DNA of 33,836 nucleotides from a virus (Duplodnaviria > Caudoviricetes): the IMG/VR virus record IMGVR_UViG_3300027969_000262, positions 1 to 33,836 of that record; one strand, given 5' to 3'. Of the stretch, positions 1 to 33,836 are shown in pieces. The notes under the pieces were generated by a model, which was given only the letters and a program-made list of their open reading frames with translations, was not told the origin of the DNA and made no database searches. The translations under genes and the position numbers were made by a program. Each line of letters opens with the position of its first letter. Positions within the stretch are counted from its first letter, which is position 1.

Positions 1-37
1 AGACTTAAATCTAGATGATTTAAACTTTGATGACTAA
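1..37 (+). CDS. 3' end of upstream gene with acidic C-terminal tail (...DLNLDDLNFDD*), possibly an SSB/replication accessory protein
   Basis: Frame 2 reads DLNLDDLNFDD then TAA at 35-37. Acidic/aromatic tails are typical of SSB-like proteins. Only 11 codons are visible. Confidence 0.45.
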   Translation, partial: DLNLDDLNFDD

Positions 38-172
38 TTTACCTCTTGTAGATGGGTGGGGCTATGCCCCCATGTTACCTTCCCCTTTTCAGTAAGGGTA
101 CAGTCCTAACGTCAAGGAAAATCTACTAAGGGCGTGACAGTGGCGAGAGAGCCACACTAATTTGGAGCCATA

Positions 173-424
173 ATGAATACAGTAAATATAGATTCTCGTA
201 AAGTAGCAGGGGTAGTTAAGGAAGGTTTAAGATTAGTATCAGACAAAGGTTTTGCAAGGGCAGAAATCATAATAGGTTTAGCTGAATTACTTGGGCGCAT
301 CATTGTAGACTCGGCAGAGACTAATACACAAGCAGAAGAACTAGCCAAGATAGCACATAACCATACAGACATTTCAATTGGTATCGGACTAAGAGCCTCA
401 CAAAAAATAATCACTGGAGTGTAA
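173..424 (+). CDS. hypothetical phage protein (83 aa)
   Basis: GGAG SD at 164-167; its stop directly abuts the primase ATG (TAAATG). Confidence 0.8.
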   Translation: MNTVNIDSRKVAGVVKEGLRLVSDKGFARAEIIIGLAELLGRIIVDSAETNTQAEELAKIAHNHTDISIGIGLRASQKIITGV

Positions 425-3379
425 ATGAATACTCTTGAATTTTTAGAGGCGATACTACCGCCTACAGGGGTTTATTACCTCGCATTAATTGACAGAGCCA
501 CAGGTCGAGTTGCACATAAGCACTACACTAATTTGCAGGAAATGGCAGATGGAGTATTGTCTTATGACGACTCAGGGAAGTACAACGTGTATCATGCTTG
601 CTCATCATACAAAGAACCGATGATGATAGGTGAAGACGGCAAGAAGAAGTTTCGTACTAATCTGAATTGGGATAGAGCCAAAGCGTTATGGATTGACTTG
701 GACTGTGGGGAAGATAAAGCACAAAAAGGAGAAGGTTATCTTACTAAGAAAGATGCTGCAACAGCTATTACGAAGTTCTGTACGGAAAATAATTTTCCAA
801 AACCGATGTTTGTTGATTCAGGAAATGGAGTCCATTGTTACTGGCCATTTACAAAAGCAATCAAAGCAGAAGCATGGGTTAAGTTAGCCAACGTTTTTAA
901 ATATGTTTTAGCACACTATGGTGTACTAGCTGACCCGACATGTACTGCTGACTTTGCTAGGATACTTAGACCAGTATGTTCTACCAATCGTAAGAAAGAT
1001 ACTAAACCAGTTGTAGGTAAAAAACTTGTTGACCCTGTTGACCCTGCAGTTATAAGCACTGTACTTAGTACATTAGTTAAAGCCAATGAGATCAAAGTAT
1101 CTAGCGTATCAAAAGCATTAGTCGCTGATATTAATGATGACTTAACTGCACACTTACCTCCATCAATCCCATGCTATGCAGAATTAGTTGCAGACAGATG
1201 TGCTCAAGTAGCTAGTATGAGAGATACGCAAGGTGATGTTAGTTACGAACATTGGAGACACGTAATTGGTATTATTAAACATTGCGAAGAAGGTATTGAT
1301 TTAGCTTATAAGTGGAGCGAAAAAAGGGCAGAAACAGGGCACTCACAAAATGATACTGATGTTAGATATAATACTTGGGCTACAGGCCCATCACTATGTT
1401 CTGCGTTTTCTGTAGTTAATCCTAAAGGGTGTGAAGGTTGCCCTAACAAAGGTAAGATAAATACACCTATTGTACTTGGTAGAATGGCACCCGAAACTAA
1501 AATAGAAACAGTAGAAGCTAAACAAGACGGACAAAAAATAGAAGTACAAATCCCTGAGTTTCCCAAGAATTACGGACATGAGAATGGTCGTATGGTTAGA
1601 TACATGAAAGACAAAGACAACATCATACATTCGTTTGAGTTCTGTACCAACATCTTTTATCCTGTATATCGTATTAAGACTGAAGACGGTACATACGCAT
1701 TATCTATGCGAACACATTTACCCGATGGAAGAATAAGAGACTTTGAAATACTAACAAAATTAATCGTAGCACCACAAAAATGTTTAGAGTCATTGGCTGA
1801 CTACGAAGTAATACCAACTAATCACAAGGATGCATCTATGCATTTAACAGCATATTTAAAAGATAGTTTAGAAAAACTTAAATCAGAAGCAGAAGAAATA
1901 AATACATTAACCGAATTTGGTTGGCACAACGATATGCAGACGTTCTTAATCGGTGATCGTTTATACCATAAAGACGGGACAATTCGTAAAGTTCTCCTTG
2001 GTGGATATGCTAAGAGCTATGTAGATTCTTTTCCTAGCCCTATTGGTACAGTGGAAGGATATGCTAAAGGTCTTAATTACATATACAATCGTTCGGGTAT
2101 GGAAATGATGCAGTATGTAATAGGCTCTAGTTTTGGTTCTTTGTTAACACCTTTAGGTGATTCAATGTATAAAGGATTACTTGTTGCCATTATTGGTGGT
2201 GCGACTGCCAAGGGTAAAACTACTGTATGTTGGTCAAGCCTTTATGCGTTTGGTAATGCAGATAAGATGACTATAAAAACTGAAAAGGGAAGTACTGAGA
2301 ATGCACGTTATGCTCGTATCGGAACCTATAAAAATATACCACTACTAGTTGATGAGTTAACAAATATTGATAAAGCTGATTTTTCAAGGATGGCTTACAA
2401 CATATCAGGTGGTAGTGAAAAAGATAGATTAGGCAGTAATGGCAAATCAGGATTTAGTCCTAAAACTGGTGTTGAATGGAGTATGAGTCCATTGGTTACT
2501 GCCAACACAGACCTTCATGGCCTTCTTGCAAGTCAGCAAGGTAATACAGAAGCAGAAGCAGTACGTCTTATTCAAATTAATATAGACGAATACAAAGTAC
2601 CATTTTTAGCAATCAGTGAAGTTGAAACTGCTAAAAAACAAATGCAGTTAAACATGGGCTCTGCCGGTGATTTATATATTAAATATATAGTTACAAACAT
2701 GGATGATGTAATAAGCAGACTTCATAAATGGAGTAGAACAGTCGAAGTTGACATATCTGATCAAAAGTATAGACTTTACCGCCAACATGTTATCTGTTCT
2801 TTTACGGCTCTTGAGATTACTAATATGTTGCATATTACAGAGTTTAATCTTGAAGCCCTGTATCCTCTTGTTATTAATCTAATGCATGAGTTAGCTAAGA
2901 CTATCCAAGAAGAAAACGTAATGACTCCCGAAGATGCATTAAGTGAGTTAATTAACTCAATGTCCCCGAGGGTTATTTCTACTTACGGATACACTGATTC
3001 TCGTGGAGGTAATACCGTAGAGCAAATTAGAACCCCTATAGGCGGTGCAGTTGGTCGCTACATTATTGGTTCTCAGCATGATAAGTCAGCAGAGTCTAAA
3101 CGTCTTGCTGGTAAGTTGTTTCTTGCTAGAAAAGAAGCGATTGAATGGACAAGAGATAAGCGTATGACTTTTAAAGAAATAGAAAAGTATGCACTAGATA
3201 ATCGTATTATGATTCCCATGGATAAGAAATTTACCATAGGCAAAGGCACGACAGTTCAAACTGGAAACATAAATGTGGTTTGTATTGATATGGAAAAACT
3301 AGCTAGTATGACTGGAAGTAATGTATTTTTAAATGTACATACCAAAGAAACTAGCGAAGATTTGAAAAAAGCTGTATGA
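425..3379 (+). CDS. DNA primase-helicase: N-terminal AEP/RepB-like primase, PriCT-2-like region with Cys cluster, DUF927 and P-loop helicase
   Basis: AEP motifs WIDLDCG, DSGNGVHCYW and DFARILR; YEHWRHVIGIIK followed by C..(x10)..CxxC; GWH..FLIGD (DUF927-like); Walker A GGATAKGKTT; Walker B LLVDE. Confidence 0.88.
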   Translation: MNTLEFLEAILPPTGVYYLALIDRATGRVAHKHYTNLQEMADGVLSYDDSGKYNVYHACSSYKEPMMIGEDGKKKFRTNLNWDRAKALWIDLDCGEDKAQKGEGYLTKKDAATAITKFCTENNFPKPMFVDSGNGVHCYWPFTKAIKAEAWVKLANVFKYVLAHYGVLADPTCTADFARILRPVCSTNRKKDTKPVVGKKLVDPVDPAVISTVLSTLVKANEIKVSSVSKALVADINDDLTAHLPPSIPCYAELVADRCAQVASMRDTQGDVSYEHWRHVIGIIKHCEEGIDLAYKWSEKRAETGHSQNDTDVRYNTWATGPSLCSAFSVVNPKGCEGCPNKGKINTPIVLGRMAPETKIETVEAKQDGQKIEVQIPEFPKNYGHENGRMVRYMKDKDNIIHSFEFCTNIFYPVYRIKTEDGTYALSMRTHLPDGRIRDFEILTKLIVAPQKCLESLADYEVIPTNHKDASMHLTAYLKDSLEKLKSEAEEINTLTEFGWHNDMQTFLIGDRLYHKDGTIRKVLLGGYAKSYVDSFPSPIGTVEGYAKGLNYIYNRSGMEMMQYVIGSSFGSLLTPLGDSMYKGLLVAIIGGATAKGKTTVCWSSLYAFGNADKMTIKTEKGSTENARYARIGTYKNIPLLVDELTNIDKADFSRMAYNISGGSEKDRLGSNGKSGFSPKTGVEWSMSPLVTANTDLHGLLASQQGNTEAEAVRLIQINIDEYKVPFLAISEVETAKKQMQLNMGSAGDLYIKYIVTNMDDVISRLHKWSRTVEVDISDQKYRLYRQHVICSFTALEITNMLHITEFNLEALYPLVINLMHELAKTIQEENVMTPEDALSELINSMSPRVISTYGYTDSRGGNTVEQIRTPIGGAVGRYIIGSQHDKSAESKRLAGKLFLARKEAIEWTRDKRMTFKEIEKYALDNRIMIPMDKKFTIGKGTTVQTGNINVVCIDMEKLASMTGSNVFLNVHTKETSEDLKKAV

Positions 3380-3419
3380 TTAACCCGTTAGCTACGCTAA
3401 CTCCTCCGTGAAATGCTTT

Positions 3420-3446
3420 CCCCCACTTAACCGTGGGGGTTTTTTT
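3420..3446 (+). terminator. Rho-independent terminator of the replication operon, at the convergence with late genes
   Basis: CCCCCAC-TTAACC-GTGGGGG followed by T7. Confidence 0.9.
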
Positions 3447-3580
3447 CAATACTCTATATAGATACGGACTATAAATAGATCAAAGACGATGTACTTACCA
3501 TCTTCATCAAGATCGCACATCTCAAATCCAAACATAACACCTTTAATAAAGTAAAGATTTACACTGAAGTCGCCAATCAT
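3446..3580 (-). CDS. small hypothetical protein, 44 aa (MIGDFSVNLYFIKGVMFGFEMCDLDEDGKYIVFDLFIVRIYIEY); below the ORF-track cutoff
   Basis: ATG lies 1 nt after the upstream stop (TAATATG); open to TGA at 3446-3448; fills the gap exactly. Confidence 0.65.
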   Translation of the reverse strand: MIGDFSVNLYFIKGVMFGFEMCDLDEDGKYIVFDLFIVRIYIEY

Positions 3581-3581
3581 A

Positions 3582-3839
3582 TTAACACTTCCATCTTTTT
3601 AGTGATGCTGCTTTGCGGGTTGGTTTACCGTTCTCGTCTTTCATAGGGCCGGGCATTCCACTCATACGTGCACAAAATGACTTCTTACGAGGACCACCTT
3701 CAGGTTGAGGTGCTTTTAAATTAGAACCAGTTTGTGAATTATATTTAGCACGACCCTTGGCAGTTAAACCCGCACCTTTTGATACAGGTAACTTTTCTCC
3801 ACGGCCAACAGAAAGATTAACTCCTTTTTTAGTTGCCAT
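3582..3839 (-). CDS. small basic phage protein, DUF6321-like
   Basis: GLTAKGRAKYN..GSNLKAP..RKKSFCARMSG..LKRWKC signature, recognised from memory. Confidence 0.75.
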   Translation of the reverse strand: MATKKGVNLSVGRGEKLPVSKGAGLTAKGRAKYNSQTGSNLKAPQPEGGPRKKSFCARMSGMPGPMKDENGKPTRKAASLKRWKC

Positions 3840-3841
3840 GA

Positions 3842-4126
3842 TTACTTACCGTAAAAAGTTGTTATTTTTGCAGTTGCTGGTAACGTAACATGAATATCGG
3901 TTTCGAATAAAAGACCTGCTCCCGGAAGCGTTAAAACTATGGGCTGCGTACCAGTTCCAATATTAAATTGAAAAACAATAGTTCCAGATGCACCGCCATC
4001 ACGGAAAATAATATCTCCAGCAGTACCGCCAGATATGCAATGATAACTTTTTACATAAAATGCTCCGGTAGCTACAGTTCCGGTTGTTTCTCTATGAAAG
4101 CTTTTTAAGCCTTGTGGATCGCTCAT
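3842..4126 (-). CDS. hypothetical, probably beta-rich virion protein (94 aa)
   Basis: Strong SD AAAGGAG; FRDGGASGT..PGAGLLF pattern; tightly packed in the operon. Confidence 0.75.
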   Translation of the reverse strand: MSDPQGLKSFHRETTGTVATGAFYVKSYHCISGGTAGDIIFRDGGASGTIVFQFNIGTGTQPIVLTLPGAGLLFETDIHVTLPATAKITTFYGK

Positions 4127-4142
4127 ATACTTCTCCTTTAAA

Positions 4143-7100
4143 TTAACGTTCTGTTACAAACCCTGATGCCAAACTCGGCTTAACTATACCACCTTTAATA
4201 TCTCTTTGACGCTTAAGTTGTTCTTGTGGAGCTCTAAATAGTTCTGATATTGGTTGGCGCTTGAGGCCATTTCTAACTCTAGCAAGTTGTGTATCTTCCC
4301 ATTTTCGTCTAATGTCGCCCATTTCTTCTGTGTCACCCTTACGGAATGCTTGTGTGTATTCAGTTTTTAATTCAGTAGTACGCTCACTATAGAACTTGTC
4401 AGCCTTAAATTCTGAACTCATTATAAACTGTTTATCAGTAATTTTATTAGTTGGTAAACCTAAAGCTTGGCTCATAGCATCTAATGTACTTATATCATCT
4501 GCTGATAGAACAACATCACCATTACGTTTTACAACTCCTTTGTCTAGTAACTCAAAAGCTTTAACTGCGTTACCTAATCCAGTAGGAGCAAGTGCTGCTA
4601 AACCTTTGTAGTAGTTACCTTGAGTCATAAGTCCAATACCATCAATTACTTTAGGTAGTAACCCGCCTAGGAAAGGACCCATAGAAGCAGCTAATGCTTT
4701 GGCATATCCGTCACGACTTAAGTCAATCTCTGTATATGGAAGGATAGACAACATCTGACCCATACCTAACTTACCTGATAAATCCACACCTAATAACTTA
4801 GGAATACCTTTTAGCAATACATCAGCAACTGCATTATCACCAATTATCTTGCGCAGTGTAGCTTCTGGATTATCAGGTTCATCTTCATCCCCAAATGCAG
4901 CACCAACTATCCATGCAATTGCAGCAAATCCGGGCATACCCATAACACCAGCCATGGCAAATGTATGACTTAATGTATATATGAGTGCTTTTTTACCAAC
5001 AAGACGTATCTGTTTGGTTTCTTCTGCGTTTTTACCTACTCCTTTAAAAGACTGATTAATCAATTTAGCCATTAAACTAATCTGAATTAACTGGAACTTC
5101 CTAAACTGAGTCATTAAACGACCAACACCTTGACGAGTAAATCTTGGAGCATTAAACCCTGAGTAGTCACCGTGTGTATCAATAATAACTTTATCAGCGT
5201 AAGCAATAGCGTCTGCTTGACTTGCCCCATCTTGTTTTTCTAATCGATAGGCAGCAACTGCTGTAACTACACGGTTAATAGATTCAACATCTTGCGATAT
5301 ACTTCTTAGTTTTTCTATGGCAACACTTGCAAGATTCTTTTCTTCCGTAGACTGCCAACGGCCTAAGTCACTTTCCAAACTAATATCAATACGACCTGAG
5401 TTAACCAAGGTTTCAATTGCTTCTCTTACATCTGCAGGTAACTTAGAATATGTTTTTTCATTTAAACCTTCTGAACGAATCACACTGGCAATATCTTTAT
5501 AACCCTGCATCATTGCAGAAGTTGTTTTAGCATACCCGTGTTTAGCGGCCATAACAGGCATAGACATCATGTAAGGCTGAGTTAAGTTTTGTAAATAGTA
5601 TGCAGGATTAGTTAATAGCATCCACATAGAAGTTATACCAAGGGCTTTATCTAAAAGTGGATTAGACTCATAGTTAAATGCCATGGCATGTCGTTTCATA
5701 AACTCGTTGTAATACCTACGACGATCACCACGACCAGTTGTAGAAGCATCAGCTTCTTTTTTCATATTACGTAATTGGTCATATATTGCACTGGTATTAT
5801 GTAAAGTAGATATAAAGTGTGCAGAGGCTCTACCTTGTGTGGCAAAAGAACGCATCATGTCATCTTCAGCACCAGCAATACCTTTACGACGGTTCTCAGA
5901 TTGACGAGCTGACTGGTCAGACAACAAAGCTAATTGTAAGTTTAATAAAAGACTGTCAATAGTTTTCTTAGACTTGTTACTTAAATCTCCAAGAGAATCA
6001 TCTGCCATAGTACGGAAACGTTGGAATACATCGCTTACATCTTTACCACCATACATGGCACGTTCAGCGTCATCTTTTTCAAATGGTTCTACAAAAGCGT
6101 AGTTACCTTCTTGACTACGAGCTATGGCTTTAGCTTCTGCCCATGTCTCAGCAAACTGAACAAAATAATGATCACCATCTTTCTGTAACTTCTCAATAGT
6201 CTTGCGATCTTTGGCTTCTTCAGCATTTAAATATTCTTGGGACTTACCAGCAACTACATAGTTACCAAAACGTTTTAGAGGCGCATATGGAGAATTAGCT
6301 TGCACAGACATCAAACTACGATAGTCTCTTAGTGCATCTGCCTTTTTCTTTTGTAGACTAGACACTTCTTTAGCATCTTCATCGGCTTCAGCTTCTTTAA
6401 TTAGAGCATCGTATTCTGTTGTAATGTTACTCATTACGCTTTGTTTCATATCAGACAAGGTATTAAAACCATGTTCAAATACTTTTTTAATTACTTTCTG
6501 AGCGTTGTCAGGCATTTTATTAAATCTGTCAGCTATATCTTTATCAATAGGAACAGCTTCTTTAATCCACGACGGTTGGAATCCCCATTTATTACCCATG
6601 GTAGAATCTTTTAGAAACTTATTAACGCTTCCTTCACCAGTACCTTTAACGGATTTATCTAGCTTTTCGTAATCTTGTAAAACTTCTTCAACTCTACGTT
6701 CATACTTAGTTTTTATAGCCTGACGTTCTTTCATCAAACCTACATACTTTGTTACAGATGGAATGTACTTCTGAGCAACTAGCGCTAAGTCTTCAGTAAA
6801 CGATGCCCATATAGAACCTTTTTTAGCCGCATCTTGAATTGTGTCAAATATAGCTTGAACCGGTCCTCTATAGCTAGGAGGTAGTGCATCAATTCTATTC
6901 TTGGCACCAGCACGTATAGCACTAATTGGTTGTATAGAAAACCTAATATCACTACTATCTAAATTATATGCTCCACTGTTACCAATAGCAGATTTAATTT
7001 GATTAGAACTGTAGACAGCTAAATTTCTTACACCTTTTTCTGATACATAAAACGCATCAAATTCAGAACGTTTAATTGCAGCTTGTACCTGTGGAGACTC

Positions 7101-10100
7101 TATTACAGACCACTCACCTTGTTGCAACTTATCTTCCCAATTCCACCCACTAAATTCTTTATCAAGTTCTTCTTTTTCACGTTGGAATAAATTTTGTTTG
7201 ATAAGGGCTATGTGTTTTTCTTTACTGTAATCAAATGGGTTTTCAGCACGAACAAACACAGGCATAATGTTTGCATACTTTTCTACTTCTTTAGAAGACT
7301 CTATTCCCCATTGTGCTCTTAAGTTTGCATAATCTTCAGCAAATTTAATACTACTTGTTAAAAATATAGCATTGCCTTGTTTAGGTCTAAATTCAACAAT
7401 GTCTTGTGCAGTACCGTGATACATTACTTTTGGAGTTCCATCTTGGTTAACTATTTTACTATTTCCAAACCATTTTTTAAAGTTGTTAACTGCAAAAGAA
7501 AACTGAACTTTATTAGTTGGTACTAAAATATTTTCTTGGATAACCAAATGAGCTGCACCGTAAGCCAAATCAACTACATCTTCAGCAGTTAAACTTTCAG
7601 AAGTAAATCCTAATTTTCTAAGTGCTCTTTTAAACGCACTAACTATGGAAGATAAAAATCTACCTAAAGGGGTAGGAGAATACTTAACAGTCGGGTTAAT
7701 TCCAGCTTTAACCGCTTCTTCAATAAAGTATGCAAGAAGTTCATCATTCATGGAATCTACAGATGTTTTAGCAGCAGCTACACGTTCCAATGCTTTAATA
7801 GCAATTTTGCCTTCTACAGAATTTTTATTACCAGCCCACTCATTAATCTTATCAATCAGAGTGTTAAATTCTTTATCGCCTAACATCTCTTGTAAACCTA
7901 AATGAGATCCAACTTCATGTAAGAATACAGCACGAATATCATTTGGATTAATATTATCAGCAATTAAATATGCTTTACCTGCACCAGTTACAAATCCCCC
8001 AACCCTCTCTTGGTCAGATAAAGACTGTTGAATTAGCGGTGGTAGTTGTGTAATACTTTGAACAATACGAACAACTTTACTACTGCCTAACCCAATAAAA
8101 TCTTTTAACTCGGCTGCAATCTGTGCAGTTGTAGATTTTTCAGTAGTTTTTTCTTGTTTGCTTAGTTGTAGTTTTTCTTCTTTGGCCGCAAGTTGCGTAC
8201 CTTTTGTTCCTGCTACAGTTTCAGTACCTACTTTTTCTGTAACAGTTTTTGTCTTTGGAGTAATACCTTGGCGAGCAATATCTTTTTCAAGCACGGCTTT
8301 ACCATTGACAAACTCCATTACATTTTCTTGGTTATCAGGAACTACAAACAACGTAGCGCCATTCATCTGGTTTTCATGTCCTTTGAGAACCTTACCAAAA
8401 GTATCTTTGTCTACATTAATACATCCAAACGAATACCTTGAGTTCTGCGGACCAGACTCTTTAAGTGCTTGTTGACGTTGTTGTGCATCTTTCTCGCTCA
8501 ACCATACAGAGTGCATCAATGTAGTAAAGTACTTATCTCCAGTGTTTTCATTAACACCTTCAACTCCATATACAGTATCAAAATCATACCCTTTAGTACT
8601 AGATGTATTAGTTCTTTGTACTAACTTCATTAACCCAGCAGGAGTAATCTTGTTGGCATCAATGTTGTTATCACCCTTCATGAAATCGCCAAAACTTTTA
8701 GCAACTAAAACTTTGCTTTGGAATAGTAGTGTTCCATCAGGATTAAAAATAAACTGAGTTGCTGTTGGCTTGTCAGTAATAATAAACAACTTATTTGTTT
8801 TAGCTAGTTCATCTTTAATAGTTGGATAAATAACTTCATACGCACGTTGTGCGGCAGGGGACATATTTTTAGCAACAGTGCTAGGAGCTTTTTGTATAAC
8901 TTGTTCAGTCCGAGTTTCATATGTAGGAACTATAATTTTAATAGGGTCAGAAGCTAAATTCGGATTTAATACAATAGCTATGGACATTACACCATTGGCG
9001 ATCTGCTTAATTATGTCACGTACAGCACCAGCAACTGCTTCGGCACCCTTGGTAACATACTTAAGAACATCGTCTTTAACTTTAGAAATAAATTCTTCAG
9101 TGCCACGTTTAGCTTTGTAATGCTGTTCTAATCTAGTATTTTGTGCATCTGTAAGACTGCTTGTTTGGTCGGTAATTAGTTTAACTTGTTCTTTCTCACC
9201 AACAGAAACAATACGAGCTTCACCTTCAATGGTACGAGACTCATCTGCTAGTTGTTCAGCAGTTTTACTTTCTACTTTTTGTTCTGTTTCAAATATTTTG
9301 TTGGCAGTAATTAAATTGCCTTTGTTATCTTTAACTGCAAGTGCCCAATCAGCTTTACCTGTTGGAGATAATCCATCATACTTAACAGGAGCACCTAATG
9401 CATCCCATAGTTGAGCGGCAGACTTTGTTTCCTTAGTAGTTTTTTCTTCTACTTTCGGGGCTCTTTGCTTTTTCTTTTCGACTTTGACAACAACTTCTCT
9501 GGAAGTGTTTTCGGGTTTGGCGTTTCCTTCGCCCACTGCTTGGCCACCTTCGGCTGATTTGCGAACATTTCTCTCATCTGTGCTTTGCTCTTGAAAGGCA
9601 TTTTCTGCTCCTTTTTTACTTAGGTTTTGAGTCTTAGATAACTTCTGTGCTTTCTTAGCCAAAACTTCAGCCGCAGCCAAGTCAGCTTCAAGGTCTTCTT
9701 TCTTTAGAGTTAACTCGTCTACTGTTTCAGAATCATCATTGGCAGTAGCTGCATCAATTTTAGCTTCAAGGTCTTTTATTTGTTGGATAAGCTTTACACC
9801 TTTAGTGCCAACAGATTCACCCAAGTTATATTGTTCATTAACACTAATAGACTTACGAGAAGATTCTTTAACACCAGTTTCTTCTTCCTGACCTTCTTTG
9901 TTTTTAACATTAAGTTCAACTTCATACTGACCAAGTTCTTGTTTAATCTCAGATTCTATATCTGATATGTCTGAACTTAAATCATTGTTACCAAGAGTAA
10001 GTAATTTGGCAAGAGTAGCATCGTTCTCAATGTTATACTTTTGTTTTATTTCAGCAATAATTCCCGGTAATAATTTTTTAGTTGTTTCAGACCAACCTGC

Positions 10101-12554
10101 TTTAAAATTACCTTCTTCGTCAACTATTTCTGAAGCTCTTTTTCTCCAGTTGGAAACTGTGTTTTCAGTAACCCCATACAGTGTTTTTAGTTCAACAGGA
10201 GTAAGTTGCTCGTTTAATGGAGTACTAATTAGATAAGCAAACAATCGTTTAATCTTAGGCTCTGTGTTTGCATCCATGGCATTATTTTTTACAATAATAC
10301 GGTCAGCCAACATCACAGCATAGTTAGGTTTCTCATCAAAGTCAGCTAATATATTTTTAACAAGACGACTAGTAACATTGCCTGTAGAAACTGCTCTTGT
10401 CCACTTATCCTTTAAATCTTGGGAGAGATAAGCGTAGTCAAGTCCTGTCTCTCTTCTCCAACGCTGTCCTTCAGGGGAGTTATTTTCTCTTTCGAACTGT
10501 TGTCTGTTTTGTTCAAAAAATTCATCGCTTGCTCTATCAGCATTTTCTGCCCCTTCAACTCCCCCAGCTTGGCTTTCGCCATTAGTAATTGGAAGTTGTT
10601 CATTTACTTGCCCCGTCTCTTGCCCATTAGGAACAGTACTGGTGATGGCTCCACCGGCATAATCCCGTGGCACTGCTTCTCCTCCTCCGACATCTTGCTG
10701 GCCGTTCTGGACACCATTGTCGCTTCCTGTCCCGATGGGTCGAATGCCATTGGATTGTAAAAGCCCAAGGTCTCCCGTTCCAGTTTCTGCTGCTCTTCCC
10801 TCGACTGATACATCTCCCACCCCGGCAGGCACTTGCTGTTCTGTTTGTATTCCATTTGTTTCTCCTATTAAATTATCACGAAAATTCTCTAAAAAGCCCA
10901 ACTGGGCTGCAGTACTCTTACCTTTTTTACCTTCTAAGTCTTTAATCTCTGCTTTAACACGATCAAGAACATCATCAATGTTAGTAGCACCTGCTAAGTA
11001 TGCTTCTACTTTACCAGCTAAACTCTTAGGTGTAATTGTTTTATCAGTGTTTTGATTCTTAAATGCATCTAACCAAGCAAATTCTACATGGTGTGTAAGC
11101 TCAGGTTTGGCTGCTTCTTCTACAAGTATCTTATCAACAGCTTCATTAAGCTTGTTAGTCATGCCTGAGAAATACATGTTTCCGTTAAACTTAACACCAA
11201 TCTGTGCACCCTGCTCATTAAAAACGGGAGTAGTGCCAAACTTATCTAATATTGTTTTACGAGATGCAGCTTGCTGTGCTATTTCTTCTTCAGTTTGTTG
11301 TTGTGCTTTTTGTTGATTGGCTTGTGCGTTGGCAGTGGCAACTTGTTGTGAATCTGGCCCAGCCTGTCGTTGCATTACATCAAATGCAGTCTCATCTCTT
11401 TCAACACCAGTAGCAGGGTCAGCAATCTTTCTACCTGTTGGTTCATTCATAGCAGCAGTCATATCTGCTTGCCGTTGTTTAATTAGTGCTTCTTGTTCTT
11501 TCTTCTGTCTGTCTACAACACCAACTGTTTGATTAACAATTTCTTGTGTAGATAAACCCGGACCTGCATTTACGTTAATTGCGCCTTTAATGGCATCGGC
11601 ATTTGAAGTTACATTGTTTGTATTGTTGTCAAACGAACCGCCTAATAAACTATTCTCTGGTCTACGTTCACCTGCAATTCCAGCCATACCACCACGGATA
11701 ACTCCACCACCAATACCACCTTTAATGGCTGATAGTCCGTACTCGTTATATGCTTCAGCTCCAGTTAACTCTTTAAAAGCACCGTATCTTTCAAGCCCAG
11801 TTTGTATAGTTTCTGTTCCGGCTTCTTCAGCTAGTCCTATTGCACCCTGCTTGGCTATGTTTTTTGTAAGGCTAGTACCAGCTTCTCGTTGTAAGAAACT
11901 TGAGCCTTTACCTAATACTTTATTAGTAAGTCGTTCAGCACCAAGGGCAGTGTCTAAAACAGCAGCAGCACCGCCAGTCATAAGAGCACGGCCAACATCA
12001 TTCATTCCTGCTTCTCTTTGGTCTGCTCTAATACCACCGTATTCTTGTATTAAGTTACCAACATATGCACCACCCGCACCACCAATAGTTTGTCCAACAG
12101 CTGCTCCAGCAACAGTACCAACACCCGGAACAACGGAACCTGCAACACCACCGATAGCACCACCAATAGCTCTTCCAGCCATACCAGTTAATGCTGATAT
12201 ACCAACTTGTGGAATAACTTCACCAATGGCTTCACGAGCCGTAGTAAATGGACTAGATAGTGCTTCTTCTACAGTGTTAATTTGAGATGGGTTGCGACGA
12301 ACTACTTTTTCGCCATAAGATTGAATTGCTTCACCTGTTTCTCTAGGCCCGATATCTTGTAGAGTAGAACCTAAAGCAGATATTGCTTGACCACCACCTC
12401 TTTTTATGTCCGAGATAAACCCGGGCTTAGACATCTTAGGATCTTTTTTAAGGCCAGCCTGTATTAAATCATCTTCTATATAGTTAAAAGAATTCTTATC
12501 GTTTAATAACCCAGCTTGGATTAAATCTGATTTTATATAGTCATCAAGAGGCAT
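4143..12554 (-). CDS. giant polyvalent internal-virion/ejection protein (2803 aa): Gly/Ala hydrophobic N-terminus, HTH-like motif, L,D-transpeptidase-like, zincin-like, ART-PolyVal-like and PLxRFG domains
   Basis: Motifs LMH..RYSFGCINV, VFLHEVGSHLGL, FKKWFGNSK..YHGT..NQIKSAIGN and APLKRFGNY; last gene of the ejection cluster. Confidence 0.88.
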   Translation of the reverse strand: MPLDDYIKSDLIQAGLLNDKNSFNYIEDDLIQAGLKKDPKMSKPGFISDIKRGGGQAISALGSTLQDIGPRETGEAIQSYGEKVVRRNPSQINTVEEALSSPFTTAREAIGEVIPQVGISALTGMAGRAIGGAIGGVAGSVVPGVGTVAGAAVGQTIGGAGGAYVGNLIQEYGGIRADQREAGMNDVGRALMTGGAAAVLDTALGAERLTNKVLGKGSSFLQREAGTSLTKNIAKQGAIGLAEEAGTETIQTGLERYGAFKELTGAEAYNEYGLSAIKGGIGGGVIRGGMAGIAGERRPENSLLGGSFDNNTNNVTSNADAIKGAINVNAGPGLSTQEIVNQTVGVVDRQKKEQEALIKQRQADMTAAMNEPTGRKIADPATGVERDETAFDVMQRQAGPDSQQVATANAQANQQKAQQQTEEEIAQQAASRKTILDKFGTTPVFNEQGAQIGVKFNGNMYFSGMTNKLNEAVDKILVEEAAKPELTHHVEFAWLDAFKNQNTDKTITPKSLAGKVEAYLAGATNIDDVLDRVKAEIKDLEGKKGKSTAAQLGFLENFRDNLIGETNGIQTEQQVPAGVGDVSVEGRAAETGTGDLGLLQSNGIRPIGTGSDNGVQNGQQDVGGGEAVPRDYAGGAITSTVPNGQETGQVNEQLPITNGESQAGGVEGAENADRASDEFFEQNRQQFERENNSPEGQRWRRETGLDYAYLSQDLKDKWTRAVSTGNVTSRLVKNILADFDEKPNYAVMLADRIIVKNNAMDANTEPKIKRLFAYLISTPLNEQLTPVELKTLYGVTENTVSNWRKRASEIVDEEGNFKAGWSETTKKLLPGIIAEIKQKYNIENDATLAKLLTLGNNDLSSDISDIESEIKQELGQYEVELNVKNKEGQEEETGVKESSRKSISVNEQYNLGESVGTKGVKLIQQIKDLEAKIDAATANDDSETVDELTLKKEDLEADLAAAEVLAKKAQKLSKTQNLSKKGAENAFQEQSTDERNVRKSAEGGQAVGEGNAKPENTSREVVVKVEKKKQRAPKVEEKTTKETKSAAQLWDALGAPVKYDGLSPTGKADWALAVKDNKGNLITANKIFETEQKVESKTAEQLADESRTIEGEARIVSVGEKEQVKLITDQTSSLTDAQNTRLEQHYKAKRGTEEFISKVKDDVLKYVTKGAEAVAGAVRDIIKQIANGVMSIAIVLNPNLASDPIKIIVPTYETRTEQVIQKAPSTVAKNMSPAAQRAYEVIYPTIKDELAKTNKLFIITDKPTATQFIFNPDGTLLFQSKVLVAKSFGDFMKGDNNIDANKITPAGLMKLVQRTNTSSTKGYDFDTVYGVEGVNENTGDKYFTTLMHSVWLSEKDAQQRQQALKESGPQNSRYSFGCINVDKDTFGKVLKGHENQMNGATLFVVPDNQENVMEFVNGKAVLEKDIARQGITPKTKTVTEKVGTETVAGTKGTQLAAKEEKLQLSKQEKTTEKSTTAQIAAELKDFIGLGSSKVVRIVQSITQLPPLIQQSLSDQERVGGFVTGAGKAYLIADNINPNDIRAVFLHEVGSHLGLQEMLGDKEFNTLIDKINEWAGNKNSVEGKIAIKALERVAAAKTSVDSMNDELLAYFIEEAVKAGINPTVKYSPTPLGRFLSSIVSAFKRALRKLGFTSESLTAEDVVDLAYGAAHLVIQENILVPTNKVQFSFAVNNFKKWFGNSKIVNQDGTPKVMYHGTAQDIVEFRPKQGNAIFLTSSIKFAEDYANLRAQWGIESSKEVEKYANIMPVFVRAENPFDYSKEKHIALIKQNLFQREKEELDKEFSGWNWEDKLQQGEWSVIESPQVQAAIKRSEFDAFYVSEKGVRNLAVYSSNQIKSAIGNSGAYNLDSSDIRFSIQPISAIRAGAKNRIDALPPSYRGPVQAIFDTIQDAAKKGSIWASFTEDLALVAQKYIPSVTKYVGLMKERQAIKTKYERRVEEVLQDYEKLDKSVKGTGEGSVNKFLKDSTMGNKWGFQPSWIKEAVPIDKDIADRFNKMPDNAQKVIKKVFEHGFNTLSDMKQSVMSNITTEYDALIKEAEADEDAKEVSSLQKKKADALRDYRSLMSVQANSPYAPLKRFGNYVVAGKSQEYLNAEEAKDRKTIEKLQKDGDHYFVQFAETWAEAKAIARSQEGNYAFVEPFEKDDAERAMYGGKDVSDVFQRFRTMADDSLGDLSNKSKKTIDSLLLNLQLALLSDQSARQSENRRKGIAGAEDDMMRSFATQGRASAHFISTLHNTSAIYDQLRNMKKEADASTTGRGDRRRYYNEFMKRHAMAFNYESNPLLDKALGITSMWMLLTNPAYYLQNLTQPYMMSMPVMAAKHGYAKTTSAMMQGYKDIASVIRSEGLNEKTYSKLPADVREAIETLVNSGRIDISLESDLGRWQSTEEKNLASVAIEKLRSISQDVESINRVVTAVAAYRLEKQDGASQADAIAYADKVIIDTHGDYSGFNAPRFTRQGVGRLMTQFRKFQLIQISLMAKLINQSFKGVGKNAEETKQIRLVGKKALIYTLSHTFAMAGVMGMPGFAAIAWIVGAAFGDEDEPDNPEATLRKIIGDNAVADVLLKGIPKLLGVDLSGKLGMGQMLSILPYTEIDLSRDGYAKALAASMGPFLGGLLPKVIDGIGLMTQGNYYKGLAALAPTGLGNAVKAFELLDKGVVKRNGDVVLSADDISTLDAMSQALGLPTNKITDKQFIMSSEFKADKFYSERTTELKTEYTQAFRKGDTEEMGDIRRKWEDTQLARVRNGLKRQPISELFRAPQEQLKRQRDIKGGIVKPSLASGFVTER
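9449..9601 (-). CDS. overprinted (+1 frame) small basic protein, 50 aa: MPFKSKAQMREMFANQPKVAKQWAKETPNPKTLPEKLLSKSKRKSKEPRK
   Basis: AAGGAG SD 6 nt upstream of ATG; the sequence resembles stand-alone phage MPFKSxxQ..W.KET..KLPE proteins (from memory); locally raised GC. Confidence 0.72.
   Translation of the reverse strand: MPFKSKAQMREMFANQPKVAKQWAKETPNPKTLPEKLLSKSKRKSKEPRK
10412..10603 (-). CDS. candidate overprinted (+1 frame) protein, 63 aa
   Basis: ATG immediately follows the TAA of the nested 83-aa ORF (TAAATG coupling); same +1 frame. Confidence 0.5.
   Translation of the reverse strand: MNNFQLLMAKAKLGELKGQKMLIEQAMNFLNKTDNSSKEKITPLKDSVGEERQDLTTLISPKI
10604..10855 (-). CDS. candidate overprinted (+1 frame) protein, 83 aa
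   Basis: SD AGGAGA 5 nt before ATG (TAATAGGAGAAACAAATG); region about 55% GC versus about 33% in a flanking 60-mer. Confidence 0.6.
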   Translation of the reverse strand: MEYKQNSKCLPGWEMYQSREEQQKLERETLGFYNPMAFDPSGQEATMVSRTASKMSEEEKQCHGIMPVEPSPVLFLMGKRRGK

Positions 12555-12597
12555 ACTTACCTTAGAATTAATCTTTTGTTAGCTTATTATACTAAAA

Positions 12598-14154
12598 TTA
12601 CTGGGGTTGGTTTTGTGCTTCTATTTGTTTAATCTGATTGCCTATTCTAATTTTATCTCTTGGGTTTTTAGATGATTCAAAATCTTTTTTAAGCTGTGCT
12701 AATTGATTTGCTTGAACATTTTGTGCCCATTGGCTTTTAGAAAGATCAGTGCCTGCAGGAGTTACTGCAGGGTTTATAGCCGACATAGGTTTTGCAGCAG
12801 GTGCAACAGGAGCATTGTCATTAATAGGAAGCGCAGTAACAGCTCCTTGTGGTTTTAAAGGAGGAGAGTTTTTATAACGACTGTTATACTCGTTAACCTT
12901 TTGATTAGCTTCTTTTATTTTTCCATTAGCAACTAAAGTTTCAATTTCTTTTTGTTTTATAGCCGTTACTGCTTCAGGCGCATACCCATACTTCATTAGA
13001 TATTCATTTTGATTTGGTTCAGTACCTGATTTGCCTTCAACAAAAGCTTTTTGAGCATTACTATAATCACTTATTGCTCTACCCATGTCGGTATTAGCAG
13101 CAATTCTACTAAAATCACCAGACTTCATAGCTATTGCAGCTTCTGCTTTTTGAGCTAAATTAAATTTATCTGTTTGGTATGTAGAACTCTTTGGATCAAG
13201 TTGTTGAATTTCGTTAGAAAAAGTTTGTTGTAAATCAAATATTGCTTGTTTTCTAGAATTTTCATCGCCAATAGTTTTTGCATGGGCTCCATAATATCCG
13301 CCAGCTTGATTAGAAGCAAAAGCAGACGCAAAGTTTTTAGCTTTTTCAGACGGAAGAAGTTCTGCTTTAAGATCAACTTCTCTTTCTTTAGCTCCAACTT
13401 CTCTCCCTTTAAGAGCAACACCTTCTTTTTGGAATCCAAGTTCAACACCTTCTCTAAACTTACCGGGCAATGATGTATATTTATCAAAAGCTATTTCTTT
13501 GAAAGCCATCATAGCAGTCTGAGCAGTAATTGGTGTAGTGTCTATTACTTTACCTTTAGAGTCTGTTCTTACAATTGAAGAACTACCGTCTGCTCCTTTT
13601 TTAATTTCGGCTTTGTACCCATCATCTAAATGAGAACCTTTTTTTGCATTATTATATGCACCTAAATTAGATTCAAGATATGCTACAGGGTCTTTTGAAA
13701 GTTCCGCTACAGATTTTTCTTGCCATTGGCTAAATGCGTCTTCAGCTTCAGCTCGTTTTTCAGTTCTTTGTAATCCTTTAATACCTAAACCAGCAGATTG
13801 TAACTGCATAGCGTATAAAGGATTAGCGCCTGTAGCTCTAAGTTGAGATTGAAGATCCTGTTGTTTTTGTTCAGGAGTATATGCAGTAACTTCTCTTTGT
13901 ATTGTTGGTCCCGCAGTACCTACTCCTTCAGTTCCGGAAATTGCTTGGTCTCTTAATTCACTAGAATTACCAACAGTATTTAAATATGCTTGTTCAGCAG
14001 CTTCTTTTTTAGTTTGTTCTTTTCTTTGTATGTCAAATTGTTCTTGTAGTCTTTTTTCTGCAGCTTGTAAACGTTCTTCTTCTTGCAAAGTTGTGTATGT
14101 TTTAACTCCTGTTGTTACAGCAGATCCTAACGCAGCTCCTAGATTAAATGCCAT
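12598..14154 (-). CDS. putative internal virion / DNA ejection protein (518 aa)
   Basis: MAFNLGAALGSAV N-terminus, Q/E/K/A-rich helical composition, position between the other ejection genes. Confidence 0.7.
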   Translation of the reverse strand: MAFNLGAALGSAVTTGVKTYTTLQEEERLQAAEKRLQEQFDIQRKEQTKKEAAEQAYLNTVGNSSELRDQAISGTEGVGTAGPTIQREVTAYTPEQKQQDLQSQLRATGANPLYAMQLQSAGLGIKGLQRTEKRAEAEDAFSQWQEKSVAELSKDPVAYLESNLGAYNNAKKGSHLDDGYKAEIKKGADGSSSIVRTDSKGKVIDTTPITAQTAMMAFKEIAFDKYTSLPGKFREGVELGFQKEGVALKGREVGAKEREVDLKAELLPSEKAKNFASAFASNQAGGYYGAHAKTIGDENSRKQAIFDLQQTFSNEIQQLDPKSSTYQTDKFNLAQKAEAAIAMKSGDFSRIAANTDMGRAISDYSNAQKAFVEGKSGTEPNQNEYLMKYGYAPEAVTAIKQKEIETLVANGKIKEANQKVNEYNSRYKNSPPLKPQGAVTALPINDNAPVAPAAKPMSAINPAVTPAGTDLSKSQWAQNVQANQLAQLKKDFESSKNPRDKIRIGNQIKQIEAQNQPQ

Positions 14155-14156
14155 AA

Positions 14157-15314
14157 TTACACCACCTTAGAATAATCAACGGCTTTATAACCGTCTTCAG
14201 TTTTAAACACAGCTTCTGGAATAAGTTTTTCAATGTCGTGTACCATAAATCCACGGAAACGACCATGCCCAGCATACTTAGAATTTTTAAATTCTGTTTT
14301 ATATTCAAAGTCAAAAATTGGTAATCCATTAGATGCATGTCCAACAAATTCAATATTTTCTTTAGTTCGTATATCAGACATAGCCATTAACGCAGGTGCA
14401 TATTTTAAAGCTGCCCCGCCAATAGCTCCTACAGCAGCTCCTATACCAGCAGAACTTGTTGCACTAGCTTGTTGACTTGCGTTGTATGCACTAACATCAG
14501 TAGCGTATTTTTGATTGCCTAACTGACCAATCTGATTCCAGCCACCCATCGCAGCGCCAGTACCTTGAACATAACTATTACCTTGTGCATTTATTGCATT
14601 TGTACCTGCAGCACCGGAAGCTAAAGCAGAATTACCTGCATTTAAAGATAACCCTGTTGCTGTTGCTTGGTTTCCATACTGACCTTGAGCCAATGCAGAA
14701 GCATCCATCTTTTTCGCCCAGCCTAACTGAATAGCAGCATTTCTAGCACGAGTAGCAGCAGCGGAACCTGTAGCAGCTTCCATTATTTGATTTGCATTAT
14801 TTTGTCCACGATAAGCACCTGACGTAGGATCAATACCATAGGACTGCATATTTCTTGCAGTGTTTGCTTTGGCTACTTCAAATTGGCTTTTAACATCTGA
14901 CAATGCAGAACTTGCTTGTTGTTCTTGTTCTTCTTTACTTCCTGCTGTTTTTGCTTGTTCAAATATATCTTCTTGTAACGGATAACCAAACTTCTTAAAC
15001 CGAGCTAATTGTTCATCACCTAAAGCACTTTGTTTTTCTGTAATATCATATTGTTGTTGCTGGACTTTATTGGACATATCCAACTGAGTCTGAGTTTGCT
15101 TTTCAAGAGCTGGCCATATTTTTGTTGTAAAGTCTTCATATTGTTTTTCAGAAAGAGTTGCCATTCTTTCTTGAGCTCTACCAATTGCCGGGTCTGCAGA
15201 AGGAGCACCACCGCCACCACCTTTGCCGCCTTCTAAGGTAGCAGGTGCATTACTAAACAGTTTCTTCTGAAACGCCCGTTCAGGCAGCATATCATAATCG
15301 TGAGTATATCTCAT
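14157..15314 (-). CDS. putative internal virion / ejection protein with C-terminal peptidase S74 (intramolecular chaperone) domain
   Basis: Likely start is ATG 15314 (ATGA overlap with the GNAT stop). Gly/Ala/Gln-rich body, hydrophobic GIGAAVGAIGGAAL segment, then SDIRTKENI..GFMVHDIE..PEAV..VDYSKV. Confidence 0.8.
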   Translation of the reverse strand: MRYTHDYDMLPERAFQKKLFSNAPATLEGGKGGGGGAPSADPAIGRAQERMATLSEKQYEDFTTKIWPALEKQTQTQLDMSNKVQQQQYDITEKQSALGDEQLARFKKFGYPLQEDIFEQAKTAGSKEEQEQQASSALSDVKSQFEVAKANTARNMQSYGIDPTSGAYRGQNNANQIMEAATGSAAATRARNAAIQLGWAKKMDASALAQGQYGNQATATGLSLNAGNSALASGAAGTNAINAQGNSYVQGTGAAMGGWNQIGQLGNQKYATDVSAYNASQQASATSSAGIGAAVGAIGGAALKYAPALMAMSDIRTKENIEFVGHASNGLPIFDFEYKTEFKNSKYAGHGRFRGFMVHDIEKLIPEAVFKTEDGYKAVDYSKVV

Positions 15315-15733
15315 ATTTTTATCTCCAACCAGCGGCATTCTTCTCTAAGCATACCATATAAAATCATATCAGTCCCGTCAGTAGCAGCCTTACGAAGAAG
15401 GCCTTCTTTTTTAAAACCCAGATGTTCATCAAATTTCTGTGCTTCCAAATTATCTACACGGACTAAACCCGTGATTCTGTTACATTTTAACTGAATAAAT
15501 GGATAAGCGAAAGTCCTAAATAAAAAATCTCTAGTCATCCACCTTTTTCCGGGCTCTGCTGCAACATGTATACACACAGACGGGCCGTTATACAGATTAA
15601 ATACTACACCAGCAATCAATACACCATTCTCAGTTAATCCAATACTTGTAGCACTACCAAAGTCATCTTCATCAATTCTTTTACCTACCCAAGGTATAAC
15701 ATATTGGTCTTCACCATATACCGCAGTTTTCAT
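15311..15733 (-). CDS. GNAT-family acetyltransferase-like virion assembly protein (positional analogue of P22 gp14 / T7 gp13)
   Basis: FAYPFIQLKCNRITGLV..N..AQKFDEHLGFKKEG..R..DMILYGMLREEC (RimJ/RimL-like). Confidence 0.85.
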   Translation of the reverse strand: MKTAVYGEDQYVIPWVGKRIDEDDFGSATSIGLTENGVLIAGVVFNLYNGPSVCIHVAAEPGKRWMTRDFLFRTFAYPFIQLKCNRITGLVRVDNLEAQKFDEHLGFKKEGLLRKAATDGTDMILYGMLREECRWLEIKI

Positions 15734-15945
15734 TATTCCCCGCTATAGTTAATTCTTGCAACAATTTCGTTAATCTTTGATATCATATCACTTGTGGATG
15801 CCGAGGTTCCAAGGGTAGAGATTTGTCTAGTTCCGGGCCGAACACCTGTAATAAGCTCTATATTTTCTTTCATGGCATTTAACGCTAATATAACTGCACG
15901 ATCTCCTGTATCAACAATTGGAATACCCGGTTTTTTATTAGCCAT
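15733..15945 (-). CDS. hypothetical virion protein (70 aa)
   Basis: Overlaps both neighbouring genes; ALNAMKENIELITG pattern. Confidence 0.7.
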   Translation of the reverse strand: MANKKPGIPIVDTGDRAVILALNAMKENIELITGVRPGTRQISTLGTSASTSDMISKINEIVARINYSGE

Positions 15946-17767
15946 TTCCTAATGCCCTTAATTCTCCAATTGATGTAGCCATATCAAAACCACGAACAGG
16001 CGCATTACCTGATATTTTAATTTCGTATGCGTATGCTTTAACTGTTGCAGGTAAACGAATTGGGTCTTGGGTGGTTACACCAGTTGTATATATTAAGTTA
16101 CCATCGCCATAAATAAATACAGTAATTGTTCTTGTAACTGCTGGAGATCCCGGAATTGAAGTAAGAATCGAAGCACCTACAGGAAATAAATTTAAAACAC
16201 CACCGTTTACAGTGCTTTGTAAGTTACCACCGGAAGCAGCAAACAGTGCTTGGTTTTCAGCAATAATAGAAGCTATAAGGTTGTTGTATGCAATACCATC
16301 AGAAATATAGTCATAGTTTGCAATAACTTTAAACGCTGCAAAACTAACAGGGTTCGGCATTACAAACTTTTTAGACATCCATTCATAAAATATATTGTTG
16401 TTTGTATCTGAATCTAGTTGGTAAACTAAATTGTCTATAGTAGATACTACGTATATGTTTGCGTTTTGATGGTCTACAAAAATTGCTGAAGCAGAATAAT
16501 CAAGAATAAACAATGGAGGAATATCGCCACGAGCAATAACAATAGACTTTGTAACACCACCGGTTGTATAGAATCCAATGTATAAATTGTTGTAGACTTT
16601 AGATACAAGAGACGAAGGGTTTAGAGCCTGCCATTCTTCACGTGTGTATAGCGCAGTTGTTATAACATCCTGTGACCCTGAGGCTATAGAAACCAGTCCA
16701 TTAGGTGATGCATATAATATACCGTACTGGTCAGTAGTAATAGACTTTTTAGATACACATGGTTGCATCATTGGGAGCTTAACTTGAGACATACCCCCGG
16801 GGCTTGTTCCGGTAATTACAAATGGTTGATGTTTTGTTAAAACTACTACAGAACTGTCGAACGCTCCGAGGCCTACAATCTCATCGTTTACAGTCATCAT
16901 GTAATTAGAAGGCCAAGCGTGGGGTAAATATGGTTCGCAAAACCATACTTGATTGCCTGTAAACCCAACTAAAATACCGTTGGCCATGGCTACAATACCT
17001 TGTAATGTGCTTGGTGGTTCTGTGTAATATAAAGACTCTAGTGTTCCACCTAGATTAACAGCCAATACAGTATCAGCATAACTTGTAGTAGCCACTGGAA
17101 TCTCAGCAACAAACGCATAAACAACTGACCCACTACCTGTAACTGATCTATATATTCTACGGCTTGTTATGTTGTATCCACTGACAGCAACGCTGGAAAA
17201 CCCAGAAACCGTAACTGTAGCATTAGGTTCAACAGTACTAATAGTACCGGCTGGGCTTGGAGCAGACTCTTCTTGGACAGAACCAAATGTACTTATGTTG
17301 GTATATACGTATGCTCTATTCTCATAGACAGTTCCCGAACCACCAGTTTTAACTAGCGTAGGTGCTGCTGCGGGTGCCAATACACCCATGTTGTAATATG
17401 CATTTGGGAATGGTTTAGTTCCAGCTCCCGATGTTGTTGCTAGTGCCCAGTTAGTTTTCTTTGGCGTACCATCGCCTGTGTAATATATTCTAGACTCAGT
17501 AATATCTCCTACAGGGCCGACTGCTATATCAACATCCGTAGTCCACTCAAGCCATTTATATGTACCTGTGGGTGTATTATATAACTTGTATATTGTTTGA
17601 ACGTTTGTGTAATTAGGAGTATATTCAAAAACTTCTTTTTTCCAAGACCTTAGTTCCTTGGATGTTTCTCGTACGTTTACAGCAATTTGAGCTTGACTTG
17701 CATCAAGTTGAGTAGGGCCTGTCCTAGGTACAATTCCTGAAAAGTTTTGGAGTTGAATGTAAGGCAT
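15938..17767 (-). CDS. tail nozzle / tail tubular B-like (stabilization) protein
   Basis: F.GIVPR..L..AQ.A.N N-terminus; VWFCEPYLPHAWP and GCVSKKSI-type beta-propeller motifs; position upstream of GNAT and the ejection genes. Confidence 0.75.
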   Translation of the reverse strand: MPYIQLQNFSGIVPRTGPTQLDASQAQIAVNVRETSKELRSWKKEVFEYTPNYTNVQTIYKLYNTPTGTYKWLEWTTDVDIAVGPVGDITESRIYYTGDGTPKKTNWALATTSGAGTKPFPNAYYNMGVLAPAAAPTLVKTGGSGTVYENRAYVYTNISTFGSVQEESAPSPAGTISTVEPNATVTVSGFSSVAVSGYNITSRRIYRSVTGSGSVVYAFVAEIPVATTSYADTVLAVNLGGTLESLYYTEPPSTLQGIVAMANGILVGFTGNQVWFCEPYLPHAWPSNYMMTVNDEIVGLGAFDSSVVVLTKHQPFVITGTSPGGMSQVKLPMMQPCVSKKSITTDQYGILYASPNGLVSIASGSQDVITTALYTREEWQALNPSSLVSKVYNNLYIGFYTTGGVTKSIVIARGDIPPLFILDYSASAIFVDHQNANIYVVSTIDNLVYQLDSDTNNNIFYEWMSKKFVMPNPVSFAAFKVIANYDYISDGIAYNNLIASIIAENQALFAASGGNLQSTVNGGVLNLFPVGASILTSIPGSPAVTRTITVFIYGDGNLIYTTGVTTQDPIRLPATVKAYAYEIKISGNAPVRGFDMATSIGELRALGNG

Positions 17768-17782
17768 GGCCCATTTTCCTTA

Positions 17783-18040
17783 TTAAACTTCGTTACTTAT
17801 ATCTTCAGCTGTTTTACCAGCTGTATCAGTTGCTTTTTTCCTTGGTGCTCGTGCAGCTGCAGCATCAGGTTTTCCTGCTTCTAATGCCGCTAGTATAGCT
17901 TGTCCGTCAGCATTTAAGTTAAAAGTTCCGTTTTCAATCACACCAACTATTTTACGAGTAGACATCACACCCACAATAATATTTCCAGCTACAACTTCTC
18001 CGCCACTTTTTTCTACAAATTCTTCAATGGTCATCGCCAT
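17783..18040 (-). CDS. hypothetical protein (85 aa)
   Basis: Strong SD AAAGGAG; clean ORF. Confidence 0.75.
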   Translation of the reverse strand: MAMTIEEFVEKSGGEVVAGNIIVGVMSTRKIVGVIENGTFNLNADGQAILAALEAGKPDAAAARAPRKKATDTAGKTAEDISNEV

Positions 18041-18070
18041 GTTAAAACTCCTTTAGTTAATAGAGCTCTT

Positions 18071-18099
18071 ATTATGCTCTATAAATGTATGTATGTAAA
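18071..18099 (-). promoter_or_regulatory. sigma70-like promoter (TTTACA-17 nt-CATAAT) with an inverted repeat overlapping the -10
   Basis: -35 at 18094-18099 and -10 at 18071-18076; inverted repeat ATAGAGC/GCTCTAT at 18060-18082. Confidence 0.55.
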
Positions 18100-18100
18100 G

Positions 18101-18637
18101 TTATCCTACCATTGTTAATGCAACAGTTTCGACATCGGCTACACGCTTGAGCCATCCTTTACCATATGTTGGGAAGTTATCCAGTGACTTGTAAAACTCT
18201 TCTTTGTTATTACTAAACTTTTTGAGCAAGTCTAATCCGTTAGCTTCTTGGATTGCCTTTATAGTTGCTGGCCCAAATATGCCATCTGAAGTTACTCTTA
18301 GCGCTTTTTGTATCATTTTACGAGCAGCGGCTGGTCCAGCATTAATAGCAAAATCAAACACGGCATAATCCACACCATTAGGTAAATCATCACCTCGAAC
18401 GGCATCCCAGTAATTTTTCTTGTATAGTGGTTTAACATCTTCTTTCTTTAACGCCTTCATATCATCCTGAGTAACAGTGTGCCCGATATATTTTTCCCAG
18501 TTAGCTTGAGTACAACCCCACATGGTGCAACCTTCACGGCCATCAGGTAAATGATTACCTTTATCACGTTGGTCATTAGTGAATCCGCCCTCATGGGCTA
18601 CAACCATAGTAAAAGATTTATCCCAATTACTTAGCAT
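18101..18637 (-). CDS. endolysin, glycoside hydrolase family 108 with C-terminal peptidoglycan-binding (PG_binding_3) region
   Basis: HEGGF..D.G, T.WG.T, YKKNYWD, FDFAINAG, DGIFGPAT and YGKGWLKRV motifs. Confidence 0.92.
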   Translation of the reverse strand: MLSNWDKSFTMVVAHEGGFTNDQRDKGNHLPDGREGCTMWGCTQANWEKYIGHTVTQDDMKALKKEDVKPLYKKNYWDAVRGDDLPNGVDYAVFDFAINAGPAAARKMIQKALRVTSDGIFGPATIKAIQEANGLDLLKKFSNNKEEFYKSLDNFPTYGKGWLKRVADVETVALTMVG

Positions 18638-19028
18638 TTTTCTTCATCTCCATAACCTTCTCCAGTGTCCTACCACCAAAGTAAAAGCTCATAATTAACA
18701 TGCCCCATTGGCCTAGTAGCTCGACATAATTGTTGTTTACCTCAATATCCCAAGCGGACATCATGCCAAAGACTGTATAGGTGATTAGAATGAATATAAG
18801 GGTCATAGGGCGAATGTTCTTAGATAGCCAAGAGTCTGACATCATATCTGCTTGAACACGCTTAGTCAGTTCTTGCTGTTCGCTTACATCTGCTTGTAGT
18901 TGAGCCAGCTCACCGTTTTGGGCTAGTGTTGCTAATTCCAACTGTGCCTTAGCTTTAGCCTCTGGATCGGGGATTAGCTTATCAATTAACTTACCACCAA
19001 TATTAAGTATTGCATCAAGTCCTAACAT
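18627..19028 (-). CDS. holin-like protein (GTA 3TM holin family)
   Basis: LIDKLIPDPEAKAKAQLEL, D..SDSWLSKNIRP, two TM segments, FYFGGRTLEK; adjacent to the endolysin. Confidence 0.85.
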   Translation of the reverse strand: MLGLDAILNIGGKLIDKLIPDPEAKAKAQLELATLAQNGELAQLQADVSEQQELTKRVQADMMSDSWLSKNIRPMTLIFILITYTVFGMMSAWDIEVNNNYVELLGQWGMLIMSFYFGGRTLEKVMEMKKNAK

Positions 19029-19291
19029 TATTTCCTCTTTTCTCGTTCTTCAAGCAACTGCACTTTAACTTGTAGTTGATGGATGTCTTTATAGACTTCT
19101 TCTTTAAGTCTATGCCTTGCCTCTGCACTTAAAGGTGAATCAGTTGGCACATTTTCTTTGGTTATTAGGGCAGGCATCTGTCCTTCAATCTTTGTTAATC
19201 GTGTAGAAAAATCAGATACTTGACCTAGTAGCCAAGCAAGTGCCGCTACAATAATTGGTAAAACTGCTTTTAAAATGTCTTGAATATTCAT
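19028..19291 (-). CDS. single-TM membrane protein with coiled coil (lysis-cassette associated)
   Basis: N-terminal TM (AVLPIIVAALAWLLG) followed by helical heptads. Confidence 0.7.
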   Translation of the reverse strand: MNIQDILKAVLPIIVAALAWLLGQVSDFSTRLTKIEGQMPALITKENVPTDSPLSAEARHRLKEEVYKDIHQLQVKVQLLEEREKRK

Positions 19292-19434
19292 TTTTTATTA
19301 ATGATGTCAAACAACGATTTAACTTTTTCTTCCAATACGGCTATTTGATTATGCATTTTTGCCAACACAATTACTAACGTCACAAAGCCTATCAACAGAC
19401 TAGAAAGTTTAGAAATTGTGTCTAATAAGTCCAT
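19288..19434 (-). CDS. small membrane protein, 48 aa (MDLLDTISKLSSLLIGFVTLVIVLAKMHNQIAVLEEKVKSLFDIINKK); not in the ORF track
   Basis: TAGATG coupling upstream and ATGA overlap downstream; one TM plus coiled coil. Confidence 0.75.
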   Translation of the reverse strand: MDLLDTISKLSSLLIGFVTLVIVLAKMHNQIAVLEEKVKSLFDIINKK

Positions 19435-19629
19435 CTAAGATAATTTTCCTGTGCCAGCTAACCAAGTTAACACGGCTAAAGAACCTAGGCCAACAATCCA
19501 AAAGAATTTTTTGACCACCGATTCTCCAATACCAATATAAACATTCTGAATTACTTTTTCAGTAACTCTCTCTACTAGCTCTTCGATTTGAGCATCAGTC
19601 AAAGGGAGCGATCTATTTTCGTCGGCCAT
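19435..19629 (-). CDS. small membrane protein with C-terminal TM (holin/antiholin-like)
   Basis: IG.SVVKKFFWIVG..WL hydrophobic C-terminus; first gene of the lysis cluster. Confidence 0.7.
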   Translation of the reverse strand: MADENRSLPLTDAQIEELVERVTEKVIQNVYIGIGESVVKKFFWIVGLGSLAVLTWLAGTGKLS

Positions 19630-19636
19630 AATAATC

Positions 19637-20002
19637 TCATTTCAAGTTGCGTAGTTTATAAAGGGTTGATAAATACTGGCCAACAACTTCGTCTACTATA
19701 TTTTGTATCGGAGTATCGGTTTTATCAATAGCAGTATATCTAAGTTTTTCTACCATATCCATGTGATTTTTTAACATGTCAGCCGGAATTGCTTTGGGGC
19801 TTTCGTCTTTTAGTAATGGAATGTTTGCAATGATTTCGTGCCGACCTTGGTACGCTTCTGTCAACTTATCAGCAAGGTCTACAATAGCATCATAAAACTC
19901 ATTCAGTGCAACATGTTGTGCATAAGAAGTTGTCTTTAAATGTTCTCTGTGGGCCAAATCACGGCTTAGAAACAAAATTGCTATTAGTCTACCTATCATC
20001 AT
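19637..20002 (-). CDS. Dps/ferritin-like protein (DUF5856-like)
   Basis: H..HL.T.SYAQH.AL.EFYD..D.L.E.YQG ... NIVDE....STLYKL four-helix-bundle signature. Confidence 0.75.
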   Translation of the reverse strand: MMIGRLIAILFLSRDLAHREHLKTTSYAQHVALNEFYDAIVDLADKLTEAYQGRHEIIANIPLLKDESPKAIPADMLKNHMDMVEKLRYTAIDKTDTPIQNIVDEVVGQYLSTLYKLRNLK

Positions 20003-20009
20003 TTTTCCT

Positions 20010-20915
20010 TTAAGAATCTCTTTTCCACATGTAGACTACAACGTATGGCTGTAAGTTTGCGTTTGTTGCGCTTCCGCCCTCTGCCGTTATTCCATGTTGA
20101 TGATTTGCACTTGTGCCGCTTGTAGTTCCAGAAAAAGTATGGGTGTGATTTGCGTTTGGAAGACCCATAGAATCATAAAAAATATTTGGAGAACCAGCGC
20201 CTTCTTCTACACCAGCAGAGCCACTAGCACTATTATTTAATACACCAGATTGTCCTTGGCTATTATTATGAACGTGACCTTGATTTTCTACACCTGTATT
20301 ACCACTAAAATTATGCGTATGGTCTGCACTTTGCGTGCCTGTTAATCCACCGTGACTATGGCTTACTAAAGTTGCGTCAGCAGAACCGCCTGTAGAGCCA
20401 GCTGCGTATGGGCCACTAGCACCAATCATTACCCGACCAGCACCAAAAGTTGACCATGTACCAAACCCAAACACGCTTCCCGGATTAGTAGCAACTGTGG
20501 TAGTGTAAATACAACCAACAGGATAAAGAGTCTGAATAGCTGCTTGAACAAAAGCCGTAGTCGCTACGCTTGTATTGTTTGTTCCCGGAGGTTGTGTTGT
20601 TATGCTCGATGTTTGCGCAAAACTATTTAATGTTGCAGCGGTTACTCGAAGTTCAAGTAAGCTACCTACTGTATACGAACGGGCTGATGTACTTTCTTGC
20701 CCACGAACTACAGTCATTGTGTCACTGCTTCTGGCAGTAACTTTTATAATCTCGATGTTATTACTAGAATCTACTAATGTGGCAATAAAATAATCAGATC
20801 CAGCTAAAACAGGAAACTCTGCCCCTTGTCCACTGGCCACAGTAATAGAAGTAGCTGAAGAACTGATTGTACTTGCTATAGCAGCGGAAGCATTATTAGT
20901 AAAAAGAATGGCCAT
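20010..20915 (-). CDS. short tail fibre/spike with T4 gp10-C-like domain and HxH repeats
   Basis: LYPVGCIY..NP..FGFGTW..GRVMIG ... NLQPYVVVYMWKR; five HxH motifs. Confidence 0.8.
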   Translation of the reverse strand: MAILFTNNASAAIASTISSSATSITVASGQGAEFPVLAGSDYFIATLVDSSNNIEIIKVTARSSDTMTVVRGQESTSARSYTVGSLLELRVTAATLNSFAQTSSITTQPPGTNNTSVATTAFVQAAIQTLYPVGCIYTTTVATNPGSVFGFGTWSTFGAGRVMIGASGPYAAGSTGGSADATLVSHSHGGLTGTQSADHTHNFSGNTGVENQGHVHNNSQGQSGVLNNSASGSAGVEEGAGSPNIFYDSMGLPNANHTHTFSGTTSGTSANHQHGITAEGGSATNANLQPYVVVYMWKRDS

Positions 20916-20940
20916 TATTATCTCCAGTTACGGTATTTTA

Positions 20941-22353
20941 TCATGTTAAATCAATTTCGCCAAGCTCAGCATATACTTGTATATCATTGTATTCTGTGAC
21001 GTTAATAATAGAAGATTCGTCAATTCCAGCTAGTGCTTCATATACATACATATCTACATAAGATTGACGATTATCTTGAAGCATTGCCAACTCAATTAAA
21101 TCCATTATAAAAATGAATACTGGGTCAGCGGATTTAATGTTTTCTATTATAGTTTGATAAAAAACTAATCCTACAATAGGTGTATCTAGTGTGCTTAGTC
21201 TTTCTACAATAGCTTGTAAAAAAGTAGAAGTTTGCGTACTAGAATCTATAGCTATTAAGTTTTGAATAATACTACTTATAAATTGAGCAGTTATTACTGA
21301 ACTATCTTGAGCTGTTAGATTTTCAGTAATTGACTTAAGGAACGACGCATTAACAACATATGTTGGATTTTCATAAAACGCAGTAGTTCTTAAACTACCA
21401 GCAATTGGAGCACCACCGAAAGTAAATGCGCCAAAACTAGCTTCTTCTAAAACAGTGTATGGTGTTAGACCCCACGCTTCAGCAATAGAAAGATTAAGCT
21501 GCGCCAAAATAGACTGCGCATTTCCTATATTAGTATTTTCAGATAAGATTGTTGCAAATTGCGCTAAGATTGTGGGTGCGTCTACTATTGTGCTGTTTTC
21601 AATAATACTTGATAAGAACTGTGCGGTAATTGACGGGGTATCTGCAAGGTTTGAGTTCTCAGTTATAAATTGAAAAAACTGATTTATAATTGTTTGTGCG
21701 TTGTCAAGTACGGAGTTTTCAGCTTTACTTACATTAAACTGCGCTGAAAAATTTGGTGTGTCGGCTACTGTAGCCGGTTCTGTAATATTTACTAAAGTAA
21801 AAACACCGCCAACAATAACATCTGATATTTCTACGTTTTCTGTTTGAGAAGCATTAAATTGCGCCAGAATTGTCTGGGCATTGTCTGAGGTTATATTGTC
21901 AGTAAGACTGGTTAAAAATTGAGCAGAACTTGTTTGAGTTCCATCTGAGTTTATGTTTTCTGTAAAACTGGTTACATAATATACTATATTTGTTATAACA
22001 TCAGTTGCGTTTAGGTTATCGCTAAAGCTAATAAAGTACTGAGCTATTGTGTATGTATCTTGAGTTAAATTTGTACTATCTGTAAAACTGGCTAAGTAAT
22101 CAACTCTTAAAGAAAAAGGGTTACTATTAATTGTATCAGCTGCGTTTAAGTCTTCAGTGTAGATGGCTAAAAACTGCGCTTGAAAAATCTTTGAATCAGC
22201 TGAAGTTATGCTCTCTATTGTAGATAAATAAAAAGATACCGCTGCCGATAACCCATCATCAAAAAATGTGTCTTCTATTAATTCTACGTTGTGGGCTACA
22301 CCCACCCCTAATGCAGAAAATGGTAACTTAGCAAAAGGGGCGAATCCAAACAT
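20941..22353 (-). CDS. repetitive fibrous virion protein with about 20-aa period
   Basis: MFGFAPFA..PF N-terminus; repeats AQFxxSxxENxxxxDxxxIx. Confidence 0.75.
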   Translation of the reverse strand: MFGFAPFAKLPFSALGVGVAHNVELIEDTFFDDGLSAAVSFYLSTIESITSADSKIFQAQFLAIYTEDLNAADTINSNPFSLRVDYLASFTDSTNLTQDTYTIAQYFISFSDNLNATDVITNIVYYVTSFTENINSDGTQTSSAQFLTSLTDNITSDNAQTILAQFNASQTENVEISDVIVGGVFTLVNITEPATVADTPNFSAQFNVSKAENSVLDNAQTIINQFFQFITENSNLADTPSITAQFLSSIIENSTIVDAPTILAQFATILSENTNIGNAQSILAQLNLSIAEAWGLTPYTVLEEASFGAFTFGGAPIAGSLRTTAFYENPTYVVNASFLKSITENLTAQDSSVITAQFISSIIQNLIAIDSSTQTSTFLQAIVERLSTLDTPIVGLVFYQTIIENIKSADPVFIFIMDLIELAMLQDNRQSYVDMYVYEALAGIDESSIINVTEYNDIQVYAELGEIDLT

Positions 22354-22354
22354 A

Positions 22355-22573
22355 TTACTCTTTATTTTCTATAATTACCTCTAAAGACTTCTTTAACATG
22401 GTAAAAAATGCGTTCTTACCCACGCCTAACTGGTCAAGGTTAAACTGAGATGAAGCAATTTTACGGTCAAGGTCTACGCAATGTTGAAACAATACTTGCT
22501 GTTCCTCGGTTAAGTCTTCAAGGGTATACTCTACATCGTCAATAGTAATCGGGGTTGTTTTTTTCTCGCCCAT
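22355..22573 (-). CDS. small coiled-coil protein, probable tail-fibre assembly accessory
   Basis: SD AGGAG; ITIDDVEY..EDLT..DLDRKI..LDQL; downstream of the fibre gene. Confidence 0.7.
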   Translation of the reverse strand: MGEKKTTPITIDDVEYTLEDLTEEQQVLFQHCVDLDRKIASSQFNLDQLGVGKNAFFTMLKKSLEVIIENKE

Positions 22574-22607
22574 TCTATTCTCCTAGGTTGTACTACGGTT
22601 AAAAAAT

Positions 22608-22925
22608 CTATTCAGCCCAAGGTAATAGCTGTGCTTGAGGGCTTACAGGTGGTGTAATTAGGCTGTCAATCTGTCCTTGTACACAAGCCTGTGCGTTGTC
22701 TATTTGGTTCTCAGGAATCCAACCAATAACTAACGCCTCATTTAAATCTTCATAAGGCACAAATGTAGTCTGGTCTGTAGAGTCAAATGTTGTGTTACCT
22801 TGGATAGAAGCAGTATATTCTCCGTCTACTCCTGTTACTTGCCAATGTGCATTACAAACGTAATTTGGGTCAGGCTGTTGTACTGTGTACATTGCTGTGA
22901 TTTTTGTTGTAAATACTGTTGCCAT
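22608..22925 (-). CDS. tail-fibre-associated protein (FVPYEDL..VIGW...LPW type)
   Basis: Characteristic motifs; immediately after the long fibre gene. Confidence 0.7.
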   Translation of the reverse strand: MATVFTTKITAMYTVQQPDPNYVCNAHWQVTGVDGEYTASIQGNTTFDSTDQTTFVPYEDLNEALVIGWIPENQIDNAQACVQGQIDSLITPPVSPQAQLLPWAE

Positions 22926-22936
22926 TTTAATTTTCC

Positions 22937-25900
22937 TTAAAGGGTTGATATTACAAATGCTAATAGTTGGTCATAGCGGATTCCAAGGCGAGTAACTTCT
23001 ACTGCATTGGGTGTATCTTTTGTAAATGGGCTAATTGATTCTGGTGATGCTTTACCATCTACTTCATACCAAGTATCAGAACAGAACATAGCGTATTTAG
23101 ATGGGTCTAAACCTTCTGCTTCAAAAGCAGATTGAACTTCTTGAGCAATTACGCCAACGTGAATTCTTGCCCCATCACCTTTTTCCGCAACAGAATCATT
23201 AAATTTAAATGCTTTTATTAAACCTTTAATAGATTGTGCAACGGCTTTTTCCGCTGTGTTTAAATCTCTAATTTGCTGTTTTGCATTCGCATCAGAAGTG
23301 TTAATTAATGCTGTTGCGGCATAAACAACGCTCCATCTATATGGCGCAACTCCAAGCGCCATAACATTATCTGGGTAAGGATAAAAATTATTGACATCAG
23401 AATTAATAGAAGTACTATTCTGTGCTGGAACATTAGGAAATATTTTTGCTGTCCCTGCGCCATCATGTACAAATCTGTGATACCCAGAACCATCAGAAAG
23501 AACAACATAATTATTTGATGTTGTAATGTTTAAACTGTTAGCATTGCCACTATAAGAACCAATAACAGTATTTCTAAGACCTGTTGTAATTGACTGCCCA
23601 GAGTCACAACCAAAAAACGAGTTAAAACTATTTCCTGATGCTACGTTAAATAGGTTTCCTGAATTTTGACCAACAAAAGTATTTGCTCCTCCACCCACAT
23701 TTGATTGTCCAGCAATTCTTCCAATGTATACGTTAACATCACCAGTACTATTTGCCCCAGACAAATAACCAATAGACACATTGTTAGAGCCACTAACATT
23801 ATTTCCCATTGCTGCATTTCCAATGGCAACATTGTTAGAGCCAGTTGTGTTGTTAGACAAAGTTGCATAATAAGAACCGGGCACTGAAGAACCAATTGCT
23901 ACGTTGTAATTACCAGTTGATATTGAGCCTAATGCTGACAGACCCATTGCTGTGTTATTTTGACCTGAAGTTGTACCACTTCCAGCACCTGTTCCAGTAC
24001 CAAAATAAGAGTTATTAGCCCCACCAGCAATAGATAAACCCGCTTTCCAACCAACTACTGTATTACCCGACCCTGTTACTAATGCTAGGGCAGCATGACC
24101 AACAGCAGTATTCTGAGAAGCAGTAGAAATAGTTTTTAATGCACCATTACCAATGGCTACGTTTTCAGCGCCTGATGTTAAGGTTGCAAGAGGACCTTCA
24201 ATAACACCATCATGCCAAGAGCCAACTGCTATGTTATCGTTACCTGTAACTGTACTGTTACCCATTGCTTGAGAACCAACAGCGGTATTAAATGATCCGT
24301 TTGTAATTCCACTTCCAGCCGAATAACCTACCGCTGTATTTCTAGGAGAAGTTGTACTTACTAACGCTTGAAAACCAACAGCGGTATTATATGAATTAAC
24401 ACTATTGGATAGAAGTGCTTGGTATCCAACTGCCGTGTTGTAATTTGCTGTAAGGTTTAATCTCATTGCACCACTACCTACTGCGGTATTATACGAACCT
24501 TGAGTGTTTGTAAACATACAAGAGTATGTGGCTGTATCTAATCCACCAAGAGCCGTGTTAGATATACCTGAAGTATTTCCGCCAAGCGCACTTACACCTG
24601 CTGCAAGGTTATAATTACCAGTAGTTAAACTTGCTAAACTTCCTTGACCAAGAGCAGTATTATATACACCTGTTATTGCACCACCATAACCATACATAGC
24701 AGTTGTACCCACAGCGGTATTATTATTACCCCTTATGTTGTATCCTGCCTGAGAGCCAAATACTGTAACATTAGTTCCTATAATATTTGTGCTTGCCGCT
24801 TGGTATCCAACCGCTGTGTTGCTATCGGTGGTGTTATTTGCTAATGCGCTAGTGCCTACCGCAGTATTGTATGAGCCTGTAATGTTATTTCCAAGTGCGG
24901 AATCTAATACACTAGGTATTCCACCGCCTACTGCTGTGTTGTATGCGCCACTGGTGTTGTCAAATAGGGCTTGTTGCCCAACTGCTACGTTATTACTTCC
25001 TGTATTATTTGTATATAAAGATTGATAACCTACTGCTGTGTTATTAGAGGCGGCAGTGTTTGCTTGAAATGCCGATTGTCCAATTGCCGTGTTATTTGAA
25101 CCAGTTGAAATTGCTGTTACTGGACCAGCAGCATGACCAACATACGTATTATTACTTCCTGATGTAGTGTAATAACCAGAATGGAAACCAGCAAATAAAT
25201 TGTTTGTTCCACCAACATTACTAAAACCAGCACCTTTTCCTAAAAATGTATTTTCTGCTGCTGTATTGTTATATCCTGCTTGATAACCTACTGCTGTGTT
25301 ACTAGAGCCAGAACTATTTTTTGCTAAAGAAGCAGTACCAATAGCTGTATTGTAACTACCTGAATTATTTGTCCATAATGCACCGTAAGTACCAGCATCT
25401 TGTGAACCAACAGCCGTATTAAATGAACCACCACTATTCAAATACATAGCGTAATTACCTACAGCTAAATTATTAGTTCCACTTGAGTTTCCACTTAAAG
25501 CATTAGCACCTAAAACTGTATTTGTAGCAATAGCACCACCTCCACGACCAACAGTAAGACTATTTACAGAAGCGTCAGTAGCAGTAGTTAATACGCCAGC
25601 CGAGCTAATAGTCATTCCAAGCGTACCACCGTTGGTGTAAAATTTCATTGCATTATCAGCATGGTCATATCTTAATAAACCCATGTATTGCTGACTTCCT
25701 GATGTGCCATCAGCAAAAATAAGATTACCTTCACTTGTTGTGCCTGAGTAAATTGTTATTTGCTGATTACCAGTTCCACTTCCTACAACAAGTTTAGATG
25801 GAAAAATAGTAAATGAATCAGGACTACTAGTACCTATACCTACATTACCAGCATTGGTAATTCTAAACTTTTCAGATGCACTATTGGCTAAACCAAAAAG

Positions 25901-27547
25901 GTCACCCGCACCGCTTTGCAATCCATAAATCATTGCAGATGCTGAGTTATCCGCTACATAAAGTTTGTTTGTTGGATTACTAACTCCTATACCTACATTA
26001 CCACTAGCGCCTACTGCTAATTTTACGCTTGCTGTACTTCCACCATATATGTAAAAACTATTTGGTGCTACAGATGCACTTCCACCAAAACCTATGTCGT
26101 ATCCGTAACCTGTGGTTGTGTTTGAAAAAGAAATACTCGAATATACATTTGTACCAACGGATGTAATTGTTTGTCCAGTACTTCCTGATGATGACAAGGC
26201 TAATGTACTTCCAGCAAAAGTAAAATTAGCACTATCACTTAATAATCCACTAGCACCTGCAAATGTTACTCGACCACTTGTTAATCCTGAGTCTGTTATG
26301 CTTGTTGCTGAAATTGATGTAAACGTTCCGCCACTTGTGCCTTTATTTGCTAATACTTGAACTACTCCAGCTGTGTCTTTATAAAAGAGTTTTCCGTCTG
26401 TTGTGTTTAGTGCAAGTTCTCCTGCTATTAAATTAGCTGGGTCTGGTACTCCGCTTGCAGTTACAGAATAAAGATGGCTAATAGGTGTTAATGTTGTTAC
26501 ATTTCCAGTGCCCGGTTCTGCAAAAGTTCCTCCAAAAATACCTGTTGTTACTCTCAACACACCATATATAGTAGTATTGCCAGAGCCTATGCTGCTAGAA
26601 CTAAGAAAAGGAAAACCAGTACCATCACTTAATACAATTGCCCCTGTAGCTTGGCGAACATCTACATAACGGTATCCATCTGCTGAAAGCCCATAACCTG
26701 AAAATGGTCCAATAACTACAAGATTTTTACCCGTGGTTATTGCACTACCTGATTGCCACCCAATGGCTAAGTTGTTACTTACAACAGTATCTGAATTATT
26801 AGAAAGTCGTAACGCTCCATTGCCAATGGCTATATTTCTTTGGTGTCCGACACTAGTATATAATGCTTCATACCCAATGGCTATATTATCAGAGCCATTA
26901 ACATTATTCCTAGAAGCTTCATACCCAATGGCTATATTGTTGCCGCCTGAAAGATTAAAACGTAAATTATATGCACCAATTGCAATATTACTTGAACCAC
27001 TAGTATTTGCATTTAAGTTACCGAGTCCAATAGCCACGTTAGCAGCACCAGTATTTGCACCCGATAATGCTAGATAACCTATTGCAGTATTAGTAGCAAC
27101 ACTACCACCACCAAGGCCAACAGTCATACCAGAAACATTTAAATCAGTACCGTTAAAAGTTAGGTTAGCTGAATCTGTTAAAGCCCCGCCTGTAGTTGCG
27201 TAAGTAACCCTGCCTGAAGTTAATGTGCCTGAACTTAAATTAACAGCTCGTGAACTAGGATAAGTTAAAAATACGTTTTGTACACCAGAACTAAAGTTAG
27301 TTAAAGCGCCAGCACTAGATGAAGAAAGTACCGTTGTACGAGCTAGGGTTCCAGCTGATGATGAGTAAGTACCAATACCTACTTCCCAACTAGCCCCACT
27401 TTGGTCAGCTATGGTGTAGTAACAAGTATTGCCGTCACCTATCGTACTAAACGACTGATAACCTGTAACCGCACCTAATAGCGTAACCGTGCCCGTGCCG
27501 GGAGAATTACAGGTCTCTAAAACTCTGTCTTTCAAAACTAATGCCAT
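22937..27547 (-). CDS. long tail fibre with ~17-aa NTAVG beta-solenoid repeats and C-terminal peptidase S74 chaperone
   Basis: Dozens of N[TVI]A[VI]G repeats; TSDANAKQQI..HVGVIAQEV..GIRYDQL S74 motifs. Confidence 0.9.
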   Translation of the reverse strand: MALVLKDRVLETCNSPGTGTVTLLGAVTGYQSFSTIGDGNTCYYTIADQSGASWEVGIGTYSSSAGTLARTTVLSSSSAGALTNFSSGVQNVFLTYPSSRAVNLSSGTLTSGRVTYATTGGALTDSANLTFNGTDLNVSGMTVGLGGGSVATNTAIGYLALSGANTGAANVAIGLGNLNANTSGSSNIAIGAYNLRFNLSGGNNIAIGYEASRNNVNGSDNIAIGYEALYTSVGHQRNIAIGNGALRLSNNSDTVVSNNLAIGWQSGSAITTGKNLVVIGPFSGYGLSADGYRYVDVRQATGAIVLSDGTGFPFLSSSSIGSGNTTIYGVLRVTTGIFGGTFAEPGTGNVTTLTPISHLYSVTASGVPDPANLIAGELALNTTDGKLFYKDTAGVVQVLANKGTSGGTFTSISATSITDSGLTSGRVTFAGASGLLSDSANFTFAGSTLALSSSGSTGQTITSVGTNVYSSISFSNTTTGYGYDIGFGGSASVAPNSFYIYGGSTASVKLAVGASGNVGIGVSNPTNKLYVADNSASAMIYGLQSGAGDLFGLANSASEKFRITNAGNVGIGTSSPDSFTIFPSKLVVGSGTGNQQITIYSGTTSEGNLIFADGTSGSQQYMGLLRYDHADNAMKFYTNGGTLGMTISSAGVLTTATDASVNSLTVGRGGGAIATNTVLGANALSGNSSGTNNLAVGNYAMYLNSGGSFNTAVGSQDAGTYGALWTNNSGSYNTAIGTASLAKNSSGSSNTAVGYQAGYNNTAAENTFLGKGAGFSNVGGTNNLFAGFHSGYYTTSGSNNTYVGHAAGPVTAISTGSNNTAIGQSAFQANTAASNNTAVGYQSLYTNNTGSNNVAVGQQALFDNTSGAYNTAVGGGIPSVLDSALGNNITGSYNTAVGTSALANNTTDSNTAVGYQAASTNIIGTNVTVFGSQAGYNIRGNNNTAVGTTAMYGYGGAITGVYNTALGQGSLASLTTGNYNLAAGVSALGGNTSGISNTALGGLDTATYSCMFTNTQGSYNTAVGSGAMRLNLTANYNTAVGYQALLSNSVNSYNTAVGFQALVSTTSPRNTAVGYSAGSGITNGSFNTAVGSQAMGNSTVTGNDNIAVGSWHDGVIEGPLATLTSGAENVAIGNGALKTISTASQNTAVGHAALALVTGSGNTVVGWKAGLSIAGGANNSYFGTGTGAGSGTTSGQNNTAMGLSALGSISTGNYNVAIGSSVPGSYYATLSNNTTGSNNVAIGNAAMGNNVSGSNNVSIGYLSGANSTGDVNVYIGRIAGQSNVGGGANTFVGQNSGNLFNVASGNSFNSFFGCDSGQSITTGLRNTVIGSYSGNANSLNITTSNNYVVLSDGSGYHRFVHDGAGTAKIFPNVPAQNSTSINSDVNNFYPYPDNVMALGVAPYRWSVVYAATALINTSDANAKQQIRDLNTAEKAVAQSIKGLIKAFKFNDSVAEKGDGARIHVGVIAQEVQSAFEAEGLDPSKYAMFCSDTWYEVDGKASPESISPFTKDTPNAVEVTRLGIRYDQLLAFVISTL

Positions 27548-27560
27548 AATTGGCTCCTAA

Positions 27561-28160
27561 TTACGAAGTTGCAGTAGTCGAAAATGTTACCGACACAGTA
27601 TCTCCGGCAGTTACAGTTTTAGACACAGAAAAATTACCTTCTGAATATAATATACCAGCAGTCGAACTTAGTGTACTTACAGCACCTGTACCTGTTACTA
27701 AGAAACAACCGTAAACTGTACCACCACCACCTGTAATAGTATAAATAACTGCAGTTGCCGCAGAAGTTGTAACGTTAGTCGGAGTTGTTCCAGACGAGGT
27801 AGCTGATGCAAACACCGCTGTTCCACGGACTGATGAGCCACCAACTGTGTAGTTAGTAAACTCTGACCATGTGTGGGAAGCCATTGTATCAGCCGCAGCA
27901 AATGTTGTGCTATTACCGATTAGTCCTAAGAATGGTCCAACAACAGTATAAGCAGAGCCTTTTAAAAATGTATCAAGCATTAACTGTTTACCTACAGCTA
28001 CAACTAGGTTAGGAAATTTTTCTTCCCATTTTAAGTTGCCCTCGGCATCACGGCACTCTACTTCATAAAAACCCTCTACACCCATTCCTTCAGGAATAAT
28101 TGCATTTGCTTGTAATGAGGCCACAGTTATGTCACCGCAGCTTGCTTTTTCGTTTCTCAT
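27561..28160 (-). CDS. virion structural protein (tail-associated, 199 aa)
   Basis: G.YEVECRD..GNLKW....NLVV..GK and K.V.AGDT.SVT motifs; SD AGGAG. Confidence 0.7.
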   Translation of the reverse strand: MRNEKASCGDITVASLQANAIIPEGMGVEGFYEVECRDAEGNLKWEEKFPNLVVAVGKQLMLDTFLKGSAYTVVGPFLGLIGNSTTFAAADTMASHTWSEFTNYTVGGSSVRGTAVFASATSSGTTPTNVTTSAATAVIYTITGGGGTVYGCFLVTGTGAVSTLSSTAGILYSEGNFSVSKTVTAGDTVSVTFSTTATS

Positions 28161-28168
28161 AATTTCTC

Positions 28169-28492
28169 CTAAATAAATTGTTTTCTTACTAAAAAATTTA
28201 ATACATTATAAACTGTCTGGTATAGCCCTGCAAAGTTAATTTCTACTTCACCTTCATATTGTCCGGGATCTACATTTAAAGTATTTCCGGGAAAATTAAA
28301 TTTAACTAATCCATCTGAACCAGTATTTACATTTGTGCATGTAATAGTAGATAAAGTAGTTGTTGTATTAACAGCCCTAAATTTAACTGTAACAGTAGCC
28401 GTACTTACATCCACTGCAGTTCCGTCAGGGTTGGTTAATGTCATTCTTATAAAAGGTAAGTTGTCGCCTTGGACTAGTTTAATTACGCTCAT
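28169..28492 (-). CDS. BppU-N-like Ig-fold tail protein
   Basis: LVQGDNLP.I..TL...G..VD ... G.YEGEVEI pattern. Confidence 0.7.
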   Translation of the reverse strand: MSVIKLVQGDNLPFIRMTLTNPDGTAVDVSTATVTVKFRAVNTTTTLSTITCTNVNTGSDGLVKFNFPGNTLNVDPGQYEGEVEINFAGLYQTVYNVLNFLVRKQFI

Positions 28493-29154
28493 ACAAACCT
28501 CTGATATTCGGCTTTAACGGAGTCTCTAGAAAGACCTTTAGTAATTCTTTCACGGCATTCGCTGATTCCGTATTTAAACATACGATAGTATTGGTCAGCG
28601 GCTCCTCTATCATAATACGCTTGTTTTGGTGTGCTGTATAGTCTTGACCTAGCTCCAAAACTAATTACTTCTAAAAATTGTTCGTAAATCTCGGAATCAA
28701 CCTCCGTAGAATCTCTTGTTGGTGCAATAGAAACACGACATCTTAAAAAATCTGTTGATAATACAGTTGCAGGATAAGGAACAACTACAATTTCAGGCAT
28801 AATTAACCTAGTTATATAAGCAGGGTTTGCTTTTACATCTCTCCAGTCAGCCATACGATAAATACCTGCTAATTCATCGCTAGACTTTGGTATTAATAAA
28901 ACATCATTATAATAACATACTTCTGGTAGTACAAACTTAGTACTTTCTGGGGTATTAATAAAATAAGAAGATTCCCCAGTTACTAAAGGTATGTATGGTA
29001 TATCTATTTGTAAATATCTAGTACGTTCACAAAATTCAATGCAAGCGTTTCTAATAGCATTAATAGCTATTAAGTCTGCAACATCAGGAACAAATTGCAT
29101 AACCTCTGGCAAAAATTGCTCGTAAGGTACTGAATATCCGTAAGTTTGACTCAT
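28489..29154 (-). CDS. head-tail adaptor / tail tubular A-like protein
   Basis: P.V...VP ... AIRNACIEFCERT; GA.SRL...P; ATGA overlaps with neighbours. Confidence 0.7.
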   Translation of the reverse strand: MSQTYGYSVPYEQFLPEVMQFVPDVADLIAINAIRNACIEFCERTRYLQIDIPYIPLVTGESSYFINTPESTKFVLPEVCYYNDVLLIPKSSDELAGIYRMADWRDVKANPAYITRLIMPEIVVVPYPATVLSTDFLRCRVSIAPTRDSTEVDSEIYEQFLEVISFGARSRLYSTPKQAYYDRGAADQYYRMFKYGISECRERITKGLSRDSVKAEYQRFV

Positions 29155-29837
29155 GATCCAGATCCCGGTTTATCAGGGGTAATACTTCCCATTTGTTGAT
29201 TTGGAGAGTTCTTAACTTCTTGGTCAGATTTAGCACCCATAGTAGCCATAAATGTTTGCAAATAACCAGCAGCAAGTGTAACTCCAGCTGCGTATTCCGC
29301 ATCTTTGCTATTAGCTCTGTAAAGAATGTAATCTAAAATTGCTGTTTGGAATATATCATTTACAGAAATAGTAGAATTTTCTGAAGCTAAATCAGTTGGA
29401 ATAGGCGAATAATTAATTTGTACATACCCTTTGCCGTTGTTTGGCGGGTAAACATAAAAAGCTGTTTGGTCTTGTTGATCAAATAAATAGTTTAATGGCA
29501 CTGTAGTCGGTGTAGAAGAATGCCAGTTAGGATTAAAGTCGTTTAAAACTTGTTGAGATATAATTCTTGGGACTCTTCCGGGTGTTGTTCCTGTAATTCC
29601 CATATATCTAATAATATCTAAAAGTGTCCATCCGTCTGAAGGTATAGACTGTCTAGTTCCAGCTACTAATTGAATTGTTGTTACTTTATTAGTCGCATTA
29701 GGCGACATAACTGTAATTTGTCTCTGAGCGTCATTAACCCACCCTAACAGTTCAGTTCTAGTCCAGCGAATATTTCCTGTATCTAGTAATTGTACTGAAG
29801 CTTTGTCAATAATCGATTTTGCTGTTATTGTTCCCAT
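29151..29837 (-). CDS. head-tail adaptor protein (DUF6682-like)
   Basis: L.D....RWT..ELL.WVNDAQR; L.AGTRQ.IP; FYVYPP; DYILYRA.SKDAEY. Confidence 0.75.
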   Translation of the reverse strand: MGTITAKSIIDKASVQLLDTGNIRWTRTELLGWVNDAQRQITVMSPNATNKVTTIQLVAGTRQSIPSDGWTLLDIIRYMGITGTTPGRVPRIISQQVLNDFNPNWHSSTPTTVPLNYLFDQQDQTAFYVYPPNNGKGYVQINYSPIPTDLASENSTISVNDIFQTAILDYILYRANSKDAEYAAGVTLAAGYLQTFMATMGAKSDQEVKNSPNQQMGSITPDKPGSGS

Positions 29838-29853
29838 AACCTTTGTGTGTAGT

Positions 29854-29869
29854 AGGGGCCGAAGCCCCT
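29854..29869 (-). terminator. stable cUUCGg hairpin after the decoration gene (weak terminator or mRNA stabiliser)
   Basis: Minus strand AGGGGC-TTCG-GCCCCT; no U-tract on the coding strand. Confidence 0.55.
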
Positions 29870-29873
29870 TTTA

Positions 29874-30236
29874 TTACGCTGAAAGAACCGAATACCAATT
29901 TCTGCCGTCTCTTGAAACAAATTCTGCATTTTTAGTAGTAGCAATAGATAAACTACCGTTTGAAGAACCGTTCATAGTTCCACCAACAGGTGCGTATACT
30001 AATAAAGCATTTGCCCCACCGTTACGAACAAGAATACGAGCTCCATCGGCAAAAGCTAAAATTGCGCCAGTACCTGATGCTACAGTACCAAATACGTTTA
30101 CATCTGCAGTAATAGCTAAAGCAGTTGCTTGTGTAGAACCAGCGGCTGTTAAGCCAGTAGTTACATCTCCACATACAACTTGTTCGGCTGCTTCTGCCCA
30201 CATCCCTAATGCAACAAGTTTTAATTGCGTTGTCAT
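29874..30236 (-). CDS. putative capsid decoration/cement protein
   Basis: Ala/Gly/Thr-rich 120 aa immediately after the MCP; SD AGGAG. Confidence 0.65.
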   Translation of the reverse strand: MTTQLKLVALGMWAEAAEQVVCGDVTTGLTAAGSTQATALAITADVNVFGTVASGTGAILAFADGARILVRNGGANALLVYAPVGGTMNGSSNGSLSIATTKNAEFVSRDGRNWYSVLSA

Positions 30237-30256
30237 ACAAATCTCCTAAGTAGATT

Positions 30257-30276
30257 GGGTGGGAATTACCCCACCC
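30257..30276 (-). other. GC-rich hairpin after the major capsid gene
   Basis: GGGTGGG-AATTAC-CCCACCC, 6 nt past the MCP stop. Confidence 0.5.
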
Positions 30277-30282
30277 GTTTTA

Positions 30283-31287
30283 TTAACCTGCTGCTACTAA
30301 TAGAGCAACTGCGTCAGCCTGAGTTACTTTGTATCCGTAAACATTTAAGCCACGAACTAATGTACCAAAGTCGTTAGGGTTTTGCAAGCTTTCTACACGA
30401 GCGATTTGTGATGCAAAGCTAATACCAGCCTTGTGTCCGGCCATTACAGCATGACGCTTGAGGAATGTAGAAGCACTTGTTTGTGTACCATCCCAGTTGT
30501 AAGTAGCTGCTGCACGTGGCAACAAGTTAGATACATAAACTGTGAAACGGTCAATCATACCAATCTTACCATTACGGAGGATTGAAGATGCATCACCCAT
30601 AAACTGAGCTTGAGCTAGGTTAGATTGCATGAGAACTTGACGCTCGATTGGGCTAATAACTAACCAACGATCAGTTTCAGGAATGTTTGCTTCGTCTAAT
30701 ACTGAAGACAATGCAGTGATGTTCTGAAGGATGTTAGCAGCTGTTAGTGTAACAGGAGCAGCATCAGTACCTAGGTTAAAAGAAGCAGAAATCTTACCGG
30801 CTGTAGAACCTTGGTTTGTTGCCGCACCTTGGTTAAATGTGCCTAGTAAAACATCAGTATCAATCTGAATCTTCATCTGCATAGCAGCATCATTAGTGAA
30901 AACATCCATTAACTTAGGCTTAGATTGTAGTTCGAGAACGTTATTAACGTTTACACCGAAATACTTACCTTTGTTAATTGACAAAGTGATTGTGCTTGGA
31001 GCAGGAATCTCATATGCCAAGTTTTGACCAATAGTGTAGTTATTGATTGTGATTGTTGGGATAGTGTTGATGATAACAGAGTCACCAATACCAGAGATGT
31101 CGCCTTGCCAATCAGTATTAGCGATTTCGCCAAAAACAGTAGCAGCGTAAAATTTTTGAGCTAATTTTCCAGACCATAAGGTAGGAATAAAAGTTCCAGA
31201 ATAAGCAGTACCAGAGTAAGTGGTAGCGCCATTAGGTGCGTAAAAATTCCCTACAGGGTATTGTGCGCCAGCGGTAATAGTAGACAT
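30283..31287 (-). CDS. major capsid protein (HK97 fold)
   Basis: FIPTLWSGKL, NTDWQGDI..GDSV.I, R.LV.SP, NG.IG.IDRF.VY.SN and VRGLNVYG.KV motifs; strong SD. Confidence 0.92.
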   Translation of the reverse strand: MSTITAGAQYPVGNFYAPNGATTYSGTAYSGTFIPTLWSGKLAQKFYAATVFGEIANTDWQGDISGIGDSVIINTIPTITINNYTIGQNLAYEIPAPSTITLSINKGKYFGVNVNNVLELQSKPKLMDVFTNDAAMQMKIQIDTDVLLGTFNQGAATNQGSTAGKISASFNLGTDAAPVTLTAANILQNITALSSVLDEANIPETDRWLVISPIERQVLMQSNLAQAQFMGDASSILRNGKIGMIDRFTVYVSNLLPRAAATYNWDGTQTSASTFLKRHAVMAGHKAGISFASQIARVESLQNPNDFGTLVRGLNVYGYKVTQADAVALLVAAG

Positions 31288-31343
31288 AAATTCTCCTTTA
31301 ATTGTCTAATTTTAAAATCCACTATTACCATTGGTTTATTCGA

Positions 31344-32312
31344 CTATCGAATTCTTCCTTCAGTAATAGCAGCGTGTATTTCTTTTTCCATCTTAACCGC
31401 CTCATCATTTTCGATCAGTCCACGTCGCCATTCATCATAAAATAACGCTATTTCTTTTTCATTAAAATAACGGCCATTTTGTTGATCAACCGGTTGTGAC
31501 GCTGAACGTGAGCGAGTCGGTGCAACTTGACGTTGAAGTTCTGGATTTAATTGTTGTCTTTCCAGTTTAGCAGGAAACAATGATTTATAAGCTTTAAAAA
31601 TAGTCGCAACACGATTTGTTTCTAAATTCTCATAAGCATTATTCAATGCAACTTGGCGTGGCATTCCGTACACAGGATCTACTTCTTGTAACCAATTTAA
31701 GAACCCTTGATCATAATTCAAAGTTTCCCAATCTGGTACTTGTTGTGCTAATCCATTCAAGAATCTATCTTTATCAGATACAACTTGACGTTCGGATACA
31801 TTGCCTAACTGGTTTTCCAACTCTTTGACTCTACTTACTAGGTCTGACTCTCTATTGTGCATATTTTGCACATTGGCTACTTTAGATTGTGCAGCACGTT
31901 CTATCAAATCAATTAAATCTGGTCCAAAAGCTTCTCTATCTTGTTCAGTGATTAGAGACTCGACTAATTTAGCTGGTTCTGGCTGTTGAACTTTGGCTCT
32001 TTCAACTTCGCCTATAAGTGTCTGCACTTGCGTGTTTAACTCACGGACTTGTGAATGTAACCTTGGTACTTCAGCATCATACATACCTTTTAAAGTGTGG
32101 TATTTTTGCGACCACAAATCATCAGATACTGAATCAACTTGCTTAGTTTGCTCTTGCGAAACAGTATTTTCCTTGGGCTCAACAGGGTCTGGTGGTAGAT
32201 CTGTATTTAAGTTAGTCTCCGGTGGTTGTACATCGGTCTGATTTAAATCCATCTCTGCTACTAAACGATCTGCTTCTTCAACTTGTTGTTGTACTGCCTT
32301 TGGCAATGCCAT
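31344..32312 (-). CDS. capsid scaffolding protein
   Basis: Acidic/coiled-coil; KY.TLKGMYDAEVPRL; VPDW..LN.D.GF..WL; C-terminal EGRIR; lies between portal and MCP. Confidence 0.82.
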   Translation of the reverse strand: MALPKAVQQQVEEADRLVAEMDLNQTDVQPPETNLNTDLPPDPVEPKENTVSQEQTKQVDSVSDDLWSQKYHTLKGMYDAEVPRLHSQVRELNTQVQTLIGEVERAKVQQPEPAKLVESLITEQDREAFGPDLIDLIERAAQSKVANVQNMHNRESDLVSRVKELENQLGNVSERQVVSDKDRFLNGLAQQVPDWETLNYDQGFLNWLQEVDPVYGMPRQVALNNAYENLETNRVATIFKAYKSLFPAKLERQQLNPELQRQVAPTRSRSASQPVDQQNGRYFNEKEIALFYDEWRRGLIENDEAVKMEKEIHAAITEGRIR

Positions 32313-32323
32313 TTCTCTCTCCT

Positions 32324-32429
32324 TAGCTCCGGCTACGCTTCACACTCCGCCTCAACGGTATGTGTTTGTCGCTTACGGTCTGCTACTACGGGTTTGTAAA
32401 TACGTTTAAAGCTCCACTGGGGTATGCTT
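32324..32429 (-). promoter_or_regulatory. candidate structured cis-regulatory RNA leader of the scaffold gene
   Basis: Three helices share the same C-A(U/G)A-CC / GG-A-G internal loop; the outer helix abuts the SD. Confidence 0.5.
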
Positions 32430-32657
32430 CTAGCGTCTCATTTTGACAATTAATGCTTCCGCATTTTCGACTAAATCAAGAATTTCCTTGTAAGCCCCGG
32501 CTTCGCCTTGTAACCGGTAAATCTTTTCTACATCGGTAACTTGTGCCATCATTTCTAGAGATTCCTGCCGTTTGGCTCTGAAATACTCTGTAAGGTGATC
32601 GAACTCAGGTCCCCGTAAAAACGTGAAGCATCTAGCTACACGCTCATCAATTCTCAT
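32430..32657 (-). CDS. hypothetical protein (Bbp19-like position after portal; IYRLQG motif)
   Basis: 75-aa helical ORF, TAATG-coupled to the upstream gene. Confidence 0.75.
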   Translation of the reverse strand: MRIDERVARCFTFLRGPEFDHLTEYFRAKRQESLEMMAQVTDVEKIYRLQGEAGAYKEILDLVENAEALIVKMRR

Positions 32658-32848
32658 TACTTACACATGCCGTCAGTTTTAGCTGATTCCTGTGCATAAC
32701 CTTCGCTACGGGACATATAAAAGTCACTCATACTTGGGGCACTACCTAGGCCAGTTTGTCCGCCTTTGCACATACCATCAGTCTTAGCAGACTCTTGTGC
32801 ATACTCGTCTTTTCCGCCACGTTTTAACTTATTAAAAATTTCAGCCAT
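32657..32848 (-). CDS. small protein with internal duplication YAQESAKTDGMCK x2
   Basis: SD AAAGGAG; exact 13-aa repeat with synonymous DNA differences. Confidence 0.75.
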   Translation of the reverse strand: MAEIFNKLKRGGKDEYAQESAKTDGMCKGGQTGLGSAPSMSDFYMSRSEGYAQESAKTDGMCK

Positions 32849-32881
32849 TTTAGGCTCCTTTCAATTTAAATGCTACAAACT

Positions 32882-32912
32882 ACTATATAAACAAAATTAT
32901 ACTCTTTGTCAA
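32882..32912 (-). promoter_or_regulatory. possible sigma70-like promoter for the head genes
   Basis: Perfect TTGACA (32907-32912). The -10 is either TATAGT at 19 nt or TATATA at 17 nt; both are suboptimal. Confidence 0.35.
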
Positions 32913-32914
32913 CT

Positions 32915-33836
32915 TTATTGTTCAAATCTATTTACAACAGGTGCATTATTCATCAATTGCGCACCCCCGGGAGGGGCTGGAGGTGTTCCACCTGCTTGAG
33001 ACTGACCACTCTTTTGCGCCATTTCCATCTGTTGCATTTGTTGCATTTGCATTTGTTGCTGTTGTGCTGCTGCTTCTTTCTGTTTAATTACATACTCAGA
33101 AGGAATAATTTCGTCTACATTTAAATCTAAAGTCTTAGCAGACTGTCTTAACAATTCAGCAATACCTTCCATACCAATAACTTGTTGTGCAATCGGACTA
33201 TTCAGAGCTACAGTCAAGAACTCATTACGACGTTGCTGAGCAGCTTCTTTTTCTAGTAAACTTGCAGCACCACGAGCTTGTATATGTATATCACCTTTTA
33301 AGTCCATATCGTCACTATACCGCATATTGTAATAGTATAAACGATCAATACATGGTTTGACTACGTGCTCATCAATATTTGCAATAACTTGTTTGATGGA
33401 TTTACCAGCATTTGTCATTAACATAGACATACCAGAAGCAGTTCTTCCAGCCCCGCCTGTGGGCGATCCGCCAGTCATATAACGTGGTATGCCTGTATAT
33501 TCATCAGCTAAAGTAGCAAATTTTTCATATACAGTTAATAGTTCGTTAGCTTGCGAGTTCGGTTGGTAAAAACTTACTGGTGCTTGGTTGCCATTAATAG
33601 GATCGCTTGTAACTTGCCAAATCTTCCATGGGAATATCTGTGTTACGTTTTCTCCCGGAGGTAGTCTGTCAATGTTATACACTACTTGTGGTCCTGAGGC
33701 TAATCCCATATTGTTTACGAGAGCCCTTGCAGCAGCATTACAGATATCTTGGGTATCACGACATAGGTCAGCTACCGAATTACCCCAGAACGCACCCGGA
33801 ACCTCTTCATATGAGGCTTTATAGTATGGTTTACGG
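32915..33836 (-). CDS. portal protein, C-terminal part (5' end outside the window)
   Basis: Frame stays open to the window edge (RKPYYKASYEEVPGAFWG..NAAARALVNNMGLASGP); GAGRTASGMSML motif; Q/M-rich tail. Confidence 0.9.
   Translation of the reverse strand, partial: RKPYYKASYEEVPGAFWGNSVADLCRDTQDICNAAARALVNNMGLASGPQVVYNIDRLPPGENVTQIFPWKIWQVTSDPINGNQAPVSFYQPNSQANELLTVYEKFATLADEYTGIPRYMTGGSPTGGAGRTASGMSMLMTNAGKSIKQVIANIDEHVVKPCIDRLYYYNMRYSDDMDLKGDIHIQARGAASLLEKEAAQQRRNEFLTVALNSPIAQQVIGMEGIAELLRQSAKTLDLNVDEIIPSEYVIKQKEAAAQQQQMQMQQMQQMEMAQKSGQSQAGGTPPAPPGGAQLMNNAPVVNRFEQ

Follow-up and report, generated by a model that had tools for sequence, protein, structure and literature searches.

The window, by which we mean the whole stretch of DNA analysed (33,836 nt), is a 33.8-kb virus record carrying a podovirus-like late module on its minus strand. 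This module comprises a portal fragment, capsid, adaptor, tail spike and lysis genes, and genes for internal virion proteins, and it ends in a 2803-aa ORF (4143-12554, minus strand), the last large gene of the virion module. Three small ORFs (A, B and C) lie inside this giant gene. The features discussed below are as follows:

4143..12554, minus strand: giant polyvalent/DarB-like gene, host frame, 2803 aa (Pfam, PHROGs, relationship to DarB-like giants)
6969..7448, minus strand: ART-PolyVal domain of the giant (PF18760, residues 1703-1862; Pfam match)
10861..10866, minus strand: SD of ORF A, AGGAGA, 5 nt 5' of the ATG, whose GGA is read as Gly in the host frame (sequence and conservation)
10604..10855, minus strand: ORF A, 83 aa, nested +1, new unnamed family (homologues, dN/dS, fixed start)
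10412..10603, minus strand: ORF B, 63 aa, +1, start abutting the stop of A (TAAATG), probable gene in a fast-evolving slot (slot conservation)
9608..9613, minus strand: SD of ORF C, AAGGAG, 6 nt 5' of the ATG (sequence, anti-SD pairing)
9449..9601, minus strand: ORF C, 50 aa, pI 10.7, nested +1, phrog_1375 family (profile match, dN/dS, predicted two-helix hairpin and Lys-rich tail)
10410..10856, minus strand: linker 1 of the host frame, about residues 567-715, an acidic stretch reading through A and B (pI 4.1 and 4.4; hydrophobic fraction 0.20 and 0.18)
9447..9602, minus strand: linker 2 of the host frame, about residues 985-1036, reading through C (hydrophobic fraction 0.15)

The giant was classed as a polyvalent protein, being multidomain, encoded in a virion module and associated with polyvalent-type domains (LPD23, ParB, and ART in relatives). 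With the polyvalent proteins treated in the main text of Iyer et al. (2017; PMC5512222) it shares the build of a giant multidomain late-module protein with an ART-PolyVal domain and a metallopeptidase-type motif; judged by that text and by its late-module context, it is likely an ejection protein, i.e., an injected virion protein. Residues 1995-2753 match the DarB-like phrog_10089 (PHROGs), and cultured phages have DarB-like/PLxRFG giants to which the C-terminal domain is related. Public runs, most of them labelled as freshwater or lake metagenomes, contain near-identical DNA, and no RNA run was among those listed as carrying it. Promoter and terminator scans of the window gave chance-level results.

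Several further elements of the window were recorded. A 231-aa antisense ORF (11590-12285, plus strand) lies opposite the Gly/Ala-rich N-terminus of the giant and is probably a shadow of that N-terminal composition. A His...Ser-x-Gly-Cys pattern was noticed at 8290-8450 on the minus strand (about residues 1370-1420 of the giant), in a region present in 17 of 63 hosts, all of them carrying C; we take the pattern to resemble the active sites of L,D-transpeptidases (YkuD), a likeness for which Pfam and PDB gave no support. The late module also contains a small 63-aa ORF with an internal repeat (32657-32848, minus strand) and a DUF6321 gene (3582-3839, minus strand); DUF6321 also neighbours free-standing C in four loci.

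ORFs A, B and C are complete, each with its start and stop wholly inside an ORF of another frame. The earlier note had described them as a cluster of overprinted same-strand genes, all in the +1 frame of the 2803-aa ORF, and their offsets (1699, 1951 and 2953, each 1 mod 3) confirm this geometry. The two SDs that it reported (AGGAGA-5 nt-ATG and AAGGAG-6 nt-ATG) and the TAAATG junction are present in the sequence, and its hand-counted GC values were reproduced (0.556 at 10621-10800, 0.483 at 9481-9600 and 0.333 at 10921-10980). The rise in GC was rejected as stand-alone proof of dual coding. So was ORF length, since a +1 ATG ORF of at least 83 aa appears in 22% of 500 synonymous reshuffles of the host gene, which places the observed lengths within chance. 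Among the 186 ATGs inside the giant, the start of C ties for the best anti-SD pairing (-7.9) and that of A comes next (-7.3), compared with -3.9 for the giant's own start. All three peptides are hydrophilic (GRAVY -0.55 to -1.46), none has a Pfam match, and neither A nor B has a match in PHROGs. With lengths within chance, it is the relatives that decide the case: homologue evidence puts A and C far beyond chance, and the case for B is weaker.

In a profile scan that gave 63 viral loci, 62 had A nested in +1 within a host frame that is long and open, and the remaining one ran off the contig end. The same arrangement was seen in 45/45 metagenome loci, many of which duplicate the viral set and three of which are identical to the window at ORF A. 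The host frame is open through the overlap in the nested A loci, with the exception of L313, a 1.3-kb MAG contig in which an 8-nt tandem duplication (L313:230-260) breaks the host frame just upstream of an intact A; this is possibly an assembly error or a mutant. No free-standing A was found in the viral and metagenome loci searched, cultured phages gave no match to A, and the A profile retrieved 12 proteins from 1.84 billion representatives. A language-model search for A returned leads under 0.9 at most, and its structure model is weak (pLDDT 65.5, pTM 0.30) and has no fold match.

The start region of A is strictly conserved, as the earlier note had proposed to check. The ATG is fixed in 51/51 distinct copies. 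All 51 also use GGA as the host Gly codon that makes the SD core, a codon found at 1650 of the 10594 Gly positions of these genes overall, and codon use varies at two control Gly columns (14/3/1 and 8/3/3/1). The starts of A were chosen by best SD, so that this conservation is partly circular, yet the Met aligns as an invariant first column. Pairwise dN/dS of A is 0.22-0.26 in the +1 frame and 1.9-2.1 in the host frame, whereas the giant's C-terminal domain, used as a control, shows the reverse (0.11-0.14 in the host frame, 1.4-1.5 in +1, with stops in +1); since the pairs are phylogenetically non-independent, the dN/dS values are descriptive. The same phase emerged from a frame-blind DNA alignment of A (0.13/0.08/0.21 by +1 codon position). 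Strains of the window phage give support that is independent of these pairs: 10 of the 12 variant sites in A, two of which share one codon, fall at the +1 third position (p 0.0005). Only 1/12 is silent for the host frame, vs 17/25 of the inter-ORF sites, a fraction that refers to the sites listed, 23 others being unshown. Five variant sites in C were excluded from the strain comparison as present solely on low-identity pieces.

ORF B behaves differently from its neighbours in that its slot, and not its sequence, recurs. A +1 ORF of at least 35 aa begins within 60 nt of the stop of A in 36/51 A-bearing genes, vs 1.2% of 1345 control stops, and direct coupling to the stop of A was found in 16/51, vs 0.9% of the same controls. 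The slot is filled by several unrelated peptides and changes quickly: the B peptide of the window has no BLAST match to 40 other B-slot peptides, and 23 pattern-matched stretches in viral contigs included no relative. For one B-slot family dN/dS is 0.33-0.42 in +1 and 0.52-0.68 in the host frame. Among the window strains, 4/7 variant sites in B are silent in +1 and 1/7 in the host frame, a difference that is not significant. Judged by the slot, ORF B is a probable gene.

ORF C matches phrog_1375 (PHROGs v4, function unknown) with an E-value of 2.3e-5 over residues 3-47. The homology search of the +1 peptides that the earlier note had suggested thus succeeded for C, and it gave no database family for A or B. 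The phrog_1375 family is large: about 1700 stored stretches fit the pattern, and 480 of 600 scanned encode a relative. Most of the best 80 loci are free-standing (52); 16 are nested in +1, one is nested in -1, and 11 are overlapped by a long antisense frame. Free homologues start at the same Met as nested C. For the nested core dN/dS is 0.08-0.20 in +1 vs 1.7-2.4 in the host frame, so that the per-frame comparison outlined in the earlier note bore out purifying selection in +1 for both A and C. An SD-like purine word precedes nested C in 36/37 distinct copies from A-bearing hosts. Free copies of C have a stop in the corresponding host frame in 26 of 41 cases, including 14/14 in loci below 48% GC, so the open host frame over nested C is not automatic.

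These observations bear on the explanation that none of the three is a separately initiated gene and that each +1 frame is either a tail reached by frameshifting in the giant or a shadow that a biased linker casts by chance. In its favour, about 20% of synonymous reshuffles produce ORFs this long, and of the 261 alternative-frame ORFs in the hosts that are SD-led or coupled, 254 lie in +1, which means that +1 shadows are common. Opposed to this are the fixed ATG and SD spacing, the +1 purifying selection with a relaxed host frame, and the shared start of nested and free C. We regard this explanation as very improbable, and it is live only for B. On the comparative evidence, A and C are conserved protein-coding genes under purifying selection in +1.

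The host frame over A, B and C differs in composition from the rest of the giant, with a hydrophobic fraction of 0.15-0.20 over the overlaps vs 0.29 for the whole protein, and it is likely a flexible linker. The apparent positive selection in these linkers (dN/dS about 2) is a wrong-frame artefact. The proposal that the low-complexity linkers are the alternative-frame read-through of real small genes therefore holds for A and C, and is probable only for B.

The C family is not confined to the giant. Nested copies also occur in hosts without similarity to the giant outside the overlap, namely a gene of about 400 aa (L064 and L079) and a 3694-aa 'structural protein' of phage elemo. In the former (L064:2656, L079:1929) the C-family gene is nested in +1 in a gene located between the portal gene and a phrog_13704 virion gene. 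Unannotated nested C was likewise observed in Flavobacterium elemo phages and MW202828 (L083:12002-12130 in NC_062743; L084:10001); the RefSeq record of the cultured Flavobacterium phage elemo (NC_062743) annotates the host gene only. The elemo nested copy has no SD, and an SD-less start fits translation in Bacteroidota. Weak C matches were obtained in 68 Flavobacterium phage records. Phage C75C1 (OQ984151) contains a weak, unannotated C-family match (L085:6001; E 0.09) between two annotated small genes, and five loci (L041, L049, L052, L054 and L055) encode 192-198-aa proteins that have the C motif as their N-terminal part, a fused form. C was absent throughout 13 related phage records without nested C (nine of them at least 90% complete; two positive controls matched), and is thus dispensable or replaced in part of the clade.

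The predicted structure of C is a two-helix hairpin with a Lys-rich tail (pLDDT 76), for which PDB gave no match and BFVD returned, in its top region, only uncharacterised or unnamed phage proteins. Comparison of 56 C members with Pfam identified no meaningful family. Membership of DUF3008 (PF11450), the nearest Pfam family by language-model features (0.87, a lead only), was rejected, as 0/56 members match it (E up to 1). On a weakly resolved tree of 40 columns nested and free copies interleave; 12 label changes are needed, and the starred branches force two of them. This pattern suggests a repeated origin of nested C.

Embedded Rz/Rz1 spanins are a lipoprotein/spanin pair in a lysis cassette. 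This identity was rejected for the nested peptides, which show no spanin family match, are hydrophilic, and lie in a host that is not a lysis gene. A homing nuclease was rejected for A, B and C as well, no HNH or other nuclease match appearing in Pfam, PHROGs or fold searches. Family and fold searches of the three peptides give no function.

Free C has a terminase, portal, scaffold, connector or virion gene no more than two ORFs away in 12/36 loci, and 24/36 have no recognised head or virion neighbour, in a scan covering 100 of the 147 listed neighbours and five added proteins. In the Streptomyces phage FlowerPower a free homologue stands directly before the holin gene. This position is what would be expected if the small proteins were late-infection effectors aimed at the host cell (binding nucleic acids or ribosomes, timing lysis or countering defence) and simply had to be expressed late; the small size, basic charge and partial dispensability of C, as well as the rapid turnover of unrelated peptides in the B slot, agree with such a role. 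Unrelated phages, however, show strong conservation of the C core, most of the neighbours recognised for C belong to packaging or the virion, and no family or fold match to a known effector was obtained. We therefore consider host-directed effectors unlikely.

The earlier note had also raised the possibility that the nested products are antidotes, shielding the producing cell from the ART or peptidase domain of the giant. Protection in stoichiometric amounts would be well served by expressing both from within one gene, and the giant of the window does have an ART-PolyVal domain. The distribution of these domains contradicts the proposal. ART is sporadic in relatives and not linked to A or C: it was detected by phmmer in 2/63 hosts, only one of which has A, and by Pfam in 3/60 middle regions, whereas A is present in 25 hosts and C in 41. 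The HExxH peptidase domain is not closely tracked either, A occurring with it in 14 hosts and without a detectable one in 11, and C in 23 and 18, respectively. The antidote proposal is largely refuted for ART, and as a whole has very little probability in our judgement.

Further relatives of the host were sampled as 80 loci fetched by the host's C-terminal domain, the query rows coming from A-bearing phages; the host tree built for them was a quick tree. Among 62 5'-complete host genes, A is present in 24, C in 40 and either of them in 43, always in +1. Counting the window (63 hosts), A is found in 25, C in 41, and a further family, D, in 24 (motif count). D (L216:5328-5528; L229-L263) is a 67-aa nested +1 gene that is unrelated to A and fills its slot; it was nested in 35/35 loci, with a +1 dN/dS of 0.18-0.24. 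Additional recurring or SD-led +1 families were observed (L220:7308-7487, L195:8532-8723, L166:8616-8756 and L225:1114-1287); they comprise family E in slot 1, two basic families further downstream, and one nested peptide matching phrog_2423. Representatives of D, E, G and the B-type peptides have no PHROGs match. The giants of the cultured distant relatives Atu_ph08, Skulduggery and douglas 12A4 contain two, one and no SD-led alternative-frame ORFs of at least 40 aa, respectively, and by eye none of these is similar to the nested families described here.

The exchange of A and D could mean that each nested protein serves an adjacent host domain as its dedicated partner, be it chaperone, packaging adaptor or inhibitor, each domain moving with its hidden gene as a functional cassette. 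A and D are mutually exclusive (together in 0/63 hosts), each follows its own upstream helical domain, without a cross-family BLAST match, and after C most hosts run on into a similar small domain (by eye), a region 3' of C for which no significant solved relative was found. The same co-variation is, however, predicted by physical linkage alone; C also occurs in unrelated hosts (such as the 400-aa gene after the portal gene) and as a free gene, and the window retains A beside a divergent upstream domain, at most 34% identical to that of the main A clade. Dedicated partnership consequently seems rather improbable to us. A broader version, in which giant ejection-protein genes would generally act as landing pads whose fixed slots accept interchangeable small-gene cassettes free of stops (A/D/E, B-type, C and G-type), each a linker plus a dedicated domain partner, and in which domain and helper would shuffle together to form a hidden operon layer across tailed phages, is somewhat more plausible, although we advance it tentatively and would not expect it to hold.

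The explanation that we favour, and hold to be reasonably probable, is that A and C are conserved nested genes which, together with B, are likely translated from internal SDs on the late mRNA as predicted accessories of virion assembly, the giant frame staying open and likely serving as a flexible linker. A single late mRNA read end to end would yield the giant, internal SDs on the same mRNA would yield A and C, and B would be made by re-initiation after A. Their SDs being stronger than the giant's start, the small products may reach a higher copy number than the giant. The host frame would be selected to stay open and linker-like, with the +1 frame fixing the sequence, and the giant gene would double as a small late operon. 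Predicted from context and chemistry, the C protein is most likely a basic protein that binds DNA and helps in head assembly or packaging, and the A protein an accessory of the giant's N-terminal module, because A goes together with a single upstream helical domain, and hosts with a different domain there have D in its place.

Such an arrangement likely arose by modular growth of the giant, in which small late genes already present were crossed by read-through fusion or recombination and stops were then purged from the shifted frame. The idea that the giant grew by absorbing neighbouring genes fits C, whose family is mostly free elsewhere, and is unproven for A. The polarity implied by the label 'overprinted' is probably the opposite of the true one for C, because the family exists as an ordinary free gene and the linker is thus likely the newer frame. 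De novo origin of C as the younger, overprinted frame was rejected, as most of its best 80 relatives are free-standing and nested and free copies interleave on the tree.

Internal overlaps are already known in phages, Rz1 within Rz of lambda being one. Another is E within D of phiX174, as given in the available text of Pavesi (2021; PMC8227390). As in these cases, a complete small gene lies here in a longer same-strand gene in a shifted frame. The accessible accounts of those pairs differ from the present locus in three respects: here (i) there are several nested genes per host gene, with exchangeable families at fixed slots, (ii) the host frame is relaxed (dN/dS about 2), and (iii) at least one nested family is also a free gene. 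ShiLan, according to the portion of its description at hand (2025; PMC11855218), is a selfish homing nuclease encoded by a foreign out-of-frame gene without a detectable ribosome-binding site, through which the host frame reads stop-free as a predicted loop. The stop-free host frame is the likeness to that account; in contrast, none of A, B and C matches a nuclease, the SDs of A and C are strong, and the sites are interdomain linkers of a virion giant. For 'ORgenes' (out-of-frame remodelled genes), the consulted sections of the report (PMC8788219) suggest that fusing or integrating a whole gene out of frame can build new host sequence, whereas in the present case neither product appears to have been lost and the start signals of the absorbed gene are still its own. 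In the main text of PMC5512222 the words 'overlap' and 'linker' are absent and both uses of 'nested' refer to a hairpin fold. The literature searched (mainly open-access main texts) did not describe genes nested within those for polyvalent or ejection proteins. What sets the present locus apart, as far as these texts extend, is that a host carries several conserved, SD-led genes, that families can replace each other at fixed slots, and that the host frame is relaxed.

Nested genes are usually single curiosities of tiny genomes in which the inner gene is the newcomer, whereas here a 2,800-codon gene carries a small operon and the inner frames are the constrained ones. Conserved families (A, D and others) turned up solely as such hidden genes, which means that gene callers can miss them, and the apparent positive selection in such linkers is a warning that this signal can mislead. 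The cultured elemo phages allow a direct test of nested genes. Recurring 'low-complexity' linker motifs would be explained as shadows of real genes, and the nested arrangement offers a concrete route by which polyvalent proteins may gain length and linkers.

Follow-up and report, generated by a model that had tools for sequence, protein, structure and literature searches.

A 50-codon gene of the phrog_1375 family, kept by selection, nested out of frame in a giant phage virion gene and probably engulfed by it

In the window, by which we mean the whole stretch of 33,836 nucleotides analyzed here, a 50-codon gene of the phage protein family phrog_1375 lies wholly inside the gene for a 2803-residue virion protein, in the +1 frame of that gene (Table 1). 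The explanation that we favor overall, on balance, is that this open reading frame (ORF) is a real nested gene kept by selection, that ribosomes likely start on it at a binding site of its own, that it was likely engulfed by the giant gene, and that its product is a predicted two-helix, basic, DNA-binding protein that would assist head assembly or packaging without being required for it. Nested genes are known, and the textbook route to them is the birth of a new frame on an old gene. Here, one family was found free, in a scaffold-position gene, and in several giant genes, as a single copy per genome and with broken and lost states.

The window is an entire virus record (33.8 kb, 58% complete) and is present in freshwater metagenomes. 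None of the 22 runs listed for it is an RNA run, which says nothing about expression. Its gene content is that of a podovirus virion module: portal, capsid (phrog_267), adaptor, tail fibers, lysis genes, phrog_511, an acetyltransferase, an ejection-type protein, and the giant gene. Because the giant gene is placed after the phrog_8003/4287 and phrog_511 genes, its product is likely ejected together with the DNA. Codons 985–1036 of the giant gene overlap the small gene as its shadow and encode a polar linker.

Table 1. Coordinates of the giant gene, the ORFs nested in it, and associated features in the window.
Feature	Position	Strand	Evidence or remark
Host gene, 2803-aa virion protein, likely of DNA-ejection type; C-terminal part phrog_10089 (DarB-like)	4143..12554	(-)	
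ART-PolyVal domain of host protein, aa 1703-1862	6969..7448	(-)	Pfam PF18760, E 1e-19
Nested small gene, 50 aa, phrog_1375 family	9449..9601	(-)	ORF list, profile match, selection tests
Shine-Dalgarno-like AGGAG of nested small gene	9608..9612	(-)	GGAG end to ATG = 6 nt
Third +1-frame ORF, 63 aa, directly after stop of second; doubtful	10412..10603	(-)	
Second nested gene, 83 aa, same +1 frame	10604..10855	(-)	conserved in related giant genes
Shine-Dalgarno-like AGGAG of second nested gene	10862..10866	(-)	strong SD-like site

The nested peptide (50 residues, 5.9 kDa, pI 10.7) contains 15 Lys and Arg residues against four Asp and Glu residues. The earlier note had reported a Lys-rich ORF of 50 residues at this place, and exactly the same peptide was found on the minus strand; the span it gave, 9449..9612, holds at its 9449 end, but its other end takes in the AGGAG. 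When the host gene was re-coded synonymously at random, the 50 codons stayed open in 195 of 2000 trials, with a mean identity of 41%. The real giant gene contains two +1-frame ATG ORFs of at least 50 codons preceded by a Shine–Dalgarno (SD)-like site, against a mean of 0.14 over 300 re-codings, and a count of two was matched in two of these 300. A structure model of the peptide (mean pLDDT 76) has helices at residues 6–15 and 17–26 and a Lys-rich tail without predicted structure. Searches near the nested genes for internal promoters and terminators gave five and two sites, with 3.0 and 2.0 expected, and folding of the start regions was no stronger than in shuffled sequence. An A-run lies upstream of the nested start in the window; it is not conserved among relatives.

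Among the PHROG profiles, the nested peptide matched phrog_1375, which is listed there with unknown function, over residues 3–47 (E 2.3e-5), so the widespread phage family named in the earlier note is real. The same family was matched by 54 of 67 aligned relatives at E ≤ 0.1. The 50-residue peptide as query yielded 18 database proteins at E ≤ 0.001, and the 67-row alignment yielded 855 proteins in a word-indexed search, as well as 4008 clusters at 50% identity. In IMG/VR, 480 of the 600 stretches scanned encode a relative, and about 1700 with a pattern match are estimated. Annotated stand-alone members include Barnyard gp9, Indlulamithi gp3, Gordonia MScarn gp4, FlowerPower gp48, and a gene of 023Pt_psg01, and the copies in P-RSP2 and C75C1 are free yet unannotated. 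Free copies occur in actinophages, a cyanophage, and bacterial contigs, those of cultured actinophages lying mostly near head genes. Barnyard gp9 as query matched 486 phage records, including Patience gp10 and the cluster B gp75-type genes. All three types match phrog_1375 strongly (Phipps gp75, E 3e-37; Patience gp10, 1e-31; Barnyard gp9, 3e-24), although Patience gp10 is a distant member that scores 11 bits on the alignment profile. Members from actinophages carry N-terminal extensions in place of the Met-Pro start.

No relative with a solved structure was found. The window peptide matched no Pfam family, and sequence searches of solved structures gave two chains at E 1.3 and otherwise only summed weak repeats of designed propellers. 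A fold search against the PDB returned nothing at E ≤ 0.001 and one chain at Z 2.1; in a viral library, the top rows were uncharacterized phage proteins, none at E ≤ 0.001. These blank structure and fold searches are no demonstration of a new fold. The nearest named cluster by language-model features was DUF3008 (PF11450; score 0.87, 161 of 256 shared), which we treat as a lead only, the score being below the 0.9 level and none of the 67 members matching PF11450 at E ≤ 1. Literature searches by motif, family names, and topic returned no paper on the phrog_1375 family; supplements of small-protein surveys, which lay outside these searches, could list it. A search for Elemovirus proteomics likewise found no paper.

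We located 194 loci at which the ORF is complete; 80 of these came from a ranking by similarity to the window peptide and the others from a 24-base pattern, and duplicates are counted. The small gene was free in 105, lay 20–80 codons into a gene of about 400 codons in 61, and was deep inside giant genes in 28. The description of the protein as normally free-standing is borne out by the free annotated genes but is too strong, given 89 nested loci against the 105 free ones. All nested copies are in the +1 frame of their host gene. The host of about 400 codons is placed between the portal (phrog_6547) and capsid (phrog_13704) genes, and we call it the scaffold gene by this position only. With the overlap masked, BLAST linked it to no giant host, linked the giants at four loci (L024, L025, L211, and L220) to nothing, and joined the window-type and Bacteroidota-type giants by one internal stretch only. 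The match list from GenBank includes 68 Flavobacterium Elemovirus records. The annotated phrog_1375 members examined are stand-alone genes, whereas in two GenBank records, one of them an Elemovirus and the other MW202828, a nested copy sits unannotated inside a CDS of 3694 or 3859 residues.

Nested copies recurred when loci were chosen without reference to the small ORF. Giant genes fetched by the C-terminal 910 residues of the host contained it in four cases out of four. A search via the second nested gene gave 61 loci (41 distinct), with the small ORF nested in 51, absent from four, and the remaining six ending too early; related giants picked in this way therefore carry a nested copy in 51 of 55 cases. 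Related giant virion genes thus hide the same ORF. Both conditions that the earlier note had set for its own refutation, a lack of annotated stand-alone homologs and a lack of conservation in related giants, are contradicted by these data. For the scaffold gene, 80 loci were fetched by capsid protein: the gene contained an intact copy of the small ORF in 54 (one degenerate), a shortened copy in one, and no copy in 25.

Selection on the small frame was assessed in 12 independent pairs of giant genes, found by way of the second nested gene and paired according to the distance between their flanks. At host third positions, which are the second positions of the small gene, 31 of 396 codons differ within the overlap, as opposed to 128 of 384 in the upstream flank and 127 of 463 in the downstream one, that is, 0.08 differences per site against 0.33 and 0.27 (Fisher p 1.6e-20, with sites treated as independent). 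Host amino acids in the same pairs differ at 0.21 of positions in the overlap and at 0.19 and 0.15 in the flanks. In 23 scaffold-gene pairs picked by capsid protein, host third-position differences were 0.17 in the overlap versus 0.38 and 0.35 in the flanks. Across 34 codons of 40 distinct copies, conservation was 76% in the small frame and 62% in the host frame. An SD-like site precedes 42 of 51 nested homologs but only 322 of 3742 other +1-frame ATGs, and the starts of the 51 nested copies are 47 ATG and four GTG codons. Of three variants seen within the ORF in other freshwater runs, two leave the small protein unchanged, and each of the three alters the host protein. The frozen host wobble, the kept SD-like site, and the variant pattern together indicate that the nested frame encodes a protein under purifying selection with a start signal of its own, and we consider its independent translation very probable on these sequence grounds. 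An A at position −3, present in 47 of 60 Bacteroidota-type nested starts, was left out as evidence because acidic host codons place an A there regardless.

The small gene appears to change its surroundings, its allele, and its presence. It occurs once in each of 25 records examined (16 of which are at least 90% complete), and the gene that hosts it varies among related phages. Among 13 records without a good scaffold-gene copy, four (three distinct) carry the small gene inside a frame that is open for at least 1000 codons; one further match is a broken scaffold-gene copy, and eight are without a copy, seven of these being fragments. Five of seven copies in Bacteroidota-type giants score nearest to a copy nested in the scaffold gene, above any free or window-type copy. 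At one locus (L093), a free copy lies 9 nt beyond the stop of a giant gene that has homologs among the hosts of nested copies. Two close pairs of scaffold genes, L273/L275 and L287/L291, hold very different alleles of the small gene. Four related giants are without the segment, and no copy of the small gene was detected anywhere in the records of these four; L340 has another linker at the same spot. Since three of the four records are at least 90% complete, the small gene is not essential; it and the host segment are each dispensable in some lineages.

A property of the genetic code may explain the constant choice of frame. A stop in the host frame requires a T at the third position of a small-gene codon, so host-frame stops can always be removed by silent change; among 159 distinct coding sequences, unavoidable stops were present in none in the host frame and in 65 in the other frame. 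The shadow is rich in Glu, Gln, Ala, Val, Gly, Ser, and Lys, the Lys codons of the small gene being read there as Glu, Gln, or Lys. Whereas the small protein has a mean net charge of +12 to +14, its shadow averages −12 where the host is a scaffold gene, −3 where it is a giant, and −2 where the copy is free; in the window, the shadow is not acidic (+2). Many free copies are already arranged for fusion in this frame: the stop overlaps a start in the host-type frame in 37 of 64, and the host-type frame is open throughout in 19 of 64, of which 16 are coupled. Coupled free copies with an open host-type frame are ready-made intermediates for a fusion across the small gene.

These observations point to engulfment, in which a giant virion gene likely came to read through the small gene in the −1 frame. 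Loss of a stop or a small indel upstream would fuse coupled neighbors across the small gene, and the route would be cheap, host-frame stops being silently removable and free copies often being coupled to the next gene in that frame. Translation of the nested gene would then likely start on the late mRNA at the gene's own ribosome-binding site. The same arrangement would result if the segment were inserted into a linker already present, and the swapped alleles suggest that such insertion occurs. Because silent changes are always enough to open the −1 shadow, which encodes a polar linker, we think it quite probable that the small frame is older than the linker of its host. The distribution criterion for the order of overlapping frames (PMC8227390) supports the same order for this stretch, since the nested frame is widely distributed (4008 clusters, free in many lineages) while the host segment is replaceable and absent from some hosts. 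The suggestion in the earlier note that the small gene is ancestral and the linker overprinted gains good support from this criterion; the direction is deduced, the peptide being too short for a decisive tree. A quick tree of the family, built on 47 columns, left 79 of 120 forks open, and a single clade of all nested copies was rejected at the borderline (p-AU 0.0485, with the long branches L294, L120, and L170 left out and the rows thinned to 51).

Two other readings of the nested ORF and its history were weighed against this evidence. The ORF might not be translated by itself, being instead a relic preserved because the host protein is constrained, or the end of a giant protein made by frameshifting, and both the A-run before the start in the window and the broken scaffold-gene copies (L271, L315, and L238) would fit such an origin. 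The frozen position, however, is the host wobble, which constraint on the host protein cannot produce; the ATG exchanges with GTG while the SD-like site is kept; the A-run is not conserved in relatives; and the freshwater variants spare the small gene more often than the host. We consider this reading very improbable. A reversed genealogy, with the family born by +1 overprinting in a Glu-rich linker of a scaffold or ejection gene (GAA runs being read as Lys) and the free copies escaping later, seems unlikely to us, although less so. It draws on +1 being the commonest frame for de novo overlaps (PMC8227390), on the 89 nested copies among the 194 loci, and on the GC-rich free copies. Stop-making Ts in these number 58 of 548 versus 160 of 781 elsewhere, half as many, which could be a relic of nesting, and the shadow frame is open over the coding sequence in 28 of 54. 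AT-rich free copies carry no such relic: their stop-making Ts are not depleted (125 of 258 versus 159 of 298), and none of 22 is open. Moreover, free copies cover far more lineages than any one host segment, hosts without the segment exist, and a single birth would still require later moves into unrelated hosts, which is engulfment again.

The engulfment reading extends to a wider claim, to which we assign about even chances: that the microproteins of this ancient and very large phage family enter, each as one unit, the disordered linkers of structural genes unrelated to one another, and do so only in the frame that yields a harmless polar or acidic spacer, so that a putative DNA-binding head protein is hidden from annotation, also in cultured Elemoviruses. 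If this is true, the linkers of scaffold and ejection proteins would be landing sites where entire genes are concealed, two or three of them in this giant, and the process would be the reverse of overprinting, repeated and traceable from free to nested within one family.

For the function of the small protein, we tentatively favor, from charge and context, a DNA-binding accessory of head assembly that acts in or around the prohead. The predicted small, two-helix, basic protein would bind DNA and assist head assembly or packaging in a dispensable role, and its near-invariant N-terminal Met-Pro would explain why it is kept as a separate gene rather than as an in-frame domain. The hosts of nested copies are head or virion genes, and 12 of 18 free viral loci have a terminase, portal, capsid, or head-closure match among hand-picked neighbors; in cluster B mycobacteriophages, the gene lies away from the head genes (Phipps gp75). 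The peptide accompanies unrelated capsid families (phrog_267, phrog_13704, phrog_9953, and phrog_1357), which suggests a universal ligand. Two of ten non-phage bacterial copies adjoin an ATP-dependent DNA ligase, one of them also near Ku. Mass spectrometry of Patience (PMC4324244, Table S1) records gp10 as expressed, with one stringent spectrum in particles, four at 30 min, and two at 2.5 h, and gives 33 particle spectra for gp111, a shorter and also basic protein. Abundant packaging of gp10 is therefore doubtful. Further, 61 of 146 newly listed matches are at least 100 residues long, and in 60 of these 61 the module falls within the first 16 residues, fused to DUF5661, ParB-like, and other parts. 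This N-terminal placement supports the need for a free N-terminus, and it also keeps alive a role as a docking tag.

Such a tag, by which the N-terminal module would bring itself or a fused cargo into the head via the capsid, portal, or scaffold, is modeled on the T4 capsid-targeting sequence, and the fused proteins just described speak for it. A K-x-A/ES/EA motif, which may be read as a protease site, also follows the module in 34 of 58 cases versus 60 of 541 background windows, the motif having been chosen after viewing the sequences. The same peptide nevertheless stands alongside unrelated capsid families and in bacteria without phage neighbors, which a universal ligand fits better, and we regard a tag as somewhat unlikely. 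Only slightly more credible is an unpackaged cytoplasmic effector that, late in infection, would bind the ribosome, a host RNA, or some other conserved machine of the host. Consistent with it, more spectra of Patience gp10 came from infected cells than from particles (PMC4324244, Table S1), non-phage bacterial copies with long Lys/Arg tails exist, and the divergent alleles in the related scaffold genes of L273/L275 and L287/L291 would be expected if a host target drove their exchange. Against it, most loci examined are placed in head and virion modules, and a Pfam search with the 67 members at E ≤ 1 returned no ArfA or ribosomal-protein match. The DNA-binding head accessory keeps its place as our tentative choice.

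The architecture works like that of lambda Rz1 in Rz or of phiX174 gene E in gene D by analogy; the small gene is a member of neither system. As with Rz1, a small gene lies wholly inside a larger one on the same strand, in the +1 frame and over a tolerant linker (PMC6139136). Rz and Rz1 are partners in one complex, whereas the nested peptide has no evident lipoprotein or membrane role. We rejected its identification as an embedded spanin: it has no Cys or hydrophobic signal, its host is the giant virion protein, and the lysis genes of the window lie elsewhere (18101–19028). Read-through of a stop is envisaged as one route to embedding by Kongari et al. (2018), who state that no spanin family combined embedded with overlapped or separated members (PMC6139136). 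The family phrog_1375 differs: some of its members are embedded and others separate, and its hosts include at least two genes that are unrelated. Being mixed in this way, as no spanin family is reported to be (PMC6139136), it makes the origin of embedded genes testable by comparison and in cultured phages.

Gene E resembles the small gene in being nested in a head-assembly gene, the scaffolding gene D, and on the same mRNA (PMC8227390). In classical overprinting, the older frame is that of the host and the new one is narrowly distributed; here, the nested frame is wide and the host segment replaceable, a distribution that does not fit a classical de novo overprinted gene. The capsid accessory protein gp4 of Patience/Adjutor is likewise a small phage head accessory, unstructured when free (PMC11965321). 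Kinship with gp4 was rejected: gp4 belongs to phrog_12672, does not match the family profile, and no solved chain did so; the family member in Patience is gp10. Embedded out-of-frame expression has been seen in Patience, for ORFs reported to be without database relatives (PMC4324244). The present case means that a conserved protein is missed by gene callers in abundant freshwater and marine podoviruses, and that the "disordered linker" of ejection and scaffold proteins is partly shaped by another gene.

The giant gene contains two further +1-frame ORFs. The third is doubtful: its position recurs in relatives, and its window sequence is without visible resemblance to theirs. The second belongs to no PHROG or named family. 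With the protein of the window alone as query, two loci were found, and an alignment was used for the search that gave 61; all 61 lie in long host frames, with no free-standing copy among them. The second nested protein has 18 invariant columns in an 11-row alignment, and 65 database proteins match it.

The giant virion-protein gene that encloses the 50-aa small gene contains further nested ORFs (Table). The 83-aa second nested gene matched 65 database proteins, one of which (P0310) bears the source label "ribosomal protein S16", probably a wrong name. The position of the third ORF is occupied in four relatives (loci L002, L003, L004, and L009) by mutually related ORFs of 56–66 aa, which the window's own third ORF does not visibly resemble. 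Extra +1-frame ORFs were also seen in other giant genes. An ORF of 35–39 aa, preceded by a Shine–Dalgarno-like site, is common to those of L088, L143, and L216 (host codons 455–545), where it replaces the 83-aa gene, and the Elemovirus giant gene (L081) has an additional Lys-rich ORF of 40 codons with an A-rich leader at host codon 891.

Table. Coordinates of nested, adjacent, and antisense features.
Feature	Locus	Position	Strand	Remark
Second nested gene, 83 aa	window	10604–10855	-	conserved; inside same giant gene as 50-aa gene
Third +1-frame ORF	window	10412–10603	-	starts immediately past end of second nested gene
DUF6321 gene, stand-alone	window	3582–3839	-	after giant gene
Antisense ORF, 231 codons	window	11590–12285	+	opposite Gly/Ala-rich N-terminal part of giant gene
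Free small-gene copy	L093	5660–5809	-	9 nt past stop of phrog_32588 giant gene
Basic +1 ORFs in scaffold-position genes	L118, L321	host codons 94–97		
Basic +1 ORFs in scaffold-position genes	L259, L260, L273, L275	host codons 96–100		

Small-gene alleles were very different despite near-identical scaffold neighbourhoods in two pairs of loci (L273 versus L275 and L287 versus L291), which suggests that the nested segment is exchanged. In six loci (L271, L315, L294, L251, L253, and L238), the host frame was intact but the nested copy was broken or decayed, through a lost start, an early stop, or degenerate sequence. Basic +1-frame ORFs of 27–39 codons recur 3' of the small nested gene in scaffold-position genes. 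The small gene also occurs as a free copy in L093, beside a giant gene whose homologues in L108 and L134 both carry it internally.

The small-gene family includes an apparently non-phage bacterial branch (L230, L231, L235, L239, L244, L248, and others) with long Lys/Arg tails, found in bins of Acidobacteriota, Gemmatimonadota, and others. Two of its copies adjoin an ATP-dependent DNA ligase, one of them also lying near Ku. Among database proteins P0134–P0279, many longer ones (up to 980 aa) begin with the module, the N-terminal part of the small protein, often followed by a K-x-A or ES motif; fusion partners include DUF5661 and a ParB-like domain.

Elsewhere in the window, the antisense ORF over the giant gene is probably a shadow. 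The DUF6321 domain matches far longer PHROG profiles at their C-terminal ends (438–525 of 525; 859–928 of 928).
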